DNA of 64,000 nt from an uncultured Candidatus Rokubacteria bacterium. GTDB lineage: Bacteria > Methylomirabilota > Methylomirabilia > Rokubacteriales > DASRDR01. The position numbers and the translations under genes were made by a program. The DNA is taken from positions 352,001 to 416,000 of the forward strand of contig CAWGVS010000005.1 in assembly GCA_963826115.1 (NCBI GenBank). Reading direction: 5' to 3'. This document shows positions 1-64,000 of this stretch, one piece after another. Position 1 is the first letter of the stretch. Each line of letters opens with the position of its first letter. Below the pieces are notes generated by a model. The model had not been told where the DNA came from. It searched no databases and was given only the letters and a program-made list of their open reading frames with translations.

Positions 1-81
1 CCCGCCGCTGCTGTAGGTGGGGGCGACCACGCTCACCGGCTTCCCGGCGGCCAACTTCCGCTTCGCGCTGTTGTTCCTCAC
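1..81 (-). CDS. 5' end of a probable HpcH/HpaI aldolase family protein (runs off the window edge)
   Basis: GTG at 81 preceded by AAAGGAG RBS; reads MRNNSAKRKLAAGKPVSVVAPTYSSGG, resembling the N..K.KLAAG start of HpcH/HpaI proteins; only 27 codons visible. Confidence 0.45.
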   Translation of the reverse strand, partial: MRNNSAKRKLAAGKPVSVVAPTYSSGG

Positions 82-257
82 CGGTGCTCCTTTGTGGGAT
101 CAGGTTTCGGATCGTTCAACATTACGCCCTCTTGGCTGGTGGCGCGCCGGATTGTTGGGGGGGCGCCTGCCCTGGCCGCCATGCTCGCGGGGCTCGGAGA
201 ACGCGCCGAGCCGGTGCGATCTCGGATTGAACGCCGGCGGCGCCGTTGGCCGATTGC

Positions 258-1301
258 TCACGCTCCGATGGAGGGGAGGCCGTAGAGGGCCCGCGCGTTG
301 TCGTCGAGGATCTTCGCGACGACGTCCTGGCTCACCTGGCCGTGCGCTTTCAGGTGACGCAGCGCGCCGAGATCGGTTGCCGTGTGCTCGTGCCCGTAGT
401 CGGTGCCGATGACCAGGTTGTCCTCGCCCGCGTACTTGAGGACGTAAGGGAGGTCGTCGTCCGTCTGGCACGTCACGAACAACCGGTTGTCCCGCAGCGC
501 GGTGAACCGGTCGAAGGCGTCCCCGGGCCGTCGCTCGGCGCGTCGGGCAAGATCGTGGAGCGCGGCCGGGATCCACTGCGCCGCCGCCTCGATGAAGCCG
601 ACCCGGAGCCGTGGGAACCTCGCCGGAATGCGCGCGGAGAGGATGGAGTGGAACGCGCTGATCACGGAGAGTTTCGCCCGAGAGTAGCCGTCCTCCCTGC
701 CGAAGAGATCCTGCCAGGCGAAGCTGTTGTTTCCGGCATGGATCCCGAGAGGCACGTCGAGGTCCGAGGCCGCGGCATAGAGCGGAAAGAAGTACGGATT
801 GTCGAGCGTCATGTCGTGCTCGATTCCGTTCAGGAAGACGGCGCACGCGCCGCGCTCTCGCGCCAGCGCGAGCTCCTGGAGGGCACTGTCCATGCTCGAC
901 AGCGGCAGGACGGCCGCCCAGCGCAGGCGGCCCTTGCCGCGGCTCCAGACGTCCGCGAGCCAGCGGTTGTAGCTTTGGCAGAGCGCGAGCTCGACCTCGG
1001 GCCGCCGGGTCAGCGGTCGCAGGAAGACCGTCGGATAGAGGACCTGGAGGTCGATGCCGAGCTCGTCCATGTGCCGGAGCCGCGCGTCGACATCCGTCAA
1101 TTCCCGCGATGCCTGGGGCGTCTCCTGCCCCTCGGCGAGGACCGGGTAGGGTCGTCCATCGAACATCCAGTAGCGTCGGGGTGGGACGTGACCGTTCCGT
1201 TCCGTGACGAGCGTCGGCATCAGAGAGCGGGCCGAGCGCTCGACGTACGTCCAGGTGTGCTGGTTTTCGACCGCGTGAGCATCGGAGTCGATCGCCATCA
1301 T
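258..1301 (-). CDS. Amidohydrolase family protein (Amidohydro_2 type)
   Basis: N-terminal IDSDAH, RLRHMDELGIDLQVLYPT, LGIHAG, C-terminal GTDYGH metal-binding motifs; start trimmed to ATG at 1301. Confidence 0.85.
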   Translation of the reverse strand: MMAIDSDAHAVENQHTWTYVERSARSLMPTLVTERNGHVPPRRYWMFDGRPYPVLAEGQETPQASRELTDVDARLRHMDELGIDLQVLYPTVFLRPLTRRPEVELALCQSYNRWLADVWSRGKGRLRWAAVLPLSSMDSALQELALARERGACAVFLNGIEHDMTLDNPYFFPLYAAASDLDVPLGIHAGNNSFAWQDLFGREDGYSRAKLSVISAFHSILSARIPARFPRLRVGFIEAAAQWIPAALHDLARRAERRPGDAFDRFTALRDNRLFVTCQTDDDLPYVLKYAGEDNLVIGTDYGHEHTATDLGALRHLKAHGQVSQDVVAKILDDNARALYGLPSIGA

Positions 1302-1458
1302 CCTCGCTGCGCCTCCCGACGGCGGCGGTGGCGCCGGGCGGCGTCCGATGGCCACTCGGCGACCACCGGACCCGACCCGGCGCGCTTGACATGGTAGCGC
1401 GGGCGGATCATCGTCTCAGCGGGCTGTCGGCGTCCAGACTCCACGGAGCATCCGAGAG

Positions 1459-1482
1459 CCAGCGCACGTCCCAGCGCACGTC
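1459..1482. repeat. Perfect 12-bp tandem duplication CCAGCGCACGTC x2
   Basis: Read directly; abuts the AAGGAAGG RBS of the aminotransferase. Confidence 0.8.
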
Positions 1483-1498
1483 AAGGAAGGGTACCATC

Positions 1499-2782
1499 GT
1501 GGACCGGTTGCCTCGCCCGGATCTGCTTCGGGCGGCCGCGGAGCTTCTTCCGGGCGGCGCCCTCCATCGGCGCCCGCTCCCGGACGAAGTCAACACCATC
1601 TTCGTCCGGGGTCGAGGAAGTCGGATCTGGGACGTCTCGGGCAAGGAGTACATCGACTATCTGATGGGCTCGGGCCCGATGATCCTGGGTCACGCGCACC
1701 CGGCGGTCAGCGAGGCGGTCAAGAATCGCATCGACATGGGGTGGCAGCTCCACCAGGTCACCGATGTGACGCTCGAGCTCGCCCGGCGGATCGTGGACGC
1801 CGTCCCGTGCGCCGAGTCGGTCAAGTTCACCACCACGGGCAACGAGGCCACCTACACCGCGCTCCGTCTGGCTCGGGCGCTCACGGGTAAGCGCAAGATC
1901 CTGAAGTTCGAGGGAGGTCTTCACGGGACGCACGACTACGCGGCCTGGAGCGTCAGGCCCATCGGTCCCCCGGCCTACCCGCTGGGCGAGCCAGACTCCG
2001 CCGGCATTCCGGACGTTCTTCGTGAGCACGTCCTGGTGGCACCGTTCAACGACGCGGAGCGGGCGGGCGCGCTGATTCGCCAGCACGCGTCCGAGCTCGC
2101 CGCCGTCATCGTCGAGCCGCTGATGCGAACGATAAGGCCTCGGCCCGACTTTCTCGCGGCACTGCGCGCGACCACCCGGGACTGCGGCGTGCTGCTCGTC
2201 TTCGACGAAGTCGTGACGGGCTTCCGGCTGGCGTGGGGAGGCGCGCAGCAACACTATCGTGTCACGCCGGACCTGGCGACGCTGGGGAAGGTCGTGGGCG
2301 GGGGCTTTCCGGTGGGGGTGGTGGTCGGTCCCCGAGCGCTCATGGCCAGATTGGGCGGCGCCAACGGAGGACATGATCGCGTGGTGAGCACGGGGACACA
2401 CTCGGGCAATCCGATCACCTGCGTGGCGGGGGTCGCCACGCTGCGCGAGCTCGAACGGCCCGGCACTTACGAGCGGCTCGAGCGCAGTGCCCAGCGCCTC
2501 CGGGCGGGCTTCCGCGAGGTGTGCGCTCGCCTCGGCGTACCCGCGCGGGTGATGGGCGAGGGGTCCATCGTCGGCCTTCTGTTCACGAGCCAGGAGGTCG
2601 TGGACTACCGGGGCACCCTGGAGTGCGATCGCGAGCTCGCAGGCAAGCTCGACGTTGAAATGATGAAACGTGGTGTCTTGCACTCGCCGGGCGGAAAGTA
2701 CTACGTGTCGACGGCCCATACCGAGGCGGATGTGGACCAGACGCTCGACATCTTCGAAGCTGCCCTCCGGGTCGTTCGCTAG
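1499..2782 (+). CDS. Class III PLP-dependent aminotransferase (glutamate-1-semialdehyde aminomutase-like)
   Basis: GKEYIDY..GSGPMILGH, FDEVVTGFR, PDLATLGKVVGGG, GTHSGNP; GTG at 1499 after AAGGAAGG. Confidence 0.85.
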   Translation: MDRLPRPDLLRAAAELLPGGALHRRPLPDEVNTIFVRGRGSRIWDVSGKEYIDYLMGSGPMILGHAHPAVSEAVKNRIDMGWQLHQVTDVTLELARRIVDAVPCAESVKFTTTGNEATYTALRLARALTGKRKILKFEGGLHGTHDYAAWSVRPIGPPAYPLGEPDSAGIPDVLREHVLVAPFNDAERAGALIRQHASELAAVIVEPLMRTIRPRPDFLAALRATTRDCGVLLVFDEVVTGFRLAWGGAQQHYRVTPDLATLGKVVGGGFPVGVVVGPRALMARLGGANGGHDRVVSTGTHSGNPITCVAGVATLRELERPGTYERLERSAQRLRAGFREVCARLGVPARVMGEGSIVGLLFTSQEVVDYRGTLECDRELAGKLDVEMMKRGVLHSPGGKYYVSTAHTEADVDQTLDIFEAALRVVR

Positions 2783-2807
2783 CCCGCTCGCCACCAGGGC
2801 CGGGCCG

Positions 2808-4232
2808 GTGTCGAACCTACGACAGAACCTGTACCGGGTCGCCCATCGACTTGGCGGAGACCACCGCTTCGCCATACTCCGTGAGCTGCGCGCGAGCGAG
2901 GGCTGGGATCCTGAGCGGCTCCGACAAGCGCAGAGAGCTCGCCTCGCTTCGATCCTGCTGCATGCGTTCGAGCACGTGCCCTACTACCGGGCGCCGCTGA
3001 TCGAGAGCGGCGTCGTCGTCCCCGGGCGGCCGCCGCGGGTGATTGTCGACCGGCTCCCCACGCTTCCGGTGCTCGAGCGTTCGGCAATCCAGGCGCATCG
3101 CGACGCCCTCTGCGACGCTCGACCGCCGACCACCGGGAATCCGCGCTCCTTGCGACGCACGGGAGGCACGATGGGTGACCCCCTGTGGCTCGTGCAGGAC
3201 CACGTCATGAACGAGCATTCCGGAGCGGTGACGCTCTGGTTCGATGAGTGGAGTGGTCACGTGCTCGGCCAGCCGAAGGTCATCCTGTGGGGCGTCGGAG
3301 CGGACGGGCGGAACACGACCATGTCGGCGCGGCTGGGGCGGCTCTTGAAGAACGAGACGATCCTGCCGATCAATGCGCTGTCGGACGCGACCATGGACCG
3401 GTACCTGGCGCGTATCGCGCGCCGCCGTCCCTCCCAGATCCTCGGGTTTGCCGGGGCCGTGTATCAGGTAGCGCGCCACGCGGAGGCGACGGCCGCGCGA
3501 TTCACACCACCCCGGGTCGTGATGGTCTCGGCGGAGACGATGGTGGAAGGCCTGCGGGAAACGGTAGAGCGCGCGTTTCGAGCGCCAGTCGTCAACCGCT
3601 ACGGGACTCGTGAAGTGGGGGGCGTCGCCTGCGAGTGCCGTGAGCGGCGCGGGCTCCACGTGTCGGCCCTCACGCATCACGTCGAGGTCTTGCGGCCGGA
3701 CGGGAGCGCCGCCGAGCCCGGAGAGGTAGGGGATCTCGTCATCAGCTTGCTGACGAACTACTCGATGCCGCTCATCCGCTACCGCATCGGCGACCGGGCG
3801 GCGTTTCTGGCGGATGGGGCCCCGTGCCGGTGCGGGCGCGCCCTGCCCACGCTCGCCACCGTCGCGGGGCGGTCTCTGGACGCCTTCGTCCGGAGGGACG
3901 GTGTCTGGGTACACGGTGTCGACGTGAAGCGCTTCTATCATCGGATGCCCTGGATCCAGCAGTTCCAGGTGGTCCAGCTGGGGCTCGACCGAGTCCTGGT
4001 GCGTCTGGTCGACCGCGAGCGGGGACCCGAGGTCCTCGCCGCGCGGCGCGCCGACCTGGACGCCATTGGCGCGTATCTGCGCGAGCTCATGGGTGTCCGC
4101 TGCGAGGTGACCTTCGAGTTCGTCGCGGGGATCCCACGGGAGGCCTCGGGCAAGTATCGCCAGACCATGAGGGTGGAGCCCGCCGATCCCTCCGGACCGG
4201 CGCCGCGACCGCAGCCCGACGAGCGCGTCTAG
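2808..4232 (+). CDS. Phenylacetate-CoA ligase family / CapK-like adenylate-forming protein
   Basis: HAFEHVPYYR, TGGTMG P-loop-like motif, NRYGTREVG, MPLIRYRIGD, SGKYR; adjacent to GT4 genes. Confidence 0.8.
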   Translation: MSNLRQNLYRVAHRLGGDHRFAILRELRASEGWDPERLRQAQRARLASILLHAFEHVPYYRAPLIESGVVVPGRPPRVIVDRLPTLPVLERSAIQAHRDALCDARPPTTGNPRSLRRTGGTMGDPLWLVQDHVMNEHSGAVTLWFDEWSGHVLGQPKVILWGVGADGRNTTMSARLGRLLKNETILPINALSDATMDRYLARIARRRPSQILGFAGAVYQVARHAEATAARFTPPRVVMVSAETMVEGLRETVERAFRAPVVNRYGTREVGGVACECRERRGLHVSALTHHVEVLRPDGSAAEPGEVGDLVISLLTNYSMPLIRYRIGDRAAFLADGAPCRCGRALPTLATVAGRSLDAFVRRDGVWVHGVDVKRFYHRMPWIQQFQVVQLGLDRVLVRLVDRERGPEVLAARRADLDAIGAYLRELMGVRCEVTFEFVAGIPREASGKYRQTMRVEPADPSGPAPRPQPDERV

Positions 4233-5359
4233 GCACCCCGCCGCGAATCCGCCAGAACGCGATCGTACGCGGCCTCGTGGGCGCGGACCATCGTCGAGAT
4301 CTGGAAGTGCTCGGTGACGTGCCGTCGCCCCGCGTTGCCCAGGGCCCGCGCCTCAGCCGGATTCGACAGGAGCCGCATCAGTCCGGCCTCCAGGGCGCCA
4401 GCGTCACCGGGCGGCACCAGGAGACCGGTCCGACCATCCACGATGGCCTCTCGCGTCCCGCCGGCATCCGTCGCGACGACGGGCCGGCCCGCCGCGAGCG
4501 CCTCCAGCACCGCGTTCGGGAAGCCTTCCCGGAGCGAGGCGTGCGCCACGACATCCGTCACGGCGAGCAGTGCCGGCACGTCGTGCCGCGCGCCGAGAAA
4601 GTGGACCGAGCTCCTTACGCCGAGCGCGGCCGCCCGGCTCTCGAGCTCGTCATGGAGAGGGCCGCCGCCCACCAGGAGCGCTCGAGACCGCGGTAGCGCG
4701 CGAACGACCGAGGTCCACGCCTGAAGGAATACCGCGTGTCCCTTGGATCGGCGGAGGTTCGCAATCACCGTGACGAGCGGCCCCGCCCCGGCGACGCCAA
4801 GCGAGTCCCGAAGCCGCGGATCAGGCGCGGCGTCGAAGCGTGAGCAGTCGACCCCGTTGTGAATGACGATGAGCCGGTCCTCGGCCAGGCCCTCGTCGCG
4901 CTTCACGGCATCGCGCACGGCGGCCGAGTTGGCGATCACGAGATGCGTCCACGCATTGGCGAGTCGGCGAAGCGCTCCGCGCCACGGAGGCGGCGGTCTC
5001 GCCAGGTTGAGGCGGCTGCCGACGACCGCGGGCACTCCGAGCAGGCGGCCACCGAGCGCGGCCGCGACGTTGCCCCAGTATAGGTGACCGTGGACGACGT
5101 CGGGCCGCACGCGGCGGAGGAGCCGCCACAAGCCCAGCAAGGCCCGGAGACGCCGAGGTCCCGAGGTGGCGGCGACGATCTCGACCGGCACTCCACGCGC
5201 GGCCAGCGTCGCCGCCAGCGGCCCGCCGCCGGCGAGACAGCAGACGGTTGGCTCGAACCGCGCGCGGTCGAGCCCGGACGCAAGCTCGACGAGCTGCGTC
5301 TCCGCGCCGCCGCGCTCGAGCGTGCCGATGACGTAGAGGATCCGCGTCCGCGGCGTCAT
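4229..5359 (-). CDS. Glycosyltransferase family 4
   Basis: GGAETQL N-terminal motif, KGH, EGFPNAVLEA (EX7E), PVVATDAGG. Confidence 0.9.
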   Translation of the reverse strand: MTPRTRILYVIGTLERGGAETQLVELASGLDRARFEPTVCCLAGGGPLAATLAARGVPVEIVAATSGPRRLRALLGLWRLLRRVRPDVVHGHLYWGNVAAALGGRLLGVPAVVGSRLNLARPPPPWRGALRRLANAWTHLVIANSAAVRDAVKRDEGLAEDRLIVIHNGVDCSRFDAAPDPRLRDSLGVAGAGPLVTVIANLRRSKGHAVFLQAWTSVVRALPRSRALLVGGGPLHDELESRAAALGVRSSVHFLGARHDVPALLAVTDVVAHASLREGFPNAVLEALAAGRPVVATDAGGTREAIVDGRTGLLVPPGDAGALEAGLMRLLSNPAEARALGNAGRRHVTEHFQISTMVRAHEAAYDRVLADSRRGA

Positions 5360-5372
5360 CGGCGGTGTCGTC

Positions 5373-6572
5373 TCACGCGGGAGTGACGGAGCGTTTCAGC
5401 CGTTCGTAGAGGGCTTCGTGGCGTTGGACCATCGCCTCGAGGCCGAACCGCTCGGCCACGCGGCGCCGTCCCGCCTCGCCGAGGGCCCGGGCCTCGGTCG
5501 GACGGGCAAGCAGGCGGGCCACGGCCTCGGCCAGGGCGCCGCTGTCTCTTGCCGGCACGAGTAGTCCGGTCTCCCCGTCGACAACCGCTTCCGGGGTTCC
5601 CCCGACCGAGGTGGCGACGACCGGCTTTCCCGCGGCCATGGCCTCGAGGACCGCGTTTGGGAATCCCTCCTCCAGGGAGGGATGCGCGACCAGGTCCACC
5701 AATGCCAGGATGGCCGGCACGTCGGACCGCGAGCCGAGGAGCCGTACCGATCCGTCAAGATCCAGTGCTCGGATCCGGCCGGTGAGCTCCTCGCGGAGTG
5801 GCCCGTCCCCGATGAGGATCGCCTGGGCTCTCGGGTGGGTGCCGCGCAGGCTTCTCCACGCGTCGAGGAAATATCTGTGACCCTTGTAGTCGAGGAGGTT
5901 CGCCGTCACGCCCACGAGGGGCGCGCCGGCATCGAGCCCGAGGCTCGCCCGGAGCGACGGGTCCGGCCTGCACCGGAAGCGCCGGAGATCCACGCCGTTC
6001 CGGATGATCGTGACACGCTCCGAGGCGATGCCTTCCGAGTGGAGGACCTGATGGCGGACCGCCTCGGAGTTCGCGATGACGAGATCGGTGGCCAGGTTGC
6101 CGAGTCGGGTCAGCGCGCGGTAGACGGGGTGCCGGGCCCGGGGGGGGCCGAGGTTGCGTCGGCTGGCGATGATCACCGGGACCCGTGCTGCCCGGGCAAC
6201 GCAGGCACCCAGGGTATAGCTCCAGTAGAGGAAGCCGTGCACGATGGCCGGTCGGTCACGCGTGAGGATCCGCCAGAGCCGCGCGAGTCCGCGCGCGAGC
6301 CCGGGCGTGGAGCTCAGGCCTTGCACGAAGCTGCGGGGCCGCTGGAGACCCACCACTTCGACCGGGACGTCATGCTCCCGGAGCACGAGCTCCAAGGGTC
6401 CTCCGGTTCCCAGGCAGTAGACGCGGGGCTCGAAGCGAGTCCGATCGAGTGCGAGCACGAGATCGGTGACCTGTCGTTCGGTCCCGCCGACCTCCAACCC
6501 GACCACGACATAGACGATGCGGATCGGCGCTGCCAGGCGCCCTCCGTCAGCGGTCGCCGCCCGAGTCGTCAT
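5373..6572 (-). CDS. Glycosyltransferase family 4
   Basis: GGTERQV, YKGH, EGFPNAVLEAMAAGKPVVAT; tandem paralog of 4229-5359. Confidence 0.9.
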   Translation of the reverse strand: MTTRAATADGGRLAAPIRIVYVVVGLEVGGTERQVTDLVLALDRTRFEPRVYCLGTGGPLELVLREHDVPVEVVGLQRPRSFVQGLSSTPGLARGLARLWRILTRDRPAIVHGFLYWSYTLGACVARAARVPVIIASRRNLGPPRARHPVYRALTRLGNLATDLVIANSEAVRHQVLHSEGIASERVTIIRNGVDLRRFRCRPDPSLRASLGLDAGAPLVGVTANLLDYKGHRYFLDAWRSLRGTHPRAQAILIGDGPLREELTGRIRALDLDGSVRLLGSRSDVPAILALVDLVAHPSLEEGFPNAVLEAMAAGKPVVATSVGGTPEAVVDGETGLLVPARDSGALAEAVARLLARPTEARALGEAGRRRVAERFGLEAMVQRHEALYERLKRSVTPA

Positions 6573-6587
6573 GGCCGTGTCGTGACG

Positions 6588-6617
6588 ACCCTAGGTTCCC
6601 CGCGACGAGACTGTCAA
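6588..6617 (-). promoter_or_regulatory. Putative sigma-70 promoter for the GT4 pair
   Basis: TTGACA-N18-TAGGGT on the minus strand, ending 15 nt upstream of ATG 6572. Confidence 0.5.
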
Positions 6618-6682
6618 CGGTCTCGCCGGGACTTCGGCATTGCGGCAGTGGACGAGGGGGGACGTGATCGGGCTCCGATCCC

Positions 6683-7924
6683 TCACGCCTGTCGGGCGCG
6701 AGATCGTTCGGCGGTCGAGCCTGGGCGGCGAGCCAGAGACGTGGAGGCGGCCGAGCCGACGACGATGAGCGCGGCCAGGAGGAAGATCGGCCGGTAGCTG
6801 CCGGTCACGTCGAAGACGAGCCCGCCCGCGTAGGAGCCGAGCGCGCCCGCCCCGTGGTGGAAGAGGTTGGTCGCGCCGAAGATCGCGCCGTGGTGCGCGG
6901 GGCCGAAGAGCTGTCCGATGAGCGACGACGCGAGCGGCGCCGTGGTGAAGAACGTCGCCCCGAAGAGCGCCGCGAAGAGGTAGAGCTGCCAGGGCTCGCG
7001 GACCAGCGGGAGGTAGAAGAGCGCGGCCGCCCGGACCCCGTAGGTGAGGACGAGGGCGCCGCGGGTGCCGATCCGGGTCGCCACCGCGCCGGCCGTGAGG
7101 ATGCCGACGACGTTGGCGGCCGCCCAGAGACTGACGGCGTTGGCCGCGACGGCGGGAGCCATGCCGAGATCCATCGCGTACGGCGGCAGGTGTGTCGTCA
7201 TCAGGAAGTCCGTGAAGCCGCAGCCCATGAGGCCGAGCGTCATCGCCCAGAAGGCCGGCGTCCGGAGGGCGGCGCGGCGGTCCACCGACGGCTCCGCGGG
7301 CCGGGGCTCCGGAGCGCCGCCTGTTCCCCGCATCCCGGGCGCGGCCGCCGCGGTCGGCGCGTCACGGAGCGTGAAGACCAGGACGCCGACGGTGATCGCC
7401 AGCGTCGCTGCCAGCAGCAGGTAGGTCTCGCGCCAGCCCACGACGGCGCTCGCGCGCCCGGCCGCCTGCGTGAACGCGAGGTGACCGAGGGAGAACCCGC
7501 AGGCCGCCACCGCGGAGACGAAGCCGCGCTCCTCCGGGAACCAGCGGCTCACGTGGATCGACACCGGGAGGATCCCGCAGCCCGTGTAGCCCACGGCCGC
7601 CACGACGCCGTAGAGCGCGATGAACTGCCAGGGCGCGTGGGCGAGGCTCACGAGCGCCGTGCCGACGGTCATGAGCGACATCGACGCGAGCATCACCCGG
7701 CGGGGCCCGAAGCGGTCGACCAGCATCCCGAAGGGCGGCTGGCCCGCGGCGTTCACGAGGAGGCTCGCGGTCGCGGCGAGCGCGAGCGTCGAGCGATCTC
7801 CCCCGAGCTCGCCGAGGATCGACTTGAAGAGGATCCCGAAGGCGAAGTTGACGCCGGTCCCGACGAACAGGACGACGAAGCCGGCGGCCAGCGCCCCCCG
7901 GCGCCCGGCGCCGGCCGCGCTCAT
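6683..7924 (-). CDS. MFS transporter
   Basis: About 12 hydrophobic segments, GMLVDRFGPRRV motif A, SRWFPEERG; ATG at 7924 overlaps the upstream stop. Confidence 0.88.
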   Translation of the reverse strand: MSAAGAGRRGALAAGFVVLFVGTGVNFAFGILFKSILGELGGDRSTLALAATASLLVNAAGQPPFGMLVDRFGPRRVMLASMSLMTVGTALVSLAHAPWQFIALYGVVAAVGYTGCGILPVSIHVSRWFPEERGFVSAVAACGFSLGHLAFTQAAGRASAVVGWRETYLLLAATLAITVGVLVFTLRDAPTAAAAPGMRGTGGAPEPRPAEPSVDRRAALRTPAFWAMTLGLMGCGFTDFLMTTHLPPYAMDLGMAPAVAANAVSLWAAANVVGILTAGAVATRIGTRGALVLTYGVRAAALFYLPLVREPWQLYLFAALFGATFFTTAPLASSLIGQLFGPAHHGAIFGATNLFHHGAGALGSYAGGLVFDVTGSYRPIFLLAALIVVGSAASTSLARRPGSTAERSRARQA

Positions 7925-8427
7925 CGGGCCGGGAGGATCAGGCAGGTGCCGACGCCGTGGGCGAGGAGCTTGCCCGCCGCGTCCGTCAGCCGGGCCTCGG
8001 CCGTGGCCAGGCGGCTCCCGACGTGGATGACCCGGCCCTCCGCCCGGAGGCGCCCGCTGCCGACCAGGACCGGGCGGACGAAGTTCACCTTGATCTCCGC
8101 GGTCGTGTAGCCGGTGCCGGCGGGGAGCGTGGTGTGGACCGCGCACGAGAGCGCGGAGTCGAGGAGCGTGCTGATGACCCCGCCGTGCACCGAGCCGATC
8201 GGGTTGTACTGCGCCTCGGACGGCTCGCACTCGAACACCGCGCGCCCCGCGTCGACCTCGGTGAGCGTGAAGCCCACCAGCTGGCTCACCGGCGCGGGCG
8301 GGAGGCGCCTGTCCCGGATCGCCTCGAGGAACTCCCGGCCCGAGAGGCGCCCCGCGGCCTCCGCGCTCGCCGCCGGGTCGTCCCAGCGGACGGCCCGGTG
8401 CCGCGCGCCCGCGCCTTCCTCGCTCAC
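7921..8427 (-). CDS. PaaI family thioesterase
   Basis: YNPIGSVHGGVISTLLDSA hotdog motif, YTTAEIKVNFVRP. Confidence 0.88.
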   Translation of the reverse strand: MSEEGAGARHRAVRWDDPAASAEAAGRLSGREFLEAIRDRRLPPAPVSQLVGFTLTEVDAGRAVFECEPSEAQYNPIGSVHGGVISTLLDSALSCAVHTTLPAGTGYTTAEIKVNFVRPVLVGSGRLRAEGRVIHVGSRLATAEARLTDAAGKLLAHGVGTCLILPAR

Positions 8428-8435
8428 GGACCCGC

Positions 8436-9521
8436 TCAGCGGAGGCGGTACTTCCGCTGGGCGTCGGGCGCGAGCGCCATCCCGTGGCCCGGGCGGTCGG
8501 GAATCCGGATGAGGCCGTCGGCCGGGTCGGGCCGGGGCACGTGCTCGAACAGGTCGGGCGGGAACCAGTCCATGTACTCGACGAGGAAGCCGTTCGAGAG
8601 GGCGCCCGCGACGTGGAGCGAGAGCTCGTGGACGACGTGAGGCGAGACCAGGATCTGGTGCGCCGCCGCCAGGTGCCCGATCTTGAGCGTCTCGCTGAAC
8701 CCGTTCGCCCGGCAGACGTCGGGCATGAGGTACCGCGCGGCGCGCCGCTCGCAGAGCTCCCGGAACTCGAAGCGGGTGTAGTGGTTCTCGCCGGTCGCCA
8801 CCGGAATCCGGATGGCGCGCGCGACCTCGGCGCACGCCGCGATGTCGTCGGCCAGCACGGGCTCCTCGTACCAGACGAGGTCCAGGTCCTCGAGTGCGGC
8901 GGCCAGCCGGATGTTGCCGAGGACGTCGAGCTTCTGATTGACGTCGACCATCAGCCGGACGCCGTCGCCGACCGCCTTCCGCACCGCCTCGACGCGGCGC
9001 CGGTTCTCGCGCGGCTCGGGGTGGTGGACCTTGAGCTTGTAGTAGCGGAGCCCCGCGGCGGCGTACCGCTGGGCTTCCTCCACGAGGTCCTCGAGCCGGT
9101 ACGCCGGCCAGCCGCCGCTGCCGTACGCCGCGATCCGGTCGGTGACGGCGCCCCACAGCCGGTAGAGCGGCTGGCCCGCGGCCTTCCCGACGAGGTCCCA
9201 CAGCGCGATGTCGAGGGCGGAGAGGGCATAGCCCGCGACGCCCAGGCGCCGGATCCCGCGGTCGGCGCGGTACATCCGCTCCCAGAGCCGCTCGACGAGC
9301 CGCGGGTCCTCGCCGACGAGGAGGGGCGCGAGGCGCGTCTCGAGATAGACCTGGATCGACTCGGCGCCGCCACCGCCGAACGCGAGGCTGTAGCCGAGCC
9401 CCGACACGCCCTCGTCGGTGTGGACGTGGGCGACGACGAGGCGGTGCTCGCGGAACTCGAGCGACATGGGATGGGGCGTGGGGACGGAGAGGACGGCGCT
9501 GTCGACGGACGTGATCTTCAT
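8436..9521 (-). CDS. Mandelate racemase/muconate lactonizing enzyme family protein
   Basis: [32 protein letters not shown]. Confidence 0.9.
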
Positions 9522-9612
9522 GAGCGTCCGTCGGGGACTATCGCAGACGCCCTCCGACCGGTCAAGGCGGCGGCTCCCCGCCACGCGAGACGCGCCGTAC
9601 AATGGCCTCGCA

Positions 9613-11013
9613 ATGCCCGGGCAGACGATGCTCGACAAGATCTGGACGCGGCACATCGTCGCGGCCGAGGCCGGACGCGCGCTCCTCTACGTGGACCGCC
9701 ACCTCCTCCACGAGGGCTCCTTCCACGCCTTCGAGATGCTCCGGCAGGCCGGGCGCCGCGTCCGCCGGCCCGACCTCTCGGTGGCGGTGACCGACCACTA
9801 CGTCCCCACCGCGCGTGCCGGGCCCGTGCCCGAGAGCCAGGGCAGGGTGGTCGATCAGCTGGTGCGGAACGCGGGCGAGTGGGGGCTCGCGCTGCTCGGG
9901 CCCGGCGACCCGCGCCAGGGCATCGTCCACGTGATCGGCCCCGAGCAGGGGCTGACGCTGCCCGGCCTCACCGTCGTGTGCGGCGATTCCCACACCGCGA
10001 CCCACGGGGCCCTCGGCGCGCTCGCGTTCGGCATCGGCGCCTCCGAGGTCGAGCACGTGCTCGCGACGCAGACCATCTGGCAGCGACGACCGAAGGTGCT
10101 GCGGGTGTGGGTCGATGGCCGACTCGGGCCGGGCGTCGCCGCCAAGGACCTCGTCCTTCACCTGATTGCCGCCATCGGCGCCGCCGGCGGGACGGGGCAC
10201 GCGATCGAGTACGCCGGCCCCGCGGTGCGCGCGCTCTCGATCGAAGCGCGCATGACCCTCTGCAACATGGCGATCGAGGCGGGCTCCCGCACGGGCATGG
10301 TGGCGCCGGACGAGGCCACCTTCGCGTACCTGGAGGGGCGGCCGCTCGCGCCGCGCGGCGACGCGTGGGCGCGCGCGGTCGGCGAGTGGAGGATTCTCGC
10401 GTCCGATCCCGACGCGTCGTTCGACCGCGAGGTCGTGCTCGACGCGTCGGAGGTCGCGCCGACGGTGACCTGGGGGACGAGCCCGGAGGACGGCGGCCCG
10501 ATCTCGGGGTCCGTGCCCGACCCGGCGACGGTGGGCGACCCGGTCCGGCGGGCGAGCCTCGGCCGCGCGCTCGCCTACATGGGGCTCGCGCCCGGCACGC
10601 CCCTCGAGTCGATCGCGGTCGACCGCGTGTTCATCGGCTCGTGCACGAACAGCCGTCTCGAGGACCTCCGCGCGGCGGCGGCGGTCCTGCGCGGGCGGCG
10701 GGCCGTGGTGCCCGCGATGGTGGTGCCCGGGTCCGGGCTCGTCCGGCGCGCGGCGGAGGCGGAGGGCCTGGATCGCGTTTTCCGCGACGCCGGCTTCGAG
10801 TGGCGGGAGCCCGGCTGCTCGATGTGCGTCGCGATGAACGGCGACGCGGCGCGCCCCGGCGAGCGCGTGGCGTCGACGTCCAACCGCAACTTCGAGGGCC
10901 GCCAGGGGCCGGGCGCTCGCACGCACCTCATGAGCCCCGCGATGGCGGCCGCGGCCGCGGTGACGGGGCGGCTCACCGACGTGCGCCGGCTTGGCCTCTC
11001 GCGGGATCCATGA
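9613..11013 (+). CDS. leuC: 3-isopropylmalate dehydratase large subunit
   Basis: [53 protein letters not shown]. Confidence 0.9.
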
Positions 11014-11843
11014 GCTCCACCCGGGCGAGGGAGCACGGTGCCGGCGCGTCCGACTACGACCGGTTCACGGGTCGATGGTCGCGACTGTACGTCCCGTGCC
11101 TCGTCGCCGCCGCAGAGGTATCGGAGGGTGACTCGGTGCTCGACGTGGCCGCGGGGACCGGCGAGGCGACGGTCGGCCTGGCGTCGCGTGTCGGCGCCGG
11201 GGGTCGGATCCTCGCCGTCGATCTGTCCCCTTCGATGCTGAGGCTGGCGGCCGGCAAGCTCGCCAACCTCCCCGCGCGGCTGGCGGTGATGGACGGCCAG
11301 CGGCTGGCGTGCCGGTCCGGGATCTTCGACGCCGTCGTGTGCCAGCTGGGGCTGATGTTCTTCGCGGAGCCGCAGCGCGGCCTCGAAGAATGCGGGCGAG
11401 TCCTGCGACCCGGCGGCCGCATCGCGCTCCAGGTGTGGTCGCAGCCCGATCGCGTGCCCTACTATGGGTTCCTGGCCGACGCTCTGAACCGGGAGCTTCC
11501 CGAGCAACGCGACGCGCTCTACCTGCCCTCGGCCCTGGGGGATCGCGACCGTCTCCGCGCCATGTTGGCTCGGGCCGGCTTCCACAACGCGCGGGTGACC
11601 GCCGAGCGCGGGAGGCTCACGTTCGAGTCGTTCGAGGAGTACTGGGAGCCGATCGAGCGCGGGGCGTCCCGGATCGGCCAGTTCTACCTTGGCCTGCCCG
11701 AGAGCCGCCGTCGCCTGGTGCGCGACGAGGTCCTCCGGAGCATGATGCCGTTCCGGTCCGGCCAGCGGCTCCTCCTCGAGTGCGAGGCGCTCATCGCACG
11801 CGGAGTGAAGCCTGAGGCCGCCGATGTCACCAGGGCCGACTGA
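11010..11843 (+). CDS. Class I SAM-dependent methyltransferase (between leuC and leuD)
   Basis: VLDVAAGTG motif [29 protein letters not shown]; ATGA overlap with the leuC stop. Confidence 0.85.
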
Positions 11844-11844
11844 C

Positions 11845-12489
11845 GTGGACCGCTTCGCCCGGCTCACGGCCATCGCCGCGCCGCTCGATCTGCCGAACGT
11901 GGACACGGACCGCATCATCCCGGCGCGCTTTCTGCGGAACCCGCGGAGCGCGGGGTACGGCCAGTACTGCTTCCACGACCTTCGCGTCGGGCCGGATGGC
12001 GCCGAGGACCCCGGCTTCGTCCTGAACCGCCCGGCATACCGCGAGGCGAAGATCCTCGTGGTCGCGGAGAACTTCGGGTGCGGCTCCTCGCGCGAGGGCG
12101 CCGTGTGGGCGCTGGGCGGGCGGGGCATCCGCGCGGTGGTCGCGCCGAGTTTCGGCGACATCTTCCACGAGAACTGCCTCCGCAACGGGCTCCTGCCCGT
12201 GCGTCTGCCGGCGGCGATCGTGGCCGGCCTGCGTCAGGCCCTCCACGCGGCGCCCGGATCGACGGTGACCGTCGACCTGCCGGCCCAGACCGTGACCGGT
12301 CCGGACGGGGTGGCGCACGCCTTCGAGGTCGATCCGTTCCGGAAGCAGGCCCTCCTCGAGGGGCTCGACGACCTCGGCTTCACGCTGCGCCACGCCGCGG
12401 CGATCGACGCCTTCGAGGCGCGGCACGTCGCGGCCTGGCCGTGGGCCGGGCCCGCCCCGCTCGGCGTCCACGGCGGACCGCGTCGGTGA
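11845..12489 (+). CDS. leuD: 3-isopropylmalate dehydratase small subunit
   Basis: NVDTDRIIPARFL, NFGCGSSRE, APSFGDIF..NC..NGLLP; GTG 11845 preferred (alternative ATG 11824). Confidence 0.9.
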   Translation: MDRFARLTAIAAPLDLPNVDTDRIIPARFLRNPRSAGYGQYCFHDLRVGPDGAEDPGFVLNRPAYREAKILVVAENFGCGSSREGAVWALGGRGIRAVVAPSFGDIFHENCLRNGLLPVRLPAAIVAGLRQALHAAPGSTVTVDLPAQTVTGPDGVAHAFEVDPFRKQALLEGLDDLGFTLRHAAAIDAFEARHVAAWPWAGPAPLGVHGGPRR

Positions 12490-13079
12490 GCCGGCCGGAG
12501 GACCGCGCGCGCGGGCCCGCCCGGGTCGGGCGATGGGAGCGCGTGGACTCGGAGTGGGTGTTCCGCTCGGGCTTCGTCTCGTTGCGCCGCGACCATTGCC
12601 GGCTCCCCGACGGCCGGCTCTCGCCCGACATGTACTTCATGGAGCTCCGGGACTTCGCGATGACGGTGGCGGTCACCGCGGCCGGCGAGGTGCTCCTCTC
12701 GCGCGAGTACAAGCACGGGGCCGGCGACGTCGCGCACACGCTGCCCGCGGGCTTCATCGAGGCCGGCGAGGCGCCGGACGCCGCCGCGCGCCGCGAGCTC
12801 CGGGAGGAGACCGGGCACGACGGCGACGTTTTCGAGGCGCTCGGCAGCACGCTCGTGTTTCCGAGCTTCTCGGGCGCGCGTGGCTACTTCTTCCTCGCCC
12901 GGGGAGTCGAGCGCGTCGCGGCGACGAATCCCGACGAGTTCGAGGAGATCGAGGTGGTCTCCGTGCCCGTCGAGGAGCTGCGGCGGGATCTCGCGGCGGC
13001 GGCGCCCCGCTACGTGACGGACGCCAACTCGGCGCTGGCGCTCCATCGGGCGCTCGCGCGCCTGGGCGGGCGCGGATGA
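12486..13079 (+). CDS. NUDIX hydrolase (ADP-ribose pyrophosphatase-like)
   Basis: Nudix box GFIEAGEAPDAAARRELREETG; GTGA overlap with leuD. Confidence 0.85.
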   Translation: MSRPEDRARGPARVGRWERVDSEWVFRSGFVSLRRDHCRLPDGRLSPDMYFMELRDFAMTVAVTAAGEVLLSREYKHGAGDVAHTLPAGFIEAGEAPDAAARRELREETGHDGDVFEALGSTLVFPSFSGARGYFFLARGVERVAATNPDEFEEIEVVSVPVEELRRDLAAAAPRYVTDANSALALHRALARLGGRG

Positions 13080-13128
13080 TCGCGATCACCGTCAGCCGGA
13101 GCGCTCCGGCCGACTCTGGAGGTGGCGT

Positions 13129-14052
13129 GTGACGTCACGCGTGAGACTGGCGGTGGGCATTCCCCAGGCCTGGACGACGGGCGGCCTCGACCGGGCGCGG
13201 ATCCGCCGCTACCTCGAGCGCGCGGACGCCCTCGGCTTCGAGAGCGCCTGGGTCGTGGAGCAGGTGCTGGGTGCGGTGCCGTGCCTCGAGCCCGTGGAGC
13301 TCCTCACGTGGGCGGCGGCGCTCACGAGCCGCATCCGGCTCGGGACGGCCGTCCTCCTGACGCCGCTCCGGAGCCCCGTGCACCTCGCGAAGAGCCTCGC
13401 CACCCTGGACCAGCTCTCCGGCGGCCGCCTCGACGTCGGGATCGGGCTCGGCGGGAGCGCGAAGATCTACCCGGCCTTCGGCATCCCCGCGGCGCGCCGC
13501 GTGGCGCGGTTCAACGAGGGGCTTCGCCTCATGCGCGCCCTCTGGACCGAGCCCCGCGTGACCTTCGCCGGCGAGTTCTGGCAGCTCGAGGACGCGGCGA
13601 TGGAGCCGAAGCCCCTCCAGCGCCCGCACCCGCCGCTCTGGGTCGGCGCGCACCACCCGGACGCGTTCCGTCGCTCGCTCGGCTGGGCGACCGGCTTCAT
13701 GGGGGCCGGGTCGGCGACGACGGCGACGTTCGCGAAGGAGGTCACGCTCCTCCGCGGATTCCTCGCCGACGCCGGGCGGGATCCCGCGTCGATGGAGATC
13801 GGCAAGCGCGTCTACGTCGCGGTCGACCAGGACCGCGAGCGCGCGGGGCGGCGGCTCGCCGAGTACTTCGAGGCCTTCTACGGCCGGGGGGCGCTCGCGG
13901 CCGAGGTGTCGGTCTGGGGCTCCGTCGACCAGTGCGTCGCGGGGATCCGCGAGGTGATGGCCGCGGGCGCGCGGATCGTCATGCTGAACCCGGTCTTCGA
14001 CGAGGTCGAGCAGCTCGAGCGCCTCGCCGCCGAGGTCGCGCCCCGCCTCTAG
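13129..14052 (+). CDS. LLM class flavin-dependent oxidoreductase
   Basis: GFESAWVVE, TSRIRLGTAV, LAKSLATLDQLSGGRLDVGIG, PKPLQRPHPPLWVG; GGAGG RBS. Confidence 0.9.
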   Translation: MTSRVRLAVGIPQAWTTGGLDRARIRRYLERADALGFESAWVVEQVLGAVPCLEPVELLTWAAALTSRIRLGTAVLLTPLRSPVHLAKSLATLDQLSGGRLDVGIGLGGSAKIYPAFGIPAARRVARFNEGLRLMRALWTEPRVTFAGEFWQLEDAAMEPKPLQRPHPPLWVGAHHPDAFRRSLGWATGFMGAGSATTATFAKEVTLLRGFLADAGRDPASMEIGKRVYVAVDQDRERAGRRLAEYFEAFYGRGALAAEVSVWGSVDQCVAGIREVMAAGARIVMLNPVFDEVEQLERLAAEVAPRL

Positions 14053-14174
14053 GCCGGGGCCCGGAGCATCCCCACCACATGGCGTGGGGGGACGCCGACG
14101 GGCGGACTCTCTACCTCACCGCGCAGACGGGGTCCTACCGGATGCGCCTCGATGTTCCCGGCATCCGGCCCTGA
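14053..14174 (+). pseudogene. C-terminal remnant of an SMP-30/gluconolactonase family gene
   Basis: Reads PEHPHHMAWGDADGRTLYLTAQTGSYRMRLDVPGIRP*, typical of the last beta-propeller blade; the rest of the gene is absent. Confidence 0.65.
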
Positions 14175-14189
14175 GCGTCGCGAGCCGGA

Positions 14190-14966
14190 TCAGGCGGGCG
14201 GCGTGTGCCGGGTGACGAAGCCCTGCACGCGCCGCCACGCGTCCGCGGACGCGTCGACGAACTCCTCCTGCTTCCGGTCGAAGAAGCTGTGCGGCGCCCC
14301 GTCGTACGTCCTGGTCTCGTGGGCCACGCCCGCACGCTGGAGCGCCTGGTCGAAGTCCGCGATCGCGCTCGGCGGGATGCCCGGGTCGGCGCCGCCGTAG
14401 ATGGCCAGTACCGGCGCACGGTAGCGGGACGCGGCGTCGATGGGCTTCGGCCGGTCCGGCCAGCGCGACAGGCCGAGCGGCCAGCCGTAGAACCCGATCA
14501 CGCCGGCGTAGCCGAGCCCGCTCGCGGCCTGGAGGAAGGAGAGGGCCCCGCCGAAGCAGAACCCGACGGAGAAGAGCGCCCGTGCGTGCCCGCCCTCCTT
14601 CGAGCGGAGGTGCGCCACCGCCGCCGCGATGTCCGCCTGGAGCGTGGCCGGGGTCGTCTGGCCGACGTGCGGGAGGTACTCGAACTTGTCGCTCCGGTCA
14701 CCGGTCCTGTCCGTCCGGGCGAAGAAGTCGATGGCGACCGAGTCCACCCCGACCTCGGCGAAGCGGAGCGCGAGCTCCTTGTAGTACGTGTGGAGGCCCC
14801 GCACGTCCGGGATCACGACCATTCCCGCGCCGGTCGGCCGGGTCGCGCGCGCCGCGTACGCGGCGAAGCGGGTGCCGTCCGCCGAGGTGAGGGTCAGGTC
14901 GCGCGCGTCGGTGGCGCCCCCCGCGATCGGGGTGATGGGCGGTCGCGAGTCGTGATCGAAGCACAT
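14190..14966 (-). CDS. Dienelactone hydrolase family protein
   Basis: PDVRGL, GFCFGG nucleophile elbow, GGADPGI, APHSF. Confidence 0.9.
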   Translation of the reverse strand: MCFDHDSRPPITPIAGGATDARDLTLTSADGTRFAAYAARATRPTGAGMVVIPDVRGLHTYYKELALRFAEVGVDSVAIDFFARTDRTGDRSDKFEYLPHVGQTTPATLQADIAAAVAHLRSKEGGHARALFSVGFCFGGALSFLQAASGLGYAGVIGFYGWPLGLSRWPDRPKPIDAASRYRAPVLAIYGGADPGIPPSAIADFDQALQRAGVAHETRTYDGAPHSFFDRKQEEFVDASADAWRRVQGFVTRHTPPA

Positions 14967-15063
14967 GGAGAGCCTCCCGGGACGTCGATGCGTCCGCCCG
15001 TTTCTCGTATCATTGGCGCCGGAGGCCGTCAAGCCGCGCGACCCTCACACGGAGGCCGATGCG

Positions 15064-15558
15064 ATGAGATCGGAAGGAACAGTCCTCGCCAAGCTTCATT
15101 CCCAGGGCCTTACCCTTCCCGCGGCGCTCAAGGTGCCGGCCGGGGTCCGGGTACCGTTCTCGTGGGTGCGAGTGCGCGGCAACCGCGCGTACATCTCGGG
15201 CCACGGGCCGCAGCTGCCCGACGGCAACCTCGCCGGCCCCTTCGGGAAGGTCGGGGCCGAGGTGACGCCGGACCAGGCCTACCAGTCGGCGCGGCTGACG
15301 GCGCTCGCCATGCTGGGCAGCCTCCAGCGGGAGCTGGGGGACCTCGACCGCGTCACGGCCTGGCTCCGCGTGTTCGGGATGGTCAACTCCGCGCCGGGAT
15401 TCCGCCAGCAGCCCGGGGTGATCAACGGTTTTTCCGACCTGATCCTGGATCTCTACGGACCGGAGGCGGGCCAGCACGTGCGCTCCGCGGTCGGGATGGC
15501 CGAGCTGCCGTTCGGCATCCCGGTGGAGATCGAGGGCGAGGTCGAGATCCGCGCCTGA
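15064..15558 (+). CDS. RidA/YjgF family protein
   Basis: YISGHGP, GKVGAEV, VINGFSDL, RSAVGMAELP..IPVEIE. Confidence 0.88.
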   Translation: MRSEGTVLAKLHSQGLTLPAALKVPAGVRVPFSWVRVRGNRAYISGHGPQLPDGNLAGPFGKVGAEVTPDQAYQSARLTALAMLGSLQRELGDLDRVTAWLRVFGMVNSAPGFRQQPGVINGFSDLILDLYGPEAGQHVRSAVGMAELPFGIPVEIEGEVEIRA

Positions 15559-15590
15559 CGGGGACGACGCGGTCCCGCGGTCAGGCGCGG
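15549..15590. terminator. Inverted repeat spanning two convergent stop codons
   Basis: CCGCGCCTGAC (15549-15559) / GTCAGGCGCGG (15580-15590) with inner GGGAC/GTCCC stem; no U-tract. Confidence 0.45.
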
Positions 15591-16261
15591 CGGAGGGCGG
15601 CCTCCGTCGCCAGCCGGTCGGCCCGCGCGTTGTAGGCCGCGTAGTCGTTGCGGCCGGCGAAGGTCGACTCGTGGCCCTTCTGGTGGCGGAAGCGCACGCG
15701 GAGCCCGCGGGCTTCCTGGAGCGCGCGGCCTGCGGCCACCACCTCGGCGACGATCGGGTTCTTCGTCTTCCACTTGCCCTCGTGCCAGGCTCCCACGCCC
15801 GCGTAGTCGTGGACCACGACCAGCTCCGAGCCCGGGGGCACCGTCGCGAGCGCGGCGTGGAGCCCGCCCAGCTCTGCCAGGATGTTCTGGAGCGCGTCGG
15901 TCGCGGCGGTGATCTTCGGGCGCGTGTCGAGGCTCGGGATCCCCGCCGTCCGGAAGACGTCGTACACCGTGGTCGCGAACTCGCGGACGGAGGCCGGGAC
16001 CCCCTCCCGCTGCTCGACGATGACCATGCCGATCCCGCCCATCGCGTTCCCGTCGACGAACGCGTAGAGGCCCGGGTCGAGGCGGAGGCCATCGCCCTGG
16101 AGCATGGCCTCGGCGACCGCGCGGCTCGTCACTCCCTGGTAGCGCGCGCCGGCGACGCCCGATACGGCCGCGCGGCACTGGTCCCAGGTCTCGTAGATGC
16201 CGCGGATCGAGGCGGGCGCGGTGACGACGTAGACCTTGCGCGACCGGCCGCCCGGGCTCAC
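15581..16261 (-). CDS. Ribonuclease HI with N-terminal hybrid-binding (viroplasmin/Cauli_VI) domain
   Basis: YVV....RGIYETWDQCRAAVSGVAGARYQG hybrid-binding domain; catalytic motifs FVDG, NILAEL, VHDY, HQKGH, NARADRLA. Confidence 0.8.
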   Translation of the reverse strand: MSPGGRSRKVYVVTAPASIRGIYETWDQCRAAVSGVAGARYQGVTSRAVAEAMLQGDGLRLDPGLYAFVDGNAMGGIGMVIVEQREGVPASVREFATTVYDVFRTAGIPSLDTRPKITAATDALQNILAELGGLHAALATVPPGSELVVVHDYAGVGAWHEGKWKTKNPIVAEVVAAGRALQEARGLRVRFRHQKGHESTFAGRNDYAAYNARADRLATEAALRRA

Positions 16262-17154
16262 GGCCGCGGCTCGACGATCGCGTCCGGCCGGCCGGCGGCG
16301 CCCGCGGTCTCGGCATCGAGGGCGTCGAGGAACTCGCGCAGCGCGCGCACGAACGCGTCGGGCCGGTCCAGCACCAGGTGGTGATAGGCGTCCGGGATCT
16401 CGACCAGGCGCGCCCCCGGCAGCTCTGCTCGAAGGCGCTCGGCCATCGGCCGGGTGAGGATCGGGCTCCGCTCGCCGCGCACCACGAGCGTCGGGGCGAC
16501 GATGCGCGGGACCAGGAGCCAGCCGTCGGCCGGCACGCGCGCCGCGTAGCACTCGGGGTCGAAGCGGAGGCTCACGGCCCCGTCCCGCCACGCCACGCTG
16601 GCCCGCGCCAGGTGGGCGATCAGGGCCGGATCCGCGATCGTCTCGGGCGGGAGGAGCCGGAACGTGGCGCCCGCGGCCTCGGCGCTCGGATGGCGGCGGT
16701 GCGGGCGCGCGCCGCGCTCCTTCATCTGGGCGAGCCGCTCGGCCGGGATGGCCGGGCGCGAGTCCACGATGGCGAGTCCCCGGACCCGCGCGGGATGCCA
16801 CGCGGCGCACCCGATCGCGTTGTGGCCGCCCATCGAGTGCCCGACCAGGACGGCGGACTCCCAGCCCAGGCGCTCGACGAGGGTCGCGACGTCGGCGGCG
16901 AAGTTCTCGGTCGCGTACGCGGGCGGCCGCGCCCACGCGCTCTCCCCGTGGCCACGCTGGTCGAGCGCCACGACGTGGCGGCGATCGCCGAGTCGGTCGG
17001 CCACGGCGTCGAACCAGTGCACGTGGGCGGCGCCGCCGTGGAGCAGGAGGACTCCGGTCGCCGCGGCCGGTCCCCACTCGAGGCAGTGGAGCTCGAGACC
17101 ACCGAGGTCGACGCGCCGATGTCGCGCGGTCTCGCAGGCGAAGGCGGCGCTCAC
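16258..17154 (-). CDS. Alpha/beta fold hydrolase
   Basis: LLHGG, DQRGHGES, GHSMGG, AYHHL. Confidence 0.9.
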   Translation of the reverse strand: MSAAFACETARHRRVDLGGLELHCLEWGPAAATGVLLLHGGAAHVHWFDAVADRLGDRRHVVALDQRGHGESAWARPPAYATENFAADVATLVERLGWESAVLVGHSMGGHNAIGCAAWHPARVRGLAIVDSRPAIPAERLAQMKERGARPHRRHPSAEAAGATFRLLPPETIADPALIAHLARASVAWRDGAVSLRFDPECYAARVPADGWLLVPRIVAPTLVVRGERSPILTRPMAERLRAELPGARLVEIPDAYHHLVLDRPDAFVRALREFLDALDAETAGAAGRPDAIVEPRP

Positions 17155-17201
17155 GGCGGTCCATCTTACACCGCGGGTTCCGGCGCGTCGGGACCGCCCG
17201 C

Positions 17202-17248
17202 ATGGTGGCCTTGACGGACAAGCGGTCTCGGCCCTTACGATGGGGCCA
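17202..17248 (+). promoter_or_regulatory. Putative promoter/operator of the MocR-type regulator
   Basis: TTGACG-N19-TACGAT flanked by inverted TGGCC/GGCCA and near-direct ATGG(T)GGCC repeats; spacer longer than usual. Confidence 0.3.
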
Positions 17249-17284
17249 TTATTCCCGGGCCTGCCGGAGATCGAGCGAGGGCAG

Positions 17285-18796
17285 ATGGCGAAGCGCCGCG
17301 CGGTCGTGACGATCGGGACGCTCGGCCTCGAGCGCGAGTCGAGCGTTCCGCTCTACCGCCAGCTCTACGACGGTCTCCGCGAGGCGATCCTCTCGGGCCG
17401 CCTCAGGCCGGGCGCGCGCCTGCCGTCGACGCGCGTCCTCGCGGGCGATCTGGGCGCCTCGAGGAACACCGTCCTGGCCGCCTTCGGGCAGCTCCTTGCC
17501 GAGGGGTACCTCGAGGGCCGGGTCGGCGCGGGGACGACCGTCGCCCGCACGCTGCCGGAGACGCTCCTGCGCGCGCGCCCCGAGGCGCCGGGGCCCGGCC
17601 GCCCGGGCCGCCGACCGCGACTGTCTCGCCGCGGCGCGCTCCTGGTGGGGACGCGGGCCGCGCTCGGGCGCGGCGCCTCCACCGCGCATCCGTTCCGTCC
17701 GGGCCTGCCCGGTCTCGACGCGTTTCCGTTCGACCTGTGGACGCGTCTGATCGCTCGGCGGTGGCGGCGGGTCTCTCGGCAGCTCCTCGACTACGGCGAC
17801 CCGGCCGGCTACGCCCCCCTCCGCGAGGCGATCGCCGCATACCTGGGCGAGGCGCGGGCGGTGCGCTGCGACGCCTCGCAGGTCATCGTCGTGACGGGGG
17901 CGCAGCAGGCGGTGGACCTGGCCGCGCGCGTGCTGCTCGATCCGGGCGACACGGCGTGGATCGAGGATCCTGGATACCAGGGCGCGCGCGGCGCCCTGGT
18001 CGCGGCGGGGATCCGCCTCGCGCCCGTTCCCGTGGACGCGGAGGGGCTCGATGTCCACCGCGGCGCCCGGGCCGCGCCCGGGGCGCGACTCGTCTACGTG
18101 ACCCCCTCCCACCAGTACCCCCTGGGGGTGACGATGAGCCTCCAGCGGCGGCTCGCGCTCCTCGAGTGGGCGAGCGCGAGCGGCGCGTGGATCTTCGAGG
18201 ACGACTACGACAGCGAGTACCGCTACGCGGGCCGCCCGCTGGCCGCGCTGCAGGGCCTCGACACCGCGGGCCGCGTGATCTACGCCGGCACGTTCAGCAA
18301 GGTGCTGTTCCCGGGGCTCCGGCTCGGCTACCTCGTCGTGCCGGAGGAGCTGGTGGAGGCGTTCGTGGCCGCGCGCGCGCTTGCGGACCGGCACTCGCCG
18401 TCGGTGACGCAGGCGGCGCTCGCCGACTTCATCGACGGCGGCCACTTCGCACGGCACGTCCGCCAGACGCGCGCGCTCTACGCCGAGCGCCAGGCGGCGC
18501 TCGTGCGAGCCGCCCGGCGCGCGCTGGGCGGGCTCCTCGAGGTCCTCCCGGCCGAGGCGGGCATGCACCTCATGGGCTGGCTGCCTCCGGGCGTGGACGA
18601 CCGCGCCGCCGCCCGCGCCGCGCTCACCCGCGACGTGGACGCGCCCCCGCTCTCCGCATACCGGATCCGGCCGGCCCGCCGGGCCGACCGCGGCGGGCTC
18701 GTCCTCGGCTACGCGGCCTACGCGCCGCAGGAGATCGAGGAGGCGTGCGTGCGCCTCGCCTCGGCGCTCGCGGGAGTCGGGCGGCGGACCGGCTGA
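17285..18796 (+). CDS. MocR/GabR family transcriptional regulator (GntR wHTH + PLP aminotransferase domain)
   Basis: PLYRQLYDGLREAILSGRLRPGARLPSTR, YVTPSHQYPLG, EDDYDSEYRY, GTFSKVLFPGLRLGY. Confidence 0.92.
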   Translation: MAKRRAVVTIGTLGLERESSVPLYRQLYDGLREAILSGRLRPGARLPSTRVLAGDLGASRNTVLAAFGQLLAEGYLEGRVGAGTTVARTLPETLLRARPEAPGPGRPGRRPRLSRRGALLVGTRAALGRGASTAHPFRPGLPGLDAFPFDLWTRLIARRWRRVSRQLLDYGDPAGYAPLREAIAAYLGEARAVRCDASQVIVVTGAQQAVDLAARVLLDPGDTAWIEDPGYQGARGALVAAGIRLAPVPVDAEGLDVHRGARAAPGARLVYVTPSHQYPLGVTMSLQRRLALLEWASASGAWIFEDDYDSEYRYAGRPLAALQGLDTAGRVIYAGTFSKVLFPGLRLGYLVVPEELVEAFVAARALADRHSPSVTQAALADFIDGGHFARHVRQTRALYAERQAALVRAARRALGGLLEVLPAEAGMHLMGWLPPGVDDRAAARAALTRDVDAPPLSAYRIRPARRADRGGLVLGYAAYAPQEIEEACVRLASALAGVGRRTG

Positions 18797-18798
18797 CC

Positions 18799-18820
18799 CG
18801 GTCCGGCTCGGGCCGGACCG
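18799..18820. terminator. GC-rich hairpin between convergent genes
   Basis: CGGTCCGGC-TCGG-GCCGGACCG, perfect 9-bp stem; no U-tract. Confidence 0.5.
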
Positions 18821-18826
18821 CGGAGC

Positions 18827-19579
18827 CTACTGGGCGGTCCAGCCTCCGTCGATGACCAGCTCGCTGCCGGTGACGAACGCCGACTCGTCGGAGGCGAGGT
18901 AGAGCACGCCGTAGGCGACCTCGTCCGGCTCACCGAACCGGCCGAGCGGGATCCGCGACAGCATCTTCTGGTAGTGCACAGGGTCGGCCCGCCGCCGCTC
19001 GGTCATCGCGGTCACGATGGGTCCGGGGTGGACCGAGTTGGCGCGGATCCGCTCGCCCGCGTACTGGATGGCCGTCGCCTTGGTCAGGAGCCGGACCGCG
19101 CCCTTGGAGGCCTGGTACTGGGGGCTGCTGTTGTCGGTGCCGACGAGACCGAGCTGCGACGAGATGTTGACGATCGAGCCGCCCCCGGCCCGGCGCATGG
19201 CGGGGATCGCCGCCCGCGTGCCGAGGAACACGCCCTTGGCGTTCACGTCCATGACGTGGTCCCAGTCCTTGACCGTCGTGTCCTCGATCCGCCCCTGGGC
19301 GCCCACGCCGGCGTTGTTCACGAGGACGTCGAGCTTCCCGTAGCGCTCGACCGTCCGGGCGACCGCGCGCGCCCAGTCCCCCTCGTCCGTCACGTCGAGG
19401 CCGACGAACAGGGCGTCGCCGCCCGCGGAGCGGATCTCCGCCTCGACCGCGCGTCCTTCCGCCTCCAGGACGTCGCCCAGGACCACCCGCGCGCCCTCGC
19501 GCGCGAACAGCCGCGCCTCGCTGGCGCCCAGGCCGCGCGCGCCGCCGCTGATCAGCGCCACCTTGCCCGCGAGCCTCAT
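18827..19579 (-). CDS. SDR family oxidoreductase
   Basis: SGGARGLG, NNAG, YQASKG, ANSVHPG. Confidence 0.92.
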   Translation of the reverse strand: MRLAGKVALISGGARGLGASEARLFAREGARVVLGDVLEAEGRAVEAEIRSAGGDALFVGLDVTDEGDWARAVARTVERYGKLDVLVNNAGVGAQGRIEDTTVKDWDHVMDVNAKGVFLGTRAAIPAMRRAGGGSIVNISSQLGLVGTDNSSPQYQASKGAVRLLTKATAIQYAGERIRANSVHPGPIVTAMTERRRADPVHYQKMLSRIPLGRFGEPDEVAYGVLYLASDESAFVTGSELVIDGGWTAQ

Positions 19580-19598
19580 GGGGTCCTCGCGCCTCCGG

Positions 19599-21041
19599 TC
19601 AGCGGCGCGGGCCGGCGGCCCACCCGAGCTCGGGGCGCCGCCGATGCCATTCGGTCGCGCGCTCGTAGGCGTGCGCCACGCGGAGCGCCATGTCCTCGTG
19701 GAAGGGCTTCGCGTAGACCATGAGGCCGATCGGCAGCCCCTCGCGCGTGAAGCCGCACGGCAGCGACACGCCGCAGAGGTTCAGGATGTTCCCGACCGCC
19801 GTGTTGCGGAGGTACCGGCCGTTGTGGTCGCCGTACGACTCGCGCGTGCGGTCCACGTCCGCGAGCGGCCGCGAGGGGAGCGGCGTCGTCGGCACCAGGA
19901 GCGCGTCGACGTCGGCAAGCCGCGCCAGGAGGCGCCGGCGGAGCTCCGCCCACTGGCGGTGGAGGGCGAAGTAGTCGGGCGCGGAGAGCTGGCGCCCGCC
20001 GATCATCCGGTGGGCGACGACGGGGTCCAGCTCGTCGAAGTGCTCGTCCAGGAGACGCGCGTTGTACACGCAGGCCTCGGCCGCGATGGCGAAGACCCGC
20101 TTCTGCTCCGACATCGCCTCGGCCGCCTCGGGGACCTTCATGCTCTCGACGTGAGCGCCGAGCGACCGGAACACGCCGGCGCTCTCGCGGACCGCCCGCT
20201 CGACCTCGGGGTCGACCTCGTCGAAGAAGAGGGTCTCCGCCACGCCGAGCCGGAGTCCGCGGACGCCGTCGCCGAGGCGCGTGAGGACGTCGTGCGGCCG
20301 GACGCCCTCGGTCGTCTCGTCGCGCAGGTCGCTGCCCTGCATCGCCTGGTACACGAGGGCGGCGTCCTCGACCGTCCGCGTCAGCGGCCCCACCGAGTCG
20401 AGCGTGAAGGAGAGCGGATAGACGCCCGCGCGGCTCACGCGCCCGACCGTCGTCTTGAGGCCGACCGTCCCGCAGAGCGCGGCCGGGAGGCGCACCGAGC
20501 CGCCGGTGTCGCTGCCGAGCGCCATCGGGACCAGGCCCGCGGCGACCGCCACCGCCGAGCCGCTCGACGAGCCGCCCGGGACGTGGTGCGTCGCGTGCCA
20601 GGGATTGTGTGGCGTGCCCTGGTCGTGATTCACGCCGACCCCGCCGAAGGCGAACTGGACGGTGTAGGTCTTGCCGAGGACGACCATCCCGGCGCCCGCG
20701 AGCCGCCGGACGACGCTCGCGTCCTCCTTCGCGACCCGGTCCGCGAGGAGCCGCGTGCCGGCGGTGGTCGGCACGCCGCGGAGGTCGAAGAGGTCCTTCG
20801 CGGCGTAGGGGATGCCGTGGAGCGGACCCAGGTCCTGGCCGCCCCGGAGCGCCAGCTCGGCGGCGCGTGCCTCCGCGAGCGCCCGGTCGCGGGTCACCGC
20901 GATGAAGCTGTGGAGGCGACCGTCCAGGGCCGCGATCCGCTCGAGCTGCGCCTCGGCCAGCGCGACCGGGCTGACGGCCCGCGCGCGGATCTTCGCGGCG
21001 AGCACGGCGATGGAGTCGAACGCCAGGTCGACGTCGGACAT
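19599..21041 (-). CDS. Amidase signature family protein
   Basis: GPLHGIPYAAKD, PGGSSSGSA, GSDTGGSVRLPA. Confidence 0.92.
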   Translation of the reverse strand: MSDVDLAFDSIAVLAAKIRARAVSPVALAEAQLERIAALDGRLHSFIAVTRDRALAEARAAELALRGGQDLGPLHGIPYAAKDLFDLRGVPTTAGTRLLADRVAKEDASVVRRLAGAGMVVLGKTYTVQFAFGGVGVNHDQGTPHNPWHATHHVPGGSSSGSAVAVAAGLVPMALGSDTGGSVRLPAALCGTVGLKTTVGRVSRAGVYPLSFTLDSVGPLTRTVEDAALVYQAMQGSDLRDETTEGVRPHDVLTRLGDGVRGLRLGVAETLFFDEVDPEVERAVRESAGVFRSLGAHVESMKVPEAAEAMSEQKRVFAIAAEACVYNARLLDEHFDELDPVVAHRMIGGRQLSAPDYFALHRQWAELRRRLLARLADVDALLVPTTPLPSRPLADVDRTRESYGDHNGRYLRNTAVGNILNLCGVSLPCGFTREGLPIGLMVYAKPFHEDMALRVAHAYERATEWHRRRPELGWAAGPRR

Positions 21042-21214
21042 CTCGTCCTCCGGTGGAGAGAAGGTGGGCGGCGTGGGTCCGGACGGCCGATCCAGTCTAC
21101 GCGATCGGGCCGAGGCTGGGGACGGGGCAGGAGAGACGGGTGGATCCCGGGCCCCCGCGCGGCCAGTCACGCGGGAGCCCGGGTCGAACGGCTAGATGGC
21201 CGGCTGACGCCGCC

Positions 21215-23551
21215 CTACGCCTTCCACTGATCGCGGATGGGCAGCCGTCGGATGCGCTTGCCCGTCGCCGCGAAGATCGCGTTGCAGAGCGCCGGCGGGA
21301 TCGGCGGCACTCCCGGCTCGCCCACGCCGCCGAGCGGCAGGTCGTAGTCGCCGGGGACGATGTGGACGCGGATCTCCCGCGGGGCCCCGGTGATCCGGGT
21401 GATCTCGTAGGTGTTGAAATTCTCCTGCTCGGCCCGGCCGGCCTTGAAGCTCATCTCGCCCAGCATCGCGACGCTGAGGCCCATGATGCAGGCCCCCTCC
21501 ATCTGTGAGCGGACCCGGTCCGGGTTGACGGTCGCCCCGCAGTCGACCGCGACGTCGACCCGGGGAATCGTCAGCCCGCCCTTGTCGTCGACGGCGACCT
21601 CCACGACGGCCGCCACGTAGGTGACGAAGCTGTAGTGGGCGGCGATGCCCAGGCCACGGCCCTTCGGCATCGAGCGCCCCCACCGCGCCTCCCGCGCCGC
21701 CGTCTCCACGACGCGGCGGAGGCGGCCGGTGTTCACGGGATAGCGCTCGGGGTCCTCCCCGTGGTTCCAGGTGTCCTTCAGGGTCGTCGGGCTGATCCAG
21801 CGCGACGGCCCGATGACGTCCAGCAGGAATTCCTTCTGGTCGCGCCCGGCCGCGGCGGCCAGCTCGGCCACGAAGGACTGCACCGCGAACGCGTGCGGGA
21901 TGTTCGAGACCGAGCGGAACCAGCCGATCCGCGTGTGGGCGGTGGCCTCCGGGTTCTCGATCCGGACGTTGGGGATCGTGAACGGGACGTTGATCACGCC
22001 CATTCCGAGCTCCCAGTTCGCTTCCTGTTTCGCGTCGGGGTCGAAGGTCGACATGATCGTCGGCGCGACGCTCCGGTGGAGCCACGCGACGGGCCGACCC
22101 TGCGCGTCGACGCCGGCCTCGAGACGCTCCACCGAGACCGTGTGGAAGTACGAGTGGCGGAGGTCGTCCTCCCGGGTCCAGGTGACCTTGACGGGCTTCC
22201 CGTCCATCGCCTGGGAGAGGATCGCCGCCTCGATGCCATAGTCAGGCTTCGACCTCCGCCCGAAGCCGCCGCCGAGAAGCGTCACGTGGACGGTCACGTC
22301 CTTCGTGTCCATGCCCAGGCGCTTCGCGACCAAATCGCGGGTGGCCTGGGGGGACTGGAAGCCGCCCCACACCTCGCACTTCCCCTGGACGATGCGGGCG
22401 GTGGCCGTTGGCGGCTCCATCGTGGCGTGGGCGAGGTGCGGGATGTAGTACTCGGCCTGGAGCCGCTTCGCGGCGCTCGCCATCGCGGTGTCGACGTTCC
22501 CGTCGTCGCGGACCACCGGGCCAGGCTTGCGGGCCGCCTCCTCGAGGGCGGCCTTGTACGCCCCGGAGTCGTAGTCCGCGTTCGGGCCGTCGTCCCACCC
22601 GATCTTGAGCGCCTTGCGGCCCTGCATGGCCGCCCAGGTGTTCTTCGCGATGACCGCCACGCCGCCCAAGGGATTGAAGACCGGTGGGCCGGGCGTGGGA
22701 TCGATCGCGACCACCTTGACGACGCCCGGGACCTTGAGGGCATCGCTGTCGTCGTAGCTCGCAACGGTGCCGCCAAAGACCGGCGGTCGGGCGACGACGG
22801 CGTACAGCATGCCGTCGAGCCGCGTGTCGATGCCGTACTGCGCCTTGCCGGTCGCGATCGCGGGCCCGTCGACGAGCTTCAGCTGGCCCTTGCCGATGTA
22901 GCGGAACTGGGACGGATCCTTGAGCCGGAGCGTCTCGCGCGCCGGGACGGGCTGGCTCGCCGCGGCCTTCGCCAGAGCGCCGTAGCCGAGCTTCCGGCCG
23001 GTCGGCTTGTGGACGACTTCGTGGTTCTTCGCCTCGACCTCGCCCACCGGCACCTTCCACTGGGCGGCGGCCGCGGCCTCGAGCATCGTGCGCGCCGCGG
23101 CGCCGCAGCGTCGCATCGGGTCGAAGAAGTGGCGGGTGCTGCGCGAGCCGTCGGTGTCCTGGTTGCCGAACTTCTCCTCGTCGCCGGGCGCCTGCGCGAC
23201 CTTGACGCGCTTCCAGTCGGCTTCGAGCTCCTCGGCGACGATCATCGGCATGCCGGTGCGCACGCCCTGTCCCATCTCGGAGCGGTGGCAGACGATGGTG
23301 ACCGTCCCGTCATCCGCGATGGCCACGAACGCGAGCGGGTTGTCGACCCAGCCGTGAGGCATGCCGTCCGCGCCGTACTTCGGCGGGTCGTCCGCGCGCG
23401 CGGGGCGCGAATAGCCGACGGCGAGCACCAGCCCGCCGAGGGCCGAGACGCCCTGGAGGAACCGGCGACGGCTCACGTTCGCGATGACGAGCGGGTGGTC
23501 GGTCGGCGCGGGACGGTCGGTGGCCGTCGGACGAACGCTCGGCGCGCTCAT
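21215..23551 (-). CDS. Isoquinoline 1-oxidoreductase beta-like molybdopterin-binding subunit (xanthine dehydrogenase family)
   Basis: [40 protein letters not shown]. Confidence 0.9.
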
Positions 23552-24015
23552 GACTTCGCTCCCTGCAGGCCGGCCGCCTGCTTGATCGCCGTCCGGATCC
23601 GCGTGTACGTGCCGCACCGGCAGATGTTGCCGGCCATCGCGCTGTCGATCTCGGCGTCGGAGGGCTTCGGGGTCCGCTTGAGGAGGGCCGTCGCCGACAT
23701 GATCTGCCCCGCCTGGCAATAGCCGCACTGCGGGACGTTGATCTCGATCCAGGCCGTCTGCACCGCCTTGCCGACCTGGTCGGCCCCGACTCCCTCGACC
23801 GTCGTCACCTTCTTGTTCGCCGCCGCGGAGAGCGGCGTCATGCACGAGCGGACGGCCTGGCCGTCGAGGTGCACGGTGCAGGCGCCGCAGAGCGCCATGC
23901 CGCAGCCGAACTTCGTGCCGGTGAGCCCGAGCTCGTCACGGAGGGCCCACAGGAGCGGGGTGTCGCCGGGCAAGTCGACGTCGTATCGCTTGCCGTTGAC
24001 GGTGACTGAGGTCAT
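23548..24015 (-). CDS. (2Fe-2S)-binding subunit (IorA-like)
   Basis: [31 protein letters not shown]. Confidence 0.92.
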
Positions 24016-24131
24016 CGGGAGGTCCTCCTCTTATCCGTTCAGGTCAGTGCTTCCCGGGCCGTCGCGCACGACTTGGGAAAAATTCCCGACCTCGACGAGG
24101 GACGCTTCCTGCCGGCTAGCACGCGGTTCGA

Positions 24132-24947
24132 TCACGTGTCAAGGGTGGGGGACCTGGACGGTGTCCTCAGCGTTGCGTAGCGCCCCGGCGGCAGGCCGAA
24201 GGCCGATCGGAACACGCGCGTGAAATGGGCCTGGTCGGTGAATCCGGCAGCCAGCGCGACATCGGCCAGCGGCGTGCCGTCCCCGAGCCGGCTTCGCGCG
24301 TAGTCGAGCCGCCGCATCACGGAGTAGCGGTAGGGGCTGGTTCCGTGCGCCAGGCGGAACTGCCGGGCGAGCTCGTACCGGCCGAGCCCCGACACCGACT
24401 CGAGCTCGGCGGATCGCACCACGGTGCGCTGAGCGTCGAGGAATGCCTGGGCCCGGTCGAGCGCGGCCCGGTCGAGACGGATCGGCGCGCGAGCGGCGTG
24501 GTGGTCGCCCTGCGCGTCGAGGAGCCCCTCGGCCAGTCGGAGGACCAGGGCGTCCAGCGCGAGGGGCTCGGGCGAGGCGCCGAAGGCGGCCGTCACGGCC
24601 CGGGCGAGCGTCGCGCTGCCGGTGACGGGCCGGCGCACGAACGGAAGCGACGCCGAGCCCCCGGTGAGCGTCCGGACGGCGTCGGCGATCCGTGCCGGAT
24701 CGACGTAGACCTCCCGGTAACCGAATCCCGACGCGGTCCCGGGGCGCCCGTCGTGCATCTCGTCCGGGTGGAGCACCACGACCTCGCCGGGGAGGCTCCG
24801 CTCGACCCGCCCCCGGTAGTCGAACGTCTGCACGCCCGCCTCGGTGACGCTGATGGCGTAGGTGTCGTGGCGGTGCCGCGCGTAGGCGCGGCCGCCGAAC
24901 CAGGCGCGCAGCAGCTCGACGCCCTCCACCGGCCGGGAGGCGGTCAT
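24132..24947 (-). CDS. AraC family transcriptional regulator
   Basis: RHRHDTY cupin domain, HPDEMHDG, AGFTDQAHFTRVFR...G.PPG.Y; start uncertain. Confidence 0.9.
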   Translation of the reverse strand: MTASRPVEGVELLRAWFGGRAYARHRHDTYAISVTEAGVQTFDYRGRVERSLPGEVVVLHPDEMHDGRPGTASGFGYREVYVDPARIADAVRTLTGGSASLPFVRRPVTGSATLARAVTAAFGASPEPLALDALVLRLAEGLLDAQGDHHAARAPIRLDRAALDRAQAFLDAQRTVVRSAELESVSGLGRYELARQFRLAHGTSPYRYSVMRRLDYARSRLGDGTPLADVALAAGFTDQAHFTRVFRSAFGLPPGRYATLRTPSRSPTLDT

Positions 24948-25049
24948 CCAGTCCCCGCCCTCGCACGAACGTACAAGACCCGTCCCGGCCGATCTCCCTA
25001 CCATCGGCGCCATGGGTCGAGTCTATCCGAGATCCGGGAGGTGGCCGAC

Positions 25050-25646
25050 ATGACGCGGGAGCAGGCCGTCGCGTTCTTCCTCTTCTCGGTCGCGGCCGCG
25101 GGCACGCCGGGGCCCAGCAACGTGCTGCTGATGGCGACGGGGGCGCAGGTCGGCGTGCGGCGCGGCCTCGGGTGTCTCCTCGGGGTCGGCCTCGGCATGG
25201 CGGTGATGATGTTCGTCGTCGCCTTCGGGCTCGGCAGCGTGATCCTGGGGGCGCCGACCCTCCTCCGCGCCATGAAGTGGGGCGGCGCGGCCTTCCTCCT
25301 GTGGCTCTCCTGGAAGATCGCGACGGCCCGTCCGTCGGTCGGCGGTGCGGCGGTGAAGCCGGTCGGCTTCACCGGCGCGGCGGCCTTCCAGTGGGTCAAC
25401 CCGAAGTCGTGGCTCGTGTGCGCGAGCGCGGCCGCGACGTTCCTCGACCGGCAGGCGGGCGGCGCGCTCGGTCAGTCCGCGGCGCTGGGGCTCGTGTTCC
25501 TGGTCGCCTGCCTGCCGAGCTGTTTCCCGTGGCTCGCGTTCGGCGCGGCCATGCAGCGCCTCCTGCGGTCGGAGCGCGCCTTCCGGATCTTCAACGGCGT
25601 GATGGGGGCGCTGCTCGCCGCCTCGGTGGCCCTGTTCGTCCGGTAG
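25050..25646 (+). CDS. LysE family translocator
   Basis: TPGPSN, FQWVNPK; hydrophobic; GGAGG RBS; divergent from AraC. Confidence 0.9.
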   Translation: MTREQAVAFFLFSVAAAGTPGPSNVLLMATGAQVGVRRGLGCLLGVGLGMAVMMFVVAFGLGSVILGAPTLLRAMKWGGAAFLLWLSWKIATARPSVGGAAVKPVGFTGAAAFQWVNPKSWLVCASAAATFLDRQAGGALGQSAALGLVFLVACLPSCFPWLAFGAAMQRLLRSERAFRIFNGVMGALLAASVALFVR

Positions 25647-25649
25647 GGG

Positions 25650-26567
25650 TCAGACCCGGAGCTTCGGGTCGAGGGCGTCGCGGATGGCGTCACCGAGGAA
25701 GTTGAGACCGAGCACGGTCACGAACAGGGCGGCCCCCGGGCCGAAGACGACCCACGGGGCCTGGCGGAGGTAGCCGCGCCCCGCGTTGATCATGCTTCCC
25801 CAGGACGCCTCGGGGGGCTGGACGCCGAGACCAAGGAAGGAGAGGGACGCTTCCGCGAGGATGGCGAACGCCACGCTGAGCGAGGCCTGCACCACGATGG
25901 GCGTGGCCGCGTTCGGCAGGACGTGGCGCCAGGCGATCGTCCCGGAGGACGCGCCGAGGGCCCGCGCCGCGTCGATGTACTCCCGGCCCCGGATGGTCAG
26001 CACCTGGCCGCGCATCAGGCGCGCGAAGGTCGGAGTGTAGACGACCCCGAGCGCGATCAGCACCCCGGTCAGGTCGGCGCCCAGCACGGCGCCGAGCGCG
26101 AGGGCCAGGACCAGCGGCGGGAACGAGAGCACGGCGTCCATGAGCCGCATCGCGAGGCCGTCGACGCGCCCGCCCCGGTAGCCCGCGAAGAGCCCGATGA
26201 GGCCGCCCACAACCGCGGCGATCGCCACCGAGACGAACCCCGCGACCAGCGAGATCCGCGTGCCCCAGATGACACGCGAGAGGATGTCGCGGCCGAGGTT
26301 GTCGGTGCCGAGCCAGTGCGCCGCGCTCGGGCTCGCCAGCGCGTTGCCGAGGTTCTGCTTGAGGTGGTTGTACGGCGAGAGCGCGGGCGCGGCGATCGCG
26401 ACCACCACGGCGACGAGCGTCACCGCCGCGCCGACGAGCGCCAGACGCCCGCTCGCGAGGCGCCGCCAGGCCATCCATCGGCGCCTCGCCGCCGGGCGCG
26501 TCGCCACGCCCCAGGCCCCGGAAGCCGCCGGCTCAGCGATACCGGATCCGGGGGTCGAGCCAGCCAT
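25650..26567 (-). CDS. Peptide/nickel ABC transporter permease (DppC-like)
   Basis: HWLGTDNLGRD, EYIDAARALG, EASLSFLGLG, GDAIRDALDP; start uncertain. Confidence 0.9.
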   Translation of the reverse strand: MAGSTPGSGIAEPAASGAWGVATRPAARRRWMAWRRLASGRLALVGAAVTLVAVVVAIAAPALSPYNHLKQNLGNALASPSAAHWLGTDNLGRDILSRVIWGTRISLVAGFVSVAIAAVVGGLIGLFAGYRGGRVDGLAMRLMDAVLSFPPLVLALALGAVLGADLTGVLIALGVVYTPTFARLMRGQVLTIRGREYIDAARALGASSGTIAWRHVLPNAATPIVVQASLSVAFAILAEASLSFLGLGVQPPEASWGSMINAGRGYLRQAPWVVFGPGAALFVTVLGLNFLGDAIRDALDPKLRV

Positions 26568-27477
26568 AGACGAGGTCCACCAGGAGGTTGGTGCCGATGT
26601 AGCCCACGGCGATCAGGAGCACGACGCCCTGTACCAGCGGGTAGTCGCGCGCGAAGACGGCGTCGACCACGAGACGTCCCACGCCGGGAAGCGCGAAGAC
26701 GTACTCGGTGACCACGGCGCCGCCGATCAGGCCGCCCAGCTGGAGCCCCAGCACCGTGACGACCGGGATGAGGCTGTTCTTCAGCGCGTGGCGGCCGAGG
26801 ATCGCCCGCTCGGTCAGTCCCTTGGCCCGCCCGGTCCGCACGTAGTCCTCGGAGAGAGCCTCGAGGAGGCTCGAGCGGAGCGTCCGCGTGATCACGGCGC
26901 CGAGCGCGAGTCCGAGCGTGATCGCGGGCAGCGTGAGCGACCGGAGGCCGGCCACCGGGTCCTCGAAGGGATCGGTGTAGCCGGACACGGGCAGCCAGCG
27001 GAGCGTCACGCCGAACAGGAAGATCAGGAGGAGCGCGATGAGGAAGTTCGGCATGCAGATGCCGATGAGGGCGAACGTGGTGCCCGCGCCGTCGACGGGG
27101 GTGTTCCGGCGCGCGGCCGAGATCATGCCGAGCGGGAAGGCGACGGCGAGGGCGATCGTCATCGCGTAGAGGGCGAGCTCGACGCTCGGGCGGATGCGCC
27201 GGCCGACGTTCTCGACGACGGGCTCGTTGTTCCGGATCGAGCGTCCGAGGTCGCCCCGGAGGAGCCGCCCCATCCAGGTGACGTACTGCCAGTGGAGCGG
27301 CTGGTCCAGGCCGAGCTGCCGGCGGAGCTCGGCCTTCACGCCGGCGTCCACCGACTCCGCCATCATCGCGTCGATCGGGTCGCCGGGCGTCAGGTGGATC
27401 AGCAGGAAGACGCCGGCCGTGACGAGGACGAGGACCGGGATGACGGCCAGCAGGCGGCCCAGAACGAACCGGACCAT
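26533..27477 (-). CDS. Peptide/nickel ABC transporter permease (DppB-like)
   Basis: PGDP, GDLGRS, DYVRTGRAKG, RDYPLVQG, DPRIRY. Confidence 0.92.
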   Translation of the reverse strand: MVRFVLGRLLAVIPVLVLVTAGVFLLIHLTPGDPIDAMMAESVDAGVKAELRRQLGLDQPLHWQYVTWMGRLLRGDLGRSIRNNEPVVENVGRRIRPSVELALYAMTIALAVAFPLGMISAARRNTPVDGAGTTFALIGICMPNFLIALLLIFLFGVTLRWLPVSGYTDPFEDPVAGLRSLTLPAITLGLALGAVITRTLRSSLLEALSEDYVRTGRAKGLTERAILGRHALKNSLIPVVTVLGLQLGGLIGGAVVTEYVFALPGVGRLVVDAVFARDYPLVQGVVLLIAVGYIGTNLLVDLVYGWLDPRIRYR

Positions 27478-27541
27478 CGCGCGCGTCGGGGCTCAGGCGG
27501 CCGGGGCGTCCACGCTCACCCGACCGCCGTCTCGGTGGCAG

Positions 27542-29134
27542 CTACTTCAGCCAGACGTTCTTGAACCGCATCATCCCGTCGGGGATCGGCTCGTATCCCT
27601 GGACGCGCGGGCTGAAGGCCTTCGGCTCGATCGGGTGCACGATGAACACGATCGGCACCTCCTCGTGGAGGAGCCGCGTCAGCTCGCTGAAGATCTTCTT
27701 CCGCTCGCCCTTGTCCGAGACCTCGCGGCTGCGGTCGAGGAGCGCGTCGATCTTCGGGTTCGAGATGCCCGACCAGTTCAGGGAGATCCCCTGCGCGGTC
27801 TTGAAGAACTGGAACGTGTTGCCGTCGGGGTCCGGCCGGCCGCTCCACTGGTACTGGATCATCTCGTAGTTCTTGTTGTTCCCGTCGGTGATGAGGGCCG
27901 CCGCGTCGACCAGCTTGATCTTCATGGTGATACCCGCCTCGGCGAGCTGCGCCTGCATCACCTCGGCTTCCTGCACGTTGATCGGGATGTTGTTCGTGGT
28001 CATGGTGAAGGCGAACCCGCCTGGCTGGCCGCCCTCGGCGAGCTTGGCCTTGACCTTGGCGACGTCACGCTTCACGGGGAGGATGCTGCTGTCGTACGCC
28101 CAGCTCGAGGGTGGGATGGGGCCGTTCGACGGCACCCCGACGCCGAGCCACACTCCCTTGACGATCTGCTCGATGTCGAGCCCGTAGGTTACCGCCTGCC
28201 GAAGCGCCTTGTTGTTGAACGGCGGCTTCGTGTGGTTGAGCATGTAGCCGAACGAGGCAAGGGACGGCACGTCGACGACGACCAGGTTCTTGTCGGTCTT
28301 GACCGCCGCCACGTCCCGCGGCTGGACGTAGTCCATGACGTCGATCTCGCCGGACTGGATGCTCGCCAGCTTGACCGTGTCGTCGGGGATCGGCCGGTAG
28401 CGGACCTGGTCGAGGTACGGGCCCGCCTGCTTGTTCCAGTAGCCGTCGAAGCGCTTCAGCACGAGGTGGTCGTCCTTCACCCACTCCACGAACTCGAACG
28501 GCCCGGTGCCGGCGCCCTTGGCGTTGCGCTCGAGGTCCGGGCCGCGCTCCTGGGCGACCTTCGGGGAGACCATCATGCCCGCGCGGTCCGTGAGCGCCGC
28601 GAGGAGCGACGCGTCCGGCCGCTTGAGGTTGAGCCGGATGGTGTGGGAGTCGACCACGTCCACCGTGTCGATGTTGGCCGTCTCGCCCTTGCGGACCGAC
28701 TTCGGGTCCGTCTTCATCCGGTTGAAGTTGAACTTGGCGGCCTCGGCGTTGAAGTCGGTGCCGTCGTGGAACTTCACCCCGCGCTGGAGCTTGAAGACCA
28801 GCGTCTTCGGGTCGGGCTGGGTCCACGACTCGGCCAGGCCGGGCTGGAGCCCGAGCTTCATGTCGAGGACCAGGAGCGGCTCGTAGAGGTTGTGGTAGAC
28901 CTGCCGGTCGATCTTGCTGCCCGACAGGTGCGGGTCCATCGTGGCGGCCTCGATGTAGAAGGCGACGCGCAGCGTGCCACCGCGCTTCGGGGCGGTCTGG
29001 GCCAGCGCCGCCGGGACTCCGCGGAACCCCTGCGTCAGGACCGGCGTCAGAACGCCTCCCGATGCCGCAGCGCACCAGCGCAGAAAGCTCCGGCGGGTTG
29101 CCCGAGCGCTCAAGCCGAATCCAGACGCTCCCAT
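27542..29134 (-). CDS. ABC transporter substrate-binding protein, family 5 (Tat signal)
   Basis: TRRSFL twin-arginine motif, PGLAESW, GVKFHDG, GTGPF. Confidence 0.92.
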   Translation of the reverse strand: MGASGFGLSARATRRSFLRWCAAASGGVLTPVLTQGFRGVPAALAQTAPKRGGTLRVAFYIEAATMDPHLSGSKIDRQVYHNLYEPLLVLDMKLGLQPGLAESWTQPDPKTLVFKLQRGVKFHDGTDFNAEAAKFNFNRMKTDPKSVRKGETANIDTVDVVDSHTIRLNLKRPDASLLAALTDRAGMMVSPKVAQERGPDLERNAKGAGTGPFEFVEWVKDDHLVLKRFDGYWNKQAGPYLDQVRYRPIPDDTVKLASIQSGEIDVMDYVQPRDVAAVKTDKNLVVVDVPSLASFGYMLNHTKPPFNNKALRQAVTYGLDIEQIVKGVWLGVGVPSNGPIPPSSWAYDSSILPVKRDVAKVKAKLAEGGQPGGFAFTMTTNNIPINVQEAEVMQAQLAEAGITMKIKLVDAAALITDGNNKNYEMIQYQWSGRPDPDGNTFQFFKTAQGISLNWSGISNPKIDALLDRSREVSDKGERKKIFSELTRLLHEEVPIVFIVHPIEPKAFSPRVQGYEPIPDGMMRFKNVWLK

Positions 29135-29208
29135 CGTTCGCTCTCCTCGGGTGGAGGTTTCGTCGTCGGCGACCGTGCCGCCGGGACCGGGGTTCCGCAT
29201 GCGATTGG

Positions 29209-29238
29209 ATGATCGTTTCACGGCAAGCCGGGTGTCAA
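29209..29238 (-). promoter_or_regulatory. Putative sigma-70 promoter of the ABC operon
   Basis: TTGACA-N18-GATCAT on the minus strand. Confidence 0.4.
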
Positions 29239-29401
29239 TGGGTCCCGCCCGGGCGGGCGCCCAATGGCTGATGCGGGGTCACTGGCAATGGCCGGCCGGG
29301 GTCGGCCGCCGCCCCGCACCTCGGTACGCGGGGGAGCGGGAGCCATGAGCTAGATTGGTGATCCGCCTCTGGGCGGAAGACGGACGGCTGGACACCACGC
29401 G

Positions 29402-31234
29402 ATGACCATTGGCCACGGGCTCTTCCTCGGCGCCGCCCTGCTCGGGGTCGCGCTGACCCTCATCACCGAGGGACTGAGTCTCTTCCACGGCGTCCGGTGG
29501 GGATGGCTCGTCCTGAGCTGGGGGGTTGTCGCCCCGATCGGGCTCTGGACGGTACGCCGGCGCCGGGCCGAGCCGGCACCGGCGATGCCCCGGGTCGCCC
29601 TCGCGGCGACCGGCACGATTCTCGCGGTCACCGCGGTCATCGCCGTCCTGGCGCCGCCCAACAACTGGGACTCGATGACGTACCACATGCCGCGAGTCGC
29701 CCACTGGGCGCAGGCGGGATCGGTCGCGCACTACCCGACCAACATCCTCCGCCAGCTGTGGCTCGGGCCGGGGGCCGAGTTCGCCATCCTGCACCTCCAC
29801 GTGCTGGCCTCCGGCGACCGCCTCGCGAACCTGGTGCAGTGGCTCGCGTTCGCCGCGTGCGTCGCCGGATCGGCCGTCGTGGCCGGGGCGCTCGGCGGCG
29901 GCTCCTGGGCGCGCGGCCTGGCGGCGGTCGCCTGCGCGACCCTGCCCATGGCGATCTCGCAGGCGAGCAGCACGCAGAACGACCTCGTCGGGAGCTTCTG
30001 GCTCCTCTCGCTCGGCTACTGGGTGCTGCGGTTCCGCGCGACGCCGAGCGCGAGCGTCGCCGTCCTGATCGGCGTCAGCGCCGGGCTCGCGGCCCTCACG
30101 AAGCTTCCCGTCGCGTTCCTGGCGATCCCGTGGCTCGTCGCCTTCGCCGTCGCCGCGGCGCCGCTTGGCCGTCGCCGCGCTCCGGGTTACCTGCTGGCAG
30201 CCGGCGTGGCCGTCGTCGCGCTGAACGCCGGACACGTGAGCCGGACGGTCCTGTTGCTGAGCGCGGGGACGCCCACCCGCGCGATCGGCGTCGCGGAGAA
30301 CCCGGACCGCCTTCCGGCGGACTGGGCGATGTACGTCAACACGACCCTCGATCCGCGCGCGGTCGTCTCCAGCGCGCTCCGCAACGCGACGCTCCACCTG
30401 ACCGTGCCGGCCCCGCGCGTGAACGGCTGGCTCGAGCACGTGGTGGTCGTCGCGCATCGCGCGATGGGTTTCGATCCGAACGACGGCCGGACCACGCTGG
30501 CCGGCCCGTTCCCGGCCTACCGCGTGGGACCGTACCTGCTGCACGAGGACTTCGTGGGCAACCCGCTTCACTTCGTCGCCGCCCTCGTGGCCGGCGTGAT
30601 CGTCCGGCGTCGGCGCGGAGCCCCCGGCGCCCCGGCGCGCCTCTGGGCCGTCCTGAGCGCGGCGAGCGCGCTGGCCTTCGTTATCGCGCTCAAGTGGCAG
30701 CCGTGGAACAGCCGGCTCCACCTCCCTCTGTTCGTCCTCGCGTGCCCGCTGATCGGCCTCGCGTTCGAGGGGAGGCGTCGGCTCGCGGCGGCGTGGGCCG
30801 CGGCCTTCTGTCTGCTTGCCGTCCCGAGCCTCCTCCTCACGTGGCCGCGCACCCTCGTCGGCGAGGGCAGCGTCCTCACCATGCCGCGGGTGACGCAGCG
30901 GTTCCGGAACCACCCGCAACTCCAGCCCGTCTACGAGACCGCGGCCGACCTCGTGCGCGACATGGGATGCCGGCGGGTCGGCATGGTGCTCGACTGGGAC
31001 AGCCCCGAGTACCCGCTCTGGCCGCTCCTCGAGGCGCGCCTCGGCCGCGACGTGCGGCTCGAGCACGCGCTCGTGGAGAACGCGTCCGCGCGGCTCGCGC
31101 CGCCGCTCGCCGACGCGCCCTGCGCGCTGATCGTCGTCGGACGCGAGCCGGACGGCCCGCTCGCCTGGCGCGGCCGGACGTTCGTGGAAGGCTGGCGCCG
31201 GGCTCCCGTGCGCGTCTACGCGCCATCTCCCTGA
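29402..31234 (+). CDS. Polytopic membrane glycosyltransferase (GT-C fold, GT39/ArnT-like)
   Basis: PNNWDSMTYHMPRVAHW, SSTQND, LKWQPWNSRLH; many TM segments. Confidence 0.65.
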   Translation: MTIGHGLFLGAALLGVALTLITEGLSLFHGVRWGWLVLSWGVVAPIGLWTVRRRRAEPAPAMPRVALAATGTILAVTAVIAVLAPPNNWDSMTYHMPRVAHWAQAGSVAHYPTNILRQLWLGPGAEFAILHLHVLASGDRLANLVQWLAFAACVAGSAVVAGALGGGSWARGLAAVACATLPMAISQASSTQNDLVGSFWLLSLGYWVLRFRATPSASVAVLIGVSAGLAALTKLPVAFLAIPWLVAFAVAAAPLGRRRAPGYLLAAGVAVVALNAGHVSRTVLLLSAGTPTRAIGVAENPDRLPADWAMYVNTTLDPRAVVSSALRNATLHLTVPAPRVNGWLEHVVVVAHRAMGFDPNDGRTTLAGPFPAYRVGPYLLHEDFVGNPLHFVAALVAGVIVRRRRGAPGAPARLWAVLSAASALAFVIALKWQPWNSRLHLPLFVLACPLIGLAFEGRRRLAAAWAAAFCLLAVPSLLLTWPRTLVGEGSVLTMPRVTQRFRNHPQLQPVYETAADLVRDMGCRRVGMVLDWDSPEYPLWPLLEARLGRDVRLEHALVENASARLAPPLADAPCALIVVGREPDGPLAWRGRTFVEGWRRAPVRVYAPSP

Positions 31235-31294
31235 CTGCCCGAGCTCGGAGGGGCGGCCGCCACGGTGATAGCATGCCTGGGGAGCGAGGCCGCG

Positions 31295-31750
31295 ATGACG
31301 ATCGACCTCTTCGAGGAGACGATGGCGCTCCTGACCGAGCTCGAGCGCCAGGGGGTGCCGTACGCCCTGGTCGGGGCGCTGGCGCTCGCCATCCACGGTG
31401 TCCCGCGGGCGACGACGGACATCGATCTCCTCGTGCGCCGTGACGACGTGGAGGCGACCCTCCGGGTGGCGGAGACACGAGGGTTCGGAGTCCAGGCGCT
31501 GCCCATGCGGTTCAGCGACGGTCTCGAGGTGCGCCGCAGCACCAAGATCGATGCGACCCTGTTGCTCACGCTCGACCTTCTGCTGGTAAACGAGAACCTG
31601 GAGCCCGTCTGGGCGTCGCGCGAGCGTGTCGCCACGGAGCGCGGGAGCGTCTGGGTCGTGTCGCGGCAGGGGCTCATCGACATGAAGGCGTGGGCCGGCC
31701 GCGAGCAGGACCTGGCCGACATCCGGCGCCTGCGCGAGCTCGACGGGTGA
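31295..31750 (+). CDS. Minimal nucleotidyltransferase (AbiEii/DUF6036-like)
   Basis: YALVGALALAIHGVPRATTDID and LIDMK...GREQDLADI motifs. Confidence 0.75.
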   Translation: MTIDLFEETMALLTELERQGVPYALVGALALAIHGVPRATTDIDLLVRRDDVEATLRVAETRGFGVQALPMRFSDGLEVRRSTKIDATLLLTLDLLLVNENLEPVWASRERVATERGSVWVVSRQGLIDMKAWAGREQDLADIRRLRELDG

Positions 31751-31950
31751 CGCCCCCGGAGATGTCCGCCCGCGCCGTCACGGCGCGCCTCCGCGAGGCG
31801 AGCGCCCGGGCCGACCTGACGGCGAGTCGCCGCCTCCTGACCAAGGTCGACATGTCGCCGGCCGCCGTCACCCGACGGCTCCGCCTCCAGTCGGCGCTGC
31901 GCGACGCGTGCCTCGCGTGGGCGCGCCGGCCGCTCACCTCCGGGACGTAG
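31747..31950 (+). CDS. Small basic hypothetical protein with an internal 30-aa-period repeat
   Basis: GTGA overlap with the NTase stop; EMSARAVTARLREAS / DMSPAAVTRRLRLQS. Confidence 0.6.
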   Translation: MTPPEMSARAVTARLREASARADLTASRRLLTKVDMSPAAVTRRLRLQSALRDACLAWARRPLTSGT

Positions 31951-31968
31951 CGCGTCCCCGCCTCGTCG

Positions 31969-32919
31969 TCAGCCGCCGGGCGGTCGCGTCTCCGTCGACG
32001 GCGGAACCGCGAGGCGATAGATGCGGGCGGCGTTGTCGTGGAAGAGTCGGAGGCGGTCCGCGCGCGGGAAGTCCCGGACGATCTCCTTGAAGCCGCGGTA
32101 GATCGTGTCGAACGTCGCGACCAGGCCGTCCACCGGGAAGTTCGAGGCGAACATCGCACGCTCGACGCCGAAGAGGTCGATCGTGCGCAGCACGATCTCG
32201 CGGTTCGACTCGGTGGTCCAAGGTTTGCCGGGGACGCCGAGCCCGGAGATCTTCACCGCGACATTCGGCTCGCCAGCGAGCGTGGTCATGGCGGCGCGCC
32301 AGCCGCGGAGACCCTCGGCGCTCCGATCCGCCGGCAATCCGGTGTGGTTCAGGATGACGAGCGTGTCGGGGAACGCGCGGGCCAGCGCGGCGGCCTCCGC
32401 GAGATGCCACCAGGGCGTCTGGAGATCGAAGGACAGCCCGAGGCGCGCGAGGTGGGCGTAACCCGCGCGCCAGTGCGGGTCACCCATCGATCCTGGCGCT
32501 CCGGGCTCGACCGCGCCCGGGGTAGGCGCAGCTCGGGGCTTGTGGCGGATCCCCCGCACGAGCGGGCACTCGGCGTGCCGCGCGAGGATCTCGTCGACGT
32601 CGTCGCCGTCGAGCCGCGCCTGCGCGACGACGGCCGTCGGCAACCCCTCCCGGCCGGCGAGCGCCTCGACCCAGCGCGTCTCGCCGAGCGGGTCCGCCGA
32701 GTCCCACTCCGTCTCGACGTAGACGGTCCCCACGGTCCGGTGACCCCGGGCGTCCTGGCGGTAGTCGGCCGGCAGATAGTCGCGGCGGAGTGGTCGCGTG
32801 TCCCCGTACCGGAAGGGTGGGGGAGGCTCGTCGCGGAGCCAGGGGTGCCTGCCGAGCGAGAGGTCCCAGAAGTGCTGGTGCGGGTCGATGATGGGGAGGT
32901 CGTGTGCCGCAGCGTCCAT
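31969..32919 (-). CDS. Amidohydrolase family protein (sugar-lactonase-like)
   Basis: IIDPHQHFWD, RGIRH, LNHTG, VKISG, FASNFPVD. Confidence 0.88.
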   Translation of the reverse strand: MDAAAHDLPIIDPHQHFWDLSLGRHPWLRDEPPPPFRYGDTRPLRRDYLPADYRQDARGHRTVGTVYVETEWDSADPLGETRWVEALAGREGLPTAVVAQARLDGDDVDEILARHAECPLVRGIRHKPRAAPTPGAVEPGAPGSMGDPHWRAGYAHLARLGLSFDLQTPWWHLAEAAALARAFPDTLVILNHTGLPADRSAEGLRGWRAAMTTLAGEPNVAVKISGLGVPGKPWTTESNREIVLRTIDLFGVERAMFASNFPVDGLVATFDTIYRGFKEIVRDFPRADRLRLFHDNAARIYRLAVPPSTETRPPGG

Positions 32920-33013
32920 GGTAGAGCGCTTTGCTATGAAGACACCGACAAACTATCGCCAGGACTCACGAAACGACGCGTGCCGCTCGCGCGCCGTCGC
33001 GAGCCCGCGGCGG

Positions 33014-34099
33014 TCAGCCCGCGCGCAAGGGTTGGAGGCCCTTCCAGTCGAACTCGACGCCGTGACCGGGGCGGTCCGGCGCCGTTGCCACGCCGTCCCG
33101 GATCGCGAGCGGCTCCGCGATGAACCGCTCGAGGCCGAAGCCGTGGACCTCGAGGTACGAGGCGTTCGGCACCGCGGCGAGGAGGTGGACGTGGAGGTCG
33201 TGGACGCCGTGCGAGGTCACGGGGAGGTTGTGCGCCTCGGCGACGTGGGCGACCTTCAGCCACGGCGTCACGCCGCCCACGTTCGAGACGTCGGGCTCGG
33301 GGAACGTGACGCCGCCCGCGTCGATCAGCCGCTTGAACTCGTGGACCGTGCGGAGGTTCTCGCCCGCGGCGACGGGGAGCCCGCCTTCCTGGACGACGCG
33401 CACGTGGCCGGGGACGTCGTCCGGGATCGTCGGCTCCTCCACCCAGAAGACCTCGTGGGCGGCGAGAGCGCGCGCGGCCCGGATCGCCTCGTCGGCCGTC
33501 CAGCGCATGTTCGCGTCGACCATGAGCGGCACGTCGGGGCCGAGATGCTGGCGCATCGCGCGCACCCGCTCGACGTCGTCCCGGAGCCGCGGGCGGCCGA
33601 CCTTCATCTTGATGGCGCGGAATCCCCGGCCGAGGTTGTCGTCGGTCTGGCGGAGGAGTCGGTCGAGCGGGAACTGGAGGTCGATTCCGCCGGCGTATGC
33701 CTTCACGCGGGGTTCGTGGCCGCCGAGGAGCTTCCAGAGCGGGAGGCCGGCCCGCCGCGCCCGGAGGTCCCAGAGCGCGATGTCGGCCGCCGCCATCGCG
33801 AATGCCGCCAGGCCGCCGCGCCCCACGTAGTGGCAGCCCCACCACATCCGCTGCCAGAGGACCTCGATGCGCTCGGCGTCCTGTCCGACGAGGAGCGGCG
33901 CGAGCTCCTCGAGGAGAGCGCGGATCGCCGCGGCGCCCGCGCCGACGGTGTACGTGTAGCCGACGCCCTCCGCGCCGTCCGCCGTGCGGACGCGCGCCGT
34001 CACGAGCTCGAAGTGCGCGATGTCACCGTGGGTCGAGTCGGAGAGCACGACCGGGAGCGGGATGCGGTAGTGGTCGACCTCGACGGCGGCGATGCTCAC
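33014..34099 (-). CDS. Mandelate racemase/muconate lactonizing enzyme family protein
   Basis: DIALWDL, KMKVG, MVDAN, WVEEP, AGEN, TSHG. Confidence 0.9.
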   Translation of the reverse strand: MSIAAVEVDHYRIPLPVVLSDSTHGDIAHFELVTARVRTADGAEGVGYTYTVGAGAAAIRALLEELAPLLVGQDAERIEVLWQRMWWGCHYVGRGGLAAFAMAAADIALWDLRARRAGLPLWKLLGGHEPRVKAYAGGIDLQFPLDRLLRQTDDNLGRGFRAIKMKVGRPRLRDDVERVRAMRQHLGPDVPLMVDANMRWTADEAIRAARALAAHEVFWVEEPTIPDDVPGHVRVVQEGGLPVAAGENLRTVHEFKRLIDAGGVTFPEPDVSNVGGVTPWLKVAHVAEAHNLPVTSHGVHDLHVHLLAAVPNASYLEVHGFGLERFIAEPLAIRDGVATAPDRPGHGVEFDWKGLQPLRAG

Positions 34100-34136
34100 G
34101 GGCGGTGGAGGGCCACGCGGGGCCGGGGCCGCGCCG

Positions 34137-34835
34137 TCAGCGCGCGGTCAGCCGCCGGTAGATGCCAGGCGAGCCGGGCGCGTGCGCCCAGAGGCGCTCG
34201 ATCCGGCGCCGCCAGACCGACTGGGCGCGCGCGCGGTCCCAGGCCGGCTGGCGGCTCACCTCGGTATTGGCGAACTCGTAGACGGTGAGGTACCGGGGGC
34301 CCGCCCCGCGGTTCAGGTAGCGGCGCGCCCCGTACACCCCGTTCACCGTCATGTTGCCGAGGAGGTACTCGGTGTTGTACCACTCGTTGAACTCGTCCTC
34401 GTGCGCGGGGGGGATGTCGATCCGCCCGATCTGGAGGGCCGGAGGCAGCCCGTGGACGGCCGCGCGCTCGTCGATGCCCGGCGGGAAGATCTGGCCGTAG
34501 AGGCCGGCCGGCGACGGCGCGCCGCCGCCCGCGCCGGGGGCGCCGCCGGGGAGCACCGTCGCGTCGAGGCGCTCCAGCGCCCGCGCCGTCGCGGCGAGGA
34601 GCCGGCCGCTGGCCGCCGCGACCGCCGCGTCGTCGCTCAGGAGCTCGTGGATCTCGATGAACGCCGGCGCGCCGGAGACGCCGGCGTAGCGTCCGAGGGC
34701 GAGGACTCCCGCCGCGGGGTCGGCGGGCGCGAGGGGCTCGCTCGTCGCCCAGGCCTCGAGGTCCGCGCGCCGGGCCGCCGGCACCTCGGCCCAGAGGATG
34801 GCGACCGCGCGGCCTTTCCTGAGCCCGGCGGTCAC
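34137..34835 (-). CDS. Hypothetical protein, two DUF4286/EthD-like alpha-beta barrel domains
   Basis: C-terminal DIPPAHEDEFNEWYNTEYL...VNGVYGARRY...PRYLTVYE; degenerate N-terminal copy. Confidence 0.6.
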   Translation of the reverse strand: MTAGLRKGRAVAILWAEVPAARRADLEAWATSEPLAPADPAAGVLALGRYAGVSGAPAFIEIHELLSDDAAVAAASGRLLAATARALERLDATVLPGGAPGAGGGAPSPAGLYGQIFPPGIDERAAVHGLPPALQIGRIDIPPAHEDEFNEWYNTEYLLGNMTVNGVYGARRYLNRGAGPRYLTVYEFANTEVSRQPAWDRARAQSVWRRRIERLWAHAPGSPGIYRRLTAR

Positions 34836-35569
34836 GGCGCGACGGTCTCGGCCACGACCCGGAGCGCCGTCTCGACCCCTCGCAGCATCAGCGGGAGGTC
34901 CATGCTCGGCTGGTCGAGCCGGCTCGCCGCGACCATGGCGGGCAGGAGCGGGAGGTGGATGAACCCCGCGCGGGCCGTCAGCTCCCGCGTCGCGATCTCG
35001 TGGAGCGTCGCGTACATCGTCTGGTTGCAGAGGTACGTCCCGGCGGTGTTGGAGACGTACGCCGGCACACCTTCCTCGATCAGCGCGGCCAGCATCTCCT
35101 GCAGCGGGAGCGAGGCGAGGTACGCGGCCGGGCCCTCGGGCGCGCAGGGCTCGCTCTGCGCCACGTATCCGGCGTTGTCCGGGATGCGGTAGTCCATCAC
35201 GTTGAGCGCCGCGCGCTCGAGGGCGAGCCGCGCCCGACCCTCGGCCAGGCCCAGGTGGACGACGGCCACGGGCGCCATCTCGCCGAGGAGCGCCGACACG
35301 TGCCGGGAGGCCTCGAGGTGGTGCACCGGCAGCACCGCGCTCGCCACGGCGCAGTTGCCGATCCGCCGCCCGTCGAGCGACTTCGCGAGCTCCTGCGAGG
35401 GATTGAGGGTGTGGGATCCGAAGGGCTCGAACCCGGTCACCAGGATGACCGGCTCCGCGACGAGCCGGACCGACTCCCGCAGCTCCGGCTCGGCCCGCTC
35501 GGCCGACGTCCCGAGCTCGCTCACGGCGCGCTCGATCGTCTCGCCGAGGTCGGCAGGGGTTCTGGTCAC
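34832..35569 (-). CDS. pcp: Pyroglutamyl-peptidase I
   Basis: ILVTGFEPFG, NPS, LERAALN, SNTAGTYLCN, GFIHLP. Confidence 0.9.
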   Translation of the reverse strand: MTRTPADLGETIERAVSELGTSAERAEPELRESVRLVAEPVILVTGFEPFGSHTLNPSQELAKSLDGRRIGNCAVASAVLPVHHLEASRHVSALLGEMAPVAVVHLGLAEGRARLALERAALNVMDYRIPDNAGYVAQSEPCAPEGPAAYLASLPLQEMLAALIEEGVPAYVSNTAGTYLCNQTMYATLHEIATRELTARAGFIHLPLLPAMVAASRLDQPSMDLPLMLRGVETALRVVAETVAP

Positions 35570-35613
35570 GACGACAACTATAGCCGAGCGCGTTGGCGTA
35601 CACTACACGCTCG

Positions 35614-36366
35614 ATGGGCCCGGGTGAGCGCGGGTCGGGGACGAAGTTCGACCACGTTGCGATCGGCATGGAGCGCATGGCCGACGCCGCCGACGTCCTG
35701 GCCGGGCGGCTCGGCGGCCGTCCCGACTCCGGCGGCCCGGGCGGCGCGTTCCGGTGGGCCGCGTGGCGGTTCGAGGGCGGCGGGTCGCTCGAGGTGATCG
35801 AGCCCGCGGGGACCGACGGTTTCCTCCACCGGTTCCTCGCGGCGCGGGGTCCTGGGATCCACCACGTGACCTTCAAGGTGGCGAGCCTCGCCGACGCGTG
35901 CGCGCGCGCGGAGGCTCAGGGATACCGGCTCGTCGGGCGCGACGAGTCCGATCCGGACTGGCTCGTCGCGTATCTCCATCCGAAGGAAGCGCTCGGCATC
36001 GTGGTGCAGCTCGGCCAGTCCGGAGGCCGATACGGGCGACGACCCTGGGAGGTGCCTTCGGGACCGGCCGCGCCGGCGCCGGCGGTGCGCGTCCTCGGGC
36101 TCCGGACCCGGGTGAGATCGGCGGAGCGGGCGCGAACCCAGTGGGAGCGCGCGCTCGGCGGAAGCCTGGTCCGCGCGACGGAGGGCGAGCTCGTGTTCCG
36201 ATGGCCGGGCTCCCCGATGCGGATGGTGGCGGAGATCGCCCCGGACGCGGAGGAGGGCCCGCTCGCGATCGATCTCGGTCCCGGCCGGGACCCCGGGCTG
36301 CCGGCGGGGCCCGTGGCTCCGCTCGGCACCGTTTTCCGGGTCGACACGCGCACGCCGGAGCTGTGA
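35614..36366 (+). CDS. VOC/glyoxalase family protein (methylmalonyl-CoA epimerase-like N-domain)
   Basis: [41 protein letters not shown]. Confidence 0.8.
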
Positions 36367-36394
36367 CCTGGAAGCGACGCGCAAGGAGGCATCC

Positions 36395-36814
36395 ATGAGC
36401 GACAAGGACAAGGTGGCGCGGAACGACGACGAGTGGCGGCACTGTCTCAGCCCCGAGCAGTACCGGGTCCTCAGGAAGCACGGGACGGAGCGCGCCTTCA
36501 CCGGCGAGTACCACGACTCCAAGGAGCCGGGTCTCTACCGGTGCGCCGGGTGCGGGGCGCCGCTTTTCGCGTCGGACACGAAGTTCGATTCCGGGACCGG
36601 GTGGCCGAGCTTCTGGGAGCCGATCGACCAGAAGGCCGTCGACTCGAAAACGGACCGGAGCTTTTTCATGACCCGGACCGAGGTCCAGTGCGCGGCTTGC
36701 GAGGGGCATCTGGGCCACGTCTTCGAGGACGGACCCGAGCCGACCGGTCTCCGCTACTGCATCAACTCGGCCGCGCTCAAGCTGGATCCAAAGGCGAATC
36801 CCGAGAAGAAGTGA
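36395..36814 (+). CDS. msrB: Peptide-methionine (R)-S-oxide reductase
   Basis: [34 protein letters not shown]; two CxxC motifs. Confidence 0.96.
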
Positions 36815-36854
36815 GCCAGGCGCTTCCCGGCCGGGGTTGCGCAGAGGACGACTG

Positions 36855-37838
36855 ATGGAGCATCGGAAGCTCGGTCACAGCCCGTTCGAGGTGTCGGCTC
36901 TCGGGCTCGGCTTGATGTCGATGTCCGGAACGTACGGGAAGAGTGACGACGCGCAGTCGATCGCGCTGATCCATCGCGCGCTCGAGCTCGGCCTGAACCT
37001 CCTCGACTCCTCCGACATGTACGGCTGGGGGCACAACGAGGAGCTTCTGGGGCGGGCGCTCCGGGGGCGGCGGCAGGGCGTCGTGCTCGCGACCAAGTTC
37101 GGCCAGGTGCGCCAAGCCGACGGCGCCAACCTGGTGGACGGCCGGCCCGACTACGTCCTCCACGCCTGCGACGCGAGCCTGCGGCGGCTCGGCGTCGAGG
37201 AGATCGACCTCTACTACCAGCACCGCGTCGATCCCAAGGTGCCGATCGAGGACACGGTGGGCGCGATGGCCCGGCTCGTCGAGCGTGGCAAGGTGCGGAG
37301 CCTGGGCCTCTCGGAGGCCGCGCCCGCCACGATCCGGCGGGCGCACGCCGTTCACCCGATCAGCGCCGTGCAGCTCGAGTACTCGCTCCTCTACCGGCAG
37401 CCGGCCGAGGAGGCGCTCGCGATCTGCCGCGAGCTCGGGATCACGCTCGTGGCGTACTCGCCGCTCGGGCGGGGGCTCCTCTCGGCCCGGATCCAGAGCG
37501 CGGCGGAGATCGCCGAGGACGACCGGAAGCGCCAGCATCCCCGCTTCCAGGGCGAGAACTTCGAGCACAACCGGCGCCTCGTGGGCCGGATCGAGGCCAT
37601 CGCCCGCGAGAAGGGCGTCACGCCGTCCCAGCTCGCGCTGGCCTGGGTCCTCGCCCAGGGGTCCGACGTCGTCCCGATCCCGGGGACCAAGCGGGCCGCG
37701 TACCTCGACGAGAACCTGGGCGCGCTGGCCGTCCGGCTCTCCCCGGACGATCTCGGCCGCCTCGACGAGGCGATGCCACCCGGCGCCGCGAAGGGCGGAC
37801 GCTACCCCGACGCCCAGCTTCGCGGCGTCTACCTCTAG
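36855..37838 (+). CDS. Aldo/keto reductase
   Basis: [33 protein letters not shown]. Confidence 0.93.
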
Positions 37839-37876
37839 TGGGGCGCTCCGGCGCGGCCCCGGGGACGGAAGGCCGG

Positions 37877-38860
37877 ATGATCGGGCGGCGTGCGCTGCTC
37901 CGCACCGCCGGTCTCGGCCTCGTCGCCGTTCCGATCGGGGCCGCCGGCCAGCCGGCGGGCCGGAGCTATCGCATCGGGTTCCTGGGCGGCGCCTCGGCGC
38001 CAGGGTACGCCACCCTCGTCGACGCCTTCGTCCAGGGCCTCCGGGACCACGGGTACGTTCCGGGCAAGAACGTCGCCATCGACTTCCGGTGGGCCGACGG
38101 GCGCTACGAGCGACTGCCCGATCTCGCCGCCGAGCTGGTGCGCCTCAAGGTCGACGTCATCGTGACGCAGGGGACCCCCGCCGCCTTCGCGGCGAAGCGG
38201 GCGACGCCCACCATACCCATCGTGATGGTGATCGTCGGCAACCCGGTCGAGAGCGGCATCGTCGCGAGCTACGCGCGCCCGGGCGGGAACGTCACGGGCT
38301 CGTCGTTCTTCTGGGGTGAGCTCAACGCGAAGCGCATCGAGTTCGTGAAGCTGGTCACTCCGGGCCTCACCCGGGCGGCGGTCCTCGTCAACCCCGACAA
38401 TCCCGCCATGGCCGCGCTCCTCCGGGAGACGGCGGAGCGTGCCCAGGCGCTCAAGGTTGCCGTGTACCCGGTCAACGTGCGGCGGCTCGAGGAGCTTGAC
38501 GCGGCGCTCGAGGCGGCGCGGAAGCAGGCGCAGGCACTGGCGGTCGTGGAGGACGGGCTGTTCCTGCCGAACGGCGCCAGGATCGCCGACCTCGCCGTCA
38601 AGCACCGGATGCCCAGCATTGGCCCGCGGGAATTCTGCGAGGCGGGAGGTCTGCTCGCCTACGGCGTGGACTTTCCGTACATCTGGCGCCAGGGCGCCGT
38701 GCTCGTCGACAAGATCTTCAAGGGCGCCAAGCCGGCCGACCTGCCGATCCAGTCGGCGACGCGGTTCGAGTTCGTGGTCAACCGGAAGACCGCCCGTGGG
38801 CTCGGGCTCACGCTGCCGCCCGAGGTGCTCGCCCGGGCCGACCAGGTGATCCCGGAGTGA
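37877..38860 (+). CDS. ABC transporter substrate-binding protein (ABC_sub_bind type, orphan)
   Basis: LAAELVRLKVDVIV, ARPGGNVTG, KGAKPADLP, ARADQVI. Confidence 0.85.
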   Translation: MIGRRALLRTAGLGLVAVPIGAAGQPAGRSYRIGFLGGASAPGYATLVDAFVQGLRDHGYVPGKNVAIDFRWADGRYERLPDLAAELVRLKVDVIVTQGTPAAFAAKRATPTIPIVMVIVGNPVESGIVASYARPGGNVTGSSFFWGELNAKRIEFVKLVTPGLTRAAVLVNPDNPAMAALLRETAERAQALKVAVYPVNVRRLEELDAALEAARKQAQALAVVEDGLFLPNGARIADLAVKHRMPSIGPREFCEAGGLLAYGVDFPYIWRQGAVLVDKIFKGAKPADLPIQSATRFEFVVNRKTARGLGLTLPPEVLARADQVIPE

Positions 38861-38889
38861 GGCCCGGGGCGTCCGAGCCGGAGGGAGGC

Positions 38890-39441
38890 ATGACCGGGCT
38901 GCTCGTCATCGACATGCAGGCGGGGCTGTTCGGCCCGGAGTCCCCGCGGCACGACGCCGAGGGCGTGGTGACCCGGATCAACGACCTCGCCCAAGCGGTC
39001 CGGCGGGCGGGCGGCGTCGTGGTCTTCGTCCAGCACGACGGGCCGTCGGGCGATCCGTTCGAGCCGGGGACCGCGGGGTGGCGGCTCCTCCCGGCCCTCG
39101 AGCGCGAGGCCGCCGACGTCGTGGTGCACAAGACCGCCTGCGACGCCTTCTACCGGACCGACCTGGCCGAGGTGCTCGACGCGCGCGGGGCGACGCGCCT
39201 GATCGTCACGGGCTGCGCGACGGATTTCTGCGTGGACACGACGATCCGCGCCGCTGCCAGCCGTGACTACGAGGTCGTGGTCGCCGAGGACGGCCACACC
39301 ACTGCCGACCGGCCGCACGTCGACGCCGTCTCGGTCATCCGCCACCACAACTGGCTGTGGGAGAACCTCATCCACCCGAAGGTGCAGGTCCAGGTGCTCC
39401 CGGCCTCCCGCATCATCGGCCAGATGAGCGCTCCGCGCTGA
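38890..39441 (+). CDS. Isochorismatase family cysteine hydrolase
   Basis: LLVIDMQ, KTACDAF, GCATDFCVDTT. Confidence 0.9.
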   Translation: MTGLLVIDMQAGLFGPESPRHDAEGVVTRINDLAQAVRRAGGVVVFVQHDGPSGDPFEPGTAGWRLLPALEREAADVVVHKTACDAFYRTDLAEVLDARGATRLIVTGCATDFCVDTTIRAAASRDYEVVVAEDGHTTADRPHVDAVSVIRHHNWLWENLIHPKVQVQVLPASRIIGQMSAPR

Positions 39442-39458
39442 CAGCCGGGACCGGACGC

Positions 39459-40388
39459 ATGGCGCTGGCCCTGGTCAGCAGATTCGAGAAGCCGGAGGTC
39501 TGGCGACGCACGATGGCGACCGAGCTCCCGGGCGTCGACCTCCGCGTCTGGCCGGATCTCGGCGACGCGAAGCAGATTCGCATGGCCGCTTTCGACTACA
39601 ACGTCCCGCCCGGAACCTTCGCGCAGATGCCCAACCTCGGCTGCATCGTCTACCTCGGACACGGCGCCAACGATTTCGTCCAGAGGCCCGACCTGCCGAA
39701 GGGCATGCCGGTGATGCGGCTGAAGGATCCGGGCATCATCGCCTGCATGACCGAGTACGTCCTCCTCTACGTGCTGAGCCATCGGCGCTTCGCGGCGACG
39801 TACCGCCGGTATCAGGCCGAGCGGCGCTGGCAGGAGGACTTTCCGCCATTCCCGAGCGAGGCCCGGATCGGGATCCTCGGCCTCGGCTCGATCGGCCAGC
39901 GGTTCGCCGAGGTGTTCGTCGACCTCGGCTACAAGGTGAGCGGCTGGGCCCGCGGCCCGCACCGCCTTCCCGGGGTCGACTGCTATCACGGACGCGACCA
40001 GCTGGCCGCCTGTCTCGCGCCCTGCGACTACGTCGTCTGCATCCTGCCCGAGACGAGCGAGACGCGCGACATCATCGACGCCGGGACCTTGGCGCTGATG
40101 AAGCGAGGCGCCTACTTCATCAACGTCGGGAGGGGACGCCTGGTCGTCGAAGAAGACTTGCTGGCCGCGCTCGATTCCGATCAGCTCTCGGGCGCGGTGC
40201 TGGACGTCTTCCGGACGGAGCCGCTCCCGGTCGACAGTCGTCTGTGGACGCATCCGCGGGTCACCGTGACACCACACGCCGCCGGCGTCGGCCAGCAGGG
40301 CTCGCTCGCCCACATCGCCGAGAACTACCGGCGACTCCTGGCCGGCCAGCCGCTCATCAACATCGTGGACCCTGCAAGGGGATACTAG
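39459..40388 (+). CDS. Glyoxylate/hydroxypyruvate reductase A-like 2-hydroxyacid dehydrogenase
   Basis: GILGLGSIG, INVGRG, LDVFRTEPLP, VTPH. Confidence 0.88.
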   Translation: MALALVSRFEKPEVWRRTMATELPGVDLRVWPDLGDAKQIRMAAFDYNVPPGTFAQMPNLGCIVYLGHGANDFVQRPDLPKGMPVMRLKDPGIIACMTEYVLLYVLSHRRFAATYRRYQAERRWQEDFPPFPSEARIGILGLGSIGQRFAEVFVDLGYKVSGWARGPHRLPGVDCYHGRDQLAACLAPCDYVVCILPETSETRDIIDAGTLALMKRGAYFINVGRGRLVVEEDLLAALDSDQLSGAVLDVFRTEPLPVDSRLWTHPRVTVTPHAAGVGQQGSLAHIAENYRRLLAGQPLINIVDPARGY

Positions 40389-40406
40389 CCCGACGGCGAG
40401 AGCGCG

Positions 40407-41372
40407 CTACAGCCAGCCGGTCTTGCGGAAGCGGTAGAAGAGGTAGACGTCGATCACCACCATGGTGGTCAGGGCCACGGGGTACCCCCAGATCCAGCGC
40501 AGCTCGGGCATGTGCTCGAAGTTCATGCCGTAGAGGCCGGCGATCATCGTCGGCACCGCCACGAGCGCCGCGTAGGCGGCGAGCCGCTTCGTCGTCTCGT
40601 TCTCCTGCATCGTGCTGAGCGAGAGGTTCACGGACATCGCCGTCGTCACCATGTCGCGGATCGAGTCGATCGACTGGTTGAGGCGCGACAGGTGGTCCCC
40701 GACGTCCCGGAAGTACTCGCCCATGCCCGCGCACACCTGCGGGACACGCCCGCCGTAGAGCTTGCCGACCGCCTCGAGTAGCGGTCCGACGGCGTGCTTG
40801 AGGATGACGAGCTTCTGCTTGATGCCGTAGAGCGCCTCGACCTGGGCTCGGACGGCGAGCCCGGCGAAGATCCGCTCCTCGATCTGCTCCAGTTCGACCT
40901 CGAGGGTATCGATCAGCGGGAAGTACCGGTCGACGATCGCGTCGACCAGGGCGTACAGGACGTACCCCGAGCCGTGGCGGAGAAGCTCGGGCTCCCTCTC
41001 GCAGCGCTCCCGGACGTCGGCGAACCCCCGCTCGCTGCGGTGGCGCACTGAAAGGACGTAGTTCCGACCCACGAAGGCGTCGACCTCGCCCACCCGGAGG
41101 TCGTCGCCGTCGGGCTCGATGGTCTGGATGACGGCGAAGAGCGAGTTCCCGTACTCCTCGACCTTCGGCCGCTGGTGGCCGTGGCGGGCGTCCTCGACGG
41201 CGAGGGGATGGAGGTCGAACTCCTCCTGCATCTCCGCCAGCTCGGCGTCGGTCGCGTCGCGGAGCGCGACCCAGACGAAGCAGTCCGGCCGGCAGACGTA
41301 GGCGTGGATCTCCCGCGGCGTGATCTCCGCGAGCCGCTTGCCGTCCTGGTAGACGACGCAGTTGACGAGCAT
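40407..41372 (-). CDS. corA: Magnesium/cobalt transporter CorA
   Basis: LHPLAVED, QRPKVEEY, YGMNF..MPEL, two C-terminal TMs. Confidence 0.94.
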   Translation of the reverse strand: MLVNCVVYQDGKRLAEITPREIHAYVCRPDCFVWVALRDATDAELAEMQEEFDLHPLAVEDARHGHQRPKVEEYGNSLFAVIQTIEPDGDDLRVGEVDAFVGRNYVLSVRHRSERGFADVRERCEREPELLRHGSGYVLYALVDAIVDRYFPLIDTLEVELEQIEERIFAGLAVRAQVEALYGIKQKLVILKHAVGPLLEAVGKLYGGRVPQVCAGMGEYFRDVGDHLSRLNQSIDSIRDMVTTAMSVNLSLSTMQENETTKRLAAYAALVAVPTMIAGLYGMNFEHMPELRWIWGYPVALTTMVVIDVYLFYRFRKTGWL

Positions 41373-41458
41373 GGCCGGCTACCGCGCATCTTAGCAGCGC
41401 CCCGGTTGGCGGAGCGCGACGTTTCGCTCCGGCGCGCGGCGCGCTCGGGGCGCCCCCG

Positions 41459-42250
41459 TCAGGCGGCCGTCCAGCCTCCGTCGACCACGAGCGTCTGGCC
41501 GGTGACGTACGCGGCGTCCTCGCTCGCGAGGTACACCGCCGCCGCCGCGACCTCCGCGAGGGTGCCCCGGCGGCCGGCTGGCGTGACCCGGCGGATCGCC
41601 TCCTCGCTCCCGCCGACGCCGCCCGTCATGGCCGGCGCGTCGGCGCCGAGGATGCGCGCGGAGTTCGCCCGGAGACCCGTCTGGATCGCCCCGGGGCAGA
41701 TCGCGTTGACCGTGACTCCGCGGTCCGCGTAGGTGATCGCGAGCTGGCGGGTGAGCCCCACCACGCCGTGCTTGGCGGCGGTGTAGGCCGGGCCGCCCCC
41801 GGAGCCCACGAGGCCGGCGACGGACGCGACGTTGACGATCCGGCCGCGGCCGGCGGGCAGGAGGTCGGCCAGCGCGCGCTTGCACCCCCAGAAGGTGCCG
41901 GTGAGGTCGATCGCGAGGACCCGCTCCCAGAGCGCGGGCGCCATCTGGTCGGCCGGAGTGTAGCCGTCCAGGACCCCCGCCGCGTTGACCATGATCCCGA
42001 GCGGGCCCAGGCGGCGCACGGCCTCGGTGACCGCGCGGTCGACGTCGGGCCAGCGGCTCACGTCCCCCTCGAGGAACAGGGCCTGGCCGCCCCCGGCCCG
42101 GATGGCATCCACGGCGGCGTGGGCCCCCTCGGCGAGGAGGTCCATCAGCGCGACCGGCAGGCCACGGGCCGCGAAGGCCTCCGCGATCGCCCGCCCGATG
42201 CCCGATCCGCCGCCGGTGACGACCGCCGTACCCTGGACGACGGCGCTCAT
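41459..42250 (-). CDS. SDR family oxidoreductase
   Basis: TGGGSGIG, YTAAKHG, VNAICPG, VVDGG. Confidence 0.9.
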   Translation of the reverse strand: MSAVVQGTAVVTGGGSGIGRAIAEAFAARGLPVALMDLLAEGAHAAVDAIRAGGGQALFLEGDVSRWPDVDRAVTEAVRRLGPLGIMVNAAGVLDGYTPADQMAPALWERVLAIDLTGTFWGCKRALADLLPAGRGRIVNVASVAGLVGSGGGPAYTAAKHGVVGLTRQLAITYADRGVTVNAICPGAIQTGLRANSARILGADAPAMTGGVGGSEEAIRRVTPAGRRGTLAEVAAAAVYLASEDAAYVTGQTLVVDGGWTAA

Positions 42251-43191
42251 GACGCGGTGAGGGTCCGAGCCGGCGCGAGGGATTCCAGCGCGTCGAGCGT
42301 CCGCTCGACCGGCCAGCCGTGGAGAAGCACGTTGGCCTCGAGGAAGAGCTCCGTGAGCCCGAGCTCCGCGTAGCGCCGGATGTCGTCGCGGATCTCGTCG
42401 AGGGAGCCGCAGAGCGGGCGCCGGTCGGGTCCCTGCGGCGTGTCGAAGGGCCGGAACGTCCCGCGGCAGACCACCTGGAGCCGCGCGGGGTCGCGCCCGG
42501 CTCGCTCCGCCGCGACGCGGAGCTCCCGCACGAGCGGGGCGACGCGGTCGAACGGCACGTTGCCGCCGCTGAAGCCGTCCCCGTAGGTGACCGCGCGCCG
42601 CACCGCGGCGACCCCGTAGCCGCCGATGGTGATCGGCGGATGCGGCACCTGGACGGGCCGGGGCCGGACGGACGCGCGCGGCACCTGGTAGAACTCCCCA
42701 TGGAACTCGACGGGGTCCTCGGTCCACACGGCCTTCAGGCACCGGAGGAACTCGTCGGCGCGGCGCCCGCGCTGCGCGTAGGGCACGCCGACGGCGTCGT
42801 ACTCGTCCTTCGACCAGCCGACGCCGAGCCCGACGTCGAGCCGGCCTCCCGACACCCGGTCGAGGGTGGCGAGCTGCTTGGCCAGCATGACCGGCGTGTA
42901 GTAGGGCATCACGAGGACGCTCGTGCCGAGGCGGATCGTCGAGGTCACGCCCGCGACGAACGCGAGCGAGACCAGGGGATCGGCGACGGACTCGAACGAG
43001 TCGGGCCACGCGCGGCCGGGCATGGGCGGGTAGTCGTTCTGAGGCGCGACGGGGTAGAGCAGCCGCTGCAGCACCCAGAGCGAGTGATAACCGAGCCGCT
43101 CGGCCTCCTGCGCGACCCTGACCTGGTTGGCGGGCGTGGCCCACGCGCCGGCGACGGGCAGGGAGAAGCCGAGCTTCATCGGGAGCGTCAC
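42247..43191 (-). CDS. LLM class oxidoreductase (F420-dependent-like)
   Basis: GYHSLWV, IRLGTSVLV, LAKQLATLD..SGGRL..G.G.GW..DEY; start GTG 43191 or ATG 43179. Confidence 0.88.
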   Translation of the reverse strand: MTLPMKLGFSLPVAGAWATPANQVRVAQEAERLGYHSLWVLQRLLYPVAPQNDYPPMPGRAWPDSFESVADPLVSLAFVAGVTSTIRLGTSVLVMPYYTPVMLAKQLATLDRVSGGRLDVGLGVGWSKDEYDAVGVPYAQRGRRADEFLRCLKAVWTEDPVEFHGEFYQVPRASVRPRPVQVPHPPITIGGYGVAAVRRAVTYGDGFSGGNVPFDRVAPLVRELRVAAERAGRDPARLQVVCRGTFRPFDTPQGPDRRPLCGSLDEIRDDIRRYAELGLTELFLEANVLLHGWPVERTLDALESLAPARTLTAS

Positions 43192-43307
43192 GCGGCGCAT
43201 GATACGCGAACGGCGGCGCCGTCGGGAAGGTGGGCGAGGGTATGATGTCCCTCGTTCCCGGCGCGGGCACGGACCCGCCACCGAATCCACATCGCGAGGA
43301 GAAGCGC

Positions 43308-44154
43308 ATGGGCAGGCTCGAGGGCAAGGTTGCGATCGTCACCGGCGCGACGAGCGGCATGGGCAAGCGCACGGCGGAGCGGTTCGTCGAGGAAGGGGCC
43401 ACCGTGATCGTCGCCGGTCGCCGCGAGGCGGAGGGCGAGGCCGTCGTGCGGGCGCTCGGGCCGCGCGCGCTGTTCGTCCGCACCGACGTCGCGCGCGAGG
43501 ACGACGTCCGGCGCATGATCGGCACGGCCGTCGACCGGTACGGCCGGCTCGACTGTCTCTTCAACAACGCGGGCGGACCGGGGCCCCGGGGTGGCGTCGA
43601 GACGATCCCGCTGGACGCCGCCGAGCGGTCGATGGCGGTGAACTTCGGCGGCGTGCTGCTCGGGATGAAGCACGCGGCGCCGATCATGATGCGGCAGCGC
43701 TCGGGGAGCATCATCAACAACGCCAGCGTGGCCGCCAGCCGCGCCGGGTACTCGTCGTCGATGATCTACAGCGCCGCCAAGGCCGCCGTCGTCCAGCTCT
43801 CGCGCTGCGTGGCGATGGAGCTCGGCGAGCACGGCGTCCGGGTGAACTGCATCTCGCCCGGCGCCATCGTCACCGGGATCCTGCTGAAGGCCCTCGGGCT
43901 GCCGCCACGGCCAGGCCGACGACGTCTCGGTCGGGCTCACCGAGCGGTTCGCGGCGCAGCAGCCCATCCCGCGCGCGGGATCGGTCGACGACATCGCGCA
44001 CATGGCCGTGTTCCTGGCGAGCGACGAGTCGACGTTCGTCACGTCGCAGGACATCGTCGTGGACGGCGGCCAGATCAGCGGCCGGCTGTGGTCGCCCCAG
44101 CAGGAGGGGCTCCGCCAGCTGAAGCAGGCGTTCGGCCTGCCGGCGGAGGGCTGA
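43308..44154 (+). CDS. SDR family oxidoreductase with one +1 frameshift near 43905
   Basis: TGATSGMG, NNAG, YSAAK, VNCISPG in one frame; AVFLASDESTFVTSQDIVVDGG continues in the next frame; span 847 nt = 3n+1. Confidence 0.82.
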
Positions 44155-44155
44155 G

Positions 44156-44941
44156 ATGGCCACCGCCGCCTCCGCGCTCCTGCAAGGCCCCGACCCCAGC
44201 TACCGCTTCCTTCCCGGCGGCGAGCCCTACTCGTCGGGCGCCGTCGCCACGCAGGGCTGGGAGGTCGTCCACGTCACGCTCCAGCGTCCGGTGCCGTGGC
44301 GCGAGGGTTTCGCCGCGATCGAGCGCCATCTCCGCGGTCTCGGCCGGCCCCGCACGGCCCTCTGCGCGATCGAGCTGCGCATCCCGACGCCGCTCACCTT
44401 CGCCGGCTTCGGCGGGTTCAACCGCGAGTATCGCGCCCTCCTGGGCGAGTGGGGGCTCATCGTGGACGGCCGGAACCCGATCGCGCGGACCAACGTGGCG
44501 CCGGTCGTCGGCCCGCCGGCCGAGGCCTCCCTCTACGCCTTCTCCCACACCGTGCCCGACCAGGCGGGCGGACGGCCCACGTTCGTCGCCGCGGGATCGG
44601 GCGAGCTCCGGCCCGGCCAGGCCTCGCGCGCGGGGATCGTCCGGCCCGACGAGACCTCGCCGGACGCGATGCGGGAGAAGGCGGTCTACGTCATGGACGT
44701 GATGCAGGCGCGGCTCGCGGGGCTCGGCGGGACGTGGGCCGACGTGAGCGCGGTCGGCGTCTACACGGCGCACTCGCTCGAGGGCTTCCTCGCCACCGAG
44801 GTGCTGAGCGTCATGGGACCGGCGGCGATCCACGGCGTCCACTGGTACCTCTCCCACCCGCCGATCGCGGGCCTCGCCTTCGAGATGGACCTCCGCGGCG
44901 TCCGGCGGGAGCTCCGGCTTCCGGTCCCGGGTTCCGCATGA
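44156..44941 (+). CDS. CnbZ-like (2-amino-5-chloromuconate deaminase-like) protein
   Basis: YRFLPG..PYSSGAVA, ALCAIELR, NPIARTNVAP, FEMDLRGV; family recalled, not searched. Confidence 0.55.
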   Translation: MATAASALLQGPDPSYRFLPGGEPYSSGAVATQGWEVVHVTLQRPVPWREGFAAIERHLRGLGRPRTALCAIELRIPTPLTFAGFGGFNREYRALLGEWGLIVDGRNPIARTNVAPVVGPPAEASLYAFSHTVPDQAGGRPTFVAAGSGELRPGQASRAGIVRPDETSPDAMREKAVYVMDVMQARLAGLGGTWADVSAVGVYTAHSLEGFLATEVLSVMGPAAIHGVHWYLSHPPIAGLAFEMDLRGVRRELRLPVPGSA

Positions 44942-45633
44942 AGAGGCGCGGGCCCGCGAGCCACTCGCGCCCGCGGGCCCGTCACCGCCCCGTGGGGACG
45001 CGGCGCCACGGCCACGTGCCCGGCGGCTTCGGCGCCCACGGGAACCCGAAGGACTTCGCGCTCATGCTCGGTCGGCTCGAGGATCCGGCCCGCGCGCGGT
45101 GGCAGCGGCCGACGCGGCTCGTGCGGGCCCTCCGGCTCCGCTCGGGACAGACGGTCGCGGAGATCGGGGCCGGGTCCGGCTACATCGCGCGGCGCCTGGC
45201 GCGAGCGGTGGGACCCCGCGGGCGCGTCTACGCGGTGGACGTCGAGCCGCGCATGCTGCCGGTCCTGGCCGAGCGGCTCCGGCGCGCCCGCGTCCAGAAC
45301 GTGACGCCGGTCCTCGGGCGGGACGCGGACCCGCTCCTGCCGGCGCGCTCGTGCGATCTGGTCCTGATCGTGAACACCTATCACCACTTCCCGGGCGGCC
45401 CGCGATACCTGCGACGACTCCGCGGCCTGCTGCGTCCGGGAGGCCGGCTCGTGAACGTCGACTTCGCGCGCCGCGAGACGCCGGTCGGGCCGCCGCTCGA
45501 GCGCCGCATTGCCCGCGAGCGATTCCTCCGGGACGCCGGGCGCGCCGGCTTCCGACTCGTCCGCGAGGCGACGTTCCTGCCCTACCAGTACTGTCTCGTG
45601 CTGGCCCCAGTTGTCCGCGGCGCCCGCTCCTGA
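44938..45633 (+). CDS. Class I SAM-dependent methyltransferase
   Basis: LEDPARARWQRP, VAEIGAGSG, VYAVDV, NTYHH, LRPGG. Confidence 0.85.
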   Translation: MKRRGPASHSRPRARHRPVGTRRHGHVPGGFGAHGNPKDFALMLGRLEDPARARWQRPTRLVRALRLRSGQTVAEIGAGSGYIARRLARAVGPRGRVYAVDVEPRMLPVLAERLRRARVQNVTPVLGRDADPLLPARSCDLVLIVNTYHHFPGGPRYLRRLRGLLRPGGRLVNVDFARRETPVGPPLERRIARERFLRDAGRAGFRLVREATFLPYQYCLVLAPVVRGARS

Positions 45634-45673
45634 CTAGCATGGAGGGGCTCGAGCTCGATCCTCGGAGAGGTGG

Positions 45674-46462
45674 ATGACCGCACGCGGCGGCCAGGAACGT
45701 GACGACGCTTCCCCGGTCCTCCAGGTGCCGCCGCATCCCGAGCTCCCGGGCTACTACGATCAGAGCGACGCCCGCCAGCGGTTCCTGAACGACCTGTTCG
45801 ACCGCACGGCCGGCCAGTATGGGGCGATCGACAGGGCGATCAGCTTTGGCTCCGGCCCCAGGTACCGGCGTCGCGCGCTCCGCTACGCGGGGCTGCGCCC
45901 CGGCATGCGCGTCCTCGACGTCGCGTGCGGCACGGGCCTCACCACCAAGAGCGGGCTCGACCTCGTCGGTCCCCGCGGATACGTCGTCGGCCTGGACCCG
46001 AGCTCCGGGATGCTCCGCGAGGCGCGGAAGGGCCCGTGCCGCAACCTGGTCCAGGGTGTCGGGGAGAAATTGCCGTTTCCCGATGCCTCCTTCGACTTCC
46101 TGAGCATGGGGTACGCGCTCCGGCACGTGTCGGACCTCGGCGTGGCGTTCCGGGAGTACCGGCGGGTCCTGCGCCCGGACGGCATCGTCTTCCTGCTGGA
46201 GATCGCCCCTCCGCGCCCGGCTGCGCTCCTGAGCCTGTCGCGCTTCTACATCCGCACGGTGGTGGGGGCGGTCTTCGCCCGCGCGACCGGCAACCCGGAC
46301 ACGCGAATCCTGATGCGCTACTGGTGGGACACGATGGAGCACTGCGTCGCTTCGGAGACGATCCTGGCCGCGCTGCGCGACGCGGGCTTCGTCGAGTGCG
46401 CGCTGATCGAGCGCCTCGGCGGGCTCCTCCGCAACTACCGGGCGGTGAGGGCCCGATCGTGA
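45674..46462 (+). CDS. UbiE/MenG-like class I SAM methyltransferase
   Basis: LFDRTAGQY, VLDVACGTG, SMGYALRHV, RVLRPDG. Confidence 0.85.
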   Translation: MTARGGQERDDASPVLQVPPHPELPGYYDQSDARQRFLNDLFDRTAGQYGAIDRAISFGSGPRYRRRALRYAGLRPGMRVLDVACGTGLTTKSGLDLVGPRGYVVGLDPSSGMLREARKGPCRNLVQGVGEKLPFPDASFDFLSMGYALRHVSDLGVAFREYRRVLRPDGIVFLLEIAPPRPAALLSLSRFYIRTVVGAVFARATGNPDTRILMRYWWDTMEHCVASETILAALRDAGFVECALIERLGGLLRNYRAVRARS

Positions 46463-47595
46463 TCCCGAGCGACCGCACGCCCGAGCTGGTCGTCGGCGAG
46501 AGCGGCCGGCCCGGGTGGAACCAGCCCGACCGGCGCCGCCACGCCTTCCACCACATGCACGAGGTCTTCCGGTACAGCCTGGGCATCCGCGCGCCCGAGG
46601 TCCTGCGGCTCACCAAGGCCGTCGATCGCCGGATCGGCGACCTCCCGAGCGTCCGGAAGCTCACCGGGACCGCGTACTTCTCCGGCATGGTGGCGGTGCG
46701 GGGCGGCGACGTCGTCTACGAGCGGTACGCGGGGGACTTCGGCCCGCGGCAGCCCCACAGCGTCCAGTCGATCACGAAGACCACCATGAACCTCGTGTTC
46801 GGGCGGCTGGTCGAGCGGGGCCTCGTCGACCTCGGCCGTCCGGTGAGCCACTACCTGCCGGACATCGGCTCGGGGTACGCGACGGCGACCGTCCAGGACG
46901 TGCTCGACATGAACGTGATCAACGACTACTCGGAGGACTACAGCGACCCGTACGCGACCGTCTTCCTCCACGAGACCGCGATGGGCTGGCGGCTGCCGCG
47001 GGCGGGGGAGCCCGAGCTCACGACCCGGGAGTACGTCCGCGGGATCAAGAGCGCGGACGTGACGAACCGGACGGGCCTCGTGCAGTACAAGTCGGCCAAC
47101 ACCGACGTGATCGGCGAGGTCGCCGAGCGGGTCACGGGCCGGACCCTCCGCGAGATGCTGATCGACATCGTCGAGGCGGCGGGGCTCGAGGGCACCTTCC
47201 ACATCGGCACCGACCGCGCCGGGACCCCGATCGTCAACGGCGGGGCGTGCGTGACCGCCCGGGATCTCGCCCGTTACGGGCTTCTCTTCATCCGCGGCGG
47301 CCGGGGCATCCGCGGGCAGGAGGTCGGGAGCCGCGCGTTCATCGAGGCCACGCGGGCGCGGACGGGCGCGCCCTATGGTCCGCCCCGCGACTGGCAGCGG
47401 TACACGAACCACACCGTGACCGACGGGCAGTGCCTGGGTCACGGCGGGTACGGCGGCCAGTACATGCTGGCCAACCCCGACACCGGCGTGGTCGTCGTGT
47501 TCTTCAGCGTGCTGGAGGACGCCGACGCCTACGACGCCGGGTACTCGGCCGAGGTGATCCGCATGGCGGAGGAGATCACGCGGCTCCCGGCCTAG
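46459..47595 (+). CDS. Serine hydrolase, beta-lactamase family (NylB-like)
   Basis: SITK (SxxK), YKSANT, HGGYGGQ; GTGA overlap. Confidence 0.85.
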   Translation: MIPSDRTPELVVGESGRPGWNQPDRRRHAFHHMHEVFRYSLGIRAPEVLRLTKAVDRRIGDLPSVRKLTGTAYFSGMVAVRGGDVVYERYAGDFGPRQPHSVQSITKTTMNLVFGRLVERGLVDLGRPVSHYLPDIGSGYATATVQDVLDMNVINDYSEDYSDPYATVFLHETAMGWRLPRAGEPELTTREYVRGIKSADVTNRTGLVQYKSANTDVIGEVAERVTGRTLREMLIDIVEAAGLEGTFHIGTDRAGTPIVNGGACVTARDLARYGLLFIRGGRGIRGQEVGSRAFIEATRARTGAPYGPPRDWQRYTNHTVTDGQCLGHGGYGGQYMLANPDTGVVVVFFSVLEDADAYDAGYSAEVIRMAEEITRLPA

Positions 47596-47719
47596 ACGCG
47601 CCTGTCGCCCTGCGCGTCGAGAGCGAGACGTCACGATCGGCAACGCCGGCGCACTGATCGCCCCCACTCGAGCTTCGGGCGGGCCCGCTCGGCGTGCGCC
47701 CCGGCTCCGATCTGGCGCA

Positions 47720-48606
47720 TTGGGAGCCTCGTGGGTCGCCGCAGTCCTCGCCGCGCTCGCGCTGCAGGCGAGCGGCTGCATGAATCACTACCTGATCTAC
47801 CCGGATCGCGATCCCCCGGGCATCGTGACCTGGAGCGAGGACGTCACCCGCGGGCCGCTCCTGATGCATCTCGAATGGGCGGCGCCGCCTGGCTCCGGGC
47901 CCCTTCCCGCGGTGATCGTCCATCCGCCGGCTGGCGGCGTCGCCGGAGAGATGCGGGGCGTGATCCGCGACCTCGCGCAGCACGGCTACGTGGCGATCGC
48001 GGTCGACTATCAGCGGCTGCTGGACGGACAGTTCCGGCGCACCACCTTCTCGTGGCGCGAGCCGTCGGATCCGGTCGCCGCGCTCACGCGGGTGCGCGCC
48101 GAGCCGCGGGTCGATCGAGGAGCGGATCGCCGCGCTCGGGTTCTCCCAGGGCGGGATGTTCAGCCTGCTGATGGCCGCGTACGCGCCGGACGTCAAGGCG
48201 GTGGTGGCCTACTATCCGGTCACCGACCTCCGGATGTGGTTCGACGCCGAGCGCCCGTGGGCACGCCGCATGGTGTTTCGGCGTGATCGAGCGGCACTTC
48301 CGTCGCGAGTCGGGCGCCGCGAGCGACGCGGAGTTCGAGGAGATGCTGCGGCTCGGCTCGTCGATGACGTACGTGGACTCGCTCCGGGCGCCGGTCCTGC
48401 TGGTGCACGGCGCGGACGACACCTCCGCGCCGCTGGAAGAGTCGCGGCGCCTCGAGCGTGCGCTCCGGGATCGGGGACGCGACGTCGAGCTCCTCGTCGT
48501 GCCGGGCGCGGGGCACGTGTTCAACTTCAAGGAGCGGGACGTGGCCCAGCACGCGTGGGACGCGACCCTGGATTGGCTGCGCCAGCGCCTCGCCCCGGCG
48601 CCTTGA
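47720..48606 (+). CDS. Dienelactone hydrolase-like serine hydrolase lipoprotein with two +1 frameshifts (near 48120 and 48280)
   Basis: Lipoprotein-like signal ending ASGC; IAALGFSQGG in the second frame; HGADD and GAGHVF in the third; span 887 nt = 3n+2. Confidence 0.72.
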
Positions 48607-48647
48607 GGCGCGCCGGATGACGGTCAGCCGAGACCGGAGGCGGCCCG

Positions 48648-50970
48648 CTACAGCCCCGGCCGCGACTCCGTGGGCGGCGGGTCGTAGGCCCGGATGGGCG
48701 GTACGGGACCGGTCCAGCGCTCGACCTCGACCAGGGCGTGCTGGCCGGAGCAGCCCTGGGCGAGCTTCGACGTGCCGCGGTCGAAAGTCAGGACGTTCGG
48801 GTTCCCGTGGACGCACATCGCGTCCGGGTCCGCGGGGTCGAGCGGGTCGTACCAGGCGCCGGTCGCCAGCTGGACCACGCGGGGTCGCACCGCGTCGGTG
48901 ACCACCGCGCCCGCGAGGCAGCTGCCCCGGCCGTTGAACACGCGCACGACGTCGCCGCTCCGGACCCCGCGCGGCTCCGCGTCCGACGGGTGGATGCGGA
49001 TCGGCTCGCGCCCCGCGACCTTGGACGCCTGGCTGAACGCGCCGACGTCGAGCTGGCTGTGGAGCCGCGTCGTGGGGTTGTTCGCGACCAGGTGGAGCGG
49101 GTAGCGCTCGGCGAGGGGCGCCCCGAGCCATTCCGTCGGCTCGAGCCACGACGGGTGGCCCGGGCAGTCCTTGTAGCCGAAGCCGTCGACCGTCTCGGAG
49201 AAGATCTCGATGCGCCCGCTCGGGGTGGCGAGCCGCGCGCCCTCCGGATCGTCGCGGAACGCCTTCAGGAGCACCAGGTCCCGGTCGGCGTCGGCGACCT
49301 CGAGGGACCCCGCGGCCCAGAACTCGTCGAAGCCCGGCAGCGCCGGCCCGCCGCGGTGCAGGACCTTCTCGCGCCAGCCTCCGTAGAGGTGCCGGAGCCA
49401 GCCCATCTCGTCGCGCCCCTCGGTGAAGCGCGGTGCCCGCGCCCAGCGCCGCGGCGAGGTCGCTGAAGATCGCGTACTCGCTCCGCGACTCCCGGTACGG
49501 CTCGATCGCCTTCCGCATCGCGATCAGGCAGGGGTCGTTCGGAGAGCCGCCGATGTCGTTCCGCTCGAGCGTCACGGTCGCGGGCAGCACGATGTCGGCG
49601 TGCCGCGCCATCGCCGTCCAGAACGGATCGTGCACGACGACGGTGTCCGGCGTGGCGAGGGCGCGTCGCAAGCGGGCGAGGTCCTGGTGGTGGTGAAAGG
49701 GGTTCCCGCCGCACCAGTACACGAGCCGGATCCGCGGGTAGGCCAGGCGCTTCCCGTCGAAGTCGAAGGGCTCGCCCGGCTGGAGCAGCATGTCGGCCAG
49801 GCGGGCGAACGGGATGGCGGCGCGCACCGGGTTCGGCCGCTGGGGCAGGGCGGGGGGATGGCTCCGGAGGGGCGGGCGGCCGACGTAGCCGAGCGAGCCG
49901 TAGCCGCTGCCGAATCCGCCGCCCGGGAGCCCGATCTGCCCGAGCATCGCCGCCAGCGTGACCACCATCCACGGCGCCTGCTCGCCGTGCTCAGCTCGCT
50001 GGAGGGACCAGTTCGCGTTGATGAACGTCCGGCGCGACGCCATCCGGCGCGCGAGCGTCCGGATCGTCGCCGCGGGGATCCCGGAGATCCGCTCCGCCCA
50101 CTCGGGCGTCTTGGGCGTCCCGTCGTCCGCGCCACGGAGGTAGCGCTCGAAGCGGTCGAAGCCCGCGCAGTAGCGCCCGAGGAACTCGCGGTCCGCGCGC
50201 TCCTCGGCGACGAGCGCGTGGGCGAGGCCCAGCATGAGCGCGACGTCGGTACCGGGGACGACCGGGAGCCACTCGGCGTCCAGGAACTCGGGCAGGTCGT
50301 CCCGCATCGGGCTCACCAGGACGAACTCGGCCCCGCGGGCCCGCATGGCGCGCAGGTGGTCCCGGAGAGGGTGGCGGCTCGCGCCCCCGGGGCTCACCAT
50401 CGTGTTCTTGAGCGGGATGCCCCCGAAGCAGACGAAGAGCTCGGTGTGGCGCTCGATCACGGACCACGCAGTGGCGCGGTCCAGGTAGCTCCGCATGTCG
50501 CCCAGCACGTGGGGCATGATCACGGTCAGGGCGCCGTTACTGTACGTGTGCTCCCCGCGCACGAAGCCGCCGAGACAGTTGAGGAAGCGGTGGAGCTGGC
50601 TCTGCGCGTGGTGGAAGCGCCCCGCGCTGGCCCATCCGTAGGAGCCTCCGTACACCGCCTCGCCGCCGTGGGCGTCGTAGACGCGCCGGAGCTCTCGCGA
50701 CAGGAGATCGACGGCGGTCGGCCAGCTGACCGGCACGAAGGGCTCGGCGCCCCGGCGCCGGTCGGGTCCCGGGCCGCGGTCGAGCCAGCCGGCGCGGACC
50801 ATCGGCTGCGCGATGCGCGCGCGGTGACGGAGGCTCCCGGTGATGTTGCCGAGGAGCGGCGACGGGTCCGTGTCCTCGCGGTGGGGGTGGACCGCGACGA
50901 CGGCGCCGTCCTCGACCTCCGCCTCGAAGGCGCCCCAGTGGGACGCGTGGAGCTGCCGCTCGGTCGTCAT
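48648..50970 (-). CDS. Molybdopterin oxidoreductase, BisC/TorZ-like S/N-oxide reductase, with one +1 frameshift near 49433
   Basis: ASHWGAF, GSYGWASAGRFHHAQSQ, HTYS Mo-ligand Ser, GGNPFHHHQD; TPSGRIE and RLHSQ in the next frame; no Tat signal; span 2323 nt = 3n+1. Confidence 0.88.
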
Positions 50971-51132
50971 GTCGCGCTCTCCCGGGGCGAGAATGGCACG
51001 GCGGAGCGCGCCGGGACAAGCGTCGCGGCCCGTCCCCCTTGCGACGCGCGCCCGCCTTCGTCTATGTTCCGCTGGCCGGGGCAGTCGGGGCCCGGCGGGG
51101 ATACTCTCACTGATCCGGAGGGACGGCGACGC

Positions 51133-52156
51133 ATGAGCGACGGACGTCGGGTGATCGCGAACATCGGCATACTCTTGAATGGCGCGGCGGCCGAGCGCGA
51201 GCGGCTGGCCGCGGCGGGCGCGCGGGTCGTCGAGGCCCGCGGCGGCAGCGAGGACGAGCTTCGTCGCCTCGTGCGGCGACGCCGAGGTCGTCCTCGGTCT
51301 CGGCCAGTTCCCGTTCACTGACCGGGTGTTCGAGAGCCTGCCGCGCCTCCAGTTCCTCATGCAGTGCACGGTGGGCTACGACCGGGTGGACGTCGACGCC
51401 GCGACGCGCCACGGGGTGATGGTGTGCAACAGCCCGCGGTTCTGCATCGAGGAGGTCTCCGACCACGCGGCGATGCTCCTCCTGGCCTGCACCCGCAAGC
51501 TGCCCCAGCAGGTCGACGCGTACCGGCGTCACGGCTGGAGCCGTCCGCCCGCGGTCGAGGCGATGGGCCCCGTGTACCGCATGCGGGGGCAGACCCTTGG
51601 CTTTGTCGCCTTCGGGAAGATCGCGCGCCTGACCGCGGAGAAGCTGTCCGGCTTCGGGATGCGCTACCTCGCGTACGACCCCTATCTCACGCCCGAGGCC
51701 GTGCGCCGGTGGAACGTCGAGCTGGTCCCCCTCGACGAGCTGTGCCGGCGCTCCGACTTCATCTCGATGCACGCGCTCCTGAACGGCGAGACCCGAGCCC
51801 TCTTCGGGGCGGCCCAGTTCGCGGCGATGAAGCCCACGGCCTACTTCGTGAACACCTCGCGTGGCGGGACGGTCGACGAGGCGGCGATGATCCAGACGCT
51901 CCGGGAGGGCCGGATCGCCGGCGCGGCGCTCGACGTCCTCGTCCAGGAGCCGCCCCATCCGGACAACCCGCTCCTGACGCTCCCCAACGTGCTGCTGACG
52001 TCGCACACCGCCGGACACGGCGAGGGCTCCATGGCGGACAACCGGCAGCAGTCGGTCGACCAGGTCCTGCGCTTCCTCGGCGGCCGGTGGCCGACGGCGC
52101 TCGTGAACCCCGAGGTCAAGGTGCGCGCCCGCGCGGGCGCTCTCCGGGAGTCCTGA
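51133..52156 (+). CDS. D-2-hydroxyacid dehydrogenase (CtBP-like) with one +1 frameshift near 51260
   Basis: VGYDRVD, EEVSDHA, FVNTSRG, ALDV..QEP, TSH; N-terminus MSDGRRVIAN in an adjacent frame; span 1024 nt = 3n+1. Confidence 0.85.
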
Positions 52157-52159
52157 GCC

Positions 52160-53044
52160 GTGGCGCGCGTCAACCGGGCGCTCGAGCTCCTCGCCCAGGA
52201 CCAACCCGTCTACTACCAGCATCTCGACGGGCTCGGGAGCGGAGGACACGAGGCGGGCCGGGCCGCCGCCGGCACGTGGGCCGACTACCTGAGCTACGAC
52301 GCCGAGCACGCGCCGTTCGACGCCGGCGAGCTCCGGGCGTTCGTGAAAGGCCTCGTGGAGGCAGGTCCGACGCGAAGCGGCCACCGGATGCCGACCGTGA
52401 TCGTCAGCCTCCCCGTCGACGGCAGCAGCGAGGCGGTCGTGCGCGCCAACGCGTGGATGGTGCACCAGGCGCTGGCGACCGGGATCCACGGACTGCTCCT
52501 CTGCCACGCCGAGACGCCCGACGCGGTCCGCGCGTTCGTCGAGGCGGCGCGGTATCCGCACCACACGGCGGGCGTCGGCGCGCGCCTCGGGGTGGGCCGG
52601 CGGGGGAGCGGCGGACAGGGGCACGCGGCGGCGATGTGGGGCGTCCCGGTGGCCGACTACCTGGACCGCGCGGACCCGTGGCCTCTGAACCCCCGCGGGG
52701 AGCTTGTCCTCGGCCTCAAGATCGAGAACGTCCGGGCGCTCCAGAACGTCGAGGCGAGCGTCGCGGTCCCCGGGATCTCGTTCGCCGAGTGGGGTCCGGG
52801 CGACATGGGTCTCTCGATGGGTCATCCCACCCAGCACGACCCGCCATACCCGCCGGACATGCTCGCCGCGCGGAGCCGCGTCCTGGCCGCGTGCCGGGCC
52901 GCGGGCATCGCCTTCCTCGACCAGGTGACGCCCGAGAACGTGGTCCAGCAGATCGCGGAGGGCGTCCGCATCGGGGCGGGCAGCCGCGCGCGCGAGGCGG
53001 CCGAGGTGGGTCGCCGACACACGAAGCGCGCGATGCCCTGGTAG
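52160..53044 (+). CDS. HpcH/HpaI aldolase / citrate lyase family protein
   Basis: YDAEHAPF, LKIEN, EWGPGDMGLSMG. Confidence 0.75.
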   Translation: MARVNRALELLAQDQPVYYQHLDGLGSGGHEAGRAAAGTWADYLSYDAEHAPFDAGELRAFVKGLVEAGPTRSGHRMPTVIVSLPVDGSSEAVVRANAWMVHQALATGIHGLLLCHAETPDAVRAFVEAARYPHHTAGVGARLGVGRRGSGGQGHAAAMWGVPVADYLDRADPWPLNPRGELVLGLKIENVRALQNVEASVAVPGISFAEWGPGDMGLSMGHPTQHDPPYPPDMLAARSRVLAACRAAGIAFLDQVTPENVVQQIAEGVRIGAGSRAREAAEVGRRHTKRAMPW

Positions 53045-53116
53045 CGGCGCGGCGCGCCCGACCGTCGGCCCCGCGAAGGCGAGGCCGGCGACGCGCCGTG
53101 CGCTAGACTGAGCGCG

Positions 53117-54031
53117 ATGGGCGCGCCCATCTACGTGGAGATTTCGATCCGGGCTCCGCTCGAGGAGCTCTGGCGCCACACCCAGTCACCGGATCTCCAC
53201 CAACGGTGGGACCTCCGGTTCACCCGCATCACCTATCTCCCGCGCCCCGGCCCCACGGCGCCCCAGCGCTTCCTCTACGAGACCCGCATCGGATTCGGGC
53301 TCGGGGTCTCCGGCGAGGGCGAGACGGTCGGCGACCGGGACCTCGCGGACGGGACGCGGAGCTCGGCCCTCCGGTTCTGGTCGGCCGATCCGAAATCCCT
53401 CATTCGCGAGGGCTCGGGGTACTGGAAGTACGTGCCGGCGAGCGCGACGATCCGCTTCCTCACGCGCTACGACTACGCAGCCCGCTTCGGCCTGCCGGGC
53501 CGATGGCTCGACGCCCTCCTGTTTCGCCCGCTCCTCGGATGGGCGACGGCCTGGAGCTTCGATCGGCTGCGGCGCTGGCTCGAGGACGGGCTTCCACCCG
53601 AGGCCGCGCTGCGCCAGGCGGTCGTCCACGCGGTGGCGCGCTCCGCGCTCGGGCTCACGTGGCTCTACCAGGGCCTGGTGCCGAAGCTCCTGGCTCCGGA
53701 GCGGGGCGAGCTGGCGATCCTGCGCGCCTCGGGCCTCTTCGCGGGGCGCGAGGGCGTCGTCCTCCCGCTCCTGGGCGCGGCGGAGATCGCCCTCGGGCTC
53801 GCGCTCCTCGCGAGGCCGGGCTGGCGCTGGCCGCTCGCCGCGACCGTGCTGATCCTGCCGGGGTTCCTGGTCGCCGCGCTCCTCGCCGCGCCGGCGAGCT
53901 TCCTCGCGCCGTTCAACCCGCCGACGCTCATCCTGGCGATGGCGGCGCTCGCCGCGATCGGCTGGTGCGCGTCGAAGGACGTCGTGTCCGCCCGGCACTG
54001 CCGGCGGCGTCCGGACGCGGCGGGCTCGTGA
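53117..54031 (+). CDS. SRPBCC-like domain fused to a DoxX-like membrane domain (YndG-like)
   Basis: PIYVEISI, HQRWDLRF, GSGYWKY, WATAWSFDRLR, WLYQGLVPKL, PFNP. Confidence 0.72.
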   Translation: MGAPIYVEISIRAPLEELWRHTQSPDLHQRWDLRFTRITYLPRPGPTAPQRFLYETRIGFGLGVSGEGETVGDRDLADGTRSSALRFWSADPKSLIREGSGYWKYVPASATIRFLTRYDYAARFGLPGRWLDALLFRPLLGWATAWSFDRLRRWLEDGLPPEAALRQAVVHAVARSALGLTWLYQGLVPKLLAPERGELAILRASGLFAGREGVVLPLLGAAEIALGLALLARPGWRWPLAATVLILPGFLVAALLAAPASFLAPFNPPTLILAMAALAAIGWCASKDVVSARHCRRRPDAAGS

Positions 54032-54708
54032 GCTCGATCTACCGGCGCGCGCTCGGCGCCGACTTCGATCGGCTGCACCCCCAGATCCAGCGGCGGTTCG
54101 GCTTCGGGAGCGCCGACGGCGTCGCCTCGATCGGCACGGGACGGATGGAGGAGGTGTGGCGCGGCCCGGCCTACACGCTGCCGTTCCTCGCCGTCGGCGC
54201 GTGGCGCCACATCATGTTCCCGGCGACCGGGCGGGACGTGCCGTTCCGGATCGAGAACTACGCCTACGTCGACGGGCTCGGTCGCGAGACCGTGACCTGG
54301 GTGCGGACCTTCGAGCTCCCGGGCCGGACCCGCCGCTTCGACGCCACGATGATCTACGCCGAGCGACGCGGCTGCATCGTGGACTACCTCGGCACCCACC
54401 AGCACCTCGCGGTGGACATTCACCTGTCCGTCGACGAGCGGGGAGGTCTCCGCCTCCGGTCGGGCGAGCAGCGGTTCTACGAGGGCCCGGTCGCGTTCCG
54501 CTTCCCGCTGCTGTTCTCCGGCGTGGCGGACGTGCGCGAATGGTTCGACGACGCCGCGGGACGGTTCCGGATCGAGGTGACCGTGACGAACCGGACGTGG
54601 GGACGCCTCTTCGGCTACCGGGGCTGGTTCACCGCCGCGTGGCCCGCGTGCCCGCCGGCCGCGGTGCCACCGCACGTCCGCCCGCTCCGCGAGGAGCCCC
54701 GTGAGTGA
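54028..54708 (+). CDS. DUF4166 domain protein (YndH-like)
   Basis: IYRRALGADFDRLHP, ETVTWVRTF, DYLGTHQHL, LFGYRG. Confidence 0.78.
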   Translation: MSSIYRRALGADFDRLHPQIQRRFGFGSADGVASIGTGRMEEVWRGPAYTLPFLAVGAWRHIMFPATGRDVPFRIENYAYVDGLGRETVTWVRTFELPGRTRRFDATMIYAERRGCIVDYLGTHQHLAVDIHLSVDERGGLRLRSGEQRFYEGPVAFRFPLLFSGVADVREWFDDAAGRFRIEVTVTNRTWGRLFGYRGWFTAAWPACPPAAVPPHVRPLREEPRE

Positions 54709-55147
54709 GGGGCGCCCGGCCACCGGCGACGGGCCGATCATCCTTTACGACGGTGTCTGCGGGCTGTGCAACCGGCTCAACCGGTTCGTGCTGGCCCGCG
54801 ACCGGGCGGGCCGCTTCCGCTTCGCTCCGCTGCAGGGTCGCCTCGCCGGGGAGATCCTGACGCGCCACGGCCGGGATTCCCGCGACCTCGACACCCTCTA
54901 CCTGGTCCTGGATCCGGGCCGCCCGGGGGAGCGCCTGCTCCGGAAGTCGGATGCCGCGCTCTGGATCCTCCGCGAGCTCGGCGGGCCCTGGCGGATGGCC
55001 GGCGCCCTCCGTGTCGTGCCGCCGGCGCTCCGTGACCTCGGCTACGACATGGTCGCGCGGACCCGCTACCGCCTCTTCGGGCGATACGACAGCTGCCCCT
55101 TGCCGGCCCCGGAGCATCGCGACCGTTTCGTCGACCTCGGCGCCTGA
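54701..55147 (+). CDS. DCC family thiol-disulfide oxidoreductase (DUF393)
   Basis: LYDGVCGLC, FRFAPLQG, KSDAAL, RD.GY..VAR.RY..FG. Confidence 0.9.
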   Translation: MSEGRPATGDGPIILYDGVCGLCNRLNRFVLARDRAGRFRFAPLQGRLAGEILTRHGRDSRDLDTLYLVLDPGRPGERLLRKSDAALWILRELGGPWRMAGALRVVPPALRDLGYDMVARTRYRLFGRYDSCPLPAPEHRDRFVDLGA

Positions 55148-55154
55148 CCTCCGG

Positions 55155-55696
55155 TCAGCGCTCGACGGCGGCGAGGAGGTCCCCGACGGGGAGGGCGTCG
55201 CCGAACGACTCGCTCGGGCGCGCGTAGCGGTCGACGTCTCCCGGGCCGAGAACGAAGCTCCCGCCGAGCTGGAACGGGTGCTGCCCCGTCCGCCCCTGGC
55301 GGTATCCTCCCGCCCGTGCCCGCTTCTTGGCGAGCCAGTTGGCATGGCGGAAGAGGTGGCCGAGCGAGGCGGACCGCAGCTCCACCGCGCGGTACGCGGT
55401 GCGTTGCGCGTCGACCAGCAGGGGAAAGGCGATCCCCGACTCGTCGCGGAACGCGCGGGCGTAGCCGAGCGTCCCCCATGCCGATCGCGGCGAGCCGCGC
55501 CCCGCGCGACCCGGAATTCCCCCTCGTGGTCGCGCAACTGCGCGACGTGCTCCCGGCAGAACACTCAGCCGTAGTGGCGGAGGAAGACGAGGACCGCCGG
55601 AGCGTCGGTCCACAGGCTGCCGAGGCGGACCGGCCGCGCGTCGGCGTCGGGCAGGACGATCGGCGCGAGCCGGGCCGCGATCGACGCCGTCGCCAT
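55155..55696 (-). CDS. AhpC/TSA-like (PRXL2/SelL-related) redoxin, predicted selenoprotein (UxxC); two +1 indels near 55510 and 55475
   Basis: VLVFLRHYG-TGA-VFCREHVAQL, then GARLAAIGMG, then FPLLVD...AYRA...QLGGSFVLGPG across frames; span 542 nt = 3n+2. Confidence 0.78.
55529..55546 (-). promoter_or_regulatory. Putative bacterial SECIS hairpin
   Basis: GUCGCGC-AGUU-GCGCGAC, perfect 7-bp stem starting 18 nt after UGA (55565-55567), G at loop position 2. Confidence 0.65.
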
Positions 55697-56136
55697 CAGG
55701 CGAGGCGCCGGTGCTCGACCATCAGGCACCGGTCCTGGACCACGCGGATGCCGGCGCGCGCCCAGGTTTCTGCCGCCTCCTGGTGCGCGATCCCCAGCTG
55801 GAGCCAGACGGCGCGAGGCTTCACCGCCAGGATGTCCTCCACGTGGGGCGGAATGTCGCGCGGGCGCCGGAAGACGTTGACCATGTCGATCGCGCCGGGC
55901 ACGGCCCGGAGCGATCGGTAAACCGGGCGCCCCAGAATCTCGACGACCTCCGGGTAGTAGACCGGCACGGGCACGACGTCGTAGCCGTGCCGCAGCATGT
56001 AGTCGGGCACGTAGAAGGCGGGCGCTCCAGCGCGCGACTCCGGCTTGATTCCGAGGACCGCGATCCGGCGGCACTCCCGGACGAGCGCCGCCATCTCCTG
56101 GGAGTCCGTCACGAGGTTCGCCCGCCAGGAATTCAT
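55696..56136 (-). CDS. CoA-binding protein (YccU-like)
   Basis: RIAVLGI, IDMVNVFRRP, VWLQLGI, VVQDRCLMVEH; TGATG coupling to the redoxin. Confidence 0.9.
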   Translation of the reverse strand: MNSWRANLVTDSQEMAALVRECRRIAVLGIKPESRAGAPAFYVPDYMLRHGYDVVPVPVYYPEVVEILGRPVYRSLRAVPGAIDMVNVFRRPRDIPPHVEDILAVKPRAVWLQLGIAHQEAAETWARAGIRVVQDRCLMVEHRRLA

Positions 56137-56298
56137 GAACGCAGTGTACGCGAGCGTTACACGCCGCGGGACGGCGCGAACCGGGCCGGTAGGTTCCGGC
56201 CCGGGGAGAGAACGTCTGGAGCTACGGGTCCGACGACGCGGAGCCGGAGTTGGCTCCAGGGGAGTGCGTCGCCCCGGCGGGCGGCTGCTAGTACGAGC

Positions 56299-56991
56299 CT
56301 AGCTCGACCTCTTCCAGCGGCGGCGCCCCACCGCTCCGAGGCCGACGAGACCGGAGCCGAGGAGCAGGAGCGAGGCAGGCTCGGGCGTCGGCGCCACCTG
56401 CAGGTGGTCGACCTCGAAGAAGATCGGCCCGCTGTTGGTGACACGAACCGAGCTAATGCCCGCCGGATCGTACACCCCGAGGAAGCCTTCCACGGCGTGG
56501 TCGAAGCCCCCCGGTGTGGCATCGATCGCGGACGAGGTTTGGCTGTTCGCGGTCATGGTGAAGCTGTTGGTGAAACCAGCGGCGTCGTCGTACACCCAGA
56601 GGCCAAAGCCGAGGACCGGCTGCGAGAACGTGAACTCGATCTGGCTATCGGGTCCCGCGCCTCCGGAGCGGTTCAACAGAGCGGCGTCGAAGACCGTGCC
56701 CAGGACGCCTCCGTCGTAGCTTCCCCTGAAGATCTCGGCGCCGGAGACCGGGATGTTGGGCAACGAGAAGGTGATGTCCAGGCCGCCCAAGGTGATCTTC
56801 GGGATGTCGCCGTTGGCATAGGCGTCCAGGCTGTCCTCGAAGAAGGTTCCGACCGTGCCCTGCCAGCCCGTGTCGTTGGCCGGGTTGGAGCCCGAGACCG
56901 CGAAGAAGATCGGAACCGCGCCAACCGGCCCTGCTGCCATCACGGTGCTCGCAAGCGTCAGCCCGAGCACGGTTCTGCCCCAAGGCGTCAT
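56299..56991 (-). CDS. PEP-CTERM sorting domain-containing secreted protein
   Basis: N-terminal signal peptide; C-terminal TPEPASLLLLGSGLVGLGAVGRRRWKR (PEP + TM + basic tail). Confidence 0.92.
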   Translation of the reverse strand: MTPWGRTVLGLTLASTVMAAGPVGAVPIFFAVSGSNPANDTGWQGTVGTFFEDSLDAYANGDIPKITLGGLDITFSLPNIPVSGAEIFRGSYDGGVLGTVFDAALLNRSGGAGPDSQIEFTFSQPVLGFGLWVYDDAAGFTNSFTMTANSQTSSAIDATPGGFDHAVEGFLGVYDPAGISSVRVTNSGPIFFEVDHLQVAPTPEPASLLLLGSGLVGLGAVGRRRWKRSS

Positions 56992-57054
56992 GGACGTCCT
57001 CTCACCCAGCAGGGTCTTCGGGTGGCGTGCAATCCTTCGCTCGGGGCCGAACGC

Positions 57055-57070
57055 AGCAAGAGTCGAGCCA
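57055..57070 (-). promoter_or_regulatory. Sigma-54 (-24/-12) promoter of the PEP-CTERM gene
   Basis: TGGCTCGACTCTTGCT versus consensus TGGCACG-N4-TTGCW, one mismatch; 63 nt upstream of ATG. Confidence 0.75.
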
Positions 57071-57195
57071 TCGAGTTGGACGACGCCAGGTAGTGGGTGG
57101 GGTCATCGTCGCTTGCTGAAGGTCCGGCAATTGAGTGCTCTGGCGATGGGCCGAAAGGTTGGCTGGGTGCTGGCCGCTCGCTGGCAACGGCGCAG

Positions 57196-57256
57196 TGTGC
57201 AAGAGCCCGACCAGAGGTGTGAAACCGGCCCACACGAAGTGTGAAGTAATCCTGCA
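57196..57256. promoter_or_regulatory. Three phased enhancer-like boxes (TGT-N11-ACA type, 22-bp period)
   Basis: TGTGCAAGAGCCCGACC (57196), TGTGAAACCGGCCCACA (57218), TGTGAAGTAATCCTGCA (57240). Confidence 0.6.
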
Positions 57257-57283
57257 GCCCGTCTGGGCGGGCGCCCCTCGCGA

Positions 57284-57946
57284 TCAGGCGGTGGCGAGGA
57301 AGCGCTGGAAGCGGCGGGCGACCTCCGGGGGCGTGACCGTCGGGCGCCCCAGCTTCGCAAGGGATCCCGGAGCGATCCGTACGTGGATGAGGTGAGGGCC
57401 GGCGGCGTCGCGCGTCGCGCCGTAGGCCTGCTCGAACCCCGCAGGCTGTCGCACGTCGAGCCGCTCGCGTAGCCGCACGCCAGGGCGACCGCCGCAAAGT
57501 CGACGCTTGCCGAGACGGTGGCCTGGCCGCCCGTGGACGAGGTTGGCGGGCGCGCGGCTGCCGATGGTCGCGAGGTTGCCGAGCTTCATGAGCGCGGCGC
57601 CGTCGCCGTCGAGGACGACCACCGGGCGAGGTGTATGGAAGGCTACCCCGAGCCCCATCGCGCTCGCGCCGCCCATCGAGCCGACCTGGTAGAGGTGCTG
57701 CGGCCGGTCCGCCAGGGTGAAGAGCTCGCGGCCACACTTCCCGGTCGTGGCAATGACCCCCGCCGCGTCCGGCACGACGGCGAGGAAGCGCTCCAGGACC
57801 TCGTATCGGGTGGGGCGGGGGCCGTGCTCCCGGAAGTCGCGCCGGACCCCCGGCGGGCGCGCGTCGGCGGGCTTCTGGTCGAGGCCGTCGTCGCGGACGG
57901 TGTCCTTCGCCATCACGAACGCGAAGGGCGGCTCGGACCGCGCCAT
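57284..57946 (-). pseudogene. Phosphonopyruvate decarboxylase (AepY/Ppd-like) relic: 5'-truncated, internal deletion, frameshifts
   Basis: ATTGKCGRELF, VGSMGGAS, LDGDGAALMKLG, LGRP; STGGQATVS..VDFAAVALACGY is in a different frame; the usual LDN..HD segment and the N-terminal domain are missing. Confidence 0.75.
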
Positions 57947-57970
57947 CTCCGCCCCGGCCTGGGCGTGCTC

Positions 57971-57997
57971 GGGCGGCCCCGGATCCCGGAGCCGCCC
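57971..57997 (-). terminator. Hairpin downstream of the SYLF gene
   Basis: GGGCGGCUCCGG-GAU-CCGGGGCCGCCC, 12-bp stem with one G-U pair; no U-tract. Confidence 0.5.
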
Positions 57998-58018
57998 GGA
58001 TCTACTGGGAGGCTGCGC

Positions 58019-58738
58019 CTACTGCTTGCTGATGACGGGGCCGGTCGAGGCGGCGACGGTCTGGATGAATCCCAGCGCGACCGGCGGGACCGGGAGCGTC
58101 GTGCCGAGCAGGATCTCCTGGATCGTGTAGCCCCGCCCGTAGAGCGCCTGATTCCAGTCGTCGCGCGAGCGCACGCTCGCCCCCGAGAACGAGAGGCCGG
58201 CGAAGAGACCCTGCGTCCGCGAGTAGGTCAGGAGGTCGGTCGAGAACTTGAGGTCCGTCGACACCTCGCCGCGCGCGCCCGAGGGCCCCGCGGCTGCGGA
58301 GATGTCGGCGCCGATGGTGAACTCGCTCGAGAGGAGCCCGTTGAGGCCCTTCTGGGTCATCATCAGCAGCACCACGTCCGTGACCTCGGCGCCGATCTGA
58401 AATCCGACGCTCCCGCCGGCCATGCGGATGACCGCCGGCGGGCTCCAGGAGCCGTCCGCACGGCGGACCGTCACGACCCCGTCACCGGCGGTGCCGCCGA
58501 CCAGGAACGCGCCCTTCACGACCCCGGGGAACACGGCCACGGCCTGAGCCTTGGCCAGTACCTCGCGGGGAATGCCGGGTCCGCCCCCGTGGGGGACGTT
58601 GACCATCTCGTAGAGCGCGGTGGTGGCCCGGGCGAAGCTCGCGGCGAACTCCGGGCTCTGGGCGTCCGCGCGGACCACGCCGACGAGGAGCGCGGCCAGG
58701 ATGGCGAGAGAGAGACGTTGCCAGCTCTTGCTGCGCAT
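58019..58738 (-). CDS. Lipid-binding SYLF (Ysc84) domain protein
   Basis: Signal peptide; WSPP, GGSVGFQIGAE.TDVVL, AAAGPSG, YSRTQGLFAG. Confidence 0.9.
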   Translation of the reverse strand: MRSKSWQRLSLAILAALLVGVVRADAQSPEFAASFARATTALYEMVNVPHGGGPGIPREVLAKAQAVAVFPGVVKGAFLVGGTAGDGVVTVRRADGSWSPPAVIRMAGGSVGFQIGAEVTDVVLLMMTQKGLNGLLSSEFTIGADISAAAGPSGARGEVSTDLKFSTDLLTYSRTQGLFAGLSFSGASVRSRDDWNQALYGRGYTIQEILLGTTLPVPPVALGFIQTVAASTGPVISKQ

Positions 58739-58915
58739 GGTTTTCCCTCCAGAAAAAGTTGGGACCCGGCGAGCCAGCCGACGCACCGAGCGATCCGAGT
58801 CCATGCTGCCTCAGGGGCGGCCGGGCCCCCAAGCTTTTCGTGAGTCGCGGTATCATGGTTCCCGCGCGCGAGGTCGGGGAGCCGTCGATCCCGCCCATGC
58901 CCGCGAGCCGACACC

Positions 58916-60607
58916 ATGCCGACAGCCGAGCCGGGACCGCCTCCGAACTTCATCCGTACCGCCATCCAGGAGGACGCGCGGACGGGACGCTGGGAGGGAC
59001 GCGTCGTCACCCGGTTCCCGCCCGAGCCCAACGGCTACCTTCACATCGGGCACGCCAAGGCGATCTCGATCGACTTCGGTCTCGCGCGGGAGTTCGGCGG
59101 GACGTGCCACCTCCGGTTTGACGACACCAACCCGGTAAAGGAAGACACCGAGTACGTCGAATCGATCCAGGAGGACATCCGCTGGCTCGGCTACGACTGG
59201 GGGCCGCATCTCTACTTTGCCTCCGACTACTTCGAGCAGCTCTACCAGTGGGCGGAGGAGCTGATCCGGCGCGGCCTCGCCTACGTCGACGACCTCTCGG
59301 CCGAGGAGATCCGCCGGCACCGCGGCACCCTGACCGAGTCCGGCCGGAACAGCCCGTATCGCGACCGGTCGGTGGAGGAGAGCCTCGGCCTCTTCCGGCG
59401 CATGCGCGCGGGGGAGTTCCCGGACGGCGCGCGCGTCCTCCGGGCGAAGATCGACATGGCCTCGCCCAACATGAACATGCGCGACCCGACGCTCTACCGG
59501 ATCCGGCACGCCAGCCACCACCGGACGGGCGACCGCTGGTGCATCTATCCGATGTACGACTACGCTCACCCGCTGTCGGACTCGATCGAGCGGGTCACGC
59601 ACTCCCTGTGCTCTCTCGAGTACGAGGACCACCGGCCGCTCTACGACTGGGTGTGCGAGGCGCTCGGGATCTACCACCCGCAGCAGATCGAGTTCGCGCG
59701 CCTCAACCTCGCCTACACGGTGATGAGCAAGCGCCGCCTGCTGCGCCTGGTCCAGGAAGGCCTCGTCCGGGGGTGGGACGACCCGCGGATGCCGACCCTC
59801 GCCGGGCTCCGGCGCCGCGGGTACACGCCGGAGGCGATCCGCGACTTCGCGGAGCGCGTCGGGGTGGCGAAGGCCAACAGCCTCGTCGACATGGCGCTGC
59901 TCGAGCACTGCGTCCGGGAGGACCTCAACCGGCGCGCGGCCCGTGTCATGGCGGTTCTGCGGCCGGTCCGGCTCGTGATCGAGAACTACCCGGAAGGCCA
60001 GATCGAGGAGCTCGAGGCGGTGAACAACCCCGAGGACCCGGCGATGGGCGTCCGCGCGGTGCCGTTCTCGCACGTCCTCTGGATCGAGCGGGACGACGTC
60101 CGCGAGGTGCCGCCGCCCAAGTACTTCCGGCTCTTTCCGGGGAACGAGGTGCGCCTCCGCTACGCGTACATCGTCCGGTGCACCGGCGTGGTGAAGGATC
60201 CCGCCACCGGCGAGATCGTCGAGGTGCGGTGCACCTACGACCCGCAGAGCCGGGGCGGCCAGGCCGGGGAGGGGCGACGGGTGAAGGGCACCATCCACTG
60301 GGTCTCGGCGGCCCACGCGGTGACCGCGGAGGCGCGGCTCTACGACCGGCTCTTCACGGATCCGATCCCCGTCGACCAGGAGGGCCGGGACTTCACCGCG
60401 CTCCTGAACCCTGCCTCGCTGGACGTCGTGACCGACGCGCGCGTCGAGCCGAGCCTGGCCGGCGCCTCGCCGGGCCAGCGCTTCCAGTTCGAGCGGCTGG
60501 GCTACTTCGTCGTCGATCCTGACGCCACGGCCGGGCGGCTCGTCGTGAACCGCACCGTCGGCCTCCGGGACACCTGGGCCAAGATCGAGAAGGCGCCGGC
60601 GCGCTGA
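58916..60607 (+). CDS. glnS: Glutamine--tRNA ligase
   Basis: [55 protein letters not shown]. Confidence 0.96.
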
Positions 60608-60695
60608 GCGCCGCCCGCCCCCTCCCGGGGCCCTCCGGGGTCGGTTTCACGGGCCTCCTCCTGCGGGGTTACAGGGACCGAGGAGGACGATCCGG

Positions 60696-60962
60696 ATGAA
60701 TCTCGAGGACGTTCACGTGGCGGGTGTGGGCGGGTTCGTCGTGGTCGGGACCCTGACGACGGTCGGCGCCGTCCTGGCGTCGCTGCTGGTGTCGAGCGTG
60801 GTCCAGGGTGCCCTGTACTTGGCGCGCTGCATTGCCCGGAGCCGGTCCGGCAGCGGGTCTCTCGCGACCCGCGCGCTCGGCGAGCGGCTGGCGGCACGAC
60901 TCGATCCCGAGGCCGAGCACGCGCTGCTCGCTCGGCAGGCCTGGCGGTGGCTTCGATGCTGA
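60696..60962 (+). CDS. Small hypothetical membrane protein
   Basis: GAGGAGG RBS before ATG; one long hydrophobic segment. Confidence 0.5.
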   Translation: MNLEDVHVAGVGGFVVVGTLTTVGAVLASLLVSSVVQGALYLARCIARSRSGSGSLATRALGERLAARLDPEAEHALLARQAWRWLRC

Positions 60963-61282
60963 TGGCACTGGGGCTTGCGACGCTCGTGGGCTGGGTTGCC
61001 GCGGTCGCGTTCGTGCTGACGCGCCTGGTCGACGCGCTCGAGGCGCGGCGGTTCCGGCGTATTGCCGCGCAGGTGCGGGTGACCGACGCCATCCACGCCG
61101 CGCTCGGCGCGGTGGTGGCCCCCACGGTCTCGGGACGCGGAAAGCGCCCGTGGAGCGTGACCATCGGCCTCGAGCCGACGCAGGTCTCGCTGGCGGGACG
61201 CCTGACCGAGGTCGTTCGCCTGGCGCTCGGGCAGGGCGAGGAGGGCGTCCGGGTCGTGTTCGTTCCGCGCGGGAGCGCGTAA
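60956..61282 (+). CDS. Small hypothetical membrane-anchored protein
   Basis: N-terminal TM then RIAAQVRVTDAIHAALGAVVAPTV...PW; overlaps the upstream stop. Confidence 0.55.
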   Translation: MLMALGLATLVGWVAAVAFVLTRLVDALEARRFRRIAAQVRVTDAIHAALGAVVAPTVSGRGKRPWSVTIGLEPTQVSLAGRLTEVVRLALGQGEEGVRVVFVPRGSA

Positions 61283-61340
61283 CCGGGACGGGGCGGGCGG
61301 CTCGCTCGCCGGCGCCCCACACGGACGGGAGACCGAGTCT

Positions 61341-62300
61341 TTGGCGCACGCGCGTCGGTTCCGATTCGGCGTGATCCACGAGGACCCCAAGCCGCTCGCG
61401 CCGTGGGCGAGCCATCTCCGGCGGATCGAGGACCTCGGGTTCTCGACGCTTCTGGTCCGCGACCACTTCGTCCCGGACTTCTTCGGCGACCAGCCCGCGC
61501 CCCTGATCGCCCTCGCAAACGCGGCGGGACTCACGACGCAGCTCCGGCTGGGGACGATGGTGCTCGCCGTCGACTACCGGCATCCGGTGATGCTCGCCAA
61601 GGAAGCGGCCACGCTCGACCTCGTGTCTGGCGGCCGGCTGGAGCTCGGTCTCGGCGCGGGCTGGCTCCGCCGCGAGTACGAGAGCGCCGGCCTCGGCTTC
61701 GACCCGATCGGCACCCGGATCGAGCGCCTCGAGGAGACGGTCCGGATCCTCGACGGCCTGTTCGGGGACGGGCCGTTCTCGTTCGCCGGGAAGCACTACG
61801 CGGTGAGCGCGATCGAGGGGTTCCCGAAGCCGGCGCAGCGCCCGCGCCCGCCGATCCTGATCGGGGGCGGGCGGCGCCGGGTGCTGAGCCTGGCGGGCCG
61901 CTCGGCCGACATCGTCGGTATCCTGACGACCTCGGTCGCGACCGGCACGGTGGTCGACGAGGCCGCCGAGCGGCTCGCCGGCGCCGTCGCCGAGAAGCTC
62001 TCCTGGGTCGCGGAGGGCGCGGGCGACCGCTACGCCGACATCGAGCTCAGCCTGATTCCCACGCTCCGGTTCACGGAGGACCGCGTGGGCGCGGCGGCCG
62101 AGCTCATCCGGGCGCGCGGCTGGCGCGGCGTGACGCCGGCCGACGTCCTGGAGATGCCGTCGGTGCTCGTGGGCTCGCTGAGCGAGATCGCCGACGTGAT
62201 GGAGGAGCGCCGCGCCCGCTACGGGTTCTCGTACTACGTCGTGTCGGACCGGCAGCTCGACGACGTCGCGCCCTTGGTGGCGCGGCTGGCCGGACGGTAG
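61341..62300 (+). CDS. LLM class oxidoreductase (F420-dependent-like)
   Basis: RRFRFGV, VRDHF, DYRHPVMLAKEAATLD..SGGRLELGLGAGW, RYGFSY. Confidence 0.88.
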   Translation: MAHARRFRFGVIHEDPKPLAPWASHLRRIEDLGFSTLLVRDHFVPDFFGDQPAPLIALANAAGLTTQLRLGTMVLAVDYRHPVMLAKEAATLDLVSGGRLELGLGAGWLRREYESAGLGFDPIGTRIERLEETVRILDGLFGDGPFSFAGKHYAVSAIEGFPKPAQRPRPPILIGGGRRRVLSLAGRSADIVGILTTSVATGTVVDEAAERLAGAVAEKLSWVAEGAGDRYADIELSLIPTLRFTEDRVGAAAELIRARGWRGVTPADVLEMPSVLVGSLSEIADVMEERRARYGFSYYVVSDRQLDDVAPLVARLAGR

Positions 62301-62377
62301 GTAGAGTCTCGCCGGGGCTCCGCCGGAACAGCACGTGCCCTCGCGGGCCCAGGATCTTCTAGTAGGCGGCCTCCGCC

Positions 62378-63472
62378 TCAGTACCGGTCGGGATCGAGAT
62401 CGAGGAGCGGGAACGCGCTCACGGCCGACGGCGCCGCGACCGGCGTCTCGGGGTGGAGATAGCTCCGGTCGAGCTCGGCGAAGCTCGTCACGCCCAGGAG
62501 CCCAAGGGCGAGGCGGACCTCCTCCTCGAGGAGCTCCAGCACGCGGACGAGCCCCGCGTCGCCGGCCGCGGCCAGCCCCATGCACGCGATCCGCCCGAGG
62601 CCGACGACCTCGGCGCCGAGCGCGACCGCCTTGATGATGTCGGTGCCCCGCACGAAGCCGCCGTCGACCCACACCTTCGCGCGGCCCCCGACGGACTGGA
62701 CGACCTCGGGCAGGACCGCGAGGCTTCCCCGGCCGTGGTCGAGCTGGCGTCCCCCGTGGTTCGAGACGTAAACGACCTCGACCCCGTGGCGGCACGCGAT
62801 GTCCGCGTCCTCGGCGGTCGCGATGCCCTTCAGGACCAGCGGCACGTCCGGGTGGGTGTCCTTGAAGCGCTTGACCTGGTCCCACGACAGGCTGCGCTGG
62901 TACTCGAGACCGGTGGCCGAGGCCCGCCAGGACTTCACGAATCGGCGAGCCAGATCGCGCTCGCGCCGGCTGTAGTACGCGCTGTCCACGGTCATGCAGA
63001 AGCCTCGATAGCCGTGGTCCCGCGAGCGGCGGACCCAGTCGTCCACCACGGTGTCGTCGCCGCGGACGTAGAGCTGGAAGATGCGGTGGTTCTCGGCCGC
63101 CTCGGCAGTGGCCTCCAGGCCGGGGTTGCACGCGGAGCTCAGCATCTGCGGGATGCCGAAGCGCGCGGCGGCCTTCGCCGCGGTGGCGGCCCCGCCCGGC
63201 GTGAACGACTCGATCGAGCCGATGGGCGCCAGCATCACCGGGAGGCGCACCGGCTGGCCGAGCCACGTGCCTCCCGAGTCGACGCGGTTCACGTCCCGGA
63301 GGACCCGGGGCCGGAAGGCGACGGAGTCGAGCGCCTGCCGGTTGCGGCGGAGCGTCGTCTCCGTCTCGGTGCCGCCCACCAGGTAGTCCCAGGGGCCCGG
63401 AGCCAGGGCACCGCGCGCCGCATGGACGATCTCGTGGAGCGTCTGGAATCGGTCCTCGAGTCCGGAGGTCAT
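62378..63472 (-). CDS. FMN-dependent alpha-hydroxy acid oxidase/dehydrogenase
   Basis: FRPRVLRDV, FQLY, TVD, VLKG, SNHGGRQLD, DGG..RGTD..KA.ALGA. Confidence 0.92.
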   Translation of the reverse strand: MTSGLEDRFQTLHEIVHAARGALAPGPWDYLVGGTETETTLRRNRQALDSVAFRPRVLRDVNRVDSGGTWLGQPVRLPVMLAPIGSIESFTPGGAATAAKAAARFGIPQMLSSACNPGLEATAEAAENHRIFQLYVRGDDTVVDDWVRRSRDHGYRGFCMTVDSAYYSRRERDLARRFVKSWRASATGLEYQRSLSWDQVKRFKDTHPDVPLVLKGIATAEDADIACRHGVEVVYVSNHGGRQLDHGRGSLAVLPEVVQSVGGRAKVWVDGGFVRGTDIIKAVALGAEVVGLGRIACMGLAAAGDAGLVRVLELLEEEVRLALGLLGVTSFAELDRSYLHPETPVAAPSAVSAFPLLDLDPDRY

Positions 63473-63635
63473 GGGCCCATCCTTTGCGGGTCGGTGGCCA
63501 CGCGGCGCGATTGCCCGCCGCTCGACGTTCGACGGTACACGGAAACCCGGGCGGGCGCCAACCCCGGACCCGAATCGCCGAGCTTCGCCCCACCCACCGT
63601 CGGCGCCCCACCCGGCGGTGTGACGGCGACCGCCG

Positions 63636-63680
63636 CAAGTCAGTGATTTCTCGGCGATCCCCGCTGGCACCGTTCTCGCC
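63636..63680 (+). promoter_or_regulatory. Putative sigma-54 promoter with an upstream IHF-like site
   Basis: TGGCACCGTTCTCGCC (63665-63680) keeps GG/GC spacing; AATCACTGACTTG on the minus strand (63636-63648) is one mismatch from WATCAANNNNTTR. Confidence 0.55.
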
Positions 63681-63785
63681 ATTGCCCCGATCCGGGTGGC
63701 GCGACTGCGCGCCGCGCGACACGGTCTCCGAGAACCGGCGGGACGCTGGGTGGGCCGGCTCCCGCCGCGAGAAAGGACGAGGGCG

Positions 63786-64000
63786 ATGAGGACGAGAGCG
63801 ATCAGGAGTCTGGGCCTCCTTCCGCTGCTGTTGCTGGGCGCCGCGTGCGGCAAGGGTGGGGGCGGGGGCAGCGCGTCTTCGGCCGCCACCGCGACGGACG
63901 CGAACGCTCCGGTGATCACGAACCTGCGCGTGTCCTACGGGGCCGGCTGCACGCTCTCCAGCATCCAGGCGCGGGGCACGATCGAGATCGTGAGCTTCGA
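63786..64000 (+). CDS. 5' part of a putative lipoprotein (runs off the window edge)
   Basis: MRTRAIRSLGLLPLLLLGAAC lipobox-like signal, Gly/Ser linker, then NAPVITNL; purine-rich RBS. Confidence 0.65.
   Translation, partial: MRTRAIRSLGLLPLLLLGAACGKGGGGGSASSAATATDANAPVITNLRVSYGAGCTLSSIQARGTIEIVSF

Follow-up and report, generated by a model that had tools for sequence, protein, structure and literature searches.

A probable selenocysteine-containing UxxC redoxin gene, interrupted by two likely assembly errors, in a Candidatus Rokubacteria genome

The genome of an uncultured Candidatus Rokubacteria bacterium is likely to encode, at positions 55696..55155 of the stretch of DNA analyzed here, a UxxC redoxin whose first motif residue is selenocysteine (Sec), with a SECIS-type hairpin in the gene and with two frame shifts that appear to be assembly errors. 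The stretch, hereafter the window, covers 64,000 nucleotides (contig C5, positions 352001-416000) of an assembly of 6.24 Mb in 12 contigs. The original prediction for 55155..55696 was made from the letters of the window. We confirmed that the sequence features it described are real, and its interpretation of the gene as a recoded selenoprotein is supported by comparison with related genomes. The elements of this comparison are a recoding signature, the Sec machinery of the genome, the family membership of the orthologs, and an assembly that is error-prone, all of which are directly observed.

The redoxin gene (55155..55696, minus strand, about 180 residues) was delineated from its translations, from Pfam and NCBIfam matches, and from collinear orthologs, and we read it as one Sec-encoding UGA plus two single-base insertions that interrupt the copy present in this assembly. 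It starts with an ATG (55696-55694) and runs for 43 codons up to TGA 55567-55565. The translation of frame 1 is VLVFLRHYG-TGA-VFCREHVAQL, which places the TGA in frame at the first position of the redoxin CxxC motif, just as the original prediction had it. This codon (55565..55567, minus strand) is the candidate Sec, the first residue of UxxC: its column holds TGA in homologs and is aligned to the first CxxC Cys of the structure 9us9. The resolving Cys is encoded by TGC at 55556..55558 (minus strand), which corresponds to an invariant column (C47) of our alignment (A2). Approximately 57 nt past the TGA, the protein moves to the next frame for about 13 codons, and then to the third frame, which it follows to the stop at 55155.

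Upstream of the redoxin lies a CoA_binding_2 gene (55696..56136, minus strand; PF13380, 120.9 bits), and a gene for a DCC1-like thiol-disulfide oxidoreductase (54701..55147, plus strand; PF04134, 97.6 bits) converges on its 3' end. The reported coupling to a CoA-binding protein gene is visible as a TGATG overlap, in which the redoxin ATG shares its A with the CoA_binding_2 stop TGA (55698-55696). Just upstream of the CoA-binding gene, we observed an ORF (56299-56991, minus strand) with a homolog in one related locus alone. We take its tail to be a PEP-CTERM-like sorting signal, consisting of P-E-P, a hydrophobic stretch, and basic residues.

The C-terminal part of the protein matches the Pfam family AhpC-TSA_2 (PF13911) with 39.9 bits, above the gathering threshold of 27. 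The 62-residue N-terminal part matches PF00578 with 21.3 bits, under the gathering threshold of 26, and PF00578 is among the precomputed Pfam annotations of the full-length relatives. The NCBIfam model NF040769 (SelL-related redox protein) is the top NCBIfam match for all the homologs (21/21). Its cut-off is 120 bits, and 12 of the 14 same-family orthologs score between 121.8 and 130.5, the other two having 114.5 and 117.8. Because of the frame shifts, the window copy is scored in two pieces, the N-part with 55.8 bits and the C-part with 38.5 bits. The ortholog group of the window is at the edge of NF040769; nearer to the core of the model is a paralog type (L048 and L049) that scores 184-192 bits and has a TGA at the same column. 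That members of NF040769 are known selenoproteins we infer from the name of the model.

The nearest solved structure is that of the prostamide/prostaglandin F synthase (PRXL2B, PDB 9us9; E-value 9.2e-19, profile positions 17-177), whose G-C-x-x-C-R is aligned with moderate confidence to the G-U-x-x-C-R of the redoxin. The synthase is a Cys enzyme, and its substrate is not transferable to the redoxin. A second entry for this synthase has both cysteines changed to serine, and the next structural matches are BCP-type peroxiredoxins and ResA. The SelL proteins of aquatic eukaryotes have a UxxU diselenide motif and a eukaryotic SECIS in the 3'-UTR. The redoxin has in common with them a Prx-like thioredoxin fold and a Sec in the redox motif, but it departs from SelL proper in its UxxC motif (U-V-F-C), where the second position is the invariant Cys described above, and in its hairpin, which is inside the coding sequence as in bacteria. 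SelL has itself been called a Prx-like protein (PMC2398784). Among selenoproteins, Table 1 of PMC13188914 includes a Prx-like thiol:disulfide oxidoreductase (PF00578, UxxC) and a peroxiredoxin-like protein (cd02970, UxxS), and the prokaryotic selenoprotein catalogue of PMC2398784 lists Prx-like 1-3. As described in these sources, the catalogued Prx-like selenoproteins share with the redoxin the fold class, the Sec at the first position of the motif, and the in-frame bacterial SECIS.

The two frame shifts were placed by nucleotide alignment with 16 orthologs. Both are +1 shifts on the minus strand and both face a gap in 16/16 orthologs: the first is caused by an extra base, a T on the coding strand, at about 55509, and the second by an extra base at about 55469. 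Once both are removed, the gene gives an ortholog-like peptide. All contigs were decoded with a codon-position HMM, for which 1370 long ORFs of the genome served as training set, and a same-strand junction was counted as a stopless frame switch when the upstream frame met no stop within 75 nt. The HMM puts a frame change at 55478. Across the genome, it identifies 253 stopless same-strand switches among 2811 direct coding junctions, a count that is uncalibrated (it comes from this single genome) and for which two further candidates, both in the window, were checked by homology. The switches are net +1 in 199 cases and net -1 or +2 in 54, to be compared with 1239 vs 1572 for all junctions. They cluster along the contigs, for instance in the last ~50 kb of C5, in the last ~45 kb of contig C6, and in the second 100-kb bin of contig C11.

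The first of the two candidates is a short-chain dehydrogenase (43203-44151, plus strand) split by a +1 shift near 43890-43904: positions 1-180 of adh_short_C2 are in one frame (43203-43904) and positions 189-234 in the next (43888-44151). The second is a molybdopterin oxidoreductase (48681-50976, minus strand) split near 49427, with no stop between its two Pfam domains. These domains, Molybdopterin (49429-50976, minus strand) and Molydop_binding (48681-49427, minus strand), are in different frames. Judged by such domain matches, the comparison shows the splits of the dehydrogenase and of the molybdopterin oxidoreductase to be real breaks. The +1 excess of the assembly looks like a systematic single-base insertion error.

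At the level of the reads, the matching data sets listed were Logan contigs from soil metagenomes (shares 0.28-0.05), with no RNA data set among them, and the four that we aligned left 55472-55647 uncovered. One contig of run X3, 320 nt long and with 7 differences over 308 nt, ends in 12 letters whose match to the window starts at 55470 and not at 55469, so this contig lacks the base at 55469 and reads in one frame. A run of its differences from the window is spaced in multiples of three (55239, 55245, 55248, 55251, 55260), a pattern consistent with purifying selection that still acts on the true frame. With about 250 stopless switches in the genome, mostly net +1 (199), and a further two of them inside the window, the two +1 shifts of the redoxin are probably assembly insertion errors. 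The indels noted downstream of the TGA are present, and their attribution to sequence error is backed by the +1 excess, by the other breaks of the window, and by the X3 contig.

An alternative that we consider unlikely is that the family is indeed a Sec family, yet the window copy is a recently inactivated pseudogene in which both inserted bases are real. Two +1 shifts within 40 nt that do not compensate each other would fit such a decay, and two insertions at this distance in a small gene are unusual even at ~40 such events per Mb. Moreover, the first insertion is outside the read and contig coverage, and the six-frame search returned one redoxin copy only in this genome. Against the pseudogene are an assembly-wide +1 excess (199 vs 54) that affects ordinary enzymes in the window, and a near-identical contig of run X3 that lacks the second insertion. 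Downstream of the shifts, the differences of the X3 contigs include a run in multiples of three, as expected under purifying selection. Two bases aside, the gene is as conserved as its orthologs. Since the shifts are most likely assembly insertions, we think that the organism probably makes the full redoxin.

The TGA is a recurrent feature of the relatives of this gene. A six-frame search of 60 related genomes with the C-terminal 107 residues as query gave matches in 21 of them, in addition to the genome of the window. TGA is found at the exact column in 21 of the 23 homologous loci (from 19 other genomes) and Cys in two (L045, L047), and such a recurrence in foreign loci puts the feature far beyond chance. 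All the same-family orthologs have it (16/16 loci in 16 genomes, of which 12 share the genus of the window and 4 do not). The 43 codons ahead of the TGA are kept in frame throughout these orthologs, and in none of the 16 does the frame change from the TGA to the C-terminal domain. The TGA loci that are more distant are five in number (L043, L044, L046, L048, L049). Two of them, L048 (G019) and L049 (G039), belong to a second, divergent paralog (H-R-H-L-G-U-L-P-C) that is present in some relatives, also as TGA forms. The redoxin at L036 (G013) diverges from the family at the extreme C-terminus, and the one at L037 ends at a contig edge.

We also searched a protein collection with the L028 ortholog as query and classified the best 120 clusters. 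Among these, 21 are full-length proteins that have Cys at the column and share 55-70% identity with the query, and 93 are truncated, with 43 beginning one codon past the column and 44 at the leucine of Q-L-R. Five more are full-length with Trp at the column (P0010, P0013, P0018, P0028, P0032) and one is full-length with Arg. The Trp in those five proteins may be a TGA translated by a pipeline under a code where TGA=Trp. P0008, a Cys form from metagenomes, shares 97% identity with L040 (G019), a TGA form from a genus different from that of the window, and the pair may correspond to a recent switch from Sec to Cys, or the reverse. An alignment of homologs had been proposed as a check of the prediction, and it returned what a selenoprotein would lead one to expect at this column: TGA in the 21 loci, Cys in two loci and in the 21 full-length database proteins. 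The family therefore provides a Sec/Cys pair and a UGA kept in independent genomes with the reading frame conserved on both sides.

The hairpin that had been described 18 nt downstream of the TGA, a perfect stem GUCGCGC/GCGCGAC closed by the loop AGUU, is present at 55529..55546 (minus strand). This SECIS-type element, GUCGCGC-AGUU-GCGCGAC, was characterized by folding and by its pairing in 22 sequences. It has a stem of 7 bp and a UGA-to-loop spacing of 25 nt, and its minimum free energy of -12.1 kcal/mol (z -4.2) is equalled by 0/200 shuffles. The bacterial SECIS model given in PMC13188914 has a loop of 3-9 nt, an upper stem of 4-16 bp, an MFE of at most -7.5 kcal/mol, a UGA-to-loop distance of 16-37 nt, and a G within loop positions 1-2, often followed by G or U. 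The window hairpin agrees with all five of these rules. Under scripted versions of them, model-compliant hairpins are found in 21/22 TGA forms, the exception being L040, vs 12/77 Cys forms. When the Cys forms are restricted to those with a GC of at least 0.65 in the stretch, 9/30 are compliant, and a compliant hairpin with its loop at 25 nt is found in 1/77 Cys forms. The element thus falls within the published bacterial constraints, as set out in the source used, and the check by SECIS prediction suggested with the original prediction came out in its favor.

The 7-bp stem is paired in 90.3% of 154 cells (22 sequences), as compared with 17.5-57.1% in slid controls, a conservation that in close orthologs is for the most part confounded with that of the peptide VAQLRD. 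Double-sided changes affect 4/7 stem pairs, and the observed score is reached by 0/500 shuffles. It is chiefly the paralogs L048 and L049, where pairing is retained, that contribute these double changes. RNAalifold on the 22 sequences retains just the 4 inner pairs, and its covariation term is small (-0.43 kcal/mol). The Leu codon of the loop is TTG in 18/22 sequences, and TTG makes 2.0% of the 186,071 Leu codons of the genome. This codon choice is, at the level of sequence, an argument for the hairpin that is independent of the peptide. The Ala and Arg codons of the stem are always GCG and CGC in the window copy and in the 16 same-family orthologs.

A second stem had been proposed in the 18 nt between the TGA and the hairpin. 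It does fold in the window copy (55547..55564, minus strand), but its conservation in relatives is poor, with 73.5% of cells paired and with 2/6 pairs unpaired in 13-14 of the 22 sequences. We rejected it as part of the SECIS element for this lack of conservation, and it is probably incidental.

The genome encodes the machinery for Sec, the search for which had been put forward as a first check. The tRNA-Sec scores 76.9 bits, for a gathering score of 47, and is called SeC(tca) by ARAGORN. The matches of selB (347.8 bits), selA (576.5 bits), and selD (393.2 bits) complete the set, and all four exceed the curated cut-offs. The genes for selB, selA, and tRNA-Sec (L001, L009, L017) are clustered on one strand of contig C8 (81424-86039). 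We observed that selD (L019; contig C5, 561687-562604) carries an in-frame TGA of its own in the motif G-A-G-U-A-C-K, followed 20 nt downstream by an 8-bp hairpin with a GGA loop. As far as sequence can tell, the Sec system of this genome is complete and is used by at least one other gene, selD. In the whole set, selA was found in 52/61 genomes, including 20/20 of the family besides the one studied here. The search gave no selA in G042, consistent with the Cys form of the redoxin in that genome, and none in G055 (unpublished, 99% complete), a discordant case given the TGA form L046 and its hairpin. Breaks similar to those of the window are seen in the assemblies of relatives, with selA split in G050 and matched in part in G013 and G059.

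These data bear on two other explanations of the TGA. One is that it is a true stop, the product being either a 135-residue ORF starting from the GTG after the TGA or a peptide of 43 residues. We regard this as highly improbable. The truncated annotation of 93 of the best 120 database clusters would agree with it, but every ortholog keeps the 43 codons that precede the TGA in frame, and in alignments this segment corresponds to the first strand and first Cys both of 9us9 and of the full-length Cys forms. A truncated form, moreover, retains only one half of the redox motif, and the Sec system of the genome is complete. It is scarcely credible that the TGA is an assembly error for TGC or TGT, in a strain that would carry a Cys form, since 16/16 independent same-family assemblies show the TGA and the hairpin and the errors detected are insertions, not substitutions, even if the assembly is error-prone, the site is outside contig coverage, and Cys forms are known, including one with 97% identity to a TGA form of another genus.

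If the gene encodes a Sec redoxin, which is the reading we prefer, Sec-tRNA(Sec) and SelB would insert selenocysteine at UGA 55567-55565, and the hairpin within the coding sequence would recruit SelB. The actual incorporation of selenium at this codon is what the gene, its relatives, and the machinery predict. In the protein, the selenolate would attack an oxidized substrate (disulfide, sulfenic acid, or peroxide). The Cys three residues on would then resolve the intermediate, giving a selenenylsulfide that a thiol reductant would reopen. This cycle would be the usual mechanism of UxxC redoxins, extended to the present protein by analogy with its family.

The neighbors of the gene are frequent in its lineage: the CoA-binding gene is upstream in 13/16 same-family loci, and the DCC1-like gene downstream in 12/16. 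Neither neighbor was found within 1.5-kb flanks in 75 Cys-form loci of other phyla (0/75), which come from a search with the motif back-translated as Cys and are uninformative on the spread of TGA forms. Conversely, the redoxin is downstream in 5/80 CoA-binding loci, and all five are labelled Rokubacteria, Rokuibacteriota, or Methylomirabilota. On these two counts, we rejected a functional coupling to the CoA-binding gene beyond the lineage. Among named relatives, those closest to the CoA-binding protein are 79-88% identical to it and have the same three labels, which points to this group as the most likely origin of the window. At one related locus (L030, in G012), the CoA-binding gene is split over two frames. 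One might imagine that the CoA-binding protein, the Sec redoxin, and the DCC1-like protein form a selenium-dependent module specific to soil Rokubacteria-like lineages and acting on CoA-linked thiols, an idea that we hold to be quite improbable. As an example, such a module could reduce CoA-protein mixed disulfides or CoA disulfide.

The original prediction presented the gene as a hidden selenoprotein. This is accurate for gene callers, which truncate it in the 93 clusters mentioned above, and less so for the family, which is already curated as NF040769; the gene is hidden from gene callers only. Part of the truncation has a simple origin, as the rare TTG within the SECIS loop is taken as a start codon by gene callers (44/120 clusters). 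Our literature search for "SelL-related" or NF040769 found no paper naming either, and in the tables and text of PMC13188914, NF040769, PF13911, and SelL-related have no occurrence. The only publication that our search found on selenoproteins in Methylomirabilota or Rokubacteria is that same review (PMC13188914, 2026), where a Methylomirabilota MAG is predicted to have 63 selenoprotein genes. What is new is the individual Sec redoxin. The class of UxxC Prx-like and Trx-like selenoproteins with in-frame SECIS has long been known (PMC2398784, PMC13188914).

These results have consequences for annotation. The redoxin and its relatives should be annotated as a single Sec-containing ORF of about 180 residues. 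The broken genes of this genome are probably mostly artefacts and, given its many single-base insertion errors, should not be read as pseudogenes without the reads. The redoxin leaves the knowledge of Sec decoding unchanged, and it adds one UxxC member to the selenoproteome of a phylum already reported to be rich in selenoproteins. Finally, soil metagenomes seem to contain Sec forms of this redoxin family very commonly, nearly always annotated in truncated form. If this is true, the selenoproteomes of soils are undercounted.
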